DNA of 64,000 nucleotides from an uncultured Acidobacteriota bacterium. GTDB taxonomy: Bacteria > Acidobacteriota > Thermoanaerobaculia > UBA5066. Made by a program: the position numbers and the translations under genes. The stretch lies in NCBI GenBank assembly GCA_963779415.1, contig CAVZYA010000002.1, forward strand, positions 352,001-416,000, in the 5' to 3' direction. Below, piece after piece: positions 1 through 64,000 of this stretch (positions are counted from its first letter, which is position 1; every line of letters starts with the position of its first letter). The notes below the pieces were generated by a model, which worked only from the letters and a program-made list of their open reading frames with translations, searched no databases and was not told where the DNA came from.

Positions 1-1608
1 GAGAGAGTCGTCGAGAAGATCGTCGAGAAGACCGTCCCCGGCGCCGCCGCCCCGGCGGACTGGACCCTCGTCCGCGGCTCTCTCTCCTCCGTCGAGTCGG
101 CGCGGACCCAGGTGGACGTCCTGACCCGCTTCATCGCGCAGGCCGCCACGCATGCGTCGCGCGTCGCCCTCCTCGTCCTCCGGAACGACCGGATCACGGG
201 ATGGAAGGCGATGGGCTTCGACGCCTCGGGCGGACACGACGAGTCGGTTCGCTCGGCCGACCTCGGCGCGGAGGAGGACGCCTTCGCCAGCGACGTGATC
301 CGCGCCCAGCGTTCGCGCCTCGCGGAGCCCCCCGACGAGTCCGCGCCGCTCCGGAAGGCGCTGGGCGGACGGCCGGCCGCGCGGACGCTCCTCGTGCCGA
401 TGGTCATCCGGGACCGTCTCGCCGGACTCGTCTACGCGGACGAGCTCCCCGGCGAGGAGGGGCGGCTGAACGAAGCGGCCATCGAAGTCCTCACGTTCGT
501 CACGGGACTCGCGGTGGACCTCCTCGCCGCCCGGAAGAAGATCCCCTCGCCCGCGCTGACGCCGACCGGGGAGTCGATCGAGCACTTCCGGGTCGTCGCG
601 CACGAGGCGCCGGCCGCAAGGCCCGCTCCCCCCCTGGTCTTCGACGTTCCGGCTGCTGCCGCGCCGGCCGGGCCGGCGCGCGAGCCGGTCAAGCACGCGG
701 CCCTCGAGCCGCCGGTCTCGGCGAGCGGAATCCGGCCGCGCCCGATGGCGGCCGAAGAGCAGCTTCGCGCTCTCGCCGAGTCGGCCGGGATCACCCGGAA
801 GCCGGTTCCTCCGGCTCCTGGCGACGCCGGGGTCACCGTCGCCGTCCCGACGCTCGTTCCGCCGCCTCCACAGCCTCCGCCGCCGCACGTCGCGGCCCCG
901 CCGCCCTCCCATCTACTCGCTCCTCCGCCCCCGCCGGTTCCGGTCGAGCCTCCTACACCGGCGGCGCCTCCGGAGCTGGACCTTCACCTCGAACCCGTCG
1001 CGGAGCCCGCGCACACGCCCCCGCCGCCGGCGCCGACGGTTCCGGCACTCGCACCCCCGCCGGTCCCGACCCGCCCGCCGAGTTCCTTCCCGCCCCCTCT
1101 TTCGCAGACGACGACCGGCGACATCAGGCAGGCTTTCGACTCCCTGCGCGGTACCGCCGGGCCCTCCGTTCCCGCTCAGGTCCCTCCCCCCGCCGTCATT
1201 CCACACGCTCCCCCGCCGGCCCCCATGACGCCGCCCCCCACGATTCCCGCCGTCGGCGCAAAGCCTGCGGCTGCGGCCCCAACGACCGAGGTCCGTCCGA
1301 TTTCCGGCTTCATCCCGCGCTCACGGCTCGCGGGGGGAGCCGCCGATCCTCAGCGGCAGCGGGACGACGCCCGCCGCCTCGCCCGTCTTCTCGTCTCCGA
1401 GATCAAGCTCTACAACGAAAAGAAGGTCGAGGAAGGGCGCGCGGCGAACGACCTCTACGAGCGGCTGAAGGACGACATCGACCGGAGCCGCCAGGTCTTC
1501 GAGGAACGGACTCCCGAAGCGATCCGCCGCGAGGGGGACTTCTTCCGCGACGAGCTCGTCCGGATCCTCGCCGACGGACGCGCCGAGGCGCTTGGCTCCG
1601 CGGGCTGA
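1..1608 (+). CDS. GAF-domain protein with long Pro/Ala linker and RomX-like C-terminal helical domain (5' end lies outside the window)
   Basis: Frame is open from base 1 (ERVVEKIVEK...). GAF-like segment LLVPMVIRDRLAGLVYAD, about 250 aa of Pro-rich linker, C-terminus ARRLARLLVSEIKLYNEKKVEEGR...DLYERLKDDIDRSR. Confidence 0.7.
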   Translation, partial: ERVVEKIVEKTVPGAAAPADWTLVRGSLSSVESARTQVDVLTRFIAQAATHASRVALLVLRNDRITGWKAMGFDASGGHDESVRSADLGAEEDAFASDVIRAQRSRLAEPPDESAPLRKALGGRPAARTLLVPMVIRDRLAGLVYADELPGEEGRLNEAAIEVLTFVTGLAVDLLAARKKIPSPALTPTGESIEHFRVVAHEAPAARPAPPLVFDVPAAAAPAGPAREPVKHAALEPPVSASGIRPRPMAAEEQLRALAESAGITRKPVPPAPGDAGVTVAVPTLVPPPPQPPPPHVAAPPPSHLLAPPPPPVPVEPPTPAAPPELDLHLEPVAEPAHTPPPPAPTVPALAPPPVPTRPPSSFPPPLSQTTTGDIRQAFDSLRGTAGPSVPAQVPPPAVIPHAPPPAPMTPPPTIPAVGAKPAAAAPTTEVRPISGFIPRSRLAGGAADPQRQRDDARRLARLLVSEIKLYNEKKVEEGRAANDLYERLKDDIDRSRQVFEERTPEAIRREGDFFRDELVRILADGRAEALGSAG

Positions 1609-3880
1609 CGACGCTCGCCCGATCGTGACCCGACCCGTGAGGCGCACGACGGCCTGCGCCGTTTTCCTGCTGCTGCTCGCATCGCCGGGGCTCTTCGGAG
1701 ACGAGCCGGCGATCCCTCTCTCGAGTCCGAGCGAGCGGCTCGCGACGTTCCGGCAGCTCCTTCGGGAGGAGGGGAGCGCCTCGTCCCGCGCCGCCGCGGT
1801 GGGACTGCCGCTCAGCGCCGGAGAGAGTCTCTGGCCCGTCCGGCTTCGGACGGCCCGGGCAGTTCTCGCCCTCCCGGGGGGGAGCGATCCGACGATCGGA
1901 ACCACGGACGCTCTCCCGACGGGCCGGCTCGGGCTCCCCGGCCTCGCGGGCTGGATCTCACTGATGGGGGAGAACCCGACCGTCCGCGCGCTTCTCGCCT
2001 ACGCGACGTCCGAGCCGTTCGAGCCTCTCGCGCGCGACGCCGCGGTCCTCGCCGCGCGGGTCGCGCGGACCTCCGGAGAGAAGAGCGCCGCGCGGACGGC
2101 TCTGGCCGGATGGGACACGCACGGGCCGCGGGGAGCGCGGGCCGCCATCGACATCGCGCTCGCGCGCGCCCGTGTCGCGGCGACCGCCGCCGACGCGAGG
2201 CGGCTCCGTCTGGGACTCGCGGCCGCGTTTCCCGACGCTCCGGAACGGGCCGGAGATCTCTTCGACACAACCGACCTCGCCGAGTTCGAAGCGGCCGTTC
2301 GCGCAGGCCCCGAAGAGGTCCGGGCGGCTCGCGCTCTCGTCCTCGTCTCCCGCAATTCGAGGCAGGCCTCGAGGCTCGTTCCCCGCTTTCCCGTCTCGAC
2401 GGCCGCCCGGCTCGACGCCGCCCAGACTCGCCTCGCCCTCGGCGATACCGTAGAGGCGCTCCGGATCGCCCGGCTGGTCCGGGCCTCCGGGACAGACGGC
2501 GTGCCCGCTCTCCGTTCACGCGCCCTCGAGCTCGACGCCGAGATGAGAAGCCTCCTTCGGAGCGAGAGCGCGCCGGCCCCGGGGCGCCGCTCGCGCCACG
2601 GACGCGCGAAGAGACCCACGACTCCCCCCGTCGCGCCCCGGGCCTTCAGCGACCCGGCACGCCGACGTGCCGACGAATTTCTTTCTCGCGCAGACGCGCT
2701 CTTCGCACAGCCCCTCGCCGCGGCCGACCGCCGACGCCTTCTCGCAGACGCCGCGCGCCTCGCGCACCGATCGGGCCGGGACGACATCGCCCGCCGCCTT
2801 CTCGAGGAGCTTCTCGTTCTCGATCCCGGCTCGGAGGCGGTCGCGAGCGACCTCTTCCGGGAAGCCTTCGAGGAATACCGGCACGGCCGATTCGCCGAGG
2901 CGGCCGCCACCTTCGAGCAGCAGGCTCTCCTCTATCGCGAACCCGCGATCCGCCGGCGTTCGACGTATTGGGCCGGGCGCGCCCGCGAGAAGGCCGGTTC
3001 GGCGGAGGCGGCGCACGCACACTTCGCGTCCCTCCTCGCCGGCACTTCGCCCGACCTCTATGCAACCTGGGCGGCAGCGGCGCTCGGTCTCCCGCCTCCC
3101 GGAGGGGCACCGTCCCCACCCCTCGGGGAGGACCCGGGCGGCCTCGGCGCCGACTCTCCGGGGCTCCCTTCGCGCGAGCTCCTCGCCTGTGGCCTTCCCG
3201 ACCTCGCCGAGGACGCCGCCGAGGCGGAGGGGAGCGACGATCCTCTCTTTCTCGCGTCCACCGCGGCGGAGAGGGGAGACCACCGCCGCGCCGTCACGTA
3301 TCTCAAACAGCGCTGGCCCGAGCTCGGCTCGCCGGAGGAGGGAGGCGTCCCCCTCTTCGTCCGGCATCTCTATTACCCCAACGACCATGCGGCCCTTCTC
3401 TCCGGCCTCGCGACCGCCTCCGCGGTCCCCCCCGCCCTCGTCTTCGGCCTCGTCCGGCAGGAGAGCGTCTTCTCCTCCGGCATCCATTCCCGCGCGGGCG
3501 CCGTCGGGCTGATGCAGCTGATGCCGGCCACCGGGCGGCAGCTCCACCGGCGCGAAGGACACGGGGGACGCCCCGATCTCGAGAACCCCGCGGTCAACGC
3601 CCGTCTCGGCGTCACCTACCTGCGCCGGCTCCTCGACGACTTCGGCGGAGACGCCGTCCTCGCCCTCGCCGCCTACAACGCGGGGCCCGCGAGGGCGCGC
3701 CGATGGAGATCCGACCTCGCCGCCCTCCCCGCCGACGAGTTCTTCGAATCGATCCCCTTCTCCGAGACCCGCTTCTACGTCAAGCGCGTCCTCTTCTTCG
3801 AAGGGGCGTACGCGTCGCTCTACGGTGTTTCCGCCTCGGCCCCGGCCCCGCCGGTCAGGATCGGCTCCGTCGTTCCCTGA
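1592..3880 (+). CDS. Soluble lytic murein transglycosylase (Slt70-like, TPR plus SLT domain)
   Basis: Signal-peptide-like N-terminus; SLT motifs RQES, GAVGLMQLMPAT, ALAAYNAGP, ETRFYVKRV. Exact start uncertain. Confidence 0.85.
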   Translation: MAPRADDARPIVTRPVRRTTACAVFLLLLASPGLFGDEPAIPLSSPSERLATFRQLLREEGSASSRAAAVGLPLSAGESLWPVRLRTARAVLALPGGSDPTIGTTDALPTGRLGLPGLAGWISLMGENPTVRALLAYATSEPFEPLARDAAVLAARVARTSGEKSAARTALAGWDTHGPRGARAAIDIALARARVAATAADARRLRLGLAAAFPDAPERAGDLFDTTDLAEFEAAVRAGPEEVRAARALVLVSRNSRQASRLVPRFPVSTAARLDAAQTRLALGDTVEALRIARLVRASGTDGVPALRSRALELDAEMRSLLRSESAPAPGRRSRHGRAKRPTTPPVAPRAFSDPARRRADEFLSRADALFAQPLAAADRRRLLADAARLAHRSGRDDIARRLLEELLVLDPGSEAVASDLFREAFEEYRHGRFAEAAATFEQQALLYREPAIRRRSTYWAGRAREKAGSAEAAHAHFASLLAGTSPDLYATWAAAALGLPPPGGAPSPPLGEDPGGLGADSPGLPSRELLACGLPDLAEDAAEAEGSDDPLFLASTAAERGDHRRAVTYLKQRWPELGSPEEGGVPLFVRHLYYPNDHAALLSGLATASAVPPALVFGLVRQESVFSSGIHSRAGAVGLMQLMPATGRQLHRREGHGGRPDLENPAVNARLGVTYLRRLLDDFGGDAVLALAAYNAGPARARRWRSDLAALPADEFFESIPFSETRFYVKRVLFFEGAYASLYGVSASAPAPPVRIGSVVP

Positions 3881-3891
3881 CCCCGCCCGCC

Positions 3892-5301
3892 TCAGCGCCG
3901 AAGCGTCGCGAAGGCGGCGAGCGCCGCCACGCGCGCGGCGGCGTGCTCGACGACGGGAGCGGGGTAGTCGCGCGGCGGATCCGCAAGGTTCCATGGCTCG
4001 TGTACCGCCACGCCCGCGACATCCGAAAGCTCCGGCACGAAACGCCGGACGAAGATTCCCTCGGGGTCGAATTTTCGCCCCTGCAGGACGGGGTTGAAGA
4101 TCCGGAAGAACGGCTGTGCGTCGGTCCCCGAGCCTGCCGCCCACTGCCAGCCGCCGCTGTTCGACGCGACGTCGCCGTCGGCAAGGTGCCGCCGGAAGAG
4201 GGCTTCCCCTTTCCGCCAGTCGACGAGGAGGTCCTTCGTCAGGAACGACGCCACGATCATCCGGACCCGGTTGTGCATCCATCCTTCGCGAAGAAGCTGC
4301 CGCATCCCGGCATCCACGATCGGATAACCGGTCCGGCCTTCGGCCCACGCCAAGAAGCGCCGCGCCTCCTTCTCTCCGGAGATCCAGGGGAACCGGTCGA
4401 ACTCCGGCCGGATGTTCTCCGTTGCGGCGCCCGGGAAGCTCTCGAGGACCGAGGCGTAGAACTCCCGCCAGGCAAGTTCCTTCACGAACGTCTCGATCGA
4501 CCGCTTTCCCGCGGCGTCCGCTTCTCGAAAGACCGCGCGCGCTTCGGAAAAGAGCCGACGGACGCCGATCGTGCCGAAGCGGAGGTGCGGCGAAAGGCGC
4601 GACGTCCCGGGAAGGTCGGGCCGGTCTCTCTCCCCGGCGTACCGTTTGAGCGCCCCGGACCGGAACGCATTCCAGAGGAGGCGCGCCTCGCGCGCGCCTC
4701 CTTTCGGATTCTCCGGGGCGCCTTTTTCGCGGAATCCACGAGACTTCGAGAGGGGAATCGAGGGGAAGGACGGGGCGAGGACGGCGGCCGGGGTCGGGAT
4801 CTCTCCCGGCTCCGGGAGCGGCGGCTCCTTGTCGCGCTCGAGCCAGCGGCGGGCGAACGGCGTGAAGACGGTGAACGGCTTTCCGGCCGCCGACGTCAGG
4901 GAGCCCGCCGGGACGAGATGGAGGTCCTCGACGAGATGGAGGTGCGCGCCGACCGCCTCGAGCGAAATTCGTGCCCTGGTCTCGCGCTCCTTCGCGTGCG
5001 GCTCGTGGTCGCGGTGGGTGAAAACGGCGTCGGCCCCCGTCTCCCGGCAGAGCGCGACGAGCGAATCGGCCGGTGGGCCCTTCCGGACGACGAGGCGCGA
5101 GCCGCGATCCCGGAGAGCCGCGGCGAGTTCGCCGAGCGAGTCGGCGAGGACCGCCTGTCGTGGCGGCGAATCGTCGCCCGGAACGCCGTTGTCGAAGACG
5201 AAGACCGGCACGACCGCGTCGGCGTGCCGGAGGGCTGCAGAGAGGGCCGCGTTGTCGTCCAGCCGGAGGTCGCGTCGGAGCCAGACGACGGCGGCGGTCA
5301 C
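3892..5301 (-). CDS. phrB: Deoxyribodipyrimidine photolyase
   Basis: WLRRDLRLDDNAAL, TSRLSPHLRFG, GRTGYPIVDAGMRQL, GWMHNRVRMIVASFL, GGWQWAAG, FRIFNP. Confidence 0.95.
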   Translation of the reverse strand: MTAAVVWLRRDLRLDDNAALSAALRHADAVVPVFVFDNGVPGDDSPPRQAVLADSLGELAAALRDRGSRLVVRKGPPADSLVALCRETGADAVFTHRDHEPHAKERETRARISLEAVGAHLHLVEDLHLVPAGSLTSAAGKPFTVFTPFARRWLERDKEPPLPEPGEIPTPAAVLAPSFPSIPLSKSRGFREKGAPENPKGGAREARLLWNAFRSGALKRYAGERDRPDLPGTSRLSPHLRFGTIGVRRLFSEARAVFREADAAGKRSIETFVKELAWREFYASVLESFPGAATENIRPEFDRFPWISGEKEARRFLAWAEGRTGYPIVDAGMRQLLREGWMHNRVRMIVASFLTKDLLVDWRKGEALFRRHLADGDVASNSGGWQWAAGSGTDAQPFFRIFNPVLQGRKFDPEGIFVRRFVPELSDVAGVAVHEPWNLADPPRDYPAPVVEHAAARVAALAAFATLRR

Positions 5302-5308
5302 GCCCTTC

Positions 5309-5782
5309 CTACGGCGTCGCGGGATGCCGGGACGCTTTTCCGCCCCGGGGCCGGCACGAAGCGCAGAGGCCCCGGATCTGGTGCGCGTGCGAGCTGGCGA
5401 GGAAATCGTGCTGCCGGCAGACGGCTTCCTGCCGCCGCTCGATCGCCCGGTCGACGAACTCGAACACCTTCCCGCACGACGTGCAGACGAGGTGGTCGTG
5501 GTGCTCGCCCGTCCGGAGCCGCTCGTACCGGTACTTCTCTTCGTTGAGGCGGACGCGGCCGACGAGGCCGCACTCGAAGAGAAGCTCCAGTGTCCGGTAG
5601 ACGGTCGCGCGGCTGATCTTCGCTCCCCGCTCGCGCATCCGGAGGACGAGGTCCTCCGCGTCGAAATGCCGGTGGGTCGAGAAGATCTCGTCGAAGAGCG
5701 CCGTCCGTTCGCGTGTCGTCTTCAGCCCCCGGCGCTTGAGAAAGTCGGAGAAGAGGCGTCGTTCTTCAGTGTGAGAACTCAT
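5309..5782 (-). CDS. Fur-family transcriptional regulator
   Basis: ISRATVYRTL helix, HHDHLVCTSCG, C-terminal CASC. Confidence 0.92.
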   Translation of the reverse strand: MSSHTEERRLFSDFLKRRGLKTTRERTALFDEIFSTHRHFDAEDLVLRMRERGAKISRATVYRTLELLFECGLVGRVRLNEEKYRYERLRTGEHHDHLVCTSCGKVFEFVDRAIERRQEAVCRQHDFLASSHAHQIRGLCASCRPRGGKASRHPATP

Positions 5783-5792
5783 CTCGATTAGA

Positions 5793-6641
5793 TTACCCCA
5801 TCCGGCGCTTGGACCACGAGACTTCTCCGGCCACCCGCCGCAGGCCGGCCGGGTCGAGGTAAGGGGGATGTCCCGGAACCTCCCTCGCCTCCCCCTTCAG
5901 CCGGGCAAGGACGCCGCTTCGGGCGAGGCCCGGCTCCTTCGAAAGGAGACGGGTCGCCGCCCCCGCGACGAGCGACGCGGCGAACGAGGTTCCCCCGGCC
6001 GTCTCGGGTGTCCGGCCCCCGTCGACCGCCGGAACCACCAGGGGCGTCGAGGGGGAAAGGAGGTCGGGCTTCGGGACCCCCCGGACCCGCCCGAACCGGG
6101 GTCCCGCCGCCGGCGCGTCGTGGTCGAGGTCCCACCCCCCGACGCCGATCGCGTGCGAAGAGGAGGCGGGAGAGACGCAGTGCGCCTGGGGATCCCACCC
6201 GGCCGCGGCGAGAACCACCAGCCCGGCCTCGTCCAGCTCCCTGACGAGGCCGGGCACGGGGCTCGGCGCCCCTGGGGTCTCCGGGTCGTCGCCGAAGGGG
6301 CAGAGGAGGACCCGGACGCCGAATTCCGGTCCCTCGCGAAGAAGCCACTCGAAGGCGCGGACGATCGCGGCGCGGGGAACCCGATGTCCCTCGCCGACCT
6401 TCACGAGAACGACCGGAGCGCCCGGAGAGAGGGAGCGGATCCCGCTCGACCGGCCGTCCCCGGCCGCAAGGAGCATCGTCCGGGTCCCGTGCTCGGCGAA
6501 CGTCGCCGGATCCCCGTACCGGAAGGGGCGGAGGACCCTTCCCGTCGCATCGCGCGAGGCGAGAACGCGCCGGGACGGAAGGTCGGGGTGCTTCGTGAAG
6601 CCCACGTCGAGGACCGCGAGGGCAGGGGGATCGGGGTGCAT
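5793..6641 (-). CDS. Small cytoplasmic S8 (subtilisin-like) peptidase
   Basis: Triad motifs AVLDVG, HGT, GGTSFAASLVAG, plus PKPDL. No signal peptide. Confidence 0.7.
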   Translation of the reverse strand: MHPDPPALAVLDVGFTKHPDLPSRRVLASRDATGRVLRPFRYGDPATFAEHGTRTMLLAAGDGRSSGIRSLSPGAPVVLVKVGEGHRVPRAAIVRAFEWLLREGPEFGVRVLLCPFGDDPETPGAPSPVPGLVRELDEAGLVVLAAAGWDPQAHCVSPASSSHAIGVGGWDLDHDAPAAGPRFGRVRGVPKPDLLSPSTPLVVPAVDGGRTPETAGGTSFAASLVAGAATRLLSKEPGLARSGVLARLKGEAREVPGHPPYLDPAGLRRVAGEVSWSKRRMG

Positions 6642-6688
6642 GGAGGCCGGGAGTGTAGCGGCCCGGCGCCGCTACGTAAGATCGGACC

Positions 6689-7108
6689 ATGAAGTCCTAC
6701 CGGAAAGTCCTGACGCTGAACGTTCCGAAGAGGATCGGCTTTCGGAACATCACCCCCGAGGTCGAAGCCGCCGTGAAGGAGAGCGGGGTGACGGAGGGTC
6801 TCTGCCTCGTCAACCCGATGCACATCACCGCGTCGGTCTTCGTGAACGACGACGAGCAGGGGCTCCACCGCGACTACGAGAGCTTCTTCGAGAGCCTCGT
6901 CCCGCATGAGCCCGTCGGGCAGTACCGCCACAACGACACGGGCGAGGAGAACGCCGACGCCCACATCAAGCGACAGCTGATGGGGCGCGAGGCCGTCGTC
7001 GCGATCACGAACGGCCGGCTCGATTTCGGGACCTGGGAACGGATCTTCTACGGCGAATGGGACGGCCGGAGGCCGAAGCGGATTCTCATAAAGGTCATCG
7101 GGGACTAG
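6689..7108 (+). CDS. yjbQ: YjbQ / UPF0047 family protein
   Basis: [46 protein letters not shown]. Confidence 0.92.
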
Positions 7109-9000
7109 CCCTTCCATCCCTCGGCTTCGAGCCCGAGGGTGATGAGCGCATCCGCGAGAACCGCCGCGCCGGGCGCATCGGCGCCAAGCGTCTCCTCGAA
7201 ACGGGCGCGGACCGTCGCTTCGCGCGCTTCGTCCCGGATCGGCCGGCCGCTCGCCCGCTTCGTCTCCGCGACCGCCCGGCAGAGGGCGAGGCGGCGCGAG
7301 ACGTTCCGCCCGATCTCGGCGTCCACCCGGTCGATGGCGCGGCGGACTCGCTCGACCGAGCCGCTCGGCCCCGGGAGAAAGCCGAACTCGTCGAGGAGCG
7401 CCTCGAGGTCCTCGGGAAGGAGCGCCTGTGGCCCGTCGCAAAGCGCGCTCTCGGGGACGTCATGCACCTCGATCATCAGGCCGTCGGCTCCCGCGCCCCA
7501 GGCCGCGCGCGCGAGGCCCGCCACCAGCTCGCGCCGCCCCGCCGCGTGCGACGGGTCGGCGAGGAGCGGAAGGTGCGTCAGGCCGCGTGCGACGAGGAGG
7601 CCGCCGAGATCGAGCGTGCCGCGCGTTGATTTCTCGAACGTCCGGATCCCCCGCTCGCAGAGCATGACGTCGCGGCTTCCCCCTTCGAGGACGTACTCCG
7701 CGGCGGCGAGCCACTCCTCCACCGTCGTTCCGAAACCGCGCTTGAGGAGCACCGGCCGCCCGCTCTTTCCCGCCTCGCGAAGGAGGTCGTAGTTCTGGCA
7801 GTTCCGCGCGCCGATCTGGAGGACGTCGGCCACCTCGGCCACCGGCCCGACCTGCGCGGGCGCCATCACCTCCGTCACGATCGGGAGTCCGACGGAATCC
7901 CCCGCCGCCTTCAGCCACGAGAGCGCCTCGAAGCCATGTCCCTGGAAGGCGTAGGGGCTCGTCCGCGGCTTGAAGACCCCTCCGCGAAGCGCCGTGGCCC
8001 CCGCGCGGGCCACTTCCCTGGCGAGGCGCATCACCTGGTCGGGAGACTCGACGGCGCAGGGGCCCGCGATGATGGCGCGGTGCCCCCCTCCGACGACGAA
8101 TCCCCTGACCGCGACCACGGTCGGCGGCCGGATCTCCGTGGCCTTTGGAAGGTCCTTCAGGTGGGGCGGCGGGACGTGGTCCGGCGTCGGCCCGAGCCAG
8201 ACGAGCGTCTCTCCCGTCCGGGCCTTCAACCCCGAGGCCTTCGAAACGGATCCGGCCGCGAGGACCGCGAAGCCGTGGACCGGCGTCTCCGGGCTCCCCG
8301 GCAGCGCCAGGATCTCGGCGCCCATCTCCGCGAGCCCGGCCGCGAGGCGGGCCCCGGCGAAGCGGAGGGCGCGGATCGAGGGCTCGACGTCGTGGCCGCT
8401 TTCCCGGAGGAGACGGAAGAACCGCGTCGCGTTCGGCCGGAGGTCGGAGACGTCCTCCTCCAGGATGACGAGTCCCGCTTCGAGCGCCGCCTCCTCGGCG
8501 CAGACCGCGGCGCGAGGGCCCCCGAGCGCTGCGACCCGCTGGGCCGCCTCGGCCGTGTCGTACGTCTCGAAGACGACCGCGTCGAGGCTTGCGAGGAGCT
8601 TCCCGCACTGCCGGAGGGCCGGAGGCTGCGACCAGACCTCCCGGATCCCCCGAAGCTCCACGCCGCGCGGAGCCGCAAGGACGAGCCGAACGGGAATCTC
8701 GATCTCGTCGGCGACGATGAGGCGCGCTCCCCCGGGCGCGAGGATTCGCGCGAGAGCCTCGAGCGGCTCGAGGATCGGCCCGGCAACTCGTGTCGCCGCC
8801 GGGATCACGGCCTCGTCCACCTCTCCGGCCGCGAGGGCGCGGAGGAGCCTGTCGAACGACGGATAGGGGACCGGCCGGCCGCAGCGGGCGGCGGCCCGGG
8901 CCGAGAACGAGCCGGGCTGTCCCTGATAGCCCGTGTTTGGGCTTGCCACCGGTGTCGTCGTGTCGTTCTCCCGGATGGTCTCGCTCATCGTCGCCTCCAC
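7105..9000 (-). CDS. Triple fusion: prephenate dehydratase-like domain, DAHP synthase type I-beta, AroQ chorismate mutase
   Basis: N-terminal [10 protein letters not shown]...DTAEAA...NATRF; central [38 protein letters not shown]; C-terminal [12 protein letters not shown]...[14 protein letters not shown]. Confidence 0.88.
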
Positions 9001-9011
9001 GCCCTCGAATG

Positions 9012-9053
9012 AAAAAAGCCCCCCTCCGCCGTCTGTCTCGGGGAGGGGGGCTT
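9012..9053 (-). terminator. Attenuator terminator upstream of the aromatic-pathway fusion gene
   Basis: Minus strand AAGCCCCCCTCC...GGAGGGGGGCTT (12-bp stem) running into a U tract, ending 11 nt before the GTG at 9000. Confidence 0.85.
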
Positions 9054-9082
9054 CTCTTGAAGCCCGGGTGTCTCGCGCGGCC

Positions 9083-9166
9083 TTACGCGGCCGGCCCCCT
9101 CCCTGCCGTCGGATACGAGTATCCGAAGTGGGTAGAGCGGGCCGTCGTAAAGAGTCGCGCGTTCAT
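9083..9166 (-). CDS. Phe/Tyr-containing attenuation leader peptide MNARLFTTARSTHFGYSYPTAGRGPAA (27 aa)
   Basis: Translated by hand: ATG at 9166, TAA at 9083; Phe6, Phe14, Tyr16, Tyr18. Contains GGGAGGGGG, complementary to the terminator 5' arm. Confidence 0.75.
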   Translation of the reverse strand: MNARLFTTARSTHFGYSYPTAGRGPAA

Positions 9167-9203
9167 CGAGGCAGACAGCGTACCTTGCCTGTCAAGCCGG
9201 AGT

Positions 9204-10052
9204 TCACTTCGCGATCTTCGCGTTCTCGACGAGGACGGGATAGGCGTAGCCGGCGCCGAAGTCCTTGTCGAGGCGGACCGTGCCGGTCACGAGGATCACG
9301 TCCCCTACGGCCGCAGGGTCCGTCGTCGTGACCGTGATGTCGTCGTCCTTCCCCTCGCGCGACCCCGTGCCGTCGCGCAGGTGGATCCAGTTCTTCCCCA
9401 TCACCCCCGCGGTGAACTTCACGACCTTCCCGCGGACTGCGACTTCCCTTTCCTTCAGGGCCGCTCTCTGGGCGAACAGCTCGGCGACGGTCCGGCCGTT
9501 TACTCCTTCGGCCTTCTTCACCTCGATCTTCCCGACGTCGGCCGGCCCGGAGGCGGCCGCCGCGTGCTGCGTTTTCATCTCCTCGCGAACCTTCGTGAGA
9601 TCGGCCGACTCGTGTCCCGAGGCCATCGCGGCGGGCGCGACGCCCGGTGTCCCGTGGGGAGACGTCGCGGCCGCGGGTTCGTCTCCCGCTGCGGCGAGAT
9701 TCCCGAAGACGATCCGGTCGAACGTCCGCTTGAGCGTCCTGCTCTCGAAGCCGTCCATCGGGGCGGCGTTGACGACCGTGACCTCGTCCCCCTTCTTCAC
9801 GGGGGCCTTCAGGACGGCTGCCCACGTTTCGCCGTCGGCCGTCTTCAGGCGCATGTACGTGTAGTCCGATGCGTCAAAGGTCTCCTCGACGAGGCCGTGG
9901 ATCGTGAGCCTGGCCGCCGGGGCCGCGGCCGAGGAGGCGGTATCGGGCGGGGCCGGAGCCTTCCCGGCGGGGGAGGCGGGGGCTTCCTTTCTCCCGCAGG
10001 CGGGGAGGACGAGAACGAGGGCGAGAAGAAGAGAAGTGACGGGACGATTCAC
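9204..10052 (-). CDS. Lipoprotein with two OB-fold-like domains
   Basis: Lipobox LPAC; GLVEETFDASDYTY; VAVRGKVVKF...KNWIHLRDGTG...DKDFGAGYAYPVLVENA. Confidence 0.75.
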   Translation of the reverse strand: MNRPVTSLLLALVLVLPACGRKEAPASPAGKAPAPPDTASSAAAPAARLTIHGLVEETFDASDYTYMRLKTADGETWAAVLKAPVKKGDEVTVVNAAPMDGFESRTLKRTFDRIVFGNLAAAGDEPAAATSPHGTPGVAPAAMASGHESADLTKVREEMKTQHAAAASGPADVGKIEVKKAEGVNGRTVAELFAQRAALKEREVAVRGKVVKFTAGVMGKNWIHLRDGTGSREGKDDDITVTTTDPAAVGDVILVTGTVRLDKDFGAGYAYPVLVENAKIAK

Positions 10053-10062
10053 GAGAATCTCC

Positions 10063-10419
10063 TTAGTTCCCTTCCGCGAAGAGCCACGAAAGGACGGTCG
10101 AGACGATCGAGACGAGAAGGGCTCCGAGGAACGCCGCCAGAAAGCCGTCCACCCGGAAGTCGATCCCCAGCTTCGCCCCGAACCACGCCGTCAGGAGGAG
10201 CATGACGGCGTTCACGACGAGGGTGAAGAGGCCGAGCGTCAGGAGAATGATCGGACAGCTCACGAGCTTCAGGAACGGCCGGATCAGCGCGTTGAGGACG
10301 CCGAAAACGACCGCGATCGCGAGGATCGAGCCGATTCCCCCCGCTTCGATCCCCGGAACGAGCCGGGCCGCCACCCAGAGGGCCGCTGCGTTGACGAGAA
10401 TGCGGACGATGAAATTCAT
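10063..10419 (-). CDS. YvlD / phage holin-like 4TM membrane protein (DUF360)
   Basis: LNALIRPFLKLVSCPIILLTLGLFTLVVNA; likely start MNFIVRIL at 10419. Confidence 0.88.
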   Translation of the reverse strand: MNFIVRILVNAAALWVAARLVPGIEAGGIGSILAIAVVFGVLNALIRPFLKLVSCPIILLTLGLFTLVVNAVMLLLTAWFGAKLGIDFRVDGFLAAFLGALLVSIVSTVLSWLFAEGN

Positions 10420-10462
10420 GGTGGCCGGCATTGTAGAGGAGCGCCCACCGTAGAATGCTCCG

Positions 10463-10891
10463 GTGCCGGACCGGAAGTACCGTCAGAAGGGATATCAGGA
10501 CAACGCGCCGCACGCGCGGCGCAGCGACGCTTTCTCCGACGCCGGAAAGCGTCTCGAGGGGGCACCGAAAGGACGGGGCGCCGAGCGGAACCGCGACGAG
10601 GTCTTCCGCTGCAAGCTCTGCGGCGAGAAGAATGACTCCGAGGTGGCCGCCGCCTCCCTTTGCCGGAAGTGCCGGGCCCCCCTTCATGCCTGCAACCAAT
10701 GTCGTTTCTTCGACGGAGCGGCTCGCTGGCAATGCCGGGCCGAAATCCCCGCTCCGGTCGCCGCCAAGTCCAAGGCGAACGACTGCACGTTCTACGCCCC
10801 CGTCGTCACGCTTGACCTGACCGGCACGAAGTCCTCCGAGTCGCCGGACCAGGCCCGCGCAGCGTTCGACAAGCTCTTCGGGAAGCGTTAG
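10463..10891 (+). CDS. Cys-rich hypothetical (probable Zn-binding) protein
   Basis: CKLC, CRKC, HACNQC, C...ANDCTFY; TAGAAT 6 nt before the GTG. Confidence 0.7.
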   Translation: MPDRKYRQKGYQDNAPHARRSDAFSDAGKRLEGAPKGRGAERNRDEVFRCKLCGEKNDSEVAAASLCRKCRAPLHACNQCRFFDGAARWQCRAEIPAPVAAKSKANDCTFYAPVVTLDLTGTKSSESPDQARAAFDKLFGKR

Positions 10892-10899
10892 GAGGGGGT

Positions 10900-10922
10900 C
10901 CGGGGGAACACCGTTCCCCCGG
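10900..10922. terminator. Hairpin between convergent genes
   Basis: CCGGGGGAAC-acc-GTTCCCCCGG, perfect 10-bp stem; no U tract. Confidence 0.5.
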
Positions 10923-10931
10923 CATCGGGGT

Positions 10932-11336
10932 TCAGGACCGGAGAGCTTCCACGATGCGACGGAGTGCGGCACCAACCTCGGCGCCGATGGGCGCGAGCGC
11001 GGGCTTCCCGACGACGGCCATGACGCTCTCCGGGTTCATCGCGCGGACGATGGTCTTTCCCCCCTCCACCGAGATCGTCACGTTGCAGGGGAGGAGGACC
11101 CCCGCCTCCGGGGCCGCCGAGAGGGCCTTGTGGGCCGACGACGGATGGCAGGCCCCGAGAATCAGGTACGGCGCGACGTCCACGTCCAGCTTCTTCTTGA
11201 ACGTCGCTTTGACGTCGATCTCCGTGATGACGCCGAAGCCCTCGGCGGCGAGAAGTTCCCGGGCGCGAGCGACGGCGTTCTCGAAGGAACGGGACGAGAC
11301 GGTTTCATACGCGACCGGGGAGGTGGAGACGCTCAT
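10932..11336 (-). CDS. DUF302 family protein
   Basis: EGFGVITEIDVKATFKKKL, YLILGACHP, GVLLPCNV; start MSVSTSP at 11336. Confidence 0.92.
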   Translation of the reverse strand: MSVSTSPVAYETVSSRSFENAVARARELLAAEGFGVITEIDVKATFKKKLDVDVAPYLILGACHPSSAHKALSAAPEAGVLLPCNVTISVEGGKTIVRAMNPESVMAVVGKPALAPIGAEVGAALRRIVEALRS

Positions 11337-11539
11337 CGGGGCTCCATCGGCGTCACGCTCTTTTCCGGGCCGCCTCCGGATGCCTCCTCCCTCTTCTCTC
11401 CCGTCCCTCCGCAGCCTCCCCGGCCCCCGGCCGGGTTCGGCACGGCTCACGTCGGGACGCCGAAGCGCGGAAGGACGACCGTCTGGAGCAGCCACCAGCC
11501 GGCGAGGAAGAGGGCGAAGCCGAGGAGATCTCCCGACAT
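11333..11539 (-). CDS. Candidate small membrane selenoprotein (68 aa, UGA at codon 31); otherwise a 30-aa membrane peptide
   Basis: MSGDLLGFALFLAGWWLLQTVVLPRFGVPT-U-AVPNPAGGRGGCGG...MEPR. Internal TGA at 11449-11447; final TGA (11335-11333) overlaps the DUF302 ATG. Confidence 0.55.
11409..11445 (-). promoter_or_regulatory. Bacterial SECIS-like hairpin
   Basis: CCGUGCC-GAA-CCCGGCC-GGG-GGCCGGG-GA-GGCUGCGG starts 1 nt after the UGA; the G-rich apical loop begins 18 nt after the UGA. Confidence 0.5.
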
Positions 11540-11698
11540 CGCCCTGACTGTCGCTCTTTAGCTGCGAAGAGTCAATGAAGTCCGGAGGGGGCGCGGAAGG
11601 GTACAGGGGGACGACGCGAGAGCGTCGTCGCCACCGGGTTCCCCGGCGGAACGATCTCGAACAAGCGAAAGCTCATTCGGAAGGCTCTCGGAAGCTGC

Positions 11699-12135
11699 GT
11701 GAACAGGTCGGCGAAAGCGATCGTAATGGGCATCCTCGAGCGCGGCGGGCGGGTCCGGACGAAGGTCGTTCCGGGCGCTACTGGGCCGACGCTCAGGGGC
11801 GAGTCCGAGCGGATCTCCAGCCTGTCGTGACGACCTACACGGATGCCCTGCCCTCCTATCGTGGGCTCGAATAGATGCTCCTTCACGACACCGTGAACCA
11901 CCTAGAACCCTACGTCCGTGGGCGGGTTCATACTCAGGGAATCGAGAATTTCTGGAGCGCTTGAAGCGGGTCCGGAAGGGAACCTTCGTCAACGCGGTGC
12001 CCGCGCACGTTGGCGCTTATGTGGACGAGCAGGCGTTCCGGTTCTACGAGCGTGAGAAGAATGATGTCGGGCGACACGCGGTGGGGCGGCGGCCATTGGC
12101 CGGAAGCGGCTCACGTACAAACAGCTCATTGCGGA
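11699..12135 (+). pseudogene. Degenerate IS1595-family (ISXO2-type DDE) transposase
   Basis: Across shifting frames: KAIVMGILERGGRVRTKVVP, YTDALPSYRGLE*, VNH..YVRGRVHTQGIENFWS, LKR..KGTFV, YVDEQAFRF, KRLTYKQLI. Stop at 11872-11874, at least two frameshifts, N-terminus missing. Confidence 0.85.
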
Positions 12136-12144
12136 GAGGCCAGC

Positions 12145-12324
12145 GTGGTAAGCGTCACCGGCAGAATCGCGGGAAGCGAAAGAAGACAGCCACCTCGAAG
12201 CGAGACGTCACCAAGGTTCGACACGCTTGAGGCCCGGACGAAGAAGATCCTGAGGGTGCCGAAGACGGGCGTCATCAAACTAGACGAGAAGAGATGGGCG
12301 AAAGAGCAAAGGAGACGTCGATGA
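12145..12324 (+). CDS. Small basic ORF following the transposase remnant
   Basis: ...RFDTLEARTKKILRVPKTGVIKLDEKRWAKEQRRRR; stop overlaps the next ATG (ATGA at 12321). Start uncertain. Confidence 0.4.
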   Translation: MVSVTGRIAGSERRQPPRSETSPRFDTLEARTKKILRVPKTGVIKLDEKRWAKEQRRRR

Positions 12325-12845
12325 GCGCAGAGACCGTCCTCTCCGATTATGAGTTAGCTCGCTGTATGGCCGGAATCGAGGCGGTAGATCGGCTCGGGAA
12401 GCCAGTTTTCGAAATAGGGGGAAAACTGCTGAAGAGTCGCGTCGAGGCAGTGCATCTCCGCCGTGAACTCAGATGTCTGGCGAATGGAAGCCATCTTCGA
12501 AGTTACGTCCTTATTGACGATGATGGATGGGCTCGTTTCGGTTTCTTCCGAGAAGCTTGGGTGAAGAATGCGTTGCGCTTTCTGGAAGAAGAGGGCGGCA
12601 GCCTGAAGGAGCGAGACCTCGCGTGGATACAGGGGCTCCTCTTCGGTTACCGCCCCGAGAGTATTAGGAACTACCTACGTGCTAGTTCTGCGTCTGCCGA
12701 ACCAGCACCCAGGTTACGGCGAAACGGCAACGCCGTTTGCACGGCGGAAACGTCTCGCCGCGCGAGAGAGCGATCTGCTCGTTGCAGCATGCCGCCAAGT
12801 AGATTCCGCTCTGCGCACACTTCTGACCAGTCGTTCCGGACATAA
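12321..12845 (+). CDS. Hypothetical IS cargo protein
   Basis: GGAG before the ATG at 12321; globular-looking up to WIQGLLFGYRPESIRNYL; the tail overlaps an antisense gene. Confidence 0.6.
   Translation: MSAETVLSDYELARCMAGIEAVDRLGKPVFEIGGKLLKSRVEAVHLRRELRCLANGSHLRSYVLIDDDGWARFGFFREAWVKNALRFLEEEGGSLKERDLAWIQGLLFGYRPESIRNYLRASSASAEPAPRLRRNGNAVCTAETSRRARERSARCSMPPSRFRSAHTSDQSFRT
12682..12843 (-). CDS. YjzC-like small Zn-ribbon protein (53 aa, not in the ORF track)
   Basis: MSGTTGQKCAQSGIYLAACCNEQIALSRGETFPPCKRRCRFAVTWVLVRQTQN; SD-like GAGGGA just upstream. Confidence 0.7.
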   Translation of the reverse strand: MSGTTGQKCAQSGIYLAACCNEQIALSRGETFPPCKRRCRFAVTWVLVRQTQN

Positions 12846-13150
12846 ATCCCTCATTGCTCCAAACGGAGCTTAAGAAAGTGGGATCGCCCTTGCGGATCGG
12901 GTCACGATGCCGTACTGTACGGCTTGCTCAATAACGTGCCCTAGAGGCGGGCGACCCCGCCCTGCCCCCGAGCCGTGACCCTTTCTGGAGGGTTCACGGC
13001 TCGTCCTTTCTACTGATAGTCGCGCCTTGGTGGCGCTCTGATTCGGGTCACCTCTTCATTCCCACCTCCGTTTCATGGACCCTCGGGGAGACGATCCCCG
13101 CGGATCGGGATCCAGAATCCCGTCCCGGCCACCACGGCAAGGCCCCCTGC

Positions 13151-13543
13151 TCAGCCGACAAGCGATGCCTGCACTTCGGGTTCTCGCGCAACGGCGAGGC
13201 GGTATCGACCCCGTCGCACCTTCTTTAGGATCTTCTTGTCGGTCAGACGAAACACTGTCGAGCGGAAAGAACGAAGGTTGCCGGCTCCGATCTTCTTGGC
13301 CAGATCCTTCGCCGACATCTCGCCTCGGGGTTCTCCGGCGAGAGTCCTAAGAATCCTATCGGCTACGCTGCCTTCCTTCACGGCGAATTGCGGCGGCTCA
13401 TTATGGGGCTCCGCCGCGGGAGAGGGATGTTCGCTGCCGCCGACCAGCCTATTAAGCTCTTCCTCAGCCTTTCGGAGTGCCTGGCGGAGTCTGATCACCT
13501 CGGCTCCCAGGGCCACGGCGCATTCGGCCTTCGAGTTCAGCAT
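13151..13543 (-). CDS. Coiled-coil plus winged-helix DNA-binding-like protein
   Basis: N-terminal IRLRQALRKAEEELNRL; C-terminal MSAKDLAKKIG..NLRSFRSTVFRLTDKKILKKVRRGRYRL. Confidence 0.6.
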   Translation of the reverse strand: MLNSKAECAVALGAEVIRLRQALRKAEEELNRLVGGSEHPSPAAEPHNEPPQFAVKEGSVADRILRTLAGEPRGEMSAKDLAKKIGAGNLRSFRSTVFRLTDKKILKKVRRGRYRLAVAREPEVQASLVG

Positions 13544-13643
13544 GGAGGATTAAGTACCACGAAGGCATCACGGAAGTCAACACGCCGTAAGAAAGGCGTG
13601 CCTCCCTTGGCCGGAACTTTCGTGGAGCATCCGGCGGAGCATC

Positions 13644-13850
13644 TCAGCTGGGCATTTCCGCCCAGTGGCTCACGTGGAGAAGAACGATCTGGGAGGGTTG
13701 TCCCTTCACGACTTCTCTGAATTTCTTGTCCGCGCCGAAGATCGCGAAGGCGGCTCGCTGCTCAGGTTCAAGAACAAAGACCACTACCTGTTCGTCCGAC
13801 TCCGGCTTGGTCGCCGGAAAGGGATTCCAGTTTGACGGCTGTGTCTTCAT
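13644..13850 (-). CDS. Small DUF551-like (phage-type) protein
   Basis: GGAGG SD; NWNPFPATKPESDEQVVVF...VSHWAEMP pattern. Confidence 0.5.
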   Translation of the reverse strand: MKTQPSNWNPFPATKPESDEQVVVFVLEPEQRAAFAIFGADKKFREVVKGQPSQIVLLHVSHWAEMPS

Positions 13851-13931
13851 TTCGCAGGTCCTCCCGGAAACGTATTCGAGAGCATCGACCGGTTAGTCAA
13901 GAATGTTGATGCTGGGTTCCCCGGATCCATT

Positions 13932-16820
13932 TCAACTGCAGCCCCACGTCGCGCCGCAGTTGAGGCACTTGTAGCAGGCGGCGCTCCGGACCATGAGGCT
14001 CCCGCACTCGTGGCAGCTCGGCGCGTCCGCGCTGTTCTCGAAGGTGGCCGTGGGACGAACCGGGACCTCCGCGGCGGCCGCGAAACCGATGGCGCGCGGC
14101 TCCGGCGCCTCGGCCTTCGGCAGGGCGGCGACGGCTCCGGGCCCGGCCACGGCGGTCGCCGCGGCTCCGGCCGCGGCATGCGGGCCGTTCTCGTCGGCGC
14201 GGGCCGGTGCGCCGGACACCTCGCGCGCGACGACGCCCGCCCGCTCCTTCAGGTCCGCCGAGAGAAACTTCGAGGCGAGCCAGCGGAAGATGTAGTCGAT
14301 GAGGCTCTTGGCGATCGGGATCTCCGGGTTCTTCGTGTATCCGGCCGGCTCGAAGCGCATGTGGCTGAACTTCTCGACGAGCGCCTCGAGCGGGACGCCG
14401 TACTGGAGCGTCAGCGAAATTGCGGTCGCGAAGCCGTCCATGAGCCCCGAGATCGTCGAGCCTTCCTTGGCCATCGTCAGGAAGATCTCGCCCGGCGTCC
14501 CGTCCTCGTAGAGCCCGACGGTGATGTACCCCTCGTGCCCGGCGACGGAGAACTTGTGCGTGATGGCGCGCCGCTCGTCCGGAAGCTTCCGCCGGCGGGG
14601 GGTGGTCGGGGCCGGCGCGGCCGGCGCCGGAGCGGCAGCGGCTCCCTTCCTCCCCTTCACGGCGTCGTCGCTCTTCGAGGCCGCCGTGTTGAGCGGCTGG
14701 GTCCGCTTGCAGCCGTCGCGGTAGATCGCGATCGCCTTGAGACCCAGCTTCCACCCTTCGCGGTAGACGTTCTCGATCTCCTCGACCGTCGCGTCGTGCG
14801 GGAGGTTCACCGTCTTCGAGATCGCGCCCGAAAGGAACGGCTGGACCGCCGCCATCATCCGGACGTGTCCCATCGGCGCGATGGAGCGCGTGCCGCCGAC
14901 CGCCCGGAAGGCGCAGTCGAAGACAGGAAGGTGCTCGCTCTTCAGCCCCGGCGCTCCCTCGATCGTCCCCTTCTCGTCGATCCACCGGACGATCGTGTTC
15001 GCCTCCGCCTCGCTGTAGCCGAGGCGCAGGAGCGCGTGCGGCACCGTGTTGTTGACGATCTTGATCGTCCCGCCCCCGACGAGCTTCTTGTACTTCACGA
15101 GGGCGAGGTCGGGCTCCACGCCCGTCGTGTCGCAGTCCATCATGAAGCCGATCGTCCCCGTCGGCGCGAGGACCGTCGCCTGGGCGTTGCGGTAGCCGTG
15201 CTGCCGCCCCGACTCGAGCGTCAGGTCCCACACCGCCCGCTGCGCCTCGAAGAGGTCCTTCGGTACGCCGCCGCGGGAGACGCGGTAGGCCGCGTCCCGG
15301 TGCATCCCGATCACCTCGAGGAAGGGATCGCGGTTGGGCGCGTAGAACGCGAAGGGGCCCAGCTCGGCGGCCAGCTTGGCGGAGGTGAGGAACGCCTGCC
15401 CGTGCATCAGGCTCGTGACCGCGGCCGCGTAATGCCGCCCCTCGTCGCCGTCGTAGGGGAGCCCGTTGTACATCAGGAGCGCCCCGAGGTTCGCGTAGCC
15501 GAGGCCGATCGGACGGAAGTCGTGGGAGTTCTTCTCGATGGCCGGCGTCGGGTAGGAGGCCTCGTCCACGAGAATCTCCTGGGCGGTAAAGACGACGTCC
15601 ACGGCGTGCCGGAACTTCTCGATCTCGAGGCCGCCGTCCTCCCGCGCGAACTTCATCAGGTTCAGCGAGGCGAGGTTGCAGGCCGAGTCATCGATGAACA
15701 TGTACTCGGAGCAGGGGTTCGAGGCGTTGATCCGGTGCGTCGCCTTGCAGGGATTCCAGTGGTTGACCGTCGTGTCGTACTGCATCCCCGGGTCGCCGCA
15801 GATCCATGCGGCCTCGGACATCTTCTTGAAGAGGGTCCGGGCGTCGAACGTCCCGAGGGGCTCGCCGGTCGTCACGGCGTGCGTCACGTGCACTCCCCCC
15901 GTTTCGACGGCCTGCATGAAGGCGTCCGTCACGCGAACGGAGTGATTCGCGTTCTGGAAGCCGAGCTGGTTGTAGACCTCGCCGCCGAAGGAGCCGTCCC
16001 AGCCCGCCTCGATGAGGTCCCAGGCCTTTCGTTCCTCCTTCGCCTTGCAGTCGATGAACTCCTCGATGTCCGGGTGGTCCACGTTCAGGATGACCATCTT
16101 CGCGGCCCGCCGCGTCTTCCCGCCCGACTTGATCGCTCCGGCGAAGCTGTCGAATCCCTTCATGAACGAGACCGGCCCGGAGGCGATCCCGCCCGAGGAG
16201 AGCGATTCGGTCGAGGAGCGGAGCGAGGAGAGGTTCGATCCGGTCCCCGATCCGAACTTGAAGAGCATCCCCTCCGTCTTCGCGAGGTCGAGAATGGAGC
16301 CCATCGAGTCCCCGACGGCGTTGATGAAGCAGGCGGAGGCCTGCGGCTTCGCCTCGACGCCGACGTTGAACCAGACGGGGGAGTTGAAGCTCGCGGCCTG
16401 GTTGACGAGCAGGTACGTCAGCTCGTCGGAAAAGACGTCGCGGTCGGCGGCGGTCCGGAAGGTGCCGTTCTTCCAGCCCCAGCCGGTGATCGCGTTGACG
16501 ACGCGCGACACGAGCTGCCGGACCGAGCGTTCGCGCTGCGGCGTCCCGGCCTTTCCGTGAAAATACTTCTGCGCGACGATGTTCGTCGCCGTCATCGACC
16601 ACGACTTCGGGACCTCGACGTCCTTCTGCTCGAAGAAGACCTCGCCTTTCTCGTTCGTGATCGCGGCTGTCCGGAGCTCCCACTCCACCGCTTCGAACGG
16701 CGGGGTGACGCCGTCCGTGTAGAGGCGCCGGAAGGTGAGGCCCGAAAGGCCCGATCCTGCGGCAGCAGCCGCTCTTGCCTTCGTCTCCCCGACCGTCGTC
16801 TCTTTTTCGCGTGCGCTCAT
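13932..16820 (-). CDS. nrdJ: Adenosylcobalamin-dependent class II ribonucleotide reductase with C-terminal TSCPD and Zn-ribbon
   Basis: FNSPVWFN, QASACFI, IKSGGKTRRAAKM, ASNPCSEYMF, ACNLASLNL, APTGTI, SGAISKTVN, C-terminal CHECG...CLNCGATWGCS; start MSAREK at 16820. Confidence 0.96.
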   Translation of the reverse strand: MSAREKETTVGETKARAAAAAGSGLSGLTFRRLYTDGVTPPFEAVEWELRTAAITNEKGEVFFEQKDVEVPKSWSMTATNIVAQKYFHGKAGTPQRERSVRQLVSRVVNAITGWGWKNGTFRTAADRDVFSDELTYLLVNQAASFNSPVWFNVGVEAKPQASACFINAVGDSMGSILDLAKTEGMLFKFGSGTGSNLSSLRSSTESLSSGGIASGPVSFMKGFDSFAGAIKSGGKTRRAAKMVILNVDHPDIEEFIDCKAKEERKAWDLIEAGWDGSFGGEVYNQLGFQNANHSVRVTDAFMQAVETGGVHVTHAVTTGEPLGTFDARTLFKKMSEAAWICGDPGMQYDTTVNHWNPCKATHRINASNPCSEYMFIDDSACNLASLNLMKFAREDGGLEIEKFRHAVDVVFTAQEILVDEASYPTPAIEKNSHDFRPIGLGYANLGALLMYNGLPYDGDEGRHYAAAVTSLMHGQAFLTSAKLAAELGPFAFYAPNRDPFLEVIGMHRDAAYRVSRGGVPKDLFEAQRAVWDLTLESGRQHGYRNAQATVLAPTGTIGFMMDCDTTGVEPDLALVKYKKLVGGGTIKIVNNTVPHALLRLGYSEAEANTIVRWIDEKGTIEGAPGLKSEHLPVFDCAFRAVGGTRSIAPMGHVRMMAAVQPFLSGAISKTVNLPHDATVEEIENVYREGWKLGLKAIAIYRDGCKRTQPLNTAASKSDDAVKGRKGAAAAPAPAAPAPTTPRRRKLPDERRAITHKFSVAGHEGYITVGLYEDGTPGEIFLTMAKEGSTISGLMDGFATAISLTLQYGVPLEALVEKFSHMRFEPAGYTKNPEIPIAKSLIDYIFRWLASKFLSADLKERAGVVAREVSGAPARADENGPHAAAGAAATAVAGPGAVAALPKAEAPEPRAIGFAAAAEVPVRPTATFENSADAPSCHECGSLMVRSAACYKCLNCGATWGCS

Positions 16821-16937
16821 GCCGAAACCCCCACCGCTTCGCCCGTGAAGGCGACTTCCCGCACCGTATCGGGGAGTCGGGGGATCCCCGTTCCCCTCGG
16901 GATTTATCGCGTCAGCCGGATTTAGCGGACGTTTCTC

Positions 16938-16966
16938 AAGGTAGTCCCGCGATTCGGGATTTTCAA
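16938..16966 (-). promoter_or_regulatory. Sigma70-type promoter of nrdJ
   Basis: TTGAAA-N17-TACCTT on the minus strand. Confidence 0.6.
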
Positions 16967-16973
16967 GGGGAAA

Positions 16974-17020
16974 ATACAATCCATAGTGTGCTTGTAACCT
17001 GGAGGCACTAGATCCTGTGG
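16974..17020. promoter_or_regulatory. Tandem NrdR boxes
   Basis: Minus strand ACACTATGGATTGTAT (16974-16989) and CCACAGGATCTAGTGC (17005-17020), 31 bp apart, resembling the acaCwAtATaTwGtg consensus and adjacent to the -35. Confidence 0.75.
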
Positions 17021-17130
17021 CCCGAAGGATGCTTCCGCGGTTCTGGAACGACTCCCATCCGATTGACAGGGACGAGCGGATACATTGAAGATGTTCGGAC
17101 GGGCGGGGAGTCCGTCCTGGGAGGTTGTCG

Positions 17131-17502
17131 ATGTCGTCCACGCTCACCGAGAACAGTTCTGCTGCGCCTGAGGGCGATTTCGTCCTCACCCTGACCGACC
17201 GGGCCGTCGACAAGGTGAAGGACTTTGCGGCCAAGATGCCCGATGCCGCCGGCAAGGCGCTCCGCGTCTTCATCCAGGGAGGGGGCTGTTCCGGCTTCCA
17301 GTACGGCTTCACGTTCGACGACAAGCGCCCGACGGATCACGTCCTTTCGGTCCGGGACGTCGAGGTCGTCGTCGATCCGGCGAGCGCCGCCAAGCTCCAC
17401 GGTGCGACGGTCGACTTCGTCGAGGACTTCCGGGGCGCGGGATTCTCCGTCGAGAACCCGAACGCCTCGCACGGCTGCGGCTGCGGCAAGTCCTTCAGCT
17501 GA
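17131..17502 (+). CDS. A-type Fe-S carrier (HesB/IscA/ErpA family)
   Basis: GGGCSGFQYG, ENPNA..GCGCGKSF; GGAGG SD. Confidence 0.95.
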   Translation: MSSTLTENSSAAPEGDFVLTLTDRAVDKVKDFAAKMPDAAGKALRVFIQGGGCSGFQYGFTFDDKRPTDHVLSVRDVEVVVDPASAAKLHGATVDFVEDFRGAGFSVENPNASHGCGCGKSFS

Positions 17503-17508
17503 AATGTT

Positions 17509-17539
17509 CCGGGAGAACCCGGACGTCGGGTTCTCCCGG
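17509..17539 (+). terminator. Hairpin downstream of the Fe-S carrier gene
   Basis: CCGGGAGAACCCG-gacgt-CGGGTTCTCCCGG, 13-bp perfect stem; no U tract. Confidence 0.55.
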
Positions 17540-17625
17540 CCCACTCCGCACGAATCGCGGTCTACTCCGGGCGGCCCGATGCGGCCGCCCGAATCTTCTG
17601 ACTCACCGTCTATAGTTCGCACCGC

Positions 17626-18813
17626 GTGACGCGTCCCCCCCGCTCGATCCTCGTCGTCGTCTTCCTGACGGTTTTCATCGACCTCGTCGGGTTCGGGATC
17701 GTCATCCCGCTTCTCCCGCTCTACGCAAAGACACATTCGCCGTCGCCGGCGGTCCTCGGACTCCTGATGGCGTCGTTCTCGGCCATGCAGTTCTTCTTCG
17801 CACCGGTTCTCGGCAGGCTCTCGGACCGGTTCGGCCGGCGGCCCATCGTCCTCTTCTCGCTCCTCGGGACGGTCGTGAGCTATCTCCTCTTCGCGTTCGC
17901 CCACACGATCCCGGGCCTCTTCGCCTCGCGAATCCTCGCGGGGATCACCGGCGGGAACATCGCCGCCGCGCAGGCGATCATCGCGGACGTGACGCCCCCC
18001 GAGGAGCGCGCACGCGGGATGGCGCTCGTCGGGATGGCCTTCGGGCTCGGCTTCATCTTCGGGCCGGCCATCGGCGGCTTCGCCGTCCGCCTCGGCGAGG
18101 CGGGGCCCGGCTTCTTCGCCGCCTCCCTCTCGGCCCTCGCGTTTCTCTGGGCCTTCTTCCGTCTCCCGGAGACGCGCCCCGAAAACGCGGCCCCTCGCCC
18201 GGCGACGCTTCTTCCGGTCGCGGCCCTCGTCCGGACCTTCCGGCGCCCCGGAATCGGCGTCTTTCTCCTTCTCTCGGCTCTGACGACGACGGCCTTCGCG
18301 AACTTCGAGGGGACCTTCTCGCTCTTCCTTTCGATGACCTTCCGCCTCCCGCCGGAGAAGGTCGCCGGAGCGTTCGTCGCGATCGGCGTTCTCGGCGTCC
18401 TCGTCCAGGGGGGGCTGATCCGGCCTCTCGTGAAGCGCTTCGGCGAGGTGTGGGTCCTCGTCGTCGGCGCGGCCCTCGTTCTCGCCGGCTTTCTTTCCCT
18501 CCTCGGCGCCCGGACGCTCGCGACTCTCGTTCCCGCCGTCGGCATTCTCGGCATCGGAATCGGCATCACGAACCCCGCCCTCTCCGGCGTCGTCTCGCGC
18601 CGCACGTCCCCCGCCGAGCAGGGCGAGGTGCTGGGCTCGTTCCAGTCGATGGCCTCCCTCGGGCGGGTCATCGGTCCCTTCTGGGGGGCGAGCGCTTTCC
18701 TTCGCTACGGGCCGGTCGGCCCCTTCGGCGCGGGGGTCCTTCTCGAGGCGGCGGCGTTGATCCTCTGCCTCTCGCGCCTCGCCCGGGAAAGACGGGAGGC
18801 GAGCACGGCATGA
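17626..18813 (+). CDS. MFS transporter, TetA-like / DHA1
   Basis: DLVGFGIVIPLLP, GRLSDRFGRRP, GFIFGPAIGG; about 12 TM segments. Confidence 0.92.
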   Translation: MTRPPRSILVVVFLTVFIDLVGFGIVIPLLPLYAKTHSPSPAVLGLLMASFSAMQFFFAPVLGRLSDRFGRRPIVLFSLLGTVVSYLLFAFAHTIPGLFASRILAGITGGNIAAAQAIIADVTPPEERARGMALVGMAFGLGFIFGPAIGGFAVRLGEAGPGFFAASLSALAFLWAFFRLPETRPENAAPRPATLLPVAALVRTFRRPGIGVFLLLSALTTTAFANFEGTFSLFLSMTFRLPPEKVAGAFVAIGVLGVLVQGGLIRPLVKRFGEVWVLVVGAALVLAGFLSLLGARTLATLVPAVGILGIGIGITNPALSGVVSRRTSPAEQGEVLGSFQSMASLGRVIGPFWGASAFLRYGPVGPFGAGVLLEAAALILCLSRLARERREASTA

Positions 18814-19358
18814 GCGCCCCCGTGGCGCTCCTGCGGGAATGTCCCGCGATCCGGATCCCGGAGGGGATGCTGTTCGTCCTCCCGGCGGGAACGCCGGTCA
18901 CCCTCATGCAGGCTCTCGGCGGCTCTTACACGGTCGAGGTGCCGTCGTTCGGCGGCCTCTTCCGGATCGCAGGGCGCGACGCCGACGCGCTCGGCCGCGC
19001 GCCCGCCGCGCGCGGGGACGCCCCGGCGGCCGGAGCGGCCGGCCCAGTCACGGAAGAGGCCGTCTGGGACCAGCTTCGGGGCTGCTACGACCCCGAGATT
19101 CCCGTCAACGTCGTCGACCTCGGCCTCGTCTACGACCTGAAGCTCCTCCCGCACCGGTCGGGGAAGAGCCGCGTCGAAGTGAAGATGACCCTTACGGCGC
19201 CCGGGTGCGGGATGGGTCCGGCCATCGCGGCCGATGCCCAGCAGAAGATCGCAGCGCTCCCCACCGTCGCCGAAGCGGAGGTCGCCATCGTCTGGGACCC
19301 GCCCTGGAGCGCCGACATGATGACCCCCGAAGGGAAACGCCGGCTGGGGATAGGTTAG
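18810..19358 (+). CDS. sufT: Fe-S assembly protein SufT (DUF59)
   Basis: QALGGSYTV, CYDPEIPVNVVDLGLVY, MTLTAPGCGMG, VWDPPW; ATGA overlap with the MFS stop. Confidence 0.92.
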   Translation: MSAPVALLRECPAIRIPEGMLFVLPAGTPVTLMQALGGSYTVEVPSFGGLFRIAGRDADALGRAPAARGDAPAAGAAGPVTEEAVWDQLRGCYDPEIPVNVVDLGLVYDLKLLPHRSGKSRVEVKMTLTAPGCGMGPAIAADAQQKIAALPTVAEAEVAIVWDPPWSADMMTPEGKRRLGIG

Positions 19359-19360
19359 CC

Positions 19361-21145
19361 TCAGTTTGGCTCGGCCTCGTCGTCCGAAGCGGGCAGGAAA
19401 GACGGATCCCCCGAGACGTTGTCGATGACGGAAACGTAGGGGAAGACGGGCGCCGCGGCCGTGACGACGAGATACGCGTTCGACGTGACGACCGAGCCTG
19501 CGCCGACGAGGTCGAAGATGTTCGGCGAGAGCTGGTAGGCCTCCAGAGGAGCGTACGTCCTCGTCGCGGCCCCCAGAAGCGTTCCGTCCCCGTCCCGGAG
19601 CGTGAAGGTGATCTCCACGGGCGTCTCGTTCGGGTTGTAGGCCCCGGCATTCGAGCGCGAGCCGACGGTAGTGCTTCCTCCCCACGCAAGGCCGAGGAAC
19701 AGCGCCCGCATTCTGGCCGCCGACTGAGGAAGGGCCGGGATCATCGTCCCGAAGGCGGGAGCGGGGGGAAGAGGAGAGGAGATCCGGGACGAGGCGCTGA
19801 CCGGCCCGGTGGAGGTCGGCCACGAGATCTCGATGGCGCCGGCGGTGCCGGGAGCCATGAACGTCTGGCCGATGACGTCGGTCAGCATCACCTCCTGGCG
19901 CGGGGCAAGGCTGAGAACCTGCGTTCCGTTCCCGCAGCTCAACCCGGCGAAGCATCGATAGACGAGCGTCACGGGCGTCGACGAACCATAGGACCGATTC
20001 ATTAGCCAGACGTCCGTGTGGAAGAAGGTCCCGTTCCAGCCGGCCTTCGAGGCGGCCGTCGGAACGGTCAGCATGGCTTTCCCTGAAGCCGGCCCCGAAA
20101 GAGAAAGCCGGCCCACCTTGTGTGCCTTGCTCTCCGTGAACCAGATGTTCCCGTCCGGGCCGGCGCAGATGGCGGCCGGCCCCGCGTCGGGTGTCGGCAC
20201 CTGAAACTCCGTGACGACACCCTGCGGCGTAATCCGCCCGATCTTGTTGCCGTCAAACTCGGTGAACCAGAGGTTCCCATCGAGGCCAGCGGCGATGTCG
20301 AACGGAGAGCTGTTCGGCGTCGGCATGGCGTACTTCGTCACGGCGCCGGCCGCCGTCACCTTGCCGATGGCGTTGCTCCTCATCGTGATCCAGGCATTTC
20401 CGCCCGGGCCGAGCACCATAGAAGTGGCCTGATCCGGGTCGAGCGAGGCGACGATGCTGAGCCCCGTTCCGTCAAGATTGATGCGCTGAATGCCCGCGAA
20501 CGGCAGCGTCGGATGAGACTGGTGAAACAGGTCCGAGAAGATGAACCAGAGGCTGCCTTCTGGGGAGACGATGATTCCCGTAGCGCTCGTGCCGTATGGG
20601 AGCGGGTACGTCGTGATCTGCCCACCGGGCGAGGCCTTTCCGATGGCCGTAAGGCCGGGGCCGATGGGCCCGGTTATCCCCGCTGACGTAAACCAGACAT
20701 TTCCATCGGGGCCGGACACGAAGCCTACCGGCACCGCAAGATACAAGCCAAGCGGAAGCTCGAGGAGCTGGCCCGATGTCGAGATCCGGCCAATGCCGGG
20801 AGGCCCCCCTTCCATTCCAAACCAGATGTTCTGATCGGGTCCGACCGTGATCCCTGACGGGCCTACTCCGGGCGCCACGTCGAACTCGGTGGTCGATCCG
20901 TCCATCGCCACCCGCACGATCCTGGAAGAGCCGAACTCTGTCATCCAGAGGGCCCCGTCCGGGCCTGCTGTCATCGAGTGGGCGTAGAAGTCTGGCTCGC
21001 TGTTTACCCACCCTGATCCAGCCAGCGGGAATTCCGTCATGAGACCCTGGCCCTTGGTCGCAGGCGCCCACACGACGAGGCAGCAGGCGAGGGTGGCTGG
21101 CACGAGCCGGGGAAACCTAGGGGGCCTTACGTGAACCTGCGTCAT
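19361..21145 (-). CDS. Secreted Vgb (virginiamycin B lyase-like) beta-propeller with an uncharacterised C-terminal beta domain
   Basis: Signal peptide; repeated GPDGNIWFT-type blades; C-terminal GWNGTFFHTDVWLMN...RSNAGAYNP...VIDNVSGDP. Confidence 0.8.
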   Translation of the reverse strand: MTQVHVRPPRFPRLVPATLACCLVVWAPATKGQGLMTEFPLAGSGWVNSEPDFYAHSMTAGPDGALWMTEFGSSRIVRVAMDGSTTEFDVAPGVGPSGITVGPDQNIWFGMEGGPPGIGRISTSGQLLELPLGLYLAVPVGFVSGPDGNVWFTSAGITGPIGPGLTAIGKASPGGQITTYPLPYGTSATGIIVSPEGSLWFIFSDLFHQSHPTLPFAGIQRINLDGTGLSIVASLDPDQATSMVLGPGGNAWITMRSNAIGKVTAAGAVTKYAMPTPNSSPFDIAAGLDGNLWFTEFDGNKIGRITPQGVVTEFQVPTPDAGPAAICAGPDGNIWFTESKAHKVGRLSLSGPASGKAMLTVPTAASKAGWNGTFFHTDVWLMNRSYGSSTPVTLVYRCFAGLSCGNGTQVLSLAPRQEVMLTDVIGQTFMAPGTAGAIEISWPTSTGPVSASSRISSPLPPAPAFGTMIPALPQSAARMRALFLGLAWGGSTTVGSRSNAGAYNPNETPVEITFTLRDGDGTLLGAATRTYAPLEAYQLSPNIFDLVGAGSVVTSNAYLVVTAAAPVFPYVSVIDNVSGDPSFLPASDDEAEPN

Positions 21146-21349
21146 AGGATTGCTTCCCTTCCGTACGTGCTACCAGGTTGACTGGACCCTCCGGGCTTCC
21201 CGCCAAGTCTGACAGGGCGTGGCTCGTTTTCGCCGCAGTCACGCCCCGTAGGGTGCAAAACTGCGCGCCGTCTCGTCGGGCGTCGGCCGCACGTTTCAGG
21301 TCCAACGCCGAGAAGTCGGAACCTAAACGGTCGGCAGCGCCCGTAGCCT

Positions 21350-24133
21350 TCAATGCGCATTCGAAATGGCGATGGCGAAGTCCTGCCGCCGAGTGTTCCC
21401 GGTTGGATCGATGCCGTCGCCCTGAAGGGATGTTGCCGTAACGCTAAGGGTGAATTGTGTCCCGTTGGCTGCGAACGCGTAGGCCGGGAGCGAGATGCGC
21501 TCCACATTGTTCTTGTGGTCGAAGTTGAGCGTCCCATACTGACCAATGGAATACCCTTGTCGATCGCAACACGTGCTGCATGTGTAGTAATAGTCACCGG
21601 TAAAGACAGGCGCGCCGCCAGGGCCCGGGATATCCAGCCGCAGATCGAGGTCATTGACCAGCGTGCCGACAGGATTCAACAGATTCACTATGGTGACAGC
21701 ATCGGTCCAGACCAACGTGATTTCGATCGGCAGCGTGTAGTCGACCACAGAAAACGTCTGCCACCAATACTGCCCGTTGGCGGTAAACGGCTGTTGCTGG
21801 TCGCGGAAGAAGTAATTAGTGACCGGACGAAACAGCTCGTTCAGTGCGAGACCGCCCCAGCCCTGATGTCGATCAGGCCTGGGAAGCGTTGTGCCGCAAT
21901 ACGAACAGGTCGTGCAGCTCGGTGGGGGGTTTGTGCACGCCGGGTTGCAGGGGGCCAGATTCTTGCTAGCGGTGAGAAGAATGGCCTTTGTGAGGGCGGG
22001 CGAGGGGTCGGCAATGTTGAAGGCCGGGGTACTATGTACCCATTCTCGAACGAGAGCGGCGGCGCCTGTAACGACAGGTGTCGCAAAGCTCGTCCCCGAA
22101 TCCCACTGATAGTGTGGCTGACCAGATCCGGCGCCAGTCAGATTCTCATTGCAGCCCAAGAGACAGGGGTTGGCCGCGGCAGTTGAACGGCCGTAAGAGC
22201 GGGTGCCCGGGGCGACAAGGTCGGGCTTGGCGCGATTGAGGGACCATCCGATCCGACTAAACAGGGCCACCTGTCGCTGGTCGTCTGCGTCGGTGCCCCT
22301 CATGCAGGGGCATGTGCCAGTGCCGTAGGTCTGCTGGTTATACGATTCCGTGGCGCCGACTGTGATCACGTTCCTGGCGGTGCCCGGCGCTGGGATGGAC
22401 CCGGGTTGCTGGGAGCTACAGGCCGAGTAATCGTTGTCTGCGGCCACGACATGGAGGGCTTGCTTCGGCTGGCCCGAGGCGCCGTAAAGCCTTGTATTGG
22501 CATCGAAGTCCCAGTAGTAGTAGTTCAGCCGTCGAGTGCTGCGGTCGAGTATGACCGCGGTCTCCTCATAGCCGCCTTCGGAGTACGGGTCGTTCCTCGC
22601 CCAACTGTGGTTGAAAAGTGTCACGCCAGGTCCGGTGACGTGGTAGTCGGGCAGGGTCGTGGTTGCCGAGAGCTCGACGAGGGAGTACACGAGGCGGGTG
22701 TATGAGTTACTGAGGTCGCCGCCATATGGAGTTCTATAAGCTTCAGGATGAGCAGGGCACTGCAAGGTCCGCCAGAATTTGGAGAGTGCGAGGCGGGCGC
22801 CTTGAGTGGTGCCCTGAGTGTTGGGAGCAGCGACGCCTTGGGTGAAGTTATAATGGTCGGTATCGTAGCCAGGGCTCGCTGGGCCGGCGTTGCCGGCGAG
22901 AATCGAGGCGACAAGCGTGCCGTGGAACCAGTAATCGTCGCCGCGCGTGTTGAGAACAGCGTCCCCAGTGGTGGTATCAGCGGCGAATACAAGACGGCAG
23001 GCGCTGGCGGTGCCCAGGAAGGGTGGGCAGTAAGCGACGCCGTTCTCAGTTAGGCCGGCATCGACGCCGGTATCAAGGAGACCGATCACCTGGTTTTCGG
23101 GATGAATGCCGATGGCGGATAGGCGTTTGAGGTACTCGTCCGAGTAGTAAAGGTTGTAGTAGTTAGGGTTAGGAGTATTGGAGGGGAGGGAGGATTGGGT
23201 ATACGTGGTGTTCGGGGTGGCGAAGGTGCCGCCGACGATGCGGTTGGAGCGCTCATCGGCGGGTCCCAAATGGATCGACATGCGCCGCACGCTCAAGACT
23301 TCAGGGAAGGAGGCGAAGTCGATGGCTTCCTGGCGGGTCAGGAGGGTGGTGTACGAAATGACGGTCGGCGTCTGGTCGATGATGGTGGGCTCGGCGCCCC
23401 CCCGGGTTCGAAGAAGGCCTGCTACCGTTTCGGAGGCAGCGGCGACGACATGAACGTAGGTCCACTGGGGGCCGTCGTCATCTCCCTCCTCGCGGGTGTC
23501 GAGGTTGAAGCGCTTTAGGCCTGCGGGAAGGTCGGTGGTCTTGTAGATCGTGGTGAATCGTCTGGGGAGCTGGCTGATGGCGGAGCGGGGACCGTAGAAG
23601 AGCCAGGCCATTGACTGCATGGGAGTCACGGGCTGAAAGCCGGCTTTTTCGAGGGCGTCGATCCAGGCTGGCTCGGGCCAGGCCTTGAAGACAACTGCGA
23701 AGAGGGCGTTGGAGAGCAGCGGGGTCGTCTCGGTGCGCCCGGGGAAGTCAGCTTCGAAGGCGTCGGTATCAGCGTCGTAGGGGCTCTTCGCGAAGTAGAT
23801 CTTTCTGGCGTCCGGCAGGGGCTCCAGCGTGACGAGCCCCTGTGATTGGAGGCTCTTCAACGCGGCGATTTGAGCCGGCGCGGACGTAAACACGACGCAT
23901 TGAAGTGCATTGCAGAACTGTTCCCCCACGTTGCTGCCGGCAAGGATGTCTGCTGGCGCGGACAGGCCGGTGGCGGTTGTGGCCCCGTGGCCGGACCGGA
24001 CCACGAACGTGCCCGCGGAGGTCTGGTCCTGCGCCAAGGCCGTCGGGGATGCAACCGCGAACAGTAGGGCTGTGAGGAAAAAAAGGGCAATGCCAAGAAT
24101 GCCCTCTGGGCTTCGTTTCATAAGTGCCTCCAA
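21350..24133 (-). CDS. Large secreted S8 serine peptidase
   Basis: Signal peptide; LLDTG, HGTLVAS, NVITVGA, KPDLVAPG, SGTSFATPVVTGAAAL, ITLVWTD...VNDLDL...NNVE. GC lower than the flanks. Confidence 0.88.
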   Translation of the reverse strand: MEALMKRSPEGILGIALFFLTALLFAVASPTALAQDQTSAGTFVVRSGHGATTATGLSAPADILAGSNVGEQFCNALQCVVFTSAPAQIAALKSLQSQGLVTLEPLPDARKIYFAKSPYDADTDAFEADFPGRTETTPLLSNALFAVVFKAWPEPAWIDALEKAGFQPVTPMQSMAWLFYGPRSAISQLPRRFTTIYKTTDLPAGLKRFNLDTREEGDDDGPQWTYVHVVAAASETVAGLLRTRGGAEPTIIDQTPTVISYTTLLTRQEAIDFASFPEVLSVRRMSIHLGPADERSNRIVGGTFATPNTTYTQSSLPSNTPNPNYYNLYYSDEYLKRLSAIGIHPENQVIGLLDTGVDAGLTENGVAYCPPFLGTASACRLVFAADTTTGDAVLNTRGDDYWFHGTLVASILAGNAGPASPGYDTDHYNFTQGVAAPNTQGTTQGARLALSKFWRTLQCPAHPEAYRTPYGGDLSNSYTRLVYSLVELSATTTLPDYHVTGPGVTLFNHSWARNDPYSEGGYEETAVILDRSTRRLNYYYWDFDANTRLYGASGQPKQALHVVAADNDYSACSSQQPGSIPAPGTARNVITVGATESYNQQTYGTGTCPCMRGTDADDQRQVALFSRIGWSLNRAKPDLVAPGTRSYGRSTAAANPCLLGCNENLTGAGSGQPHYQWDSGTSFATPVVTGAAALVREWVHSTPAFNIADPSPALTKAILLTASKNLAPCNPACTNPPPSCTTCSYCGTTLPRPDRHQGWGGLALNELFRPVTNYFFRDQQQPFTANGQYWWQTFSVVDYTLPIEITLVWTDAVTIVNLLNPVGTLVNDLDLRLDIPGPGGAPVFTGDYYYTCSTCCDRQGYSIGQYGTLNFDHKNNVERISLPAYAFAANGTQFTLSVTATSLQGDGIDPTGNTRRQDFAIAISNAH

Positions 24134-24272
24134 TGAAAGGAGATCAGCGAATAAGGCTCGGTGCTAAGGGTTCCAGGGTTTCGATAGACGACACTTGGCC
24201 TCACGTCTTCAATGGGCGAAAGGAAGCGATGTTTCTCTTGTTGAAGTTAGGGCCGGGGGCTCAGTCTCGCAG

Positions 24273-24737
24273 TTACCTTTTCCTGCCAAACTTGTCTTCT
24301 TCTGCCATTCGAGGCACCGGTGCGGCGATAGCCGGCCTCCGAAGTGCGCCCAGCATCTCTTCTTCCTTCACCCGGCACCGGAGGCGCCCCGGCGTATCGG
24401 CGAACTCTCGGTGAACGAAACGGCAGAGCGACGGCGGGCTCGCGAAGCCGAGGCGCTCGCAGACACAGGAAAGAGGAATGTCCTCCAGAAGCTCGTGCCG
24501 CAGCTCGCGGCGTCGCCAGATGACGAGGAGGTCCCGGACGGTGAGACCTGCCTCACGAAGCCTTCGGTGAAGAGTCCGCTCAGAAACTCCGAGGCGGTGA
24601 GCGAAGGCCTTGGCCCCAAGCCGGGCGAGGAGGCCGAGTCGTTCCGGATCAGTCAGAAGGCCGCCCACCGTCAGAGACGACGGCAGGGGCTTCCTCGTCT
24701 TTCTATGAGTTGCCCCGATGCGTTTCGATGCCGACAT
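24273..24737 (-). CDS. Stand-alone AraC-type HTH protein
   Basis: AHRLGVSERTLHRRLREAG...ERLGFASPPSLCRFVHREFADTP; no sensor domain. Confidence 0.7.
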   Translation of the reverse strand: MSASKRIGATHRKTRKPLPSSLTVGGLLTDPERLGLLARLGAKAFAHRLGVSERTLHRRLREAGLTVRDLLVIWRRRELRHELLEDIPLSCVCERLGFASPPSLCRFVHREFADTPGRLRCRVKEEEMLGALRRPAIAAPVPRMAEEDKFGRKR

Positions 24738-25055
24738 GGTCGGTGCCTTCTTCGGATCGGTCGTTCCTCTTACTCGCAGAGCCTTGATCTGCCCCGTCCC
24801 GGTGCGTCGCGAGAGCCGCCTCAGGAAGGTACTCAGCCCTACTCCATCAGTAGAGTGGCCACGAGAGGCCTTTTTTCGGACAGGCTCCGGAACTTTTTCT
24901 TCTACGGAAGTCGAGAGTCGAGACCCGTCGCTTCCGAGCGGCGAGCGCGTAGTCCAGATCAGGCTCGATGGCGTTCGATGGGAGCGGCCGCGATTCGCTC
25001 CTAGAATCGATGACTTAGAGGTCGAAGATCCCCTCTGATGCGGAAGATGGGCGAT

Positions 25056-25394
25056 CTACTGAATCCGAACTCTTCCGGAGAAGCCTTCTTCGTAACCGTG
25101 GAAGTAGTCGAGCGACTCCTCGGGCCATTTCCAGCAGAAGTAGCCGCCCCCCGAGTCGAAGTCGACGAGCCACGGCCCCTTGACCTCGATCCCGAGAGCC
25201 TCGATGTCGCGGGCCCACGCCCCGAGGATCTCGGCGGCCTCCCGTTCCAGCTGCTCGCGCGATTCCTCCGCGTCGTCGGATTCTCCCCCCGTCGTTCGGG
25301 CCAGCGCCGAAAGGGCTTCCTTCGTCCGCTTTCGAACGGCCGGTATCAGGTTCCGTGCCTCCTCGTATGAGAAAACCCGCTTCGCGGCGCCCAC
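25056..25394 (-). CDS. DUF2203 family protein
   Basis: FSYEEARNLIP, GIEVKGPWLVDF, CWKWPE..LDYFHGYEEGFSGR; probable GTG start at 25394. Confidence 0.88.
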   Translation of the reverse strand: MGAAKRVFSYEEARNLIPAVRKRTKEALSALARTTGGESDDAEESREQLEREAAEILGAWARDIEALGIEVKGPWLVDFDSGGGYFCWKWPEESLDYFHGYEEGFSGRVRIQ

Positions 25395-25434
25395 GCCGGC
25401 ATCGTAACGCACCGGCTCTGTCTATGATCCGCGC

Positions 25435-26612
25435 GTGAGACCCCTCGAGACCGACGCGGCGCGCCTGGCTGCCGGCGCCATCGCTCTTCGCCGACAGATT
25501 CACGCGCGGCCCGAGACCGCCTTCGAGGAAGTGGAGACGGCGGCACTTGTCGCCGGCCGGATGCGTGCGCGCGGCCTCACCGTGAGGACCGGCCTCGGTA
25601 AGACCGGCCTCGCGGCCCTTCTGGACACGGGGCGTCCGGGGCGGACGGTGCTCCTCCGCGCCGAGCTCGACGCGCTCCCCGTCGCGGAGCGGACCGGCCT
25701 CCCGTTCGCCTCAACCAACGGGAAGATGCACGCCTGTGGGCACGACGGCCACATCGCGGCGCTCGACATGGCCGCCGATCTCCTCCTTGGGGACCCTCCG
25801 GAACGGGGACGGATCGTCTTCGCCTTCCAGCCTGCCGAAGAGAGCACCGGAGGCGCGACCTCGATGATCGCCGATGGCGTTCTCGCCGACCCGCGTCCGG
25901 ACGTCGTTTTCGGCCTCCATCTCTGGACGCCGCTCCCGTTCGGCACGGTCGGCGTGATGGCGGGCCCGATGATGGCGGCGGTGGACGAGTTCTCAATCGA
26001 GGTGACCGGCCGGGGAGGACACGCCGCCTCGCCCCACGAGACATCCGACGCGGTTCTGGCCGCTTCGAACGTCGTGCAGGCGCTCCAGTCCGTCGTTTCG
26101 CGGCGGCTCCCGCCCCTCTCGCCCGCCGTGGTTTCGGTTGCGTCCATCCACGGAGGAACCGCCTTCAATGTCCTCCCCGACCGTGTCGTCCTGACGGGCA
26201 CCTGCCGCTCCTTCGAATCCGGTACGGTCGACGCGCTTCCCGGACTCGTGACCGGAATTGCCACGGCAGCCGCAATCGTCTCGGGCTGCACGGCGGAGAC
26301 CACCTACATCCGGAAGAGCCGGGCTCTCGTCAACGACGCCGGCGAAGCAAGTCGCGCCGCCCGATGCGCGGCCGCCATCGTCGGGGAAAGGAACGTGACA
26401 TCCGACTGCCGGACGATGGGGGGGAGGATTTCAGCGAATTCCTCGCGAGGCTTCCGGGTGCGTTCGCCTTCGTCGGCGCCGCGCCGGTCTCGAACTCGCC
26501 GGGACTCCGGCGGATGCACCACGCTCCCGATTTCGACTTCGACGAGCGCGCTCTTCCCGTCGCCGCGAGGCTCCTCGCCGCGTACGCCCGCTCTGTCCTC
26601 GCGGGCGAATGA
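25435..26612 (+). CDS. M20D amidohydrolase, split by a 1-nt frameshift in the G7 run at 26418-26424
   Basis: MHACGHDGH, FQPAEE, GGHAASPH in the first frame; GGEDFSEF...MHHAPDFDFDERAL in the next frame; the stop overlaps the downstream ATG. Confidence 0.85.
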
Positions 26613-27940
26613 CGCTCGCCCTTCTCCTTTACGGCGCCGTCGTCCTCCTCGTCGGCGCGGCGGCGGCCCGCGCCTCCTCGCGCGGGCCGGAGTCGTTCCT
26701 CGTCGGGGATCGCTCGTTCGGAGCCCTCGCCGTCTGGGCCGCGCTCTCCTCGACGACGATCGGGGGGTCCACGACGCTCGTCCTCGCGGCACTCGTCGCG
26801 CGCTCCGGCCTTCCGGCGCTCTGGCTCGACATCGCCGGGGCGCTCGGCCTGGCCGCCCTCGGGCTCTTCCTCGCGCGGCGCGTCCGCGCCACCGGCGCCG
26901 TCACCATCGCCGAGGTGATCGGCCTCTTCTACGGACCCTCCGTCCGGCGGATCGCCGCCTTCCTCGTCGTCCTCGCCGAGATCGTCTGGTTCGCGCTCCT
27001 CGCGGAGGCGACGACGGCCGTCCTGACGGCCGCCACGCCGTGGGAGCCGCGGCGCGTCCTCGTCCTCTCGACGCTCGTCTTCGTCGCCTACACGCTCCTC
27101 GGCGGGCAGCGCGCCGTCGTCCGGACCGACCTCCTCCAGCTCGCGCTGATGGCGGCGGGGATTCTCGCCATCGCCGCCCCCCTCGCGGTCCGTTCCCTCG
27201 CCGGGACGGGCCTGCCGCACGCACTTCTCTCGTTCCCGTTCGGCCCGCGCCTCGGGCCGCTCGACGCGGCTGCGCTGCTGGTCCTCGTCGGGCTCCCCCA
27301 TGCGGTGGGGAGCGACGTCTGGGCGAAGCTCCTTTCCGCGCGGGACGAGACGGCGGCACGCCGGGCCGCCCTCGGCGCCGCCGGATCGAAGCTCCTGTTC
27401 GGTCTCGCGACGGTCACGATCGCCCTCGCGGGGTCGGCGCGCGGCCTCGGCGCCGGGCCGGAGCTCTTCCCGCGGACCGTTCTGGCGCTCGTCGGAGAGG
27501 CGCTCGGCCCGTTCCTCCTCGTCGCGATGGTCGCGACGATGCAATCCTCCTCCGACTCCGTCCTTCTCTCCGCCGCCGCGGCCACGGTCCACGATCTCCT
27601 TCCGCGCCGCTTCGACACGCCGGGAATGGCGCGCCTCTTCGTGGCGCTCTACGGCGGCTGCGGCCTCGCGGTCGCGCTGGCCCTTCCCGACCTCGTCGAG
27701 ACCTTCCGGCTCGGATACACGCTCTTTGCGTCGGGGCTGATCCTCCCGACGCTCGTCGCGCTGACTCCCTCTCTCCGCGTCTCGCGTGCCGTCGCCGGGG
27801 CCGCGATGCTGACGGGGGCCGCTGCGGCCATGGCCGAGCGCCTCTTCGGTCTCACGGGCCTCGACCCGGTCCTCTTCGGAACGGGCGCCAATGCCGCGGT
27901 CCTCCTCGCGGGCCTCCGGCGGCGGGAGACCTCCCTCTAG
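26609..27940 (+). CDS. Sodium:solute symporter family protein
   Basis: FLVGDRS, STTIGGS, YTLLGGQRAVVRTDLLQ, ATMQSSSDS; highly hydrophobic. Confidence 0.88.
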   Translation: MTLALLLYGAVVLLVGAAAARASSRGPESFLVGDRSFGALAVWAALSSTTIGGSTTLVLAALVARSGLPALWLDIAGALGLAALGLFLARRVRATGAVTIAEVIGLFYGPSVRRIAAFLVVLAEIVWFALLAEATTAVLTAATPWEPRRVLVLSTLVFVAYTLLGGQRAVVRTDLLQLALMAAGILAIAAPLAVRSLAGTGLPHALLSFPFGPRLGPLDAAALLVLVGLPHAVGSDVWAKLLSARDETAARRAALGAAGSKLLFGLATVTIALAGSARGLGAGPELFPRTVLALVGEALGPFLLVAMVATMQSSSDSVLLSAAAATVHDLLPRRFDTPGMARLFVALYGGCGLAVALALPDLVETFRLGYTLFASGLILPTLVALTPSLRVSRAVAGAAMLTGAAAAMAERLFGLTGLDPVLFGTGANAAVLLAGLRRRETSL

Positions 27941-28551
27941 CGGACGAAGCCGGCGAGCCGGAGGGCGGCGGCCACGACCGCCTCTCGCGAGGCGCTCGCG
28001 AGTCCTTCCACCGGAGAGCTCCCGTTCGTCCCCGCGCGGAGCGCCACTACCGAGCTGTCGAGGACGCTCACGATCATCCGGGCCGCATCCGCCGGCGGAA
28101 GGCCGCGCGGCGGTCCGCCGTTGGCTCCCCCGCCGAGCGTGCGGCGGAGGATCGCGACCCGTGTGTCCTCTTCGGGCGCTTCCGTCGCGGCCGGAGCGGG
28201 ACCTGCCAGGCGGTCGAGCAGGGAGAGGCGCGCGAGGCTCGGGCGGGAGACGCCGAAGTCCCAGAGCTGCCCCACGAGCCGCGAAAGCCGCTCGGCCGGA
28301 GTTCCCGTCCCGTCGACGGCGGGAAGAGAGCCGGCTCCCGCCCGCCCGAGAACGGCGCGGTAGAGCCCTTCCTTGTTTCCGAAGTGGTAGTGGAGGGTCG
28401 CGACGTTCACGCCCGCCCGCGAGGCCACCTGTCGCGTCGTCGCCCCCGCGAAGCCGGCGCTCGCGAAGCACGCTTCCGCGGCCTCGAGGATTCCCCGGCG
28501 CGTTTCCGCCGGATCCCCGTCTCGCGGCCGCCCCACGGATTTCTTTTCCAT
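27937..28551 (-). CDS. TetR-family regulator
   Basis: ILEAAEACFASAGFAGATTRQVASRAGVNVATLHYHFGNKEGLY; start MEKKS at 28551. Confidence 0.92.
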   Translation of the reverse strand: MEKKSVGRPRDGDPAETRRGILEAAEACFASAGFAGATTRQVASRAGVNVATLHYHFGNKEGLYRAVLGRAGAGSLPAVDGTGTPAERLSRLVGQLWDFGVSRPSLARLSLLDRLAGPAPAATEAPEEDTRVAILRRTLGGGANGGPPRGLPPADAARMIVSVLDSSVVALRAGTNGSSPVEGLASASREAVVAAALRLAGFVR

Positions 28552-28675
28552 CGACTGAGTCTCCGTTGCAACTTCCCCGGGGGGATTGTAGCGGATCTCG
28601 ACGAGGCCGCGCCAGGGCGTCCGCCGGGCGCGTCCGGGCCGTCCCGGCGTGGAATCGGGATACGCTCGGCCCCGG

Positions 28676-29515
28676 GTGAGCCCCGCCAACGTCCTGCTCC
28701 GGGTCCGCCACGCCCGGGAGAACGATCTCCCGACGGACGCGGCGGATTTTCGCCACGCCTTCGCGACCGACCCCGAGGGGGTTTTCGCGGCCGGGGCCGA
28801 AGGGGCGGCGCCGGAAGGGCTCGCGGCGGGCGTGGTCCGGGGCGACCTCCTGCAGATCGTCCACCTCGAGGTCTCGCGCTCCGCGCGTGGGCGTGGCGTC
28901 GGGGCGGCGCTCTTTGCCTCCGTTCGCGGCTATGGCGCCTCGCGCGGCACCCGGGGGGTCGAGTTCGCGCAGGGGACCGACGAGGCGACGCTCGGATTCC
29001 TCCTTGGTCTCGGTCTCCCGATCCGGGGCGTCGCCGTCCGGCTGCGCACGCGGACGCTCCGGGCCGGCGCCGGGGTTCCCCTTCTTCTCGTCCCCGTTCC
29101 TCCCGGCGCCCCTTTCTCGGGGTGGGTCGCCGATCTCGACCGGGAGACGCGCGGCTTCGCGAGGATTCCGGACTGGGCGTACTGGGCACGCCGGGGAGGT
29201 CTGCTCTTCTCGACGCGGCGCCGCGGACGGCCTGAGGCGATCGGCGCCCTGACCACGACGGGCCGGGAGGCCACGGTCGGCCCTGTCGTCGCCGCGACAC
29301 CGGAAGGGGCCGCCGGGCTTCTCCTCGCCCTCGCGGCAGAGGCGGTCCGGCGGGGGGCGGGTGAAATTCGCGTCACGATTCCCGCCGAGGCCCGTCTTCT
29401 CCTCGAGCGCGTCCTCGTCTGCGGCTTCCGCGTCGAGGGGACCTTCCCGCTCCTTTCGACCCGCGCCCGGGGCGATCTCCGCCGGTACGCCGCCTCGCCG
29501 ACCGCCTTCTTCTGA
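28676..29515 (+). CDS. Tandem GNAT-fold acetyltransferase
   Basis: LEVSRSARGRGVGAALF motif A; second domain VGPVVA. Confidence 0.75.
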   Translation: MSPANVLLRVRHARENDLPTDAADFRHAFATDPEGVFAAGAEGAAPEGLAAGVVRGDLLQIVHLEVSRSARGRGVGAALFASVRGYGASRGTRGVEFAQGTDEATLGFLLGLGLPIRGVAVRLRTRTLRAGAGVPLLLVPVPPGAPFSGWVADLDRETRGFARIPDWAYWARRGGLLFSTRRRGRPEAIGALTTTGREATVGPVVAATPEGAAGLLLALAAEAVRRGAGEIRVTIPAEARLLLERVLVCGFRVEGTFPLLSTRARGDLRRYAASPTAFF

Positions 29516-29614
29516 CCGCGAAAGGCGCCGTCACTTCCAGGAAGAGACTCCGGCGTTCCCGCCCCCCGGTCCCTTGGTCCGGAGAGAGAATCACCGCCCG
29601 AAAGAGAGGACGCC

Positions 29615-30880
29615 ATGCGCCCAGGCCGAATCCCGCTTCTCGCCCTTCTTTTCGCCCTCCTCTTCACCGCCTCGCCGCTCGCCGCCGTGGACAGCCCCGC
29701 GGTCTCGCAGGGGCTCGTCACGTCCGGCCACGCCACAGGCTCGCACGGCGAGCAGTTCGTCACGTCGCTCCGGATCGTGAACGACAACGCCGCGGCGGCG
29801 ACCGTGGACGTGACGTACTACCCCCGCGTCACCTTCGACAAGCCGTCGGCGTCCGCGTCGGCCGACAACACGTTCAACGTACTGACGGCGACCGTCACGG
29901 TCCCGGCGAGGAGGACCTACGCCGTCGACGACGCTCTCGGGACGCTCTTCGGGATCACCTCGACCTCGGCGTCCGGCGCCCTCTGGATCGACTCCCGTAC
30001 CGTCGTGCCGCTCTCGGTCCTCTCCGAGACCCTCGTCGTGAACGCGCGTGGCCTCGACCCGCAGGGGAACCCCGTCAGCGGAACGTACGGGTTCGCCATC
30101 CCCGGCCAGATCCCGGAGAACGCCCTCGCCATCGGAGACGTCGGATACGTTCCCTATCTCGCGGGCTCGTCGACGACGACGCAAGGCTACCGGTCCAACC
30201 TCTTCCTCTTCGCGGCGAACGGGGAGACGAACACGGTCGTGAACGTGAAGCTCGTGCGCGGCGCGGACGGGACGACGGTCGGCTCGCGCGACGTCACGCT
30301 CGGCAAGTGGGTCCAGACCCAGATCAACGACATGGCCGGCTTCTTCGGCCTTTCCGAGACGAATACGAATCTCACGGTCGTCCTCACCGTCAAGAGCGGC
30401 GGGCCGGTCTTCACCGGCGCCTCCGTCAACGACAACGGCACCGGCTCACAGGTCTATGCCCCGCCGACGAAGCGTTGGGCTCCGCGAGACGCGTCGTTCG
30501 GCCTCCTTCTCGTCGACGGCGGCTTCGGGTTCTCGGGCCGGCTCGACATCCGGCCCGACGGCCTCGCGGACTTTCTCACGGCGACGGTCGCCCTCCCCAC
30601 ATGCGATCCCTCCACGGGGAACGTCTTCCTTCTGATCGCCGGCAACACGGACTCGCTCGCGAACACCACGTTCACGCGGAACGCCGACGGCTCGACCAGC
30701 TTCAACGGCGGCGACTCCGCCTCCACATGGTCCGGCTCCTTCGCCTACAACGCCGACGGGTCGATCCAGGGAAACCTCACGTACACTCGGCTGAGCGGCT
30801 CGGCCGGCAGCCCCTGCCCCGGCGGCACGACGACGATGCCGTTCGTCGGAGGGAGAATCATCGCGTATGGGATCTTCTGA
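29615..30880 (+). CDS. Secreted beta-rich hypothetical protein
   Basis: GAGG SD and signal peptide; GSHGEQFVTSLRIVN...GYRSNLFLF...SVNDNGTG, similar to the C-terminal domain of 19361-21145. Confidence 0.8.
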   Translation: MRPGRIPLLALLFALLFTASPLAAVDSPAVSQGLVTSGHATGSHGEQFVTSLRIVNDNAAAATVDVTYYPRVTFDKPSASASADNTFNVLTATVTVPARRTYAVDDALGTLFGITSTSASGALWIDSRTVVPLSVLSETLVVNARGLDPQGNPVSGTYGFAIPGQIPENALAIGDVGYVPYLAGSSTTTQGYRSNLFLFAANGETNTVVNVKLVRGADGTTVGSRDVTLGKWVQTQINDMAGFFGLSETNTNLTVVLTVKSGGPVFTGASVNDNGTGSQVYAPPTKRWAPRDASFGLLLVDGGFGFSGRLDIRPDGLADFLTATVALPTCDPSTGNVFLLIAGNTDSLANTTFTRNADGSTSFNGGDSASTWSGSFAYNADGSIQGNLTYTRLSGSAGSPCPGGTTTMPFVGGRIIAYGIF

Positions 30881-31259
30881 GGTCGCCCTCGCGTCCGGCT
30901 CCGGCCGTCCGCGGGCGTTCCTCGCCGCCCTGATTCTCGTTCCCGTCTTCGCCGCGCCGCTTTGGGGGGCGGACCTCTATGGCAAGCCGCTTCGCGGCCT
31001 TTCGGCCGTCCCCGTACGCGACGTCGTGGCGAATCCCGGAAGGTACGCCGACCGCGACGTCCGGGTGGCAGGCGAGAACGCCGGCTCCGACGGCAAGCCG
31101 GCGTTCCGGGACGGCGAGGCTGTCCTTCCCATCGTGACGGACGGATCGTTCCGTCTCCCCGAGGGTCTCGTCGGCGCCCGGCTCGCCGCCGAAGGACGGG
31201 TGAAGCAAACCGGAGGGTCGGTCGTCTTCGTCGCCTCCGGCGTGGAGGTGACCCGATGA
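30867..31259 (+). CDS. Small exported OB-fold-like protein
   Basis: Signal peptide; VRDVVANPGRYADRDVRVAG; ATGA coupling to the next gene. Confidence 0.65.
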   Translation: MGSSEVALASGSGRPRAFLAALILVPVFAAPLWGADLYGKPLRGLSAVPVRDVVANPGRYADRDVRVAGENAGSDGKPAFRDGEAVLPIVTDGSFRLPEGLVGARLAAEGRVKQTGGSVVFVASGVEVTR

Positions 31260-31774
31260 ATCGTCTGGAAATCGTCCTTCTGGCCGTGGCGCTGGCCGTC
31301 GCCGGGTGCCGGCGCGCCGAAGAGACGCGGATTCTGAACTTCGATCCCGAGACGACGGCCGGACACCTCGTCTCCGGCTGGTCCGGCTGGGAGAAGACCC
31401 CCGAGGGAGACTCGTTCGTCTGGGCCGAGGCGCGCGAGGCGAAGGTCAAGGTGACGAACGAGGGCGGAAGCGACCGGGTCGTCCGCTTCCGGGCCTCCGG
31501 CTTCGTCTATCCGGACTCGCCCGAGCAGAAGGTGACCCTCTTCGTCAATGGAACGCGCGTCGACGCCGCCGGCCTCTACCGCGAGCCACACGTCGTCTCG
31601 TTCGTCGTCCCGAAGGCCCTCTGGAGAAAAGGGGAGAACGAGCTGAAGTTCGAGTTCCTCTGGACCGCGTCGCCGAAGGACCGGGTGCCGGGAGCGTCGG
31701 ACCCGAGGACGCTCGCCGCCGCGTTCGACTGGATCGAGATCCTTCCGCCCCCGACGTCGCCCCCGTCGAAGTGA
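31256..31774 (+). CDS. Lipoprotein with a beta-sandwich domain
   Basis: MNRLEIVLLAVALAVAGC lipobox; SGWSGWE, TLFVNG, GENELKF, DPRTLA. Confidence 0.75.
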   Translation: MNRLEIVLLAVALAVAGCRRAEETRILNFDPETTAGHLVSGWSGWEKTPEGDSFVWAEAREAKVKVTNEGGSDRVVRFRASGFVYPDSPEQKVTLFVNGTRVDAAGLYREPHVVSFVVPKALWRKGENELKFEFLWTASPKDRVPGASDPRTLAAAFDWIEILPPPTSPPSK

Positions 31775-31777
31775 GGG

Positions 31778-32248
31778 TTAAGGCCTCCCGGTTCTCGTCT
31801 CGTGGGCCGCGGCCGGGGCCACCTCCAGGATCACGGCGAAGATCTCACCGGCCGCGCCCTCCCGTCGGCCGTTCCGGAAAACATAGTGCTCGCCCTCTTT
31901 CGTCCGGAGCGACCACTCGTAGCAGGTCGCCGGGACGAGGGAATCGCGGCAGACCCGGCGGTGGGAAGCGATCCGGGCCACGGGGAGGACGAGATTCCGG
32001 CTCGGATCCGTCTCGTCGGCCCAGCGGAGCGTCTCCTCCCGGAGAGTCAGCGTCCCGGTCCGCCAGCGTCCCCAGAGGAGCAGACCGTCCCGCCGGCGGA
32101 CGAGCCCCTCCCACGTCCGGTCGACGGGCACCGCGGGAACGGCCGGCGGCTCGGCGGCCGGGGCCTTGACGGCGACGAGAAGGCCCCAAAGAAAAAGGGC
32201 CCCGGCGGCCCGGAGCCCTCGTCTCGTCAAGAGAGCCGCGAGCGTCAC
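31778..32248 (-). CDS. Exported hypothetical protein (possibly PH-like fold)
   Basis: GTG at 32248 overlaps the upstream stop; hydrophobic N-terminus, then WRTGTLTLREETLRW. Confidence 0.55.
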   Translation of the reverse strand: MTLAALLTRRGLRAAGALFLWGLLVAVKAPAAEPPAVPAVPVDRTWEGLVRRRDGLLLWGRWRTGTLTLREETLRWADETDPSRNLVLPVARIASHRRVCRDSLVPATCYEWSLRTKEGEHYVFRNGRREGAAGEIFAVILEVAPAAAHETRTGRP

Positions 32249-33276
32249 AGAATGACGCCGCGGATCGGGATTTTCACGTTCCCCTTCGCCTTGTCCGTCG
32301 TCTGGATCTTCAGCTCGCCTTCGAAGACCCCCTTCTTGATCTTCTCGTCCACGACGAGGTCGACGCGGACCCGCCCCTTGTCGACCGGCACGACCGAGGC
32401 GGAGATGCCGGGCACGTTCGTCTCGGCCTTCGTGACGGAAAAGTCGGGCCGCTGCGGGACGTTGTCGATCACCATGATGTTGCGGCGGACGGCCTCGCCC
32501 TTCGGATCGAAGTTCCCGAAGTTGATCTGGCCGGGCGTGATCGTGACCGTCGGCTTGATGTAGCCCGAGATCGCCAGCTCCATCTCGGGCTGCTGCTTGA
32601 CGCCCGTCTGGAGCTTCACGTATCCCGTGAGAAGCCCCTCGGGCGCCTCGGGGGCGTTCGAAAGGGCGAGCTTGTACTGTTTCGCGCCCTTCCCGGCCAT
32701 CCGCTCTTTCTCGGGAACTTCCGTCACCGTCGCCTTGAGAAACTTGTAGGGCAGCTCGATCTTCGTCGGCGCGAACGCCGGATCGTCCGACGCGAGGACC
32801 ATGTCCGAGGTGACCGTCTCGCCGGTCAGCGCCTGGATCCGGAAGAATCCGTAAGGGAATGCCTCGACGAACGGCTTGACGTAGGCTTGGACGTTGAGCG
32901 TCACCTGTGGCGTCGTCGGGTCGTTGAAGAGGACGAGGGCCGTTTTCGAGATCGACCCCTGAAAGGCCTTCGTCTCGATCGACAGGGCGATCTTCCCCTC
33001 GGTCCCCGGCTTGATGACCCGGTCGTACTCCGACACGGTGCATCCGCAGGCCGGCTTGACGTCCGTGATCAGGAGATCCGCCGTGCCGGTGTTCTTCACG
33101 AGGAAGGTGTGCTTGATCACCTCTCCCTTGGGAACGGTCCCTACGTCCTTGTTGGGCTCGGCGATGACGGCTTTGGGAGCCGGCGCCGGCGTCTGTGCGA
33201 GGGCCGGCGCGGCAACGGCCAGGACGAGGGGGACGACGAGCAGCCGGGAGAACGTAAGTTGGCGGAAGAGATTCAT
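32245..33276 (-). CDS. DUF1573-domain secreted protein
   Basis: GGAGG SD; HTFLVKNTGTADLLITDVKPACGCT...IKPGTEGKI. Confidence 0.88.
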   Translation of the reverse strand: MNLFRQLTFSRLLVVPLVLAVAAPALAQTPAPAPKAVIAEPNKDVGTVPKGEVIKHTFLVKNTGTADLLITDVKPACGCTVSEYDRVIKPGTEGKIALSIETKAFQGSISKTALVLFNDPTTPQVTLNVQAYVKPFVEAFPYGFFRIQALTGETVTSDMVLASDDPAFAPTKIELPYKFLKATVTEVPEKERMAGKGAKQYKLALSNAPEAPEGLLTGYVKLQTGVKQQPEMELAISGYIKPTVTITPGQINFGNFDPKGEAVRRNIMVIDNVPQRPDFSVTKAETNVPGISASVVPVDKGRVRVDLVVDEKIKKGVFEGELKIQTTDKAKGNVKIPIRGVIL

Positions 33277-33441
33277 GGGGTCAGGGCCTCCTGTTTCTTC
33301 CCGACGCGACGGGCGGCGGCGGGGGCGGAAAAGTATACGTGGCGCACCCGATGGGCCAAAACGGCCCGGCTTGGCCGTGATCGGAACCCTCAGCAAACTC
33401 CGCGCCGCTGGCGCCCGAGGACGGTGGGGGACGCCGGAGGT

Positions 33442-34233
33442 TTACGCCGCCGCGCTGATCTCGACGGAAGTCATCGAGATCGAGCCGAGGACGGTCTTCG
33501 CGTTGAAGAACGAAACGACGTCGCCTTCCCGTTTCGAGGCAAGGAGATAGAGGAGCGGCAGGAAGTGTTCCGGCGTCGGGACGGCGAGGGATGCGTCCGG
33601 AAGCCTGTCGTAGGCGACGAGGGTCTCGAAGTCCCCGGAGAGAATCCGCCGCCGGACCTCTTCGTCGAACCGGACGGCCCAGTCGTAGCCTTCCTCCCGC
33701 CCGAAGTCGACGGCCCGGAGGTTGTGGACGATGTCGCCGCTTCCGAGGACGAGGACCCCCTCGTCCCGGAGGAATGACAGCTCCCGCGCGAGGGCCACGT
33801 GCGCGGCGGGAGACTTCGTCCGGTCGAGGCTGAGCTGGACGACCGGCACGTCGGCTTCGGGATACATCCTGCGGAGGACGCTCCACGCGCCGTGATCGAG
33901 GCCCCGCTCGCGGTCGAGACCGATCTTCACCCCCTTCACGCGGGTCGCGACCTCGCGGGCGAGAGCCGGGTCGCCCGGCGCCGGATAGGAGACCTCGAAG
34001 AGGCCTCGGGGAAAGCCGAAAAAATCGTGGATCGTCGGGGGGCGCTCCACGGCCGTGACGGAGACGCCCCGCGTCTCCCAGTGGGCGGAGATGCAGAGGA
34101 CGGCCTTCGGCCTTCCGGTCCGCCGCGCCGCGGCGGCGAAGCCGCGCGAGAATTCCGACTCCTCGATGGCGTTCATCGGAGAGCCGTGCCCGACGAAGAG
34201 GGCCGGCATCGGTCCGGGCCGCGCGCTTTTCAC
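33442..34233 (-). CDS. ygiD: 4,5-DOPA extradiol dioxygenase (LigB family)
   Basis: MPALFVGHGSPMNA, ISAHWET, GLDHGAW, PVVQLSLD, VHNL, PTPEHFLPL. Confidence 0.92.
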   Translation of the reverse strand: MKSARPGPMPALFVGHGSPMNAIEESEFSRGFAAAARRTGRPKAVLCISAHWETRGVSVTAVERPPTIHDFFGFPRGLFEVSYPAPGDPALAREVATRVKGVKIGLDRERGLDHGAWSVLRRMYPEADVPVVQLSLDRTKSPAAHVALARELSFLRDEGVLVLGSGDIVHNLRAVDFGREEGYDWAVRFDEEVRRRILSGDFETLVAYDRLPDASLAVPTPEHFLPLLYLLASKREGDVVSFFNAKTVLGSISMTSVEISAAA

Positions 34234-34997
34234 GTCTCTTTCGCGACGGTCACCGAGAGAGAGCCCACCTTTCCGATCCGGACCTCGAGCGTCTGGCCGG
34301 GAGCGAGCGGGGCCACCCCTTCGGGCGTCCCCGTGAGAATCACGTCTCCCGGCTCGAGCGTCATCGCGTGCGAGGCCCAGGCGACGAGGCTGGGAACGTC
34401 GTGGACCATCGCCGAGGTCCTCCCCGACTGCTTCACGGCGCCGTCGACGAGCGTCTCGAGGAGGAGATCCGACGGGTCGACGTCCGTCTCGATCGCGGGG
34501 CCGAGCGGGCAGAAGGTGTCGAATCCCTTCGCGCGCCACCACTGGCCGTCCCCCTTCTGGAGGTCGCGCGCCGTCACGTCGATCGCGACCGTGTAGCCGA
34601 AAACGGCGCCCCCCGCCTCCTGGCGGGAGAGCCGTCGCGCGCGCCTGCCGACGATGACCGCGAGCTCCCCTTCGTAATCGACGCGCGACGACTCGGGCGG
34701 GAGGAGAACCGTCCCCTTGTGGGGAAGAAGCGCGCTCGGGGGCTTGAGGAAGACGAGCGGCTTTTCGGGCACTTCGTTCCCGAGCTCCGCCGCGTGGGCG
34801 CGGTAGTTCCGGCCGATGCAGAGGATCTTGGACGGAACGACGGGGACGAGGAGGCGGACCCCCCGCCGTTCGACGGGCGCTCCGGAGCGCGCCGGAGCGC
34901 TCACCTCCCACGGCGCCGACGAAAGCGGCACGATCGACTCCCCTTCCACGACCCCCCAGGACGCCGTCCCCGCCCTCTCGAACCGGACGAATCTCAT
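34230..34997 (-). CDS. Fumarylacetoacetate hydrolase family protein
   Basis: KILCIGRNYRAHAAE, DYEGELAVIVG, DVTARDLQ, KGFDTFCPLGP, GDVILTGTP. Confidence 0.93.
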   Translation of the reverse strand: MRFVRFERAGTASWGVVEGESIVPLSSAPWEVSAPARSGAPVERRGVRLLVPVVPSKILCIGRNYRAHAAELGNEVPEKPLVFLKPPSALLPHKGTVLLPPESSRVDYEGELAVIVGRRARRLSRQEAGGAVFGYTVAIDVTARDLQKGDGQWWRAKGFDTFCPLGPAIETDVDPSDLLLETLVDGAVKQSGRTSAMVHDVPSLVAWASHAMTLEPGDVILTGTPEGVAPLAPGQTLEVRIGKVGSLSVTVAKET

Positions 34998-35839
34998 GGC
35001 CACTCCTCGAACCGGATCTCTCCCTCGAAGAGGAGGCGCGCATCCCCCTCGAGGGAGATCTCCGAAAAGACGTCTCCCGTCCGTTTGAAATCGACGACGA
35101 GCGTCTCGCCCGACCGCGTTCGGGCCGAGACCGGAGGCGACTCGCCCGCCGTCCGGCAGGCCACGATGGCCGAGGCGACCGTCCCCGATCCGCAGGAGAG
35201 CGTCTCGTTCTCGACGCCCCGTTCCCAGGTCCGGAGGGCGATCGCCCCCCGTCCCGTCCGCGCGACGAAGTTGACGTTCGCTCCCTCGGGCATCTCGGGG
35301 TGATACCGGAGCGGTGGGCCGAGGTGCGGGAGGTCGAGCGCGGCGAGGGCTTCCGCCGATTCGACCCCGACGACGAGGTGCGGGACGCCCACCGTCACCT
35401 CGACCGCCTCGCTCGCGATGCCGCCTCCGGGCGCGAGCGTCGACAGTGTCCGGCCCGTCCGGACGGCCTCCGGAAGGGAGATCGTCACACGGCCGTCCGG
35501 CGCGACGCGCGCACCCACGGGGCCCCAGCCGGTCCGTACGACGAACCTCTCTCCGACGCCGAGCGAGTGCGCCGCGAGCCGTGCCGCACAGCGGGTCCCG
35601 TTTGCGCAGAAGCGGGAGGCGCCGCCGTCGGCATTGAAATAGTCCGCCACGATCCCCTCGCCCGCCCGCCGGACGAAAAGAACCCCGTCCGCGCCGACCC
35701 CCGTTCTCCGGTCGCAGAGCCGGCGGAGCGCCGAGGGCTCCTCCGCGCCCCCCGGAGGCGCGCCGAGGAACATCACGAAGTCGTTTCCGGCGCCGCTCAT
35801 CTTCACGAACCGGCGGGGGAGTGACGCGGCGACGGTCAC
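34994..35839 (-). CDS. dapF: Diaminopimelate epimerase
   Basis: FVKMSGAGNDF, GVGADG, CANGTRC, GVPH, NVNF, ERGVENETLSCGSG. Confidence 0.93.
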   Translation of the reverse strand: MTVAASLPRRFVKMSGAGNDFVMFLGAPPGGAEEPSALRRLCDRRTGVGADGVLFVRRAGEGIVADYFNADGGASRFCANGTRCAARLAAHSLGVGERFVVRTGWGPVGARVAPDGRVTISLPEAVRTGRTLSTLAPGGGIASEAVEVTVGVPHLVVGVESAEALAALDLPHLGPPLRYHPEMPEGANVNFVARTGRGAIALRTWERGVENETLSCGSGTVASAIVACRTAGESPPVSARTRSGETLVVDFKRTGDVFSEISLEGDARLLFEGEIRFEEWP

Positions 35840-36924
35840 TTTCGCTCCTCCGAGCGGGGGCTCTCGTTGCCGGAGCGGTCGACCGCCGCCACGGCGTACC
35901 GCGTCCCGGGTGGGCTCCCCTTGTCGAACCAGAGCGTTTCCGTCAGGCCATCCGCCACTCTTGTCCACGAGGACGCTCCGGGCCCCATCCGGTATATCCG
36001 GTAACCGGCTAGATCCGGGGAGAGCACCGGGTTCCAGACGAGCCGCGCCCCTTCCGTCTCGCGAAGGACGAGGAACCCCCCGGGTGGAGGGGGCGGGAAG
36101 ACGTCCTTCGTGTCGACGACGATCTCGTCTGCCGCCGGGCCGAGGATGAGCGGCTTCTGGTCCGTCGGCGCGGCGCGGACGGTGTAGAGGTAGACGTGGT
36201 CGAGACGCGCCGACTCGTCGACGAACGACGTCACACCCTTCACGACCGCGATCTCCGCTTCGTACCACTCGTCGCCCCGCTCCTTCCGATAGACGGCGTA
36301 CGCGCCGACGACCGCCGGCCGGGCGCCGTCCAGCATCTCCTCCGGAGGGAGCCACTCGAGACAGACGCGTTTCTCCTCGACGGTGGCCTGGAGAAAGAGC
36401 GGGCGCCCCGGCGGGATGACCGGGATGATCCCCTCGATCGGGGAAAGGTCCGAGACGAGCCGCTTCCCCCGCGTCGCCGTGACGCCGTACCGGAGGAGGA
36501 CGCGCCCGAGCCTCTTGTCGCGGTAGAGCGGGAGGAGCGAATCGCGATAGAGAAAATCCTCCCCCTCCGTCCACTGGTCCATGTCGTCGCGTCCGATCAC
36601 GGCGATCACCTCGGCCCGCTTCCGGAACTCCTTCTCCTCCCGGTCGCGCGCGTCCCCCGCGGCCGCGGGGGGCTGCGGGCGGACCCCTTCGCGGGCCGGT
36701 TGCACTTCGCGGTAGATCGTCACCTTCCGGAGGTCCGAGAGCGGGACCCCTTCCGGCGTCACCGTGGGGAACGGGAACCGGACGACGACGTCCGAGCCGT
36801 CCTGGGTGATGCGAAGCGGCGTCGGGCGGGCCGGGACGACGAGAATCGGCGGCAGCGGATCCATCTTCTTCCCGCAGCCGGCCAGCAGGACGAGTCCGAT
36901 GAGGGCGAGGGGGGCCCGTCTCAC
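35836..36924 (-). CDS. Lipoprotein with fibronectin type III-like domains
   Basis: LLAGCGKKMDPLPP lipobox; LAGYRIYR, YAVAAVDRSGNES; GTGA overlap with the hslU stop. Confidence 0.8.
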   Translation of the reverse strand: MRRAPLALIGLVLLAGCGKKMDPLPPILVVPARPTPLRITQDGSDVVVRFPFPTVTPEGVPLSDLRKVTIYREVQPAREGVRPQPPAAAGDARDREEKEFRKRAEVIAVIGRDDMDQWTEGEDFLYRDSLLPLYRDKRLGRVLLRYGVTATRGKRLVSDLSPIEGIIPVIPPGRPLFLQATVEEKRVCLEWLPPEEMLDGARPAVVGAYAVYRKERGDEWYEAEIAVVKGVTSFVDESARLDHVYLYTVRAAPTDQKPLILGPAADEIVVDTKDVFPPPPPGGFLVLRETEGARLVWNPVLSPDLAGYRIYRMGPGASSWTRVADGLTETLWFDKGSPPGTRYAVAAVDRSGNESPRSEERK

Positions 36925-38255
36925 AGCACGAACCGCGAGAGGTCCTGGTTCCGGACGAGGCCGTGAAGCGCCCGCTCGACGTAGGGGCGGTCGACGACGA
37001 TCCGCGCCCCCGCGGCGTCCGGTCCGGCGAAGGAGATCTCCTCGATGACGGTCTCGAGGATCGTATGGAGGCGCCGCGCCCCGATGTTCTCGAGGTTTCC
37101 GTTCACCTCCGCGGCGGCGCGGGCGATCTCGGCGAGGCCGTCCTGTGCGAAGACGACGTCGATCTGGTCCGCGGAGAGGAGCTGCGCGGCCTGCTTCGGA
37201 AGGGCGTGCTCCGGCTCGGTCAGGATCCGGACGAAGTCCGCTTCCGTCAGGATGTCGAGCGAGACGCGGATCGGGAAGCGCCCCTGCAGCTCGGGGATCA
37301 GGTCCGACGGGCGCGCCACGTGGAAGGCGCCGGCCGCGATGAAAAGGACATGATCGGTCTTGACCATGCCGTGCTTCGTCTTGACGGACGTTCCCTCGAC
37401 GAGCGGGAGAAGATCGCGCTGCACCCCTTCGCGTGAGACGTCCGGGCCCGCCCCCTTCCCTTCGCGTCCCGCGATCTTGTCGATCTCGTCCAAAAAGACG
37501 ATCCCCGCTTCCTCCGCCCGGCGGATCGCCTCCTGCGGGACGGTTGCTTCCTCGGTCAGGGCGTCGGCTTCCCGCTCGACGAGAAGCGGGCGCGCTTCGG
37601 CCACGGTCGTTTTGACCTTCTTCTTCTTCGGGCCGCCGAAGAGGCCCGGCATCATCCCGGGGAGGTCGATTCCCATCTCCTCGACCCCCTGCGGCGTCAT
37701 GACGGAGATCTGCGGCGTCCGGTCGTCGGCCACCTCGATCTCCACCTCCCGCGCTTCGAGCTTTCCCTCCTTCAGCTCCCGCCGGATCCGGTCGCGCCCC
37801 TCGAGGGGCGCGCCTTCCGGAGGGGGCTGCGCGACGAGAAGGGCGACCAGCGTCTCTTCCGCCGCCGCGGCCGCCCGGTCGGCCACGCGGGCGCGCCGCT
37901 CCTCCTTGACGAGGCGGATCGCCGCGTCGACGAGGTCGCGGGCGATGGAGTCGACGTCCCGCCCCACGTAGCCGACCTCGGTGAACTTCGACGCTTCGAC
38001 CTTCACGAACGGGGCGTCCGCGAGGCGGGCGATCCGGCGCGCGATCTCGGTCTTCCCCACCCCCGTCGGCCCGATCATCAGGATGTTCTTCGGCGTGATC
38101 TCCCGGGCGATCTCGGGCGGGAGCTGCTGCCGCCGCCACCGCTCGCGGAGCGCGATCGCGACGGCCCGCTTCGCCTTCGCCTGCCCGACGACGTGCCGGT
38201 CCAGCTCGGCCACGATCTTCCGCGGCGCGAGGTCGCGGAGGCGCCCGGATCTCAT
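36921..38255 (-). CDS. hslU: ATP-dependent protease ATPase subunit HslU
   Basis: [57 protein letters not shown]. Confidence 0.98.
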
Positions 38256-38797
38256 GGGAGGGTCTCGATCCGGATCGTGTCGTTCGTGTAGACGTCGATC
38301 GAGGCGGCGATGAGGAGCGCTTCCTTCACGATCGCCGGGGCGTCGAGCCCCGAATGGAGGAGGAGCGCCCGGGCCGCCGCCGCGGCGTACGGCCCCCCCG
38401 AGCCGACAGCGAGGACCCCTTCGTCCGGCGCGATGACATCCCCCGTTCCCGAGAGAAGGAGGGACGTCTTCGCGTCGGCGACGACGAGGAGCGCTTCGAG
38501 CTGCCGGAGCGTCTTTTCCGTCCGCCAGTCCGTGGCGAGCTCCACGGCGGCCCGCTCGAGCTGCCCGTGGAACTCCTCCAGCTTCCGCTCGAAGCGGGTG
38601 AAGAGGGCGACGGCGTCCGCCGTGGAGCCGGCGAAGCCCGCGAGGACCTTCCCGTCCAGGAGCCGGCGGAGCTTCGAGGCGCCGTGCTTGACGACTGTCG
38701 TCCCCATCGTCACCTGCCCGTCGCCTCCGAGCGCGACGCGCCCGTCGCGGCGGACGCAGAGGATGGTCGTGTGTCGGAAGAGAGGTTCCCTGCTCAC
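38252..38797 (-). CDS. hslV: ATP-dependent protease peptidase subunit HslV
   Basis: [31 protein letters not shown]; short N-terminal extension before the catalytic Thr. Confidence 0.97.
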
Positions 38798-38825
38798 GGC
38801 GCGAGTCTAGCCGGGAAGGGGCCCG

Positions 38826-39740
38826 TCACTCCCCCCCGGCGCGTGGATGGCTCTTCCGGTAGACCTCGATCAGCCGCTCGGCGTCGAGGTGCGTGTACTT
38901 CTGCGTCGTCGAGAGGGAGGCGTGGCCGAGCATCTCCTGGATGGAGCGGAGGTCGGCCCCGGCAGCGAGGAGGTGGGTCGCGAAGCTGTGCCGGAGGGCG
39001 TGCGGCGAAGCGGCGCGGGTCAGCCCGGCCAGGCGGACGGCGCGCGTGAGGATCCGCCGGACGCTCCGGTCGGTGAGGCGTCCTCCGCCCGGGTTCAGGA
39101 AGAGGGCGTCTGCCTCTCTCCGCGTCTTCGGCCGCGGCCGTTCCCGAAGGTACTCGCGGAGGGCGGAAGCCGCCTTCTCCCCGAACGGGACGATCCGCTC
39201 CTTCTTCCCCTTCCCGAGCGTCCGGAGCTGGCGGGAGGCGAGGTCGACGTCGGGAATGTCGAGCCCGACGAGTTCGGAGACTCGAAGGCCGGTCGCGTAA
39301 AGGAGCTCGAGGAGCGCGCGGTCGCGCGCCGAGAGCGGCTCGTCCCCCTCGTGCGCTTCGACGACGGCCGCGGCTTCGGTCACGGAGAGGGTCCGCGGAA
39401 GCGGCCGCGCCGCGCGAGGGGTCGCGACGGCACGGGCCGGGTTCGAAGAGCCGATCCCTTCGCGCGCGAGGAACCGGAAGAAGGTCCGGAGGGCCGACAG
39501 GTGCCGACCGACGGAAGTCTTCGAGAGGCCCTGCGTCCGGAGATGCGCGAGATACGACCGGACCGCGAGGACGTCGGCCTCCGCCGCCGAGACCGACCCG
39601 GCCGGCCGCGACAGGAACTCGCCGGAGAAGAACTCGGCGAAGCTCCCGACGTCGCGAAGGTACGCGGTCCGCGTGTGCGGGGAGACCCCCCGTTCGTCGC
39701 GGAGATGACGCTCGAAGGCGGCGATCTCGTCGGCCAGCAC
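38826..39740 (-). CDS. xerC: Tyrosine recombinase XerC
   Basis: LYATGLRVSEL, GKGKKER, SPHALRHSFATHLL, MLGHASLSTTQKYTH; GTG start at 39740; lies between trmFO and hslV. Confidence 0.92.
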   Translation of the reverse strand: MLADEIAAFERHLRDERGVSPHTRTAYLRDVGSFAEFFSGEFLSRPAGSVSAAEADVLAVRSYLAHLRTQGLSKTSVGRHLSALRTFFRFLAREGIGSSNPARAVATPRAARPLPRTLSVTEAAAVVEAHEGDEPLSARDRALLELLYATGLRVSELVGLDIPDVDLASRQLRTLGKGKKERIVPFGEKAASALREYLRERPRPKTRREADALFLNPGGGRLTDRSVRRILTRAVRLAGLTRAASPHALRHSFATHLLAAGADLRSIQEMLGHASLSTTQKYTHLDAERLIEVYRKSHPRAGGE

Positions 39741-39757
39741 GCCTCTATTGTGCGGCT

Positions 39758-41119
39758 CTATCGCGTCTGTCGCGTCGCGTTGGCGCCAAGGGCGGCATCG
39801 GCCCACGCCCCGATCTTCCCGAGTGCGGTCCGGACGAGAAGCTCGCGCCGTGCCCCCTTGTCCCGTATCTTCGGAACGTCCTCGTCGTCCATCAGGCCGA
39901 AAGTGACGTTCGCCGGCGTGTAGTCGTTCTCGCGCGGCGCCGAGACGTGCCGGGCGAGCGACCCGAGCGCCGTGGCGTACGGGACCAGCAGCGGCTCCTT
40001 TCCTTCGAGGAGCTGCGCCAGCGTCGCGCCGACCATCAGCCCCGTCGCCGCGCTCTCGAGGTACCCCTCCACCCCGGTCAGCTGTCCGGCGAAGAAGACG
40101 TTCGGATCTCTCTTCCACCGGAAGAGCGGGTCGAGGTGGGCCGGCCCGTTGATGTAGGTGTTCCGGTGGAGCTGCCCGTACCGGACGAAGAGGGCCTCCG
40201 GGAGGCCGGGAAGCGTCCGGAAGATCCGCCGCTGCTCCCCCTGTTTCAGCTTCGTCTGGAAGCCGACGAGGTTCCAGTGCTCGCGCGCGAGGTCGTCCTG
40301 CCGGAGCTGGACCACCGCGTACGGCTCGCGCCCTGTCACCGGGTCCCGGAGGCCGAAGGGCTTCATCGGCCCGTGACGCAGCGTCTCAATCCCCCGCTCG
40401 GCCATCGCCTCGATCGGCAGGCACCCTTCGAAGTAGACCGCCCTCTCGAAGTCATGGAAGGGAACCTTCTCGCCGGCGAGGAGCTCCTTCACGAAGGACT
40501 CGTACTCCGCCTTCGAGAGCGGGATGTTCAGGTAGTCGTCGCCGCCTCCTTTTCCCCAGCGGCTCGCGGCGAAGAGTTTCGTTGGGTCGAGCGACGAGGC
40601 CTCCACGACCGGTGCGACGGAATCGTAGAAGTAGAGGTAGCTGTCTCCCAGCGCTTCCTTCAACGACGATGCAAGCGATTCCGAGGTGAGCGGCCCCGTC
40701 GCGACGACGACGTATCCGCCACCGGAGCGCACCTCCTCGAGAGCCCCGACCTCCGCCCGGACGAGGTCGATCTCCGCCCTCCCGGCGACCCGGCGGGTCA
40801 CCCCCTCGGCGAAGATCCCCCGGTCGACGGCGAGGGCGTCACCGGCCGGGACGGCGGCCCGGCGGGCCTCCTCGAGGATCACGCTCCCGACGATCTCCAT
40901 CTCGCGCTTCAGAAGGCCGACGGCGTTCTGGGGATTGTCGGATCGGAAGGAGTTCGAGCAGACCATCTCGGCCAGCCGGTCCGTCGCGTGGGCCTCGGTC
41001 TTCCGGATGGGGCGCATCTCGACGAGCCGGACCCGGTGCCGGCGCCTCGCGAGCTGCCACGCGCACTCCACCCCGGCGAAGCCGCCGCCGACGACCGTGA
41101 CGAGGGGAGTCTCCGGCAT
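39758..41119 (-). CDS. trmFO: Folate/FAD-dependent tRNA m5U54 methyltransferase
   Basis: GGGFAGVECAWQLA, EMVCSNSFR, YFEGCLPIE, GPMKP, FAGQLTGVEGYLES. Confidence 0.96.
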   Translation of the reverse strand: MPETPLVTVVGGGFAGVECAWQLARRRHRVRLVEMRPIRKTEAHATDRLAEMVCSNSFRSDNPQNAVGLLKREMEIVGSVILEEARRAAVPAGDALAVDRGIFAEGVTRRVAGRAEIDLVRAEVGALEEVRSGGGYVVVATGPLTSESLASSLKEALGDSYLYFYDSVAPVVEASSLDPTKLFAASRWGKGGGDDYLNIPLSKAEYESFVKELLAGEKVPFHDFERAVYFEGCLPIEAMAERGIETLRHGPMKPFGLRDPVTGREPYAVVQLRQDDLAREHWNLVGFQTKLKQGEQRRIFRTLPGLPEALFVRYGQLHRNTYINGPAHLDPLFRWKRDPNVFFAGQLTGVEGYLESAATGLMVGATLAQLLEGKEPLLVPYATALGSLARHVSAPRENDYTPANVTFGLMDDEDVPKIRDKGARRELLVRTALGKIGAWADAALGANATRQTR

Positions 41120-41158
41120 GGGCCGGTGATTCTAAGAGGAGCGGGAGAGAATCCCGCC

Positions 41159-41869
41159 GTGACGTTCGAGGAGAGGCACTACGGGCGGGAGTACTTCGAG
41201 CGGCTTCACCCGGATCACTGGTTCAGGAACCCGCCGCGAAAATACACGGAGCGGAACCGGGATGCCCTCCGCGTCGTCGCGCCGCGGCCGGAGGACCGGA
41301 TCCTCGAGCTCGGGTCGGCCCGCGGGGACGTCACCTTTCTTCTCGCGGACAAGGCCCGGGAGATCGTCGGTCTCGACGCTTCCGACGAGGCGCTCGGCAT
41401 GGCCGAGGCCGGGCGGAGCCGCCGGGGCCTTTCGAATGTCCGGTTCGTGAAAGGGGACGTCGCGGATCTCTCGATCTTCCCAGACCGCTCCTTCGACGCG
41501 GTCGCGGCGATCGACCTCGTCGAGCACGTAGACGATGCGACGCTCGCGTCGATGCTCCAAGAGACGAGGCGCGTTCTCGTCCCGGGGGGGCGGCTCGGGA
41601 TCTACACCCCCGACCGGGCGCACTACGTGGAGAGGCTGAAGGCGCACGATTTCGTTCTCTCGCAGTTTCCGGAGCACATCGCCGTCCGGCGGGTCGATGA
41701 ATACGTCCGGTTTCTCGCGGCGGCAGGATTCGAAATCGACCTCCTCGACTGGTCCGTCTCCCCCTTCCCCGTCGTCCGGTGGATCGAGAAGGCGCTCGCC
41801 CCCCTCCCGCTCGTCGGAGAGACGTTTCGCTACCGGATCCTGATCCGCGCGGTAGCCTCTCCGGCATGA
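41159..41869 (+). CDS. Class I SAM-dependent methyltransferase
   Basis: ILELGSARG, VGLDAS, FDAVAAIDLVEHV, RVLVPGG; GTG start at 41159. Confidence 0.88.
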   Translation: MTFEERHYGREYFERLHPDHWFRNPPRKYTERNRDALRVVAPRPEDRILELGSARGDVTFLLADKAREIVGLDASDEALGMAEAGRSRRGLSNVRFVKGDVADLSIFPDRSFDAVAAIDLVEHVDDATLASMLQETRRVLVPGGRLGIYTPDRAHYVERLKAHDFVLSQFPEHIAVRRVDEYVRFLAAAGFEIDLLDWSVSPFPVVRWIEKALAPLPLVGETFRYRILIRAVASPA

Positions 41870-42765
41870 AGGTCGACTTCGTCACTTGCGACGTCTTCAC
41901 GAGCCGTTCCTTCGCCGGCAACCCGCTCCTCGTCGTCCCCGATGCGCGCGGCCTTTCCACGGCGCAGATGCAGGCCGTCGCGCGCGAGATCAACTACTCG
42001 GAGTCGACGTTCGTCCTCCCCCCCGACGACCCCCGCCACGCCTACCGGCAGAGGACCTTCGTCCCGTTCAAAGAGATCCCCTACGCCGGGCACCCGACGG
42101 TCGGGACCGCCGTCGTGATGGCGGCGCTCGGAAGGATCGGGGCCCATGGCGAAGAGCAGATCGAAATCGAGGTCGGCTTCGGCCCGCTCGCCCTCGAGCT
42201 GATCCGCGAAGAGGGCTCCGTCCGGCGCGTCCGGATGACTCAAGGGAGGCCGGCATGGGAGGCTCTGCTTCGGGACGGCGCTTCACGAACGCGCGCGGCC
42301 GCGGCGATCGGCCTTCCGGAGGGCGGTCTTCATCCGGACCTCCCGGTGCAGGTCGTCTCGACCGGAAACCGGACGCTCGTCCTCCCGCTTTGCGACGTCG
42401 CCTCCGTCTCCGCCGCCGTCGCCGACGTCCGCGCGCTCGTTCTTCTCGAGAAGGAGCTCGACGTTCTCATCGCCTATTTCTTCGCCTTCGACAAGGGGAG
42501 GATCCGTGCCCGCGCGTTCTGCCCGGGCGCGGGGGTTCCGGAGGACCCGGCCACCGGCTCGGCCGCCGGCCCGCTCGGCGTCTACCTCGCCCTCCACGAT
42601 GCGCTCCCCGGAGGCTCGCCGCGCTTTTTCATCGATCAGGGGATCGAGATGGGGCGCCCGTCGGAGATCGAGGTGACCGTGGAGCGGGACGGAAGCGGCC
42701 TCCCTTCCGGGGTCCGCGTGGCCGGGAGCGCGGTTCTCATGATGCACGGGATTCTCGAGCTCTGA
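41866..42765 (+). CDS. PhzF-family isomerase
   Basis: DVFTSRSFAGNPL, NYSESTF, EIPYAGHPTVG, EDPATGSA, QGIEMGRPS. Confidence 0.93.
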   Translation: MKVDFVTCDVFTSRSFAGNPLLVVPDARGLSTAQMQAVAREINYSESTFVLPPDDPRHAYRQRTFVPFKEIPYAGHPTVGTAVVMAALGRIGAHGEEQIEIEVGFGPLALELIREEGSVRRVRMTQGRPAWEALLRDGASRTRAAAAIGLPEGGLHPDLPVQVVSTGNRTLVLPLCDVASVSAAVADVRALVLLEKELDVLIAYFFAFDKGRIRARAFCPGAGVPEDPATGSAAGPLGVYLALHDALPGGSPRFFIDQGIEMGRPSEIEVTVERDGSGLPSGVRVAGSAVLMMHGILEL

Positions 42766-42861
42766 GAGGAGTCGGCCTTCCCTGATCGGGAACACCGCGG
42801 AACGCGAGTCGTTCCTTTCCGACCCGGTTCCCCCTTCAGCTCTCGAGCTTCACGATGCGCG

Positions 42862-43575
42862 TCATTTCCCGAAGACTTCCTTCAGGAGCGTGGTGACGCG
42901 CGCCGCGGGGTCTTTGCGAATCTTGCGTTCCTCCTCGCCGATCGTCAGGAAGAGTCCGTCGAGGGCCTTCCCGACGACGTACTGGTTCAGGTCGAACGAC
43001 GGGACATTCACGAACGGGAGAGACTGCGCGCGGCCCAGAAGCTCGTTGTACTGACGCGTGACACCGACCTCGTCCATCGATTTCTTCACCACGGGCAGGA
43101 ACGTCTCGGTGAGCTTCCCGGTGGTCTTTTCCTTGAAGTAGTCGGTGGCGGCCGTCTCGCCTCCCGAGAGGATCTTCCGGGCGTCGTCGAAGCTCATCTC
43201 TTTGATGGCGCCCCAGAAGATCTCCTTGGCGGCCGGAGCGGCTTTCTCCGCGGCCCGGTTCATGCTGAGAACGAACTCGTCGATCTGCGGGCCGTAGCCG
43301 ACCGTGCGCAGGCCTTTCTCCACGGTCGCGAGCTGCTTTGGCATCAGGATCTTGATGGCCTCGTTCTTGAAGTAGCCGTCGGTCTTTCCCGTCAGGCTGA
43401 CGGCACTGCCGGTGCTGATCTTCAGCGCCTCCTTCAGCCCGGAAGCAATCTTCTCGCTGCTGAGCTGGGACTTGTCTCCGAGGCCGAGGCGATTCGTGAC
43501 GTCTTCGATCTGCGCGGCAACCGGGCGGCCGATGAGGATGAGGGTGGAGGTCGTGAGAACGAGGAGAATCCGCAT
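42862..43575 (-). CDS. DUF4197 family exported protein
   Basis: [44 protein letters not shown]. Confidence 0.92.
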
Positions 43576-43714
43576 GGGCGTTGTCCTCCAAAAAGATCAT
43601 ATGGCCGATTCCCGCCAGCTGCTCGAGGCCCGGGGAGAGGTTGCGGAGGACGCCGTCCTGATGATGCAGGGGCATCTCGAAGTCTGAGGCGGCCCGCTTC
43701 TAGACTCGTCGCCG

Positions 43715-44454
43715 ATGAGCGTCCCCCCCTGATCGGCATCACGTCCGGCACCGAGCCGGTCCTCCCCGGTTTCTACATCCTCCGGCACGACTACGTCCGG
43801 GCCGTCGAGCTTTCCGGCGGCGTCCCTCTCGTCCTCGCCCCGGCCGGCGCCGCGCTCCACCCGGCGCTCCTCTCGAAGCTGGACGGCCTCGTCCTGACGG
43901 GGGGGATCGACGTGACGCCCCTCCTCTACGGCGAGGCGGCGAAGAGGACCGTCACCGACACGAGCGCCGAGCGGGACGAGTTCGAGGTGAAGCTCGTCCT
44001 GGCGGCGCTCGCGCACGGCCTTCCGATCCTTGCCATCTGTCGCGGGATGCAGCTTCTGAACGTCGCCCTCGGCGGGACGCTCGTCCAGGACATCCGGTCG
44101 GAGACCGGCTCGGGAGTCCGCCACGACGACTTCGCGCGGCCACGGACCGACGTCGCGCACACGGTCTCGATCCGGCGCGGCTCCCGGCTTCACGCCCTCC
44201 TCGGGCTCGACGAGGTGGAGGTGAACAGCCTTCACCATCAGGCGGTCGACCGCCTCGCGACCCCGCTCGTCGCCGCGGCTTTTGCCCCCGACGGGCTCAT
44301 CGAGGCGGTGGAAATCCCCGAAGAGCGTTTCGTCCTCGGCGTCCAGTGGCACCCCGAAGCGTGGTGGCGCGAAGGGCGCTTCGGAGCCCTCTTCCGGGCG
44401 CTCACCCGCGCTGCCGAAGCAGAGCCCGCCCCCCGCGTCGCCGCGTCCCGCTGA
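43715..44454 (+). CDS. Gamma-glutamyl-gamma-aminobutyrate hydrolase (peptidase C26), apparent 1-nt frameshift just after the ATG
   Basis: Body frame PLIGIT...DGLVLTGGIDV, AICRGMQ, VNSLHHQ, GVQWHPE. The ATG at 43715 is out of frame with the body, across a C7 run. Confidence 0.85.
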
Positions 44455-44466
44455 ACGGAACGGGCG

Positions 44467-44901
44467 CTACTTCGTCTCGAGCACCTTCGCCACCCGCTCG
44501 CGATAGATCCCGAAGAGCCGGCGGCCGACGGCCGTCTCCTTCGAGACCCACTCGGCGTTCTGGAAGGCCATCGGGGAGTATTCGCGGCGGAGCGCCTCGA
44601 GATGGGGCGCCATACGGGCGAAGAGGAAGAGTCCCTCGCCGCTCGACTCCATGAAGTAGTCGGGGTTCACGATGCCGTGCTTCACGACGCCGTAGACCAT
44701 CTCCCAGTAGGTGGAGACCTGCCGGAAAGGAGCGTTGAGCGGGTGGTCGGGCTTCAGGACGGCGGCGATCTCGTCGTAGCTCTTCGGCCAGAACTTCTGG
44801 AGGATCGCCGCTCGCGACTCGCGCATGAGGCCCTCGCGGCGGAGGTCGTAGGCCCGGAAGGCCAGCTCGGCGTCGTGGTGGTCGGGGGCTTTCGTCTTCA
44901 T
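44467..44901 (-). CDS. Conserved-looking hypothetical helical protein
   Basis: MKTKAPDHHDAELAFRAYDLRREGLMRESR...RQVSTYWEM; ATGA overlap with the topA stop. Confidence 0.75.
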   Translation of the reverse strand: MKTKAPDHHDAELAFRAYDLRREGLMRESRAAILQKFWPKSYDEIAAVLKPDHPLNAPFRQVSTYWEMVYGVVKHGIVNPDYFMESSGEGLFLFARMAPHLEALRREYSPMAFQNAEWVSKETAVGRRLFGIYRERVAKVLETK

Positions 44902-47582
44902 CCGGATCCGCCTTTCTTCCTTCGCGATCTTTCGCCCGTACGCTTCGGCGCGCGGCGGCGGGTGTTTCCCGAAGCCGGGACGGCGGCCGCGGCGGCGGCC
45001 TCCGCAGCCGCGGCCAGCGCGCCGTCGGGGATCTTCGTGACCGGCGCGAAGAGATCGAGGTCCCCGGCCGGAGAATCGAAGCCGCACCCTTCCCGCTCGC
45101 AGACGAGGAAGGCGCCCGCTTTCCGGTCGCGGACGAGGAGATACGGTGCGCCGCAGGCGGGACACGCCTTCGGGACGGGGCGCGCCCGGAAGTTCTTCGG
45201 GCAGGAGGGATAGTTCGAGCAGCCGTAGAAGGGGCCGAATCGCCCGCGCCGGACGAGGATCTCCCCCTTCCGGCACTCCGGGCAGGTCACGCCGGTGGTC
45301 GTCACGGGCTTGGGCGGGCGGTACCGGCAGGCCGGCCACCCCGAGCAGGCGACGTAGTCGCCGTAACGGCCGTGCTTGGTGACGAGGGGCTTTCCACAGA
45401 CGGGACAGCCTTCCCCGGTCGGAACGTCGGGGCGCGCCTCCGCCTTTCCCCCGGCGACCTTGACGGGGACCGTGTTGCGGCAGGCCGGATAGGCGGTGCA
45501 GCCGAGGAACGCCGAGCCGCTCCGACCCGTCCGGAGCTTCATCGGGCTGCCGCACTCCTCGCAGGTCTGCCCCTCGACGTCGCCCGTGTCGATCGGGTCC
45601 TCCTCGATCTCCGGGATGTCGAGCGTGAAATCGCACTTCGGGTAGCCGCCGCACGCGATGAAGAGCCCCGCTTTTCCCATCCGGAGCTTCAGCGGGTGGC
45701 CGCTCTTCGGACAGGTGTCGCCCGGGCCTTCCGGAAGGCGGAAGTGGACGAAGAGCTTCCGGACGTCGGAAAGTGGAAGGCCGGCCTTGATCGAGACCAT
45801 CTTCTTCTTCGCCCGATCCCGGTCCTTCACGAACTTTCCGTCGAACTCCGCGAGGGCCTTGCGCCAGTCGAGGCTCCCCGCCTCGACCTCGTCCAGCTCC
45901 TCCTCCATCCGCGCCGTGTAGCCCGTGTCGAAGAACTCCTCGAACCCCTCGAGCATCAGGTCGATGACGAGCCGGCCGAGAGGCGTCGGGATGAAGCGAC
46001 GCTCCTTCTTCCGCGCGTACTCGCGATCCTCGATCTTCCGGAGGATCTCCGCGTAGGTGGAGGGGCGGCCGATGCCGTTCTCCTCGAGGAACTTCACGAG
46101 CGAGGCTTCGTTGAACCGGGGGGGGGGCTGCGTCTCGTGCGCCTCGGCCGCCGCCGAGACGAGGGCGAGAGGGTCCCCTTCGACGATCTGCGGAAGCCGG
46201 GTCTTCCCCTCCGTGCCTTCCTCTCCGTTCCCGTTTCCGCCGCCGTTTCCCTCCTCGGGCGTCTCGTCGTCGGCCGTCTCGCCATGCGCGCGGAGCCATC
46301 CCGGGTCGCGGAGGACCGAGCCCGTCGCGCGGAGGAGCGCCGAATCCGCCCCCCCTTTCTCGCGCGAGGCGATCTCCACGGTCGTGACCTCCGAGACGGA
46401 GGAACTCATCTGCGAGGAGACGAAGCGGGTCCAGATCAGCCGGTAGAGTTTCAGCTCATCAGCCGAGAGATGGCGGGCGACGGCTTCCGGTGGGAGGTCC
46501 ATGGAGGTGGGGCGGATCGCCTCGTGGGCGTCCTGAACGCCCTTCTTCTGCCGGAAGCGGCGCACCTCCGGATTCACGGCGCCATCGCCCCAGGTCCGAC
46601 CTATGTATTCGCGGACCGAGGCGAGAGCCTCCTCGGCCGTCCGCGTCGAGTCGGTCCGCATGTAGGTGATGAGGCCGACCGAACCGCGCTCCCCGAGCGT
46701 CCTTCCTTCGTAGAGCCGCTGCGCCACCTGCATCGTCCGCCGGACGGTGAAGCCGAGGACGCGCGCGGCGGCCTGCTGGAGTCTGGAGGTCGTGAACGGC
46801 GGAGGGGGCGAGGAGCGGCGCTCCTTCGCCTCGACCGAGACGACGCGGAGATCGGCGCGGCGGAGATGGGCGACGACCTCCTCCGCGGCTCCGGCGGTCG
46901 AGAGGCACGGGTCGGTCCCGTCGAACTTCAGCCTCTCGCCTCTCCAGAGGGCGACGCGGGCCGGGAAGGCGGCCTCCCCTTTCTGCAGCGTGACGGGAAC
47001 CGAGAAATAGGGGACGGCGACGAACTTCTCCCGCTCGGTCTCGCGCTCGACGAGGATCCGGAGGGCGACCGTCTGGACCCTCCCCGCCGAGAGCCCCCGC
47101 CAGACCTTCGACCAGAGGAGGTCCGAGACCTCATAACCGACGAGCCGGTCGATGATCCGGCGGGCCTGCTGCGCGCCGACGCGGTTCACGTCGATCGTCC
47201 GGGGGCTGGCGACGGCACGCGTGACGGCGGACTTCGTGATCTCCTGGAACTCGGCGCGGCGGAACCGGGCCGACGGAAGGGTCCCGAGAAGGACCTCGCG
47301 CAGGTGCCAGCAGATCGCCTCCCCTTCGCGGTCGGGGTCGGCCGCGAGATAGACGATCTCCGCCCCCTTCGCGGCCTTCTTCAGCTCGGCGAGGACCCGC
47401 TCCTTCCCGGGAAGGACCTCGTAGACCGGCTCATACCCGTTCTCCCGGTCTACGGAGATCCCCTTTTTCGGCAGGTCGCGGACGTGGCCGTAGCAGGCGC
47501 GGACCGTGTAGTCCTTCCCGAGGAACTTGGCGAGAGTCTCGGCCTTCGCGGGCGATTCGACGATCACGAGTGACTTGGCCAT
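44898..47582 (-). CDS. topA: DNA topoisomerase I with C-terminal Zn ribbons
   Basis: MAKSLVIVESPAKA, ADPDREGEAI, SAGRVQ, LITYMRTDS, AHEAIRPT, GIGRPSTYA, several CxxC ribbons. Confidence 0.97.
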   Translation of the reverse strand: MAKSLVIVESPAKAETLAKFLGKDYTVRACYGHVRDLPKKGISVDRENGYEPVYEVLPGKERVLAELKKAAKGAEIVYLAADPDREGEAICWHLREVLLGTLPSARFRRAEFQEITKSAVTRAVASPRTIDVNRVGAQQARRIIDRLVGYEVSDLLWSKVWRGLSAGRVQTVALRILVERETEREKFVAVPYFSVPVTLQKGEAAFPARVALWRGERLKFDGTDPCLSTAGAAEEVVAHLRRADLRVVSVEAKERRSSPPPPFTTSRLQQAAARVLGFTVRRTMQVAQRLYEGRTLGERGSVGLITYMRTDSTRTAEEALASVREYIGRTWGDGAVNPEVRRFRQKKGVQDAHEAIRPTSMDLPPEAVARHLSADELKLYRLIWTRFVSSQMSSSVSEVTTVEIASREKGGADSALLRATGSVLRDPGWLRAHGETADDETPEEGNGGGNGNGEEGTEGKTRLPQIVEGDPLALVSAAAEAHETQPPPRFNEASLVKFLEENGIGRPSTYAEILRKIEDREYARKKERRFIPTPLGRLVIDLMLEGFEEFFDTGYTARMEEELDEVEAGSLDWRKALAEFDGKFVKDRDRAKKKMVSIKAGLPLSDVRKLFVHFRLPEGPGDTCPKSGHPLKLRMGKAGLFIACGGYPKCDFTLDIPEIEEDPIDTGDVEGQTCEECGSPMKLRTGRSGSAFLGCTAYPACRNTVPVKVAGGKAEARPDVPTGEGCPVCGKPLVTKHGRYGDYVACSGWPACRYRPPKPVTTTGVTCPECRKGEILVRRGRFGPFYGCSNYPSCPKNFRARPVPKACPACGAPYLLVRDRKAGAFLVCEREGCGFDSPAGDLDLFAPVTKIPDGALAAAAEAAAAAAVPASGNTRRRAPKRTGERSRRKKGGSG

Positions 47583-47607
47583 GAAGCGGATTACGATGCC
47601 ACGCCTG

Positions 47608-48549
47608 TCAAGCCCGGCCGGCGAGACGGACGAAGAGGGCCCCCGGCAGAGCGGTCGCGAGCCCATCCAGCTCGAGGCGGACGAGCGCCGACGAGAGGCG
47701 CGCGGCAGAGAGCTTCGTGGCCTCGACGAGGGCGTCCGTATCGCGCGGCTCCGACGAGTCGAGTGCGGCGAGGACGGCCGCCGCATCCGGGTCGAGGTCG
47801 GGGGGCGGCGCTGCGGCCTTCAGCCCCGTCCGGGTCGCCGGGCGGAGAAGGGCCGGGGACTCCAGCTCCGCCAGAACGTCCTCCACATCCCTCACGAGTA
47901 TCGCCCCGTCCTTCAGGAGGGCGTTCGTCCCGGCGCACCCTTCCGTCCGGATCGGGCCGGGCACCGCCGCCACGTCCCGCCCGAAATCGGCGGCGAACCG
48001 CGCCGTGATCAGAGAGCCGCTCTTTTCCGCCGCCTCGACGACGAGGACGAGGCGCGACAGCCCGGCGATGATCCGGTTCCGGATCGGAAAGTAGTAGGGG
48101 AGCGGGGGCTCGCCCGGATCGAACTCGGAGAGCGCCGTCCCCGCCGCCACGAGCTCTTTCAGGAGGTCGCGGTGCTCGGGGGGATAGCAGACGTCGAGCC
48201 CGCAGCCGAAGACGGCGACCGTCCGTCCTCCCGCCTCCAGCGCTCCGCGGTGCGCCGCCGCGTCGATCCCGCGGGCGAATCCCGAGACGATGGTCACGCC
48301 GGCTCCGGCGAGGCCTGCCGCGAGCTCCCGCGCCGCGGCGAGTCCCACCCGCGAGGCACGGCGCGCCCCGACGACCGCGACGGCGGGTGCGGCCGTGAGC
48401 GGCGCCCCGAGCGCCCAGAGGCGCTTCGGGGGGCGGGGGATCTCGCACAGGAGCGCGGGGTATTCCGCATCGCCCGGATGGATCTCTCTCCCCCCGCGTC
48501 CCCGGAGGGCTTCTTCCCGCTCGCGTGCTCCCGAGAAAACGTCTCTCAT
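47608..48549 (-). CDS. dprA: DNA-processing protein DprA
   Basis: VAVVGARRAS, IVSGFARGIDAAAH, FPIRNRIIAGLS, KSGSLITA, C-terminal winged helix. Confidence 0.95.
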   Translation of the reverse strand: MRDVFSGAREREEALRGRGGREIHPGDAEYPALLCEIPRPPKRLWALGAPLTAAPAVAVVGARRASRVGLAAARELAAGLAGAGVTIVSGFARGIDAAAHRGALEAGGRTVAVFGCGLDVCYPPEHRDLLKELVAAGTALSEFDPGEPPLPYYFPIRNRIIAGLSRLVLVVEAAEKSGSLITARFAADFGRDVAAVPGPIRTEGCAGTNALLKDGAILVRDVEDVLAELESPALLRPATRTGLKAAAPPPDLDPDAAAVLAALDSSEPRDTDALVEATKLSAARLSSALVRLELDGLATALPGALFVRLAGRA

Positions 48550-48603
48550 CCGGATCGTCTGGCGGCCCCGTCTCCGGGCCGGAGAAAAATCGCCGTGACT
48601 ATA

Positions 48604-49032
48604 ATGCCCGCGCGATCCGTGGCGAGAAGGACCTTCTCCCCCCGTCTCCTTCCGGTGGCGCTCGCCGCGGCGCTTGTCGCCCTCCTCGGCTGCGCCTCGA
48701 ACCCCCTGGATACGGGGGTCCCCGCCGAGAAAGCGTACGGTGCCGAGATGGCGAAGAAGGGTTTCTGGCGGGAGGCGCTCTTCCGCTTCCAGAAGGCCCA
48801 GAAGGAGGCGCCGAACGACGCGGAGATCCTGAGCAACCTCGGCGTGGCGTACGAGGCGGTGGGCGAGACCGCCAAGGCGCTCGCGGCCTATCGCCGGGCC
48901 CTCGAGCTCGCCCCGGAGGAGACGCACATCCGCCGGAACTACGCGCGGTTCGCGGAGTACTACACGGCGGCGCAGCGGGCAGACACCGGCCCCGAAACCC
49001 CGCCCGCCCCGCGCCCGACGCCGAAGCCATGA
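48604..49032 (+). CDS. TPR lipoprotein
   Basis: LLGC lipobox; WREALFRFQKA, ILSNLGVAYEAVG; start is 48604 or 48619. Confidence 0.8.
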   Translation: MPARSVARRTFSPRLLPVALAAALVALLGCASNPLDTGVPAEKAYGAEMAKKGFWREALFRFQKAQKEAPNDAEILSNLGVAYEAVGETAKALAAYRRALELAPEETHIRRNYARFAEYYTAAQRADTGPETPPAPRPTPKP

Positions 49033-49739
49033 GACGCTCTCGCGCCCTTGCTCTTCCCGCCGCCGCCGCGCTTCTCGCCGCGGCTGCGGCGCCGCTCCTC
49101 GCGGGAGTGTTCGAGACGAAGCTCCGCCTGCCGCTGCGCCCCAAGCTCGCCGTGACGGGACGCGAACGGATCTCGATCGCCCCCTTCCTCGTCGCCTCGC
49201 GCACGTCGGACGCCCGGGAGGCGCAACGGGTCGCCGATGTCGACCTCGACGGCGAGTTCCGCCGCTACCTGACGAAGCTTCTCTCGAAGCGGACGAAGAT
49301 GACGCTCGTCGCGATGCCGTCGGACGTGAAGCTCCCGGCCGCCACTCTCCGGGAGGTGGCCGAGAACGCCGCGTTCTGGCGGGGGCTCGGCGCCCGCACC
49401 GGCGCGGACATCCTCGTCTCGGGCGTCGTCGACTTCCGGGTCGAGAACAAGTCGGGCTACCGGACCGAGGAGTACAAGAGCCCCGTCGACAACAGGATCT
49501 ACACCCGCCAGGTCCTCGTCGAATCGACCGGGTTCACGTTCGACGTGAGCGTCCTCGCCCTCGACGGCCGGACGGGTGCCCAGCTCTTCCTCGAGAACTT
49601 CCACGACCAGAAGGAGAAGCCGAAACGGGCGGCCGACGAGATGGCCGGACTCTTCGAGAACCTCTTCTCGCTCGAGGGGCAGATCCTCGGCCTTTTCGTC
49701 GTCCGGGAACGCGAGGCGAACCGCTATGTATTCGACTGA
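49029..49739 (+). CDS. Exported protein with a CsgG / TolB-N-like alpha-beta fold
   Basis: Signal peptide; RISIAPF, LGARTGADILVSG, ALDGRTG; ATGA coupling. Confidence 0.6.
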   Translation: MRRSRALALPAAAALLAAAAAPLLAGVFETKLRLPLRPKLAVTGRERISIAPFLVASRTSDAREAQRVADVDLDGEFRRYLTKLLSKRTKMTLVAMPSDVKLPAATLREVAENAAFWRGLGARTGADILVSGVVDFRVENKSGYRTEEYKSPVDNRIYTRQVLVESTGFTFDVSVLALDGRTGAQLFLENFHDQKEKPKRAADEMAGLFENLFSLEGQILGLFVVREREANRYVFD

Positions 49740-52704
49740 AATCGGGGGGAGCGTCGTCCGTCCCCGCGAGAAGTCCGGCCGGGTTCGCTCCCCCCGTGCC
49801 CCCCTATTTCTTTCTTTCTTTGCCGTCGTCCTCGCGCTCCTTCTGGCCGCCCCGGCCCGGCCCGAAGGGCAGAACAAGATCGTCTACGACACCTTCGACT
49901 GGTCGATCTACAGCTCGACCCATTTCGACGTCTACTTCTACGCGCGGGAGAAGGGCTCGCTCCAGAAGGTCGTCTCGATGGCGGAGTCGGCCTACGACGA
50001 GCTCTCCCGCCGCCTGAACTACCAGATTCCCAAGCGTGTCCCGCTGATCTACTACGCGACCCACTCCGAGTTCGAGCAGAACAACGTCATCCTCGACTTC
50101 ATCCCGGAGGGAATCGGCGCCTTCGCCGAGCCGGCGCGCAACCGGATGGTCCTGCCGATCGACCTCCCGGACGAGCGGCTGCAGGCCCTGATCCAGCACG
50201 AGCTGACGCACGTCTTCCAGTTCCAGATCCTCTACGGCGGAAGCTACGCGCGCGCGATGACGTCGAATGCCCCGACCTGGCTCATGGAAGGGATGGCCTC
50301 CTACTTCGGGAACGACGAGGACGAAAAGGACAAGGTCTTCGTCCGCGACGCCGTCAACTCCGACCTGATCCCTCCGATCACGAAGGTCCAGATCGAGGGC
50401 TATCCCGCCTACCGCTTCGGCCACGCCTTCTGGGACTTCCTCGAGGCCGAGTGGGGGAAGGACGCGCCGCGCGACTTCGTCTACGAGTACCGCTCCTTCC
50501 TCGGCCGCGGGGTGGCGCAGACCCTCCGTCGCGCATTCGACGTCACCCCCGACGACTTCAACCTGAAGTTCCGCCGCTATCTCCGTCGGAAGTACCTCCC
50601 CCTTCTCGCGCAGAAGGGCGAAGCGTCCGAGTACGGCCAGAAGTTCACGTTGAAGGAATCCCGCTTCTCATACGAAGTCGGAACGGCGGCCGCGCCGTCG
50701 GGCGATTTCGTCGCGACGCTGACCACGATCGGGGACCAGGTCGACATCGTCCTTCTCTCCGTGAAGGACCGGAGCTACTACAAGAACCTCTCCTCGGGGC
50801 GGACCACGAAGTACGAGTACATCATCGGGCAGTACCTGACGACCGGCCCCGCTGCCGGCCGGGACCTCTCCTTCGGGCCGGACGGCGACCAGATCGCCGC
50901 CTTCGGCCGCTACGAGCGGGGACGCCAGCTTCTCCTCTTCTCGGTCCGGAAGGGGGGCCTCATCGCCCGGATCCCGGTTCCACCCGACCAGCCGCTCTCG
51001 CCCGCCTTCTCCCCCGACGGGAAGAGCATCGCCTTCGCGGGGACGCTGAACGACAAGCGGGACATCTACCTCCTCGACCTCTCTGCGAAGACGGTCCGGA
51101 ACATGACCGATGACGCCGCCTACGACGAGGCCCCGGTTTTCTCCCCTGACGGGAAGTTCCTCTACCACGTCAAGTGGGTCGGCGGTCTCGCGAAGATCGT
51201 CCGTTTCCCCGTCGACGATCCTTCGAAGATCGAGCAGGTCACGTGGGGGGACGGCAACGACGAGGATCCGGTCCTCTCCCCCGACGGCAACCGGCTCTAC
51301 TACACCTCCTCGCGTGGCGGGGGGATCTTCAACATCTACGGGCAGGACCTCGCGACGGGCGAGATCCTCCAGTACACCGACGTCATCGGCTCGGCCCTCG
51401 GCCCCTCCGTCTTCATCGGTCCGGACGGGCAGGAGAAGGTCGTCTTCGCCGGCTACCAGGCCCAGCGGTCGCAGCTCTACCTCGCCGACGCGAAGAAGCC
51501 GTTCCGGAAGCTGGACGAAAAGGCCCCCCTGGCCGCCGCGATCAAGCCCCCGGCCGCACCGGATTTCACCCCGGCCCTCGAGGTCTCCGTCGATCCGGAG
51601 AAGGTGACACGGCCGAAGAGGTTCAAGCTCTTCGTCTCGGACGTGGGCGGGTCCGCCGGCATCGGCTCGGACGGATACTTCTACTCCGACGTCCGCCTCG
51701 ACTTCTCCGACTACCTCGGCAACGACCGCGTCACGTTCATCTTCAGCTCGATTTACACCTACTCGAACTTCCTCCTCTCCTACTTCAACCTCCGGAACCG
51801 CCTCCAGTGGGGCGTCGCGGTCTACGACCAGCGGCAGTACTTCGTCACGCTCGATCCGACGACGGGCTACACGTCGAACCGCCAGCAGGTGACGCGGGAG
51901 ACCGGCGTGTCGGTGCAGGCCTGGTGGCCGTTCGACCGGTACACGCGCGTGGAGGGGGGTGTCGGCTTCATGTCCCGGCAGATCCCGGTCCTCGCGTACG
52001 GCGAGGTCACCGATAACATCGGCAACCCCGTCTCCTGCACGGATGCTAATGGGAATATCACGACCGACTGCCCCTACTACGCCCAGCGGACCGACAACGC
52101 CCCGACCGCCAGCCTGGGATTCTCCCGCGACGACGTCCAGTTCCAGTCTTACGGCCCGTGGCGGGGGACCGGCGTCGACCTCAACGTCCAGTACATGCCG
52201 GACCTGAAGGACGGAGGGACCCTCGCCCTGACGGAGATCGCGCAGATCCGGGAGTACATTCCGATCTCGCGTCGCGTTCTCTTCGCGATCCGGCTCTACG
52301 GTGCCTTCTCGAGCGGCAATCTCCCCTACTACTTCTCCCCGACCGGGTACGACCGGCTGCGCGCCTACGCGTACGGCGACCTCTACGGGAACAACGCCTT
52401 CGTCGGGAACATCGAGTTCCGCTTCCCGCTCGTGGACGCGCTCGTCCTTCCGTTCATGCAGTTCGGCGGCATCCGCGGGCGGCTCTACCTCGACGTGGGC
52501 GGGTCGTGGCTGAAGGGGCAGTCCTTCCAGTTCTGGAACTCGGACCTGAACCAGCTCCAGGATGCCCTCGCCGACTACGGCGTCGGCTTCTCGATCTTCC
52601 TGCTCGGCATCCCGTTCAACTTCGACTGGGTTCAGCCCTGGAACTTCCGCACCAAGACCGCCCCCACGCAAATGATCTTCTCGATCGGATTCCCCTCCTT
52701 CTGA
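49726..52704 (+). CDS. Metallopeptidase (HExxH) + PD40/WD40 propeller + Omp85-type beta-barrel
   Basis: HELTH...MEGMASY; repeated SPAFSPDG; C-terminal RLRAY...GNIEFRFPL...LYLDVG...YGVG...FSIGFPSF. Confidence 0.85.
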   Translation: MYSTEIGGSVVRPREKSGRVRSPRAPLFLSFFAVVLALLLAAPARPEGQNKIVYDTFDWSIYSSTHFDVYFYAREKGSLQKVVSMAESAYDELSRRLNYQIPKRVPLIYYATHSEFEQNNVILDFIPEGIGAFAEPARNRMVLPIDLPDERLQALIQHELTHVFQFQILYGGSYARAMTSNAPTWLMEGMASYFGNDEDEKDKVFVRDAVNSDLIPPITKVQIEGYPAYRFGHAFWDFLEAEWGKDAPRDFVYEYRSFLGRGVAQTLRRAFDVTPDDFNLKFRRYLRRKYLPLLAQKGEASEYGQKFTLKESRFSYEVGTAAAPSGDFVATLTTIGDQVDIVLLSVKDRSYYKNLSSGRTTKYEYIIGQYLTTGPAAGRDLSFGPDGDQIAAFGRYERGRQLLLFSVRKGGLIARIPVPPDQPLSPAFSPDGKSIAFAGTLNDKRDIYLLDLSAKTVRNMTDDAAYDEAPVFSPDGKFLYHVKWVGGLAKIVRFPVDDPSKIEQVTWGDGNDEDPVLSPDGNRLYYTSSRGGGIFNIYGQDLATGEILQYTDVIGSALGPSVFIGPDGQEKVVFAGYQAQRSQLYLADAKKPFRKLDEKAPLAAAIKPPAAPDFTPALEVSVDPEKVTRPKRFKLFVSDVGGSAGIGSDGYFYSDVRLDFSDYLGNDRVTFIFSSIYTYSNFLLSYFNLRNRLQWGVAVYDQRQYFVTLDPTTGYTSNRQQVTRETGVSVQAWWPFDRYTRVEGGVGFMSRQIPVLAYGEVTDNIGNPVSCTDANGNITTDCPYYAQRTDNAPTASLGFSRDDVQFQSYGPWRGTGVDLNVQYMPDLKDGGTLALTEIAQIREYIPISRRVLFAIRLYGAFSSGNLPYYFSPTGYDRLRAYAYGDLYGNNAFVGNIEFRFPLVDALVLPFMQFGGIRGRLYLDVGGSWLKGQSFQFWNSDLNQLQDALADYGVGFSIFLLGIPFNFDWVQPWNFRTKTAPTQMIFSIGFPSF

Positions 52705-52777
52705 CACCTCGCCGGGTGACGGCCGTCACGCGGGAGTCGGCCGGAGGCGGCGAGCCGGGGCCATAATCCCCTCCGCC

Positions 52778-53539
52778 GTGCGCATCCGCGTCCTCGGCGC
52801 CCACGGGGGCGCCTCGCCCCGTCACCGGCAGACCTCCTTCCTTCTGGATGACGACGTCTGTCTCGACGCGGGAGCGGTCGCCGAGGCTCTGTCGCTCGCC
52901 CGACAGGCCCGCATCCGGGCCGTCCTTCTGACGCATGCGCACCTCGACCACGTCGCCTCCCTCCCCTTTCTTCTCGACAACGTCCTCGGACGGCGGGAAG
53001 GCCCCGTCGAGGTGGCCGCTCCGGCCGAGGTGATCGCCTCGCTCCGCCGTCATCTCTTCAACGACGAGCTCTGGCCCGATTTCTCGCGGCTTCCCGGCAG
53101 CCATGGGCCCGCCGTCGCGTTCCGGACGCTCGCGTGGGAGACGCCCGCGCGGGTGGCCGGCCTGACCGTGACCGCCGTCCCCGTCACCCACGTCGTCCCC
53201 GCGTGCGGCTATCTGGTCTCCGACGGGACCGGGACAGTCGTCTTCTCGGGCGACACCGGTCCGACCGAGCGGCTCTGGGAGGCGGCGCGCGCGGCGACGG
53301 ACGTCCGCGCCGTCTTCGTGGAGTGCTCCTTCCCCGACGAGAAACGTGAAGTCGCCCGCCTCTCGCGCCATCTCACACCGGAGACCGTCAAGAGCGAACT
53401 CGCGAAGATGCCCCCCGATCTCCCGGTCTTCCTCTACCACATGAAGCCGCCCGGGCTCGAGGCGATCGCCGTGGAGGTCGCGGGCCTCGGCGAACCACGC
53501 CTCCGTCTTCTCTCGGACGGAGAGGAGATCGTCCTCTAG
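52778..53539 (+). CDS. Class II cyclic-nucleotide phosphodiesterase (MBL fold)
   Basis: IRVLGAHGG, THAHLDH, HLFNDELWPDF, FSGDTG, HLTP, YHMKP. Confidence 0.85.
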   Translation: MRIRVLGAHGGASPRHRQTSFLLDDDVCLDAGAVAEALSLARQARIRAVLLTHAHLDHVASLPFLLDNVLGRREGPVEVAAPAEVIASLRRHLFNDELWPDFSRLPGSHGPAVAFRTLAWETPARVAGLTVTAVPVTHVVPACGYLVSDGTGTVVFSGDTGPTERLWEAARAATDVRAVFVECSFPDEKREVARLSRHLTPETVKSELAKMPPDLPVFLYHMKPPGLEAIAVEVAGLGEPRLRLLSDGEEIVL

Positions 53540-53561
53540 GAAGCGCCCGGCCCGGGACACC

Positions 53562-54452
53562 TCACTTCGTGTCGAGGATAAGCGGGAGGCCGTCCTTTCC
53601 CGACCCGATGATCACGACTTTGGTGTTCGGTGCCTGTGCGATCTTCTCGGTCGCCTCGATCCCCTTCCACCGGAGGAGCTGGTCGCTGATCCCCTTCGTG
53701 ACGATGGCCTGGAAGTCGGCGATTCCCTGCGCCTCGATCCGCTTCCGCTCGGCCTCCTGCCGCTCCTTCGTCAGGACGAACTGCATCCGCTGGCTCTCCT
53801 GCTCGGAGCGGAGCTTCTCCTCGATCGACGCCGTCAGGCCGGCGGGGAGGCCGACCTTCCGGAGCGGGGTCGACTCGACCGAGATGCCACGCGGCTCCAC
53901 GATCGCCTGCAGGTCCTTCAGGATCGTCTGGGCGAGCTGCTCGCGCTCGGAGGTGTAGAGCGCCCTCGCGTCGTACGAAGCCGTGACGCCCCGCGCGACC
54001 GACCGGAACTGCGGGACGAGGACGATGTGCATGTACTCCGGCCCGATCGTCTTGTAGACCTCGGCCGCCTTCTCCGGATTCAGGTGAAAGAGGGCCGAGA
54101 GCTCGAGCTGGACCGTCAGCCCCTCCTTCGACGGGACGTCCATGACCTCCTTGAGCTCCTGCGTCTTGACGGAGAACTTGACGACCCGCGCGAGCGGGTT
54201 CACGAGGTTGATCCCGGCCTTGAGCGTCGCCGGCGAGACCGTTCCGAAGAAGTCGACGACGCCGACGTTCCCGGCGGGAATGACGGTGACCGCCTCGAAG
54301 AACGCGACGGCGGCGAAGACGACCGCGGCGAGGAGCGCGAAGGCCGAGACCGGTCGGGCGGGAGATCCCGGCTCGGTGCGCACGCGGCGCCGGAGAGCCG
54401 AGAGGACGAGGAGGGCGAGGATGGTCCCGGCCACACCGAGAACGAAGAGCAT
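53562..54452 (-). CDS. SPFH / prohibitin (band 7) protein
   Basis: VPSKEGLTV, ERQEAERKRIEAQGIADFQ, WKGIEATEK, GLPLIL. Confidence 0.9.
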   Translation of the reverse strand: MLFVLGVAGTILALLVLSALRRRVRTEPGSPARPVSAFALLAAVVFAAVAFFEAVTVIPAGNVGVVDFFGTVSPATLKAGINLVNPLARVVKFSVKTQELKEVMDVPSKEGLTVQLELSALFHLNPEKAAEVYKTIGPEYMHIVLVPQFRSVARGVTASYDARALYTSEREQLAQTILKDLQAIVEPRGISVESTPLRKVGLPAGLTASIEEKLRSEQESQRMQFVLTKERQEAERKRIEAQGIADFQAIVTKGISDQLLRWKGIEATEKIAQAPNTKVVIIGSGKDGLPLILDTK

Positions 54453-54549
54453 GGAAGCCTCCTCGCTCCATCCTATGCGGTCGCCTTTCCGCACGAAAGG
54501 AAGAGGACGCGAACCCCTCCGCGGTCCTCGATCCGGAGCCTCTCGCTCA

Positions 54550-55140
54550 TCAAGGCTCCTTCGCCGCCCGAAGCGGCGCGAGGAAGAGATTGATCACGCG
54601 GCCGTCGTCGCCGAGCTCGGGATGAAACGTCGCGGCGAGGAGATTCCCCTCGCGGACGAGGACGGGATCGCCGTCGCGGCGCGCGAGGACGGCAACTCCG
54701 GGGCCGACCGCGGCAAATTTCGGGGCCCGAATGAAGACCGCCTCGAGTGGCCCCTCGCCGAACGTGCTTTGGTCGAGGTCATGGAGAGAGACGACGGCCG
54801 AGTCGAGCTGCCGGCCGTACGCGTTCCGGACGATCGTCGCGTCGAGGAGGCCGAGCCCGGAACCCCGCGGGTGAAGGATCGTCTTCGAGAGGAGAATCGC
54901 CCCTGCGCAGGTGCCGAAGACGGGGTCCCCGCGCCGCGCCACCGCCACGATGGCCTCGGCGATTCCGGACCCCTCCATCAGCTTCTGGAAGGTCGTCGAC
55001 TCTCCTCCCGGGATCACGAGGGCCGAGGCGCGAAGGACGTCCGCTGCCGTCCGCGCCTCGTGCCATGGCACGCCGACACGTGCGAGGGCCGCGCCGTGGG
55101 CCTCGAAGTCGCCCTGGAGGGCGAGGACCGCGACCGACAT
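54550..55140 (-). CDS. pdxT: PLP synthase glutaminase subunit
   Basis: VLALQGDF, PGGESTT, FGTCAG, RNAYGRQ, FIRAP, FHPE. Confidence 0.96.
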   Translation of the reverse strand: MSVAVLALQGDFEAHGAALARVGVPWHEARTAADVLRASALVIPGGESTTFQKLMEGSGIAEAIVAVARRGDPVFGTCAGAILLSKTILHPRGSGLGLLDATIVRNAYGRQLDSAVVSLHDLDQSTFGEGPLEAVFIRAPKFAAVGPGVAVLARRDGDPVLVREGNLLAATFHPELGDDGRVINLFLAPLRAAKEP

Positions 55141-55141
55141 C

Positions 55142-56053
55142 TCACCAGCCGCGAGTCTGGAGCAGATCCGATTCCGCGAGCTTCGCCGCCTCGATCCCCC
55201 TCATCCCTTCGCCGAGCGCTTCCGAAGCCTTCGCCACGCGGTCCCAGTCCGTGAAGTGCGTCGTCGCCTCGACAATCGCGCGCGCCCTCCTGGCCGGATC
55301 GTCGGACTTGAAGATCCCCGAGCCGACGAAGACGGCCTCTGCACCGAGCATCCGGCAGAGGGCGGCGTCCGCCGGCGTCGCGATGCCGCCCGCCGCGAAG
55401 TTCGGCACCGGGAGCCGGCCATGTTCGGCGACGTAGACGACGAGCTCGAACGGGGCCTGGAGGTTCTTCGCCGCCGTCATCCACTCGTCCTTCGAGAGAA
55501 GAGTCAACGCCTTCATCTGCCGTGTCACCTCGCGCAGGTGCTTCACGGCGTGGACGATGTCCCCCGTCCCGGCCTCCCCCTTCGTCCGGATCATGGCGGC
55601 CCCCTCGCCGATCCGCCGGAGCGCCTCGCCGAGGTTCCGGCAGCCGCAGACGAACGGGACCTTGAAATCGTGCTTGTAGACGTGGTTCTCCTCGTCGGCC
55701 GGCGTCAGGACCTCCGACTCGTCGATGAAATCGACCTCGAGTGCCTCGAGGATGCGGGCCTCGGCGAGGTGCCCGATCCGGCACTTCGCCATGACCGGGA
55801 TGGAAACGGCCTTCTCGATCTCGCGGATCTTCGAGACGGGGGACATCCGCGCCACGCCCCCGTCGCGCCGGATGTCGGCCGGGACCCGCTCGAGAGCCAT
55901 GACGGCCACGGCTCCCGCGTCCTCGGCGACCTTCGCCTGCTCGGCGTTGACGACGTCCATGATGACTCCCCCCTTGAGCATCTCGGCGAGACCGACCTTC
56001 AGGCGGAAGGCGTCGGAGACGAAAGGGGTCCGGATCTCGAAACTGCTGGCCAT
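55142..56053 (-). CDS. pdxS: PLP synthase lyase subunit
   Basis: [49 protein letters not shown] end; start at 56053. Confidence 0.97.
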
Positions 56054-56081
56054 GGCCGTTCTCTCCTTGATCCTGCTCTTT

Positions 56082-57575
56082 TCAGACGCCGATGAGCGCC
56101 GCTTCTTCGTCGATGCGCTGTCCGGCGGCCTTCCGGCGCGTGGCCTGCCGGGCGAGGGCCCGCGCCGCGGCCCCGACGGCCGAGAGGCCCCGTGCGAGGT
56201 CGGCGGGTTCCTCGCGGGCCACGGTGACACGGACTGCCGGAACGTCCGCGAGGTCGGGGTGAAAATCGGAGCCGGCCGAGACGAGGACTCCCCTGTCGCG
56301 CGCGGCCTCGGCGAGCGCGCGCCCGGAGACTCCGGCCGGCAATTCGATCCAGAGGACCCAGCCTCCGGAGGGGCGCGCACAGCGCGTGCCGGCGGGGAAC
56401 CGTTCCCGGATGACGCGGTGGGCGAGAGCGAGCCGCCCCTTCAGACGCGCGCGCGTCCGGGCGAGGTGCCGGTCGTAGTCTCCGCGCGCGAGGAAGAGGT
56501 TGAGCGCCGCCTGGAGGACGAGAGGCGACGTCAGCTCGCCGACCCGCTTGAGCGCGGCGAGCCGGTGGACGAACTCCCTCGGGCCCGAGATCCACCCGAC
56601 GCGCACCCCCGGGAAGAGCGCCTTCGAGAGCGTCCCGAGGTGGACGACGTGCTCCGGCGCGAGCGCGGCGAGCGGGGGCGGCAGCTCCCCCTCGACACGG
56701 AGATCGGCGTCGAAGGCGTCCTCCACGACGAGGACCCCCGCCGCCGCAATCCGTCCGGCGACATCCGCGCGGCGAGCGGGAGAGGCGAGAAGCCCCGTCG
56801 GATTGTGGAAATCGGGAATCGTGTAGAAGAATTTCGGCCGCTCGGCGAGGGCGCGGGAGAGCGCTTCCGGCTCGGGTCCTTCGGCATCGAGCGGGACTCC
56901 GAGAAGCCGCGCCCGGTGCACCCGGAGGAGCGTCAGAGCGAGCGCGTAGCTCGGCACCTCGACGGCGACCGGATCGCCCGGGTCGACGAGGGCACGCGTG
57001 ATCAGGTCGAGCCCCTGCTGGGCGCCGTTCACGATCAGGAGTCCCTCCGGATCCGCCGGGATCCCCCGCCGCCGGAGACGCTCGGCGAGCGTCTCGCGGA
57101 GCGGGCGATAGCCGAACGGGGAGCCGTACGCGAGGAGGGCACCGTCGCGCGCGACCTCGGCGAGGAGCTTCGCGAAGGCGTCCGCCGGGAAGTCCTTCTC
57201 GTCCGGGGCGAGGCGGGAGAGATCGAGGGCGCCCTCCGGAGCCGCGTCCGCCGCCGGCCGCTCGGCGAGGACGCGCGCAAGGAGCGACGAGGCGAGCCGG
57301 TCCCACGCGGGAGCCGGCTCCGGACGGGGTGCGGCCACCGAGCGAGGCACGATGCGCGTCCCGCCCCCGTGGTTCGTCTCGATCCATCCTTCGCTCTTGA
57401 GGAGCTGCAGGGCCTGATGGACCGTCGCCCGGTTCACCTCGAACGAACGGGCGAGATCCCGCGAGGCCGGAAGACGTTCCCCTTCCACGTACCGGCTTTT
57501 CCGGATGTCGCGGATCAGGTTGTCCGCGATGGTTCGGTAGAGCGGGACCCGCGGAGAGGGGGCGGAGGCATCCAT
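56082..57575 (-). CDS. MocR/GabR-family regulator (GntR HTH + PLP aminotransferase domain), PdxR-like by context
   Basis: [38 protein letters not shown]; immediately upstream of pdxST. Confidence 0.92.
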
Positions 57576-57591
57576 CGGTTCAAAGTTAGCC

Positions 57592-57607
57592 TTTGGCCTA
57601 GACCAAA
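57592..57607. promoter_or_regulatory. Putative PdxR operator palindrome
   Basis: TTTGGCCTAGACCAAA inverted repeat just upstream of a TAACTT -10 that sits 7 nt before the ATG. Confidence 0.5.
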
Positions 57608-57663
57608 ATCAACCCGGTACGGAATCGGGGCCAACCAAGCCCGGAACGGGACCGGCCGGGCGC

Positions 57664-57948
57664 TCAGCCGCCGCGCGCCGCGAGGGCGGCGTAGGCGCGC
57701 TCCATCTCCTCGGCGAAAAACAGGTCCCACTCGCGCGACCCCTCGACGGGCTTCCGGGGCTTCGCAAGGAGCTTCGCGCGAACCTCCACCTCGAGCCGCG
57801 CGCTTTCGCGGTCCCACTCGAGGAGCGCCTTCAGGAGATGGTTTCGGACGAATTCCGTCTCGTGGGTCAGCTCGACCCCCGACATCCCGTGGAGGCGCTC
57901 CACCATCCGGTGGGAGAGATCCACCGCGCGCTCGCGCGACCGAGGCAT
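57664..57948 (-). CDS. DUF507 family protein
   Basis: MPRSRERAVDLSH...EGSREWDLFFAEEM; start overlaps the upstream stop. Confidence 0.7.
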   Translation of the reverse strand: MPRSRERAVDLSHRMVERLHGMSGVELTHETEFVRNHLLKALLEWDRESARLEVEVRAKLLAKPRKPVEGSREWDLFFAEEMERAYAALAARGG

Positions 57949-58601
57949 CAGTGGATCCTCCGTGGGCCGTCGGCCAGGGGGGTCCGGAGGCTCGCGACCC
58001 CTTTCTGCGTCAGCGGGTGGTCGAAGAGCTTGTCGAGAACGGCGAACGGCAGGATGGCGACGTCGGCCCCCATCATGGCGGCGTCGAGGACATGGAGCGG
58101 GCTCTGGACCCCCTGAACGGCGATCTGGGTCTGGAGACCGTAGTTGTCGTAGACGCGGACGATCCCCTCGACGACGTCCATCCCGATCTGTCCCGCGTCG
58201 TCCAGCTCCCCGATCGCCGGGGAGACGTAGGCGCTTCCGGCACGCGCCGCGAGGAGGGCCTGCGCCGCGGTGAAGACGAGCCCCACGTCGGTCGCGATCT
58301 GGTCGTCGTTCAGGAGGCGGACGACGCGGAGCCCCTCGCGAGTCATCGGCACGCGGATGACGATCGCCTTGCCGAGCTTGTGTACCTCGCGGGCTTCCTT
58401 GTACATCGCCTTGGCGTCCCCGGCCGCGATCGTGGCGATGACCGGACCGTCCCCGACGGCCGCGACGTCGGCGAGGAGACGGCGGTACTCCTTCCCGGCG
58501 GCGAGCGCCGCGTCCGGCCGGACGAGCGCCCCGTCGAGAAGCCCCCATTCGCGGACGCGGCGGGCCTCGTCGGGGTCGCCGGTGTCGAGAAAGAATCGCA
58601 T
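57948..58601 (-). CDS. Transaldolase / FSA-fold protein with a degenerate active site
   Basis: MRFFLDTG, QALLAARAG, HPLTQKG are conserved, but TTNP, the catalytic Lys and the phosphate-binding Arg are substituted. Confidence 0.85.
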   Translation of the reverse strand: MRFFLDTGDPDEARRVREWGLLDGALVRPDAALAAGKEYRRLLADVAAVGDGPVIATIAAGDAKAMYKEAREVHKLGKAIVIRVPMTREGLRVVRLLNDDQIATDVGLVFTAAQALLAARAGSAYVSPAIGELDDAGQIGMDVVEGIVRVYDNYGLQTQIAVQGVQSPLHVLDAAMMGADVAILPFAVLDKLFDHPLTQKGVASLRTPLADGPRRIH

Positions 58602-58622
58602 CGTCCCTCCGGAGGGCGAACT

Positions 58623-61220
58623 CTACCCGTTTTCGCCCGCGCCGGCCGGCTCCGCGGCCGGTTCGGTGGTCGTGTCGTCGTCGCGCTCGACGAGCGTCGC
58701 GACGGCCACGACGCGATCCCCCTCGTCGAGGTCGATCAGCTTGACCCCCTGCGCGGCACGCCCCGTCTCGCGGACGTCGCTCGTCGCGATCCGGATCAGG
58801 ATCCCCTTCTCGGTGATCAGGAGGAGCTGGTCGGCGTCCGTCACCGATTTGATCCCGACGACGGCCCCGTTCTTCTCCGTCACCTTCACGTTGATGACGC
58901 CCGTACCGCCGCGCCCCTGCTGCCGGTACTCGGCCACGTCCGTCCGCTTCCCGTAACCCCGCTCCGTCACCGCGAGGAGCGTCGACGACTCCTCGACGAG
59001 GTCCATCTCGACGACGACGTCCCCCCCCCGGAGTTCGATCCCCTTGACTCCCGTCGTGTCGCGCCCCGTCGGCCGCACGTCCGTCTCGGAGAACTTGATT
59101 CCCATCCCGTCGCGGGTCCCGAGGAAGACGAGGCGGCTGCCGTCGGTGATCCCCGCCGAGAGGAGCTCGTCCCCCTCCTCGAGGTTGATCGCGATGATCC
59201 CGGACGCGCGCGGGTTCCCGTAGGCCGAAAGGAGCGTCTTCTTCACGAGCCCGTTCTTCGTCGCGAAGAGGATGAAGCGGTCCTCCGGGAAGGTCCGCGT
59301 CGTCGCGAGCGCCGCGACGCGCTCCCCCTCGCCGAGCTGGATCAGGTTCACGAGCGCCTTCCCCCGCGCCGCGGGGCCGAGGGAGGGGAGGTCGTACGAC
59401 TTCACCCAGTGGACGCGCCCCCGGTTCGTGAAGACGAGGAGGTAGTCGTGGGTCGAGGCGACGAAGAGCTGCTCGACGACGTCCTCTTCCTTCGTGGCCG
59501 CGCCCGTTCGCCCCTTCCCGCCCCGGCGCTGCGCCCGGTAGAGGGAGAGCGGCGAGCGTTTCGCGTAGCCGCCGCGGGTGACCGTGAGGACGACCTCTTC
59601 CTCGGCGATGAGGTCCTCCATCTCGAGAGAGCCCTCCGCCGCGGCGATCTCCGTCCTTCGCGGGTTTCCGAAGCGCTCCCGGAGGGAGGTCAGCTCGGCC
59701 TTCAGGATCGCGGTGACGCGCTCTGGCCGGCCGAGGATGTCGCGAAGGTCCGCGATCTGGGCGAGGACCTCCCGGTACTCCGCGACGATCTTGTCTCGCT
59801 CCAGCCCGGTCAGGCGCTGGAGGCGCATCTCGAGGATCGCCTGCGCCTGCACGGCGTCGAGCTTCAGGAAGCCCTCCTCGAGGCGCGCAGTGCCGGTCAG
59901 GTCGAGGGAGTCGACGCCGAGGAACCGCTCGAGCGCCCCCTTCTCGAAGGCGACCTCCGTCGTGAGCCGCTCCTTCGCCTCGCCCGGATCCTTCGAGGCG
60001 CGGATGATGGCGATGACCCGGTCGAGGTCCGCGAGGGCGAGGGCGAGGCCCAGGAGAAGATGCGCCCGCTCCTCGGCCTTTTTCAGGTCGAACTTCGTCC
60101 GCCGCACCACGACCTGCCGGCGGTGATCGAGGAAGTGCCGGAGCAGGTCCTTCAGCGGGAGGACCCGGGGCTGTCCGTCGACGATCGCGAGGAAGATAAC
60201 GCCGAAGGACGACTGGAGCGGTGTCAGGGCGAAGAGCTGGTTCAGGACGACCTGTGAGACGACGTCCCGCTTCAGGTCGACGACGATCCGCATCCCCTCC
60301 CGGTCCGATTCGTCCCGGATCGCGGAGATTCCCTCGATCCGCTTGTCGTTGACGAGCTCGGCGATCTGCTCGATGAGCCGCGCCTTGTTCACCTGGAACG
60401 GGATCTCGGAAACGACGATCGACTCCTTGTCCCCCTTCTTCGCCTTCTCGATCTCCGCGCGCCCCCGGACCTGGAGGATCCCGCGGCCGGTCCGGTAGGC
60501 GTCCGCGATTCCCTGCCGGCCGAGGATGACGCCCCCCGTCGGAAAGTCGGGACCGGGGAGGACGCGGAAGAGCTCGGCGAGCGGCGCCTGCGGGTCCTCG
60601 AGAAGGAGGATCGCCGCGTCGCACGCCTCCGCGAGGTTGTGCGGCGGGATCTTCGTCGCCATGCCGACCGCGATCCCCTCGGCCCCGTTCACGAGGAGGT
60701 TCGGGAAGGCCGCGGGAAGCACCGTCGGCTCCTCGAGGGAGACGTCGTAGTTGGGCGTCCAGTCGACGGTCTCCTTGTCGATGTCGTCGCCGAGCATCTC
60801 CTCGGCGAGGCGGGTCAGCCGGACCTCGGTGTAGCGCATCGCGGCCGCGGCGTCGCCGTCCACGGAGCCGAAGTTTCCCTGGCCGTCCACGAGGATCTCC
60901 CTCATGGAGAAGGCCTGCGCCATCCGGACCATCGTGTCGTAGATCGCGGCGTCGCCGTGGGGGTGGTACTTCCCCATGACGTCGCCGACGATGCGGGCCG
61001 ACTTCTTGTAGGGCCGCCCCGCCCGGTTCCCCTGCTCCCACATCCCGAAGAGGACGCGGCGGTGGACGGGCTTCAGGCCGTCGCGGACGTCGGGGAGCGC
61101 GCGCCCCACGATGACGGACATCGCGTAGTCGAGGTAGCTCCGCCGGATCTCCTCCTCGATGGAGACCGGGATCCGCTCGCCCGGCTCGACCGGCGGCGGC
61201 TTTTCGGGCTCGTCGCTCAC
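58623..61220 (-). CDS. gyrA: DNA gyrase subunit A
   Basis: [31 protein letters not shown], GyrA box QRRGGKG. Confidence 0.98.
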
Positions 61221-61221
61221 G

Positions 61222-63999
<2,778 letters not shown>

Positions 64000-64000
64000 G

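Follow-up and report, generated by a model that had tools for sequence, protein, structure and literature searches.

A small open reading frame on the minus strand, missing from the annotation, runs into an in-frame TGA after 30 codons in a 64,000-nucleotide stretch of Acidobacteriota DNA (the window), and the frame stays open beyond it. Is this TGA an ordinary stop, or is it read as selenocysteine (Sec) within a membrane peptide of 68 codons, as a sequence-only reading of the window had proposed? That central proposal is supported by orthologues, Cys homologues, a conserved hairpin and the presence of selA, selD and tRNA-Sec. The family is, in our view, highly probably one of true selenoproteins, and we take the frame at 11539-11333 (-) with good confidence to be a genuine member gene; the family has so far had no name.

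The small gene and its chance background

The unlisted frame was found as described, with one helix followed by LPRFGVPT and TGA (Table 1). Its ATG (11539-11537) opens a run of 30 codons (MSGDLLGFALFLAGWWLLQTVVLPRFGVPT) up to the TGA; 37 further codons, one of them for Cys, lead to a second TGA (11335-11333) that overlaps the DUF302 ATG (11336-11334) as ATGA. The protein begins with a short acidic stretch and a single hydrophobic helix (about residues 5-23), continues through P24-R-F-G-V-P-T30 to Sec31 and AVPNPAGGRGG, and ends, past Cys43, in a charged tail of low complexity. Cys43 is likely a resolving or co-ligand thiol.

Table 1. Coordinates of the features at the small-gene locus
Feature	Position	Strand	Details
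Small selenoprotein gene (probable)	11333..11539	-	68 codons + stop; missing from annotation
In-frame TGA, codon 31, taken as selenocysteine	11447..11449	-	TGA in 46/46 loci
SECIS-like two-part hairpin	11409..11445	-	upper stem + GGG loop, folded
Cys43 codon TGC	11411..11413	-	Cys in 19/20 loci of family
DUF302 gene, 134 aa	10932..11336	-	PF03625, E 3.5e-21; ATG overlaps small-gene stop
Promoter-like element	11547..11575	-	TTGACT 11575-11570, 17-nt spacer, GACAGT 11552-11547

Stops make up 1.25% of the codons in the six frames of the window, which gives a run of 37 open codons a probability of P = 0.63. The hairpin behind the TGA (-30.4 kcal/mol, z = -1.97) was equalled in stability by 10 of 200 shuffles. 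In the same genome, 12% of 1,012 true TGA stops of long ORFs have a hairpin with 7 bp or more at the same place, and equally stable folds follow 12.7% of 600 sampled from these stops. Since neither the open frame nor the hairpin of the lone sequence is better than chance, significance can come from comparison with relatives only; at 69% G+C, single-sequence SECIS and open-frame evidence is worthless and comparison is decisive.

The G+C content also bears on a 187-aa ORF in the ORF list (10932-11495, from a GTG at 11495), which would make the stretch a long N-terminal extension of DUF302 or a frameshifted fusion. Open frames of about 200 aa span the region in several relatives as well, but at 69% G+C chance alone gives long open frames. 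Moreover, the DUF302 alignments start at the ATG-proximal MS..VAxE in 12/12 sequences, the frame conserved upstream of DUF302 is the small gene's own, and an FmdB gene sits between the small gene and DUF302 in many genomes. An extension of DUF302 is therefore scarcely credible.

Conservation across orthologues and Cys homologues

We compared 46 loci, comprising the window locus and 45 orthologous loci from at least 30 genera. The codon at the Sec position, directly behind P-[RK]-[LF]-G-V-P-T, is TGA in 46/46 loci and TAA or TAG in none, a count that overstates independence because related loci share ancestry. A start codon lies 28-31 codons ahead of the TGA in 41/46 loci, and at least 20 codons are open past it in all 46. 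Across 51 sequences (37 with Sec, 14 with Cys), P24, G27, T30 and U/C31 are invariant. Conservation beyond codon 31, which the sequence-only reading had proposed to look for, was found among the orthologues: P34, P36, G38 and C43 are conserved, codons 34, 36 and 38 show third-position variation only, and the spacer to the hairpin differs by 2, 5 or 8 nt, so that the frame of Cys43 is kept. The tail past the motif is poorly conserved, and a second Cys is missing from several of the more distant type-A members.

Homologues with Cys in place of the TGA were found as well. Among 40 database matches, 24 stop exactly at ...GV[PG]T and 14 carry Cys at the Sec column. Many metagenome homologues have Cys there, in the form GVPT-C-MSGxC and also GVPT-C-AVPxP. 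The family comprises 2,036 representatives at E <= 1e-3; clustered at 50% identity, its Cys relatives make up about 2,000 groups. Among the best 150 of the 2,036, at least 107 have Cys at the Sec column, mostly as CMSG[AGS]C, and 10 have W, which we take to be TGA translated as Trp by gene callers. Gene callers hence overlook the small gene or end it at Thr30 (the 24 of 40 database entries), and a few read Trp. A search for Cys-form loci (alignment A1, pattern TGY), which can find Cys forms only, returned three loci, two of them genomic Cys forms in Bryobacterales; a Sphaerisporangium locus was rejected as spurious, its match being out of frame.

These data bear on one alternative, in which a 30-residue micropeptide stops at a normal UGA without any Sec and the hairpin is an RNA element for regulation or stability. 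These genomes do use TGA more than any other stop: at the true second stop it stands in 36 of 45 loci, TAG in 6 and TAA in 3. Even so, the first stop is TGA in every locus (0.8^46 ~ 3e-5), Cys homologues align across it, and the third-position variation and in-frame spacers past it are those of coding sequence.

The hairpin downstream of the UGA

The two-part hairpin with a G-rich apical loop, placed 18 nt past the UGA by the sequence-only reading, is real. Its upper stem pairs CCCGGCC (11435-11429) with GGCCGGG (11425-11419) around an apical GGG (11428-11426). According to the bSECISearch literature, the SECIS loop reportedly lies 16-37 nt downstream of the UGA and is G/U-rich.

The hairpin is kept across relatives, with compensatory changes. 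A per-sequence search detected a G+C-rich stem of at least 6 bp beginning 9-18 nt past the UGA in 43/46 loci, with many different stem sequences. For the phylum-wide alignment A5, this search replaced column-wise pair counts, which were dropped since loops of differing length put the 3' arms out of register. In alignment A2, 95.5% of the cells at seven pairs are paired, where shuffles give 84.2 +/- 1.9% and slid controls 29-66%; 3/7 pairs show compensatory changes, a number reached by 0/500 shuffles. The third base of codon 36 (CCG in 12, CCC in 8) pairs with the first base of codon 40 (CGG in 11, GGG in 8), and the change in this pairing swaps Arg and Gly. The hairpin is absent from both Cys-form genes for which DNA was available (-15.4 and -15.9 versus -27.1 kcal/mol).

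The hairpin starts about 11 nt past the UGA, inside the coding sequence, and therefore fixes the peptide part P-A-G-G-R/G. Three Cys forms (P0004, P0008 and P0016), for which no SECIS is required, have the preceding AVPxP behind their Cys as well. An Rfam scan of 10800-11700 at E <= 10 returned no SECIS family and four matches at chance level only. As for the micropeptide, the hairpins behind 12% of the genome's true TGA stops speak in its favor, whereas no T-run follows the hairpin.

Selenocysteine machinery and distribution

The TGA form of the small gene was present in 95/401 sampled genomes of the phylum and in 57/228 genera; in this major phylum of soils and sediments, it is thus among the more frequent selenoprotein genes. 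Of its carriers, 93/95 have selA, amounting to 93/301 selA-positive as compared to 2/100 selA-negative genomes. This near-restriction also argues against a normal stop, and together with the evidence above it leaves the 30-residue micropeptide highly improbable.

In the genome of the window itself, three of the four parts of the machinery proposed for checking were in place: selA is present (439.7 bits), tRNA-SeC was found, and selD itself contains Sec (SAG-U-ACK). The exception is selB (contig C2, 454618-456515, minus strand), which in the assembly lies in three frames owing to two 1-base insertions. Both extra bases are absent from related contigs, selB is intact in 6/7 genomes of the same genus, and rpoB, rpoC and two uvrA genes of the same assembly are free of frameshifts over 4,926 codons, so that a generally error-ridden assembly is not evident. 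For these reasons the lesion may be real, and the strain might make only the 30-residue peptide. The gene would then be a fresh relic, Sec decoding having just been lost, with a 30-residue helix peptide or nothing useful as its product. On the other hand, selA, the Sec-containing selD, tRNA-Sec and the small gene are all intact, which is unexpected if selB had long been dead with two indels, and the completeness of this 3-contig assembly (92%, versus 99% in the 3-contig relative G003) hints at some consensus errors. We consider a relic rather unlikely; it bears on the strain and not on the family. A search of sequencing runs by shared words listed no RNA run with the locus, and the best DNA runs share at most 0.26 of the words.

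Neighbouring genes and the upstream region

The protein downstream of the small gene scores 75.3 bits against PF03625 (gathering cut-off 23) and contains the GACHP and LLPC cysteines noted in the sequence-only reading. The synteny with DUF302 suggested there proved to be partial. A relative, G001, shares the ATGA overlap of the window, and DUF302 lies downstream on the same strand in 13/46 loci, with one additional divergent copy; the link is therefore frequent, but not obligatory. An FmdB zinc-ribbon gene, with Cys and not Sec, follows in 6/46 loci, and in L040 FmdB and the small gene are read in one frame. The neighbours are heterogeneous overall, and 11/46 loci have no Pfam neighbour at all. 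A literature search for selenoproteins together with DUF302 found nothing relevant. For the RND pump encoded upstream, the heavy-metal CzcA class is doubtful: the multidrug type scores better.

The stop/start overlap raises the question of whether the small ORF is a selenium-sensing leader, in which read-through of UGA31 couples DUF302 translation to Sec and the peptide matters little. Such overlaps with the downstream gene occur in G000, in G001, in the g4 genus (with a methyltransferase) and in L042, and the poor conservation of the tail would suit a leader. Nevertheless, conservation is strong in the helix and in the PRLGVPT-U/C motif, Cys forms (>100 of the best 150 representatives) keep the motif without need of recoding, and the downstream gene varies between lineages, often at a distance of 50-500 nt. 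A role as a mere leader thus appears very unlikely.

Upstream, arsR directly precedes the small gene in the same orientation in 11/46 loci, and its stop overlaps the small-gene start in 8 of these 11 (L020, L021, L023, L024, L026, L027, L029 and L039). Only the generic ArsR/SmtB model passes for these regulators; the sensor subclasses TsoR, BigR and CmtR were rejected as below their cut-offs, and the PDB matches are likewise generic only. No arsR adjoins the small gene in the window, where an operator-like palindrome lies upstream instead. This imperfect palindrome (CTCTTCGCAGCTAAAGAG, 11571-11554; pattern TTGACTCTTTATAACTAAAGAG) falls within the spacer of the promoter-like element and is a possible ArsR-type operator. 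The GACAGT of the element ends 7 nt ahead of the ATG, implying a near-leaderless mRNA. A scan for promoter and terminator consensus sequences found none. The upstream element is kept as TTGAC(T/A)CTTTATAAC(T/C)AAAGAG..GA(C/T)AGT in the same-genus loci G001, G003 and G007, with the palindrome variant CTCTATAAC in G007, while G006 keeps only the TTGAC. In the window, the palindrome lies beside a weak IS1595 transposase fragment (E 0.005).

A possible function at the membrane

The product would be a protein of about 60-75 residues with a short acidic N-terminus, one transmembrane helix and an invariant turn P-[RK]-[LF]-G-V-P-T followed by selenocysteine, the UGA being recoded by the ordinary bacterial route of SelB, tRNA-Sec and an mRNA hairpin. 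Given the acidic N-terminus and the Arg/Lys behind the helix, we infer an N-out/C-in orientation, which would place the selenolate at the cytoplasmic face of the membrane. The selenolate could work with a nearby Cys, spaced as U-x4-C in one subtype and as U-x10-13-C in the window protein, or alone in the subtypes without a second Cys. It may attack as a nucleophile, or bind as a ligand, thiophilic species such as soft metal(loid)s and reactive sulfur or selenium, which could be handed to soluble partners (the FmdB Cys4 zinc ribbon, DUF302, thioredoxin, YeeE/YedE or a SAM methyltransferase), and the unit would be controlled by an ArsR/SmtB-type repressor.

We tentatively suggest a membrane-anchored selenol/thiol site in the thiol-stress or soft-metal response, a function that is possible, though with less than even confidence. 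The redox or metal-handling module put forward in the sequence-only reading is read from the neighbours and stays conjectural. If the protein is as proposed, it represents an unusual kind, a bacterial single-pass membrane selenoprotein, and it links, in a testable way, three neighbours that recur without an explained role (the ArsR-type regulator, the FmdB zinc ribbon and DUF302).

A more far-reaching and decidedly speculative view, which we rate as improbable, is that the family forms the membrane entry point of an undescribed chalcogen or soft-metal relay. The inner-face selenolate would capture selenide, persulfide or ions of the As(III), Hg(II) or Cd(II) type and pass this cargo to the FmdB zinc ribbon, DUF302, thioredoxin or methyltransferase, and the ArsR-type repressor would sense the same thiophilic species. 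Selenium supply would in addition control how far the module is expressed, since the small gene needs Sec at its UGA and ends in a stop that overlaps the start of the gene behind it. Such a relay would give DUF302 and FmdB their first functions.

Comparison with known systems

The sequence-only reading could assign no named selenoprotein family, and our comparisons agree. Against Pfam-A and NCBIfam r20.0, the window protein matched 0 families at E <= 10, and 10 Cys forms gave chance-level matches only (E 0.035-0.31, far below the cut-offs). None of the 119 prokaryotic selenoprotein families of a 2026 inventory (Table 1 of PMC13188914) fits the small protein. A literature search for selenocysteine with Acidobacteriota taxon names gave no such paper among the matches listed.

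The small gene resembles bacterial selenoproteins of the SelB/SECIS type, such as FdhA and the SelD of its own genome, in its in-frame UGA, its hairpin with a loop 16-37 nt downstream and its Cys homologues, and in its co-occurrence with selA, selD and tRNA-Sec. Unlike these examples, the family is unnamed, very small and single-pass in the membrane, and its SECIS forces P-A-G-G-R/G. The eukaryotic proteins SELENOS and SELENOK likewise have one transmembrane helix with Sec in a disordered cytosolic tail, and for SelS a possible selenenylsulfide between Sec and a nearby Cys is reported (PMC3628699). However, their Sec lies near the C-terminus, as compared to about 7 residues past the helix in the small protein; their SECIS type differs, and sequence kinship is not expected.

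The Tso operon combines the ArsR/SmtB-type TsoR with TsoA, a small selenoprotein of the LULAxC motif (NF045707, NF045695; Table 1 of PMC13188914), and our arsR-led loci share with it a small selenoprotein behind an ArsR-type regulator with Sec a few residues ahead of Cys. The ArsR proteins nevertheless reach only 62.6-64.3 bits against the TsoR model (cut-off 115), and the small protein matches no NCBIfam model, TsoA included, at E <= 10. A Sec-containing form of the putative mercuric transport protein MerT (PF02411) has the motif C/SxxU (Table 1 of PMC13188914). Like the small protein, it is short, sits in the inner membrane and pairs Sec with Cys, and its family handles a thiophilic metal; the small protein differs in having no PF02411 match and one helix against the three of MerT, and no mer genes were seen beside it in the neighbourhoods of the 46 loci. 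The FmdB-family zinc ribbons (TIGR02605) include a selenoprotein form, UxxU (Table 1 of PMC13188914). FmdB is a neighbour and not a homologue of the small protein, and it is also tiny, Cys-rich and of unknown role. The ESM Atlas offers only a lead, a nameless cluster of 123 'hypothetical protein' members (score 0.84).

A UGA-interrupted reading frame upstream of DUF302

The first 30 codons of the small gene encode a short acidic N-terminus followed by about 20 hydrophobic residues. Past the in-frame TGA, the frame stays open for 37 further codons (AVPNPAGGRGGCGGTGEKREEASGGGPEKSVTPMEPR). A two-part hairpin lies 3' of this TGA, with a 7-bp upper stem (CCCGGCC/GGCCGGG) and, in the window, a GGG loop 18 nt 3' of the UGA. 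A sequence-only reading had proposed a hidden selenoprotein here, and its description of the ATG, helix, TGA, hairpin, open frame and ATGA overlap is correct throughout.

Coordinates of the features (window positions unless a contig or locus is named)
Feature	Position	Strand	Remarks
Promoter-like motif	11547-11575	-	ends 7 nt before the small-gene ATG
Small gene, start	ATG at 11539	-	30 codons before TGA: MSGDLLGFALFLAGWWLLQTVVLPRFGVPT
In-frame TGA	11449-11447	-	closes the first 30 codons
Second stop of the small gene	TGA 11335-11333	-	overlaps the ATG of the DUF302 gene
DUF302 gene	10932-11336	-	PF03625, E 3.5e-21
Cys-rich ORF, 142 aa	10463-10891	+	CKLCG...CRKC...CNQC
Phage_holin_4_2 gene	10063-10431	-	4-TMS membrane protein
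ISXO2-like (IS1595) fragment	11875-11961	+	29-residue ORF
selD	C2:866668-867636	+	contig of the window's genome; locus L010
selB	C2:454618-456515	-	same contig; loci L001/L003
Small gene running into FmdB	L040 (G312) 1249-1677	-	143 codons
Small gene with Cys-rich tail	L043 (G263) 1408-1641	-	CGTCGG...CPTCGH

Taken alone, the sequence of the window does not set the frame and hairpin beyond chance. G+C content is 68.7% and the six-frame stop frequency 1.25%, at which a run of 37 open codons is expected with P = 0.63. Folding of the hairpin (z = -1.97) was matched by 10 of 200 shuffles. As controls, we used 1,012 TGA stops that close long, high-GC3 ORFs in the same genome (G000); 12% of them have a hairpin of 7 bp or more at the same place, and 12.7% of 600 sampled control stops have folding at least as stable.

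Conservation of the in-frame TGA

We searched 40 relatives of the same order, along with G000, in six frames while reading through stops. Of the 24 other genomes in the family, 21 gave a match that contains a TGA (E ≤ 1.2e-4). The remaining three are G002 (65% complete), G005 and G020 (83% complete), the last having a weak match without any stop. In other families of the order, one of 16 genomes has a TGA-containing match. In a first set of 20 loci (G000 and 19 relatives, 10 genera), all keep the TGA within a core motif, W-x-LLQ-x-VVLP[RK][LF]GVPT-U-xxPxPAGG[RG]-x(1-4)-C, and the downstream Cys is present in 19. In the alignment of 17 of these loci, M1, L18, Q19, P24, G27, V28, T30, U31, P36, G38 and C43 are invariant.

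Across the phylum, a profile search detected the gene in 95 of 401 sampled genomes (57 of 228 genera). The best match contains the TGA in 90 of the 95 and ends at position 30 in the other five. This sample supplied 26 further loci, and in all 46 the first stop is TGA, followed by at least 20 codons; a start codon lies 28–31 codons 5' of it in 41. The second stop is more varied (TGA 36, TAG 6, TAA 3; in one locus the contig ends before it). Two types can be distinguished. Type A, which includes the window, reads GVPT-U-AVPxP(A/R)G... with the Cys later or absent, and type B reads G[VI][PS]T-U-M[AS]x[AS]-C, i.e. U-x4-C. The tallies of the same-order, 401-genome and selA searches include the unpublished genomes G025, G030, G088 and G190, on which no specific claim depends. 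The homologues with TGA or Cys at position 31 and conservation beyond it, which the sequence-only reading had proposed to look for, thus exist in both forms. The comparison shows the small gene to be conserved and, very probably, recoded, with a predicted product of one helix followed by Sec/Cys.

Signs of translation beyond the UGA

In the 20 loci, positions 1 and 2 of codons 34, 36 and 38 are fixed while position 3 varies (CCG 9/CCC 9; CCG 12/CCC 8; GGC 14/GGG 4/GGT 1, respectively). Spacers of 2, 5 or 8 nt separate the hairpin from the Cys codon, so the reading frame to the Cys is kept. These two features, together with the Cys homologues, argue that the stretch 3' of the UGA is translated.

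An alignment search of 5.8 billion proteins returned 40 matches. Twenty-four finish precisely at ...GV[PG]T, where the UGA cut the gene call short. Fourteen have Cys at the Sec column, followed in most by MSG[AG]C; one has Gly, and one is a frameshifted call and the sole named record ("hypothetical protein [Holophagales bacterium]"). P0002 (GVPTCGAPGPAGGGTSC) and P0004, P0008 and P0016 (C..AVPxP) represent type A with Cys, so AVPxP is kept at the protein level also in forms that can do without a SECIS. When 37 Sec forms and 14 Cys forms are aligned together, P24, G27, T30 and U/C31 are invariant.

Among 1.84 billion representatives, searched exhaustively with a profile, 2,036 match with E ≤ 1e-3, of which 52 reach E ≤ 1e-10. 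Sec-column residues were read by a motif regex in the best 150 of the 2,036; at least 107 of these have Cys (CMSGAC 30, CMSGGC 15, CMSGSC 11, plus others). The others show W (10), R (4), S (3) or G (1), two are truncated, and 23 escaped the regex, several of them visibly Cys forms. Trp, Arg, Ser and Gly codons are each one base from TGA, and these entries likely stem from gene callers that applied a TGA=Trp code, or from variation in the sequences; for the W entries, the use of that code would be the source. The Trp entries include P0047, P0069, P0076, P0114, P0127, P0133 and P0139.

The hairpin as an RNA element

The 7-pair stem was scored over 133 cells of the DNA alignment of the 20 loci: 95.5% are paired, against 84.2 ± 1.9 in shuffles (observed value reached in 0 of 500) and 29–66% in slid controls. 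Three stem pairs show compensatory changes (14 cells). One covarying pair links position 3 of Pro36 to position 1 of codon 40, where CCG occurs with CGG (Arg) and CCC with GGG (Gly), so the amino acid at codon 40 is dictated by structure.

Stem sequences vary widely across the phylum (CCGGCC, CCGTCC, CCCGCC, CCGAC, CCGCGC, CGATCTCGG and others). Their position is nonetheless kept: 43 of 46 loci have a stem of at least 6 bp that begins 9–18 nt 3' of the UGA, and 32 of 46 have one of 7 bp or more. In the apical loop of a SECIS, SelB recognises G and U; 8 of the 10 type-B loops contain GUC, GGUC or GAUC, and the other two have GUA and CGGGC. Two Cys-form genes from Bryobacterales MAGs (n=2) lack such a hairpin, with 60-nt folding energies of -15.4 and -15.9 versus -27.1 kcal/mol for the small gene. 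No Rfam family matches the hairpin region.

Selenocysteine machinery

The window's genome encodes selA (439.7 bits; cut-off 267.9), tRNA-SeC and a selD (347.8 bits) with one TGA, which is itself a selenoprotein (SAG-U-ACKLG). A hairpin can form 3' of the selD UGA. Of the machinery to be looked for, these three genes were found, but selB is split over three successive frames by two single-base insertions. Either this is a local consensus error or the strain has very recently lost SelB. Contigs of a related population (run X4, 90–95% alike) have one base fewer at both shift sites (L003:1458 and L003:2033), and selB is a single frame, above cut-off, in six of seven other genomes of the genus. The rpoB, rpoC and two uvrA genes of G000 contain no frameshifts over 4,926 codons. 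We regard recent loss as rather unlikely, because selA, the Sec-form selD, tRNA-Sec and the small gene are all undamaged.

Across the phylum sample, selA occurs in 301 of 401 genomes. The small gene was found in 95 genomes, and comparing the two genome lists by hand showed selA in 93 of them, the exceptions being G365 (64% complete) and G267 (95% complete). The small gene is present in 93 of 301 selA-positive versus 2 of 100 selA-negative genomes; as the genomes are kin, these counts do not amount to a formal test.

Relation to known families

Neither the Sec form nor any of 10 Cys forms has a match among Pfam-A or NCBIfam models (June 2026). Table 1 of a 2026 inventory covering 119 families of prokaryotic selenoproteins (PMC13188914) lists no single-helix GVPT-U family, and the paper mentions neither transmembrane or membrane protein, nor Acidobacteri, nor DUF302. 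The deep-Sep paper likewise leaves transmembrane, membrane protein and DUF302 unmentioned, and its single mention of Acidobacteri is a test-genome row; the supplements of both might list unnamed candidates. We found no description of such a family in the literature searched. As no model, inventory entry or description found there fits, the small gene is filed as a new selenoprotein family, and the earlier failure to assign a named one agrees with Pfam-A, NCBIfam and that Table 1.

Genomic neighbourhood and possible function

Neighbours were surveyed as heuristic ORFs (high GC3, ≥70 aa) within 1.5 kb on either side of the 46 loci; 218 were scanned against Pfam (E ≤ 1e-5) and counted when co-oriented with the small gene. 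DUF302 lies downstream in 13 of 46 loci, plus one divergent copy, which makes the DUF302 link seen in the window a common rather than a universal one. An ArsR-family regulator lies immediately upstream in 11 loci, its stop overlapping the small-gene start (ATGA/GTGA) in 8. Also upstream are an RND pump (8/46; scoring better as multidrug than CzcA) and a P-II-like protein of the PG0541 family (6/46). An FmdB zinc ribbon (TIGR02605) directly follows in 6/46. A SAM methyltransferase overlaps the small-gene stop in 3/46, all three loci of genus g4 (L030, L032, L034), and is fused to DUF6125 in L032 only. Nearby genes further include a split YeeE/YedE with a thioredoxin-like protein (L042), a TrxC-type thioredoxin (L050) and DUF442 (L052), in one locus each, and a YgaP-like TM protein in two (L030, L063). 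Eleven of 46 loci gave no Pfam neighbour within this range and threshold.

In L040, the small-gene frame enters the FmdB gene without a stop, and in L043 the small-protein tail itself carries CxxC...CxxC; these layouts hint at a functional link of the Sec module with Cys4 ribbons. In the ArsR neighbours, helix 3 contains ERC-V, a Cys precedes TQANVSKHL and the C-terminus carries IC-x-x-[VI]C; these proteins exceed the cut-off for the generic ArsR/SmtB model only. As TsoR, they score 62.6–64.3 bits (cut-off 115), and they are likewise below the cut-offs for BigR and CmtR. In published reports, DUF302 genes are placed in an ArsR-linked sqr operon tied to arsenic in Synechocystis (PMC5061849) and in CsoR-regulated sulfur-dioxygenase/rhodanese/TauE modules on Arthrobacter plasmids (PMC6305408).

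From its charge distribution, the small protein would be oriented N-out/C-in, with the selenolate at the cytoplasmic membrane face. Where a second Cys is present, the pair could form a selenenylsulfide or a chelate. The target may be a thiophilic species, because the neighbours comprise a thiol-rich repressor, Cys4 zinc ribbon, thioredoxin, YeeE/YedE, methyltransferase and DUF302. A role in soft metal(loid) handling and one directed at reactive sulfur or selenium species are nearly equally likely, each being tentatively possible, and a purely regulatory role is quite improbable.

Several minor features accompany these loci. The g4 methyltransferases show weak, sub-threshold matches to arsenite-methyltransferase selenoprotein models, and in G019, of the same genus, a YgaP-like membrane protein follows. 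In the window, the Phage_holin_4_2 gene lies downstream of DUF302, and G006 has one too; the Cys-rich ORF between them has a weak DUF7577 match only.

Upstream region

No arsR lies upstream of the small gene in the window's genus. The motif TTGAC(T/A)-CTTTATAAC(T/C)AAAGAG-..-GA(C/T)AGT is kept in G001, G003 and G007 (L016-L018), three of the four further loci from this genus, with one palindrome substitution in G007; in G006 (L019) only TTGAC is left. The palindrome is partly degenerate in G000, and a consensus promoter scan at the small gene found no promoter. The conserved motif may represent a promoter with an operator-like palindrome, giving an almost leaderless mRNA. Just upstream, the IS1595 fragment, a weak transposase match below cut-off (E 0.005), may be left over from an insertion by which the upstream sequence was replaced.
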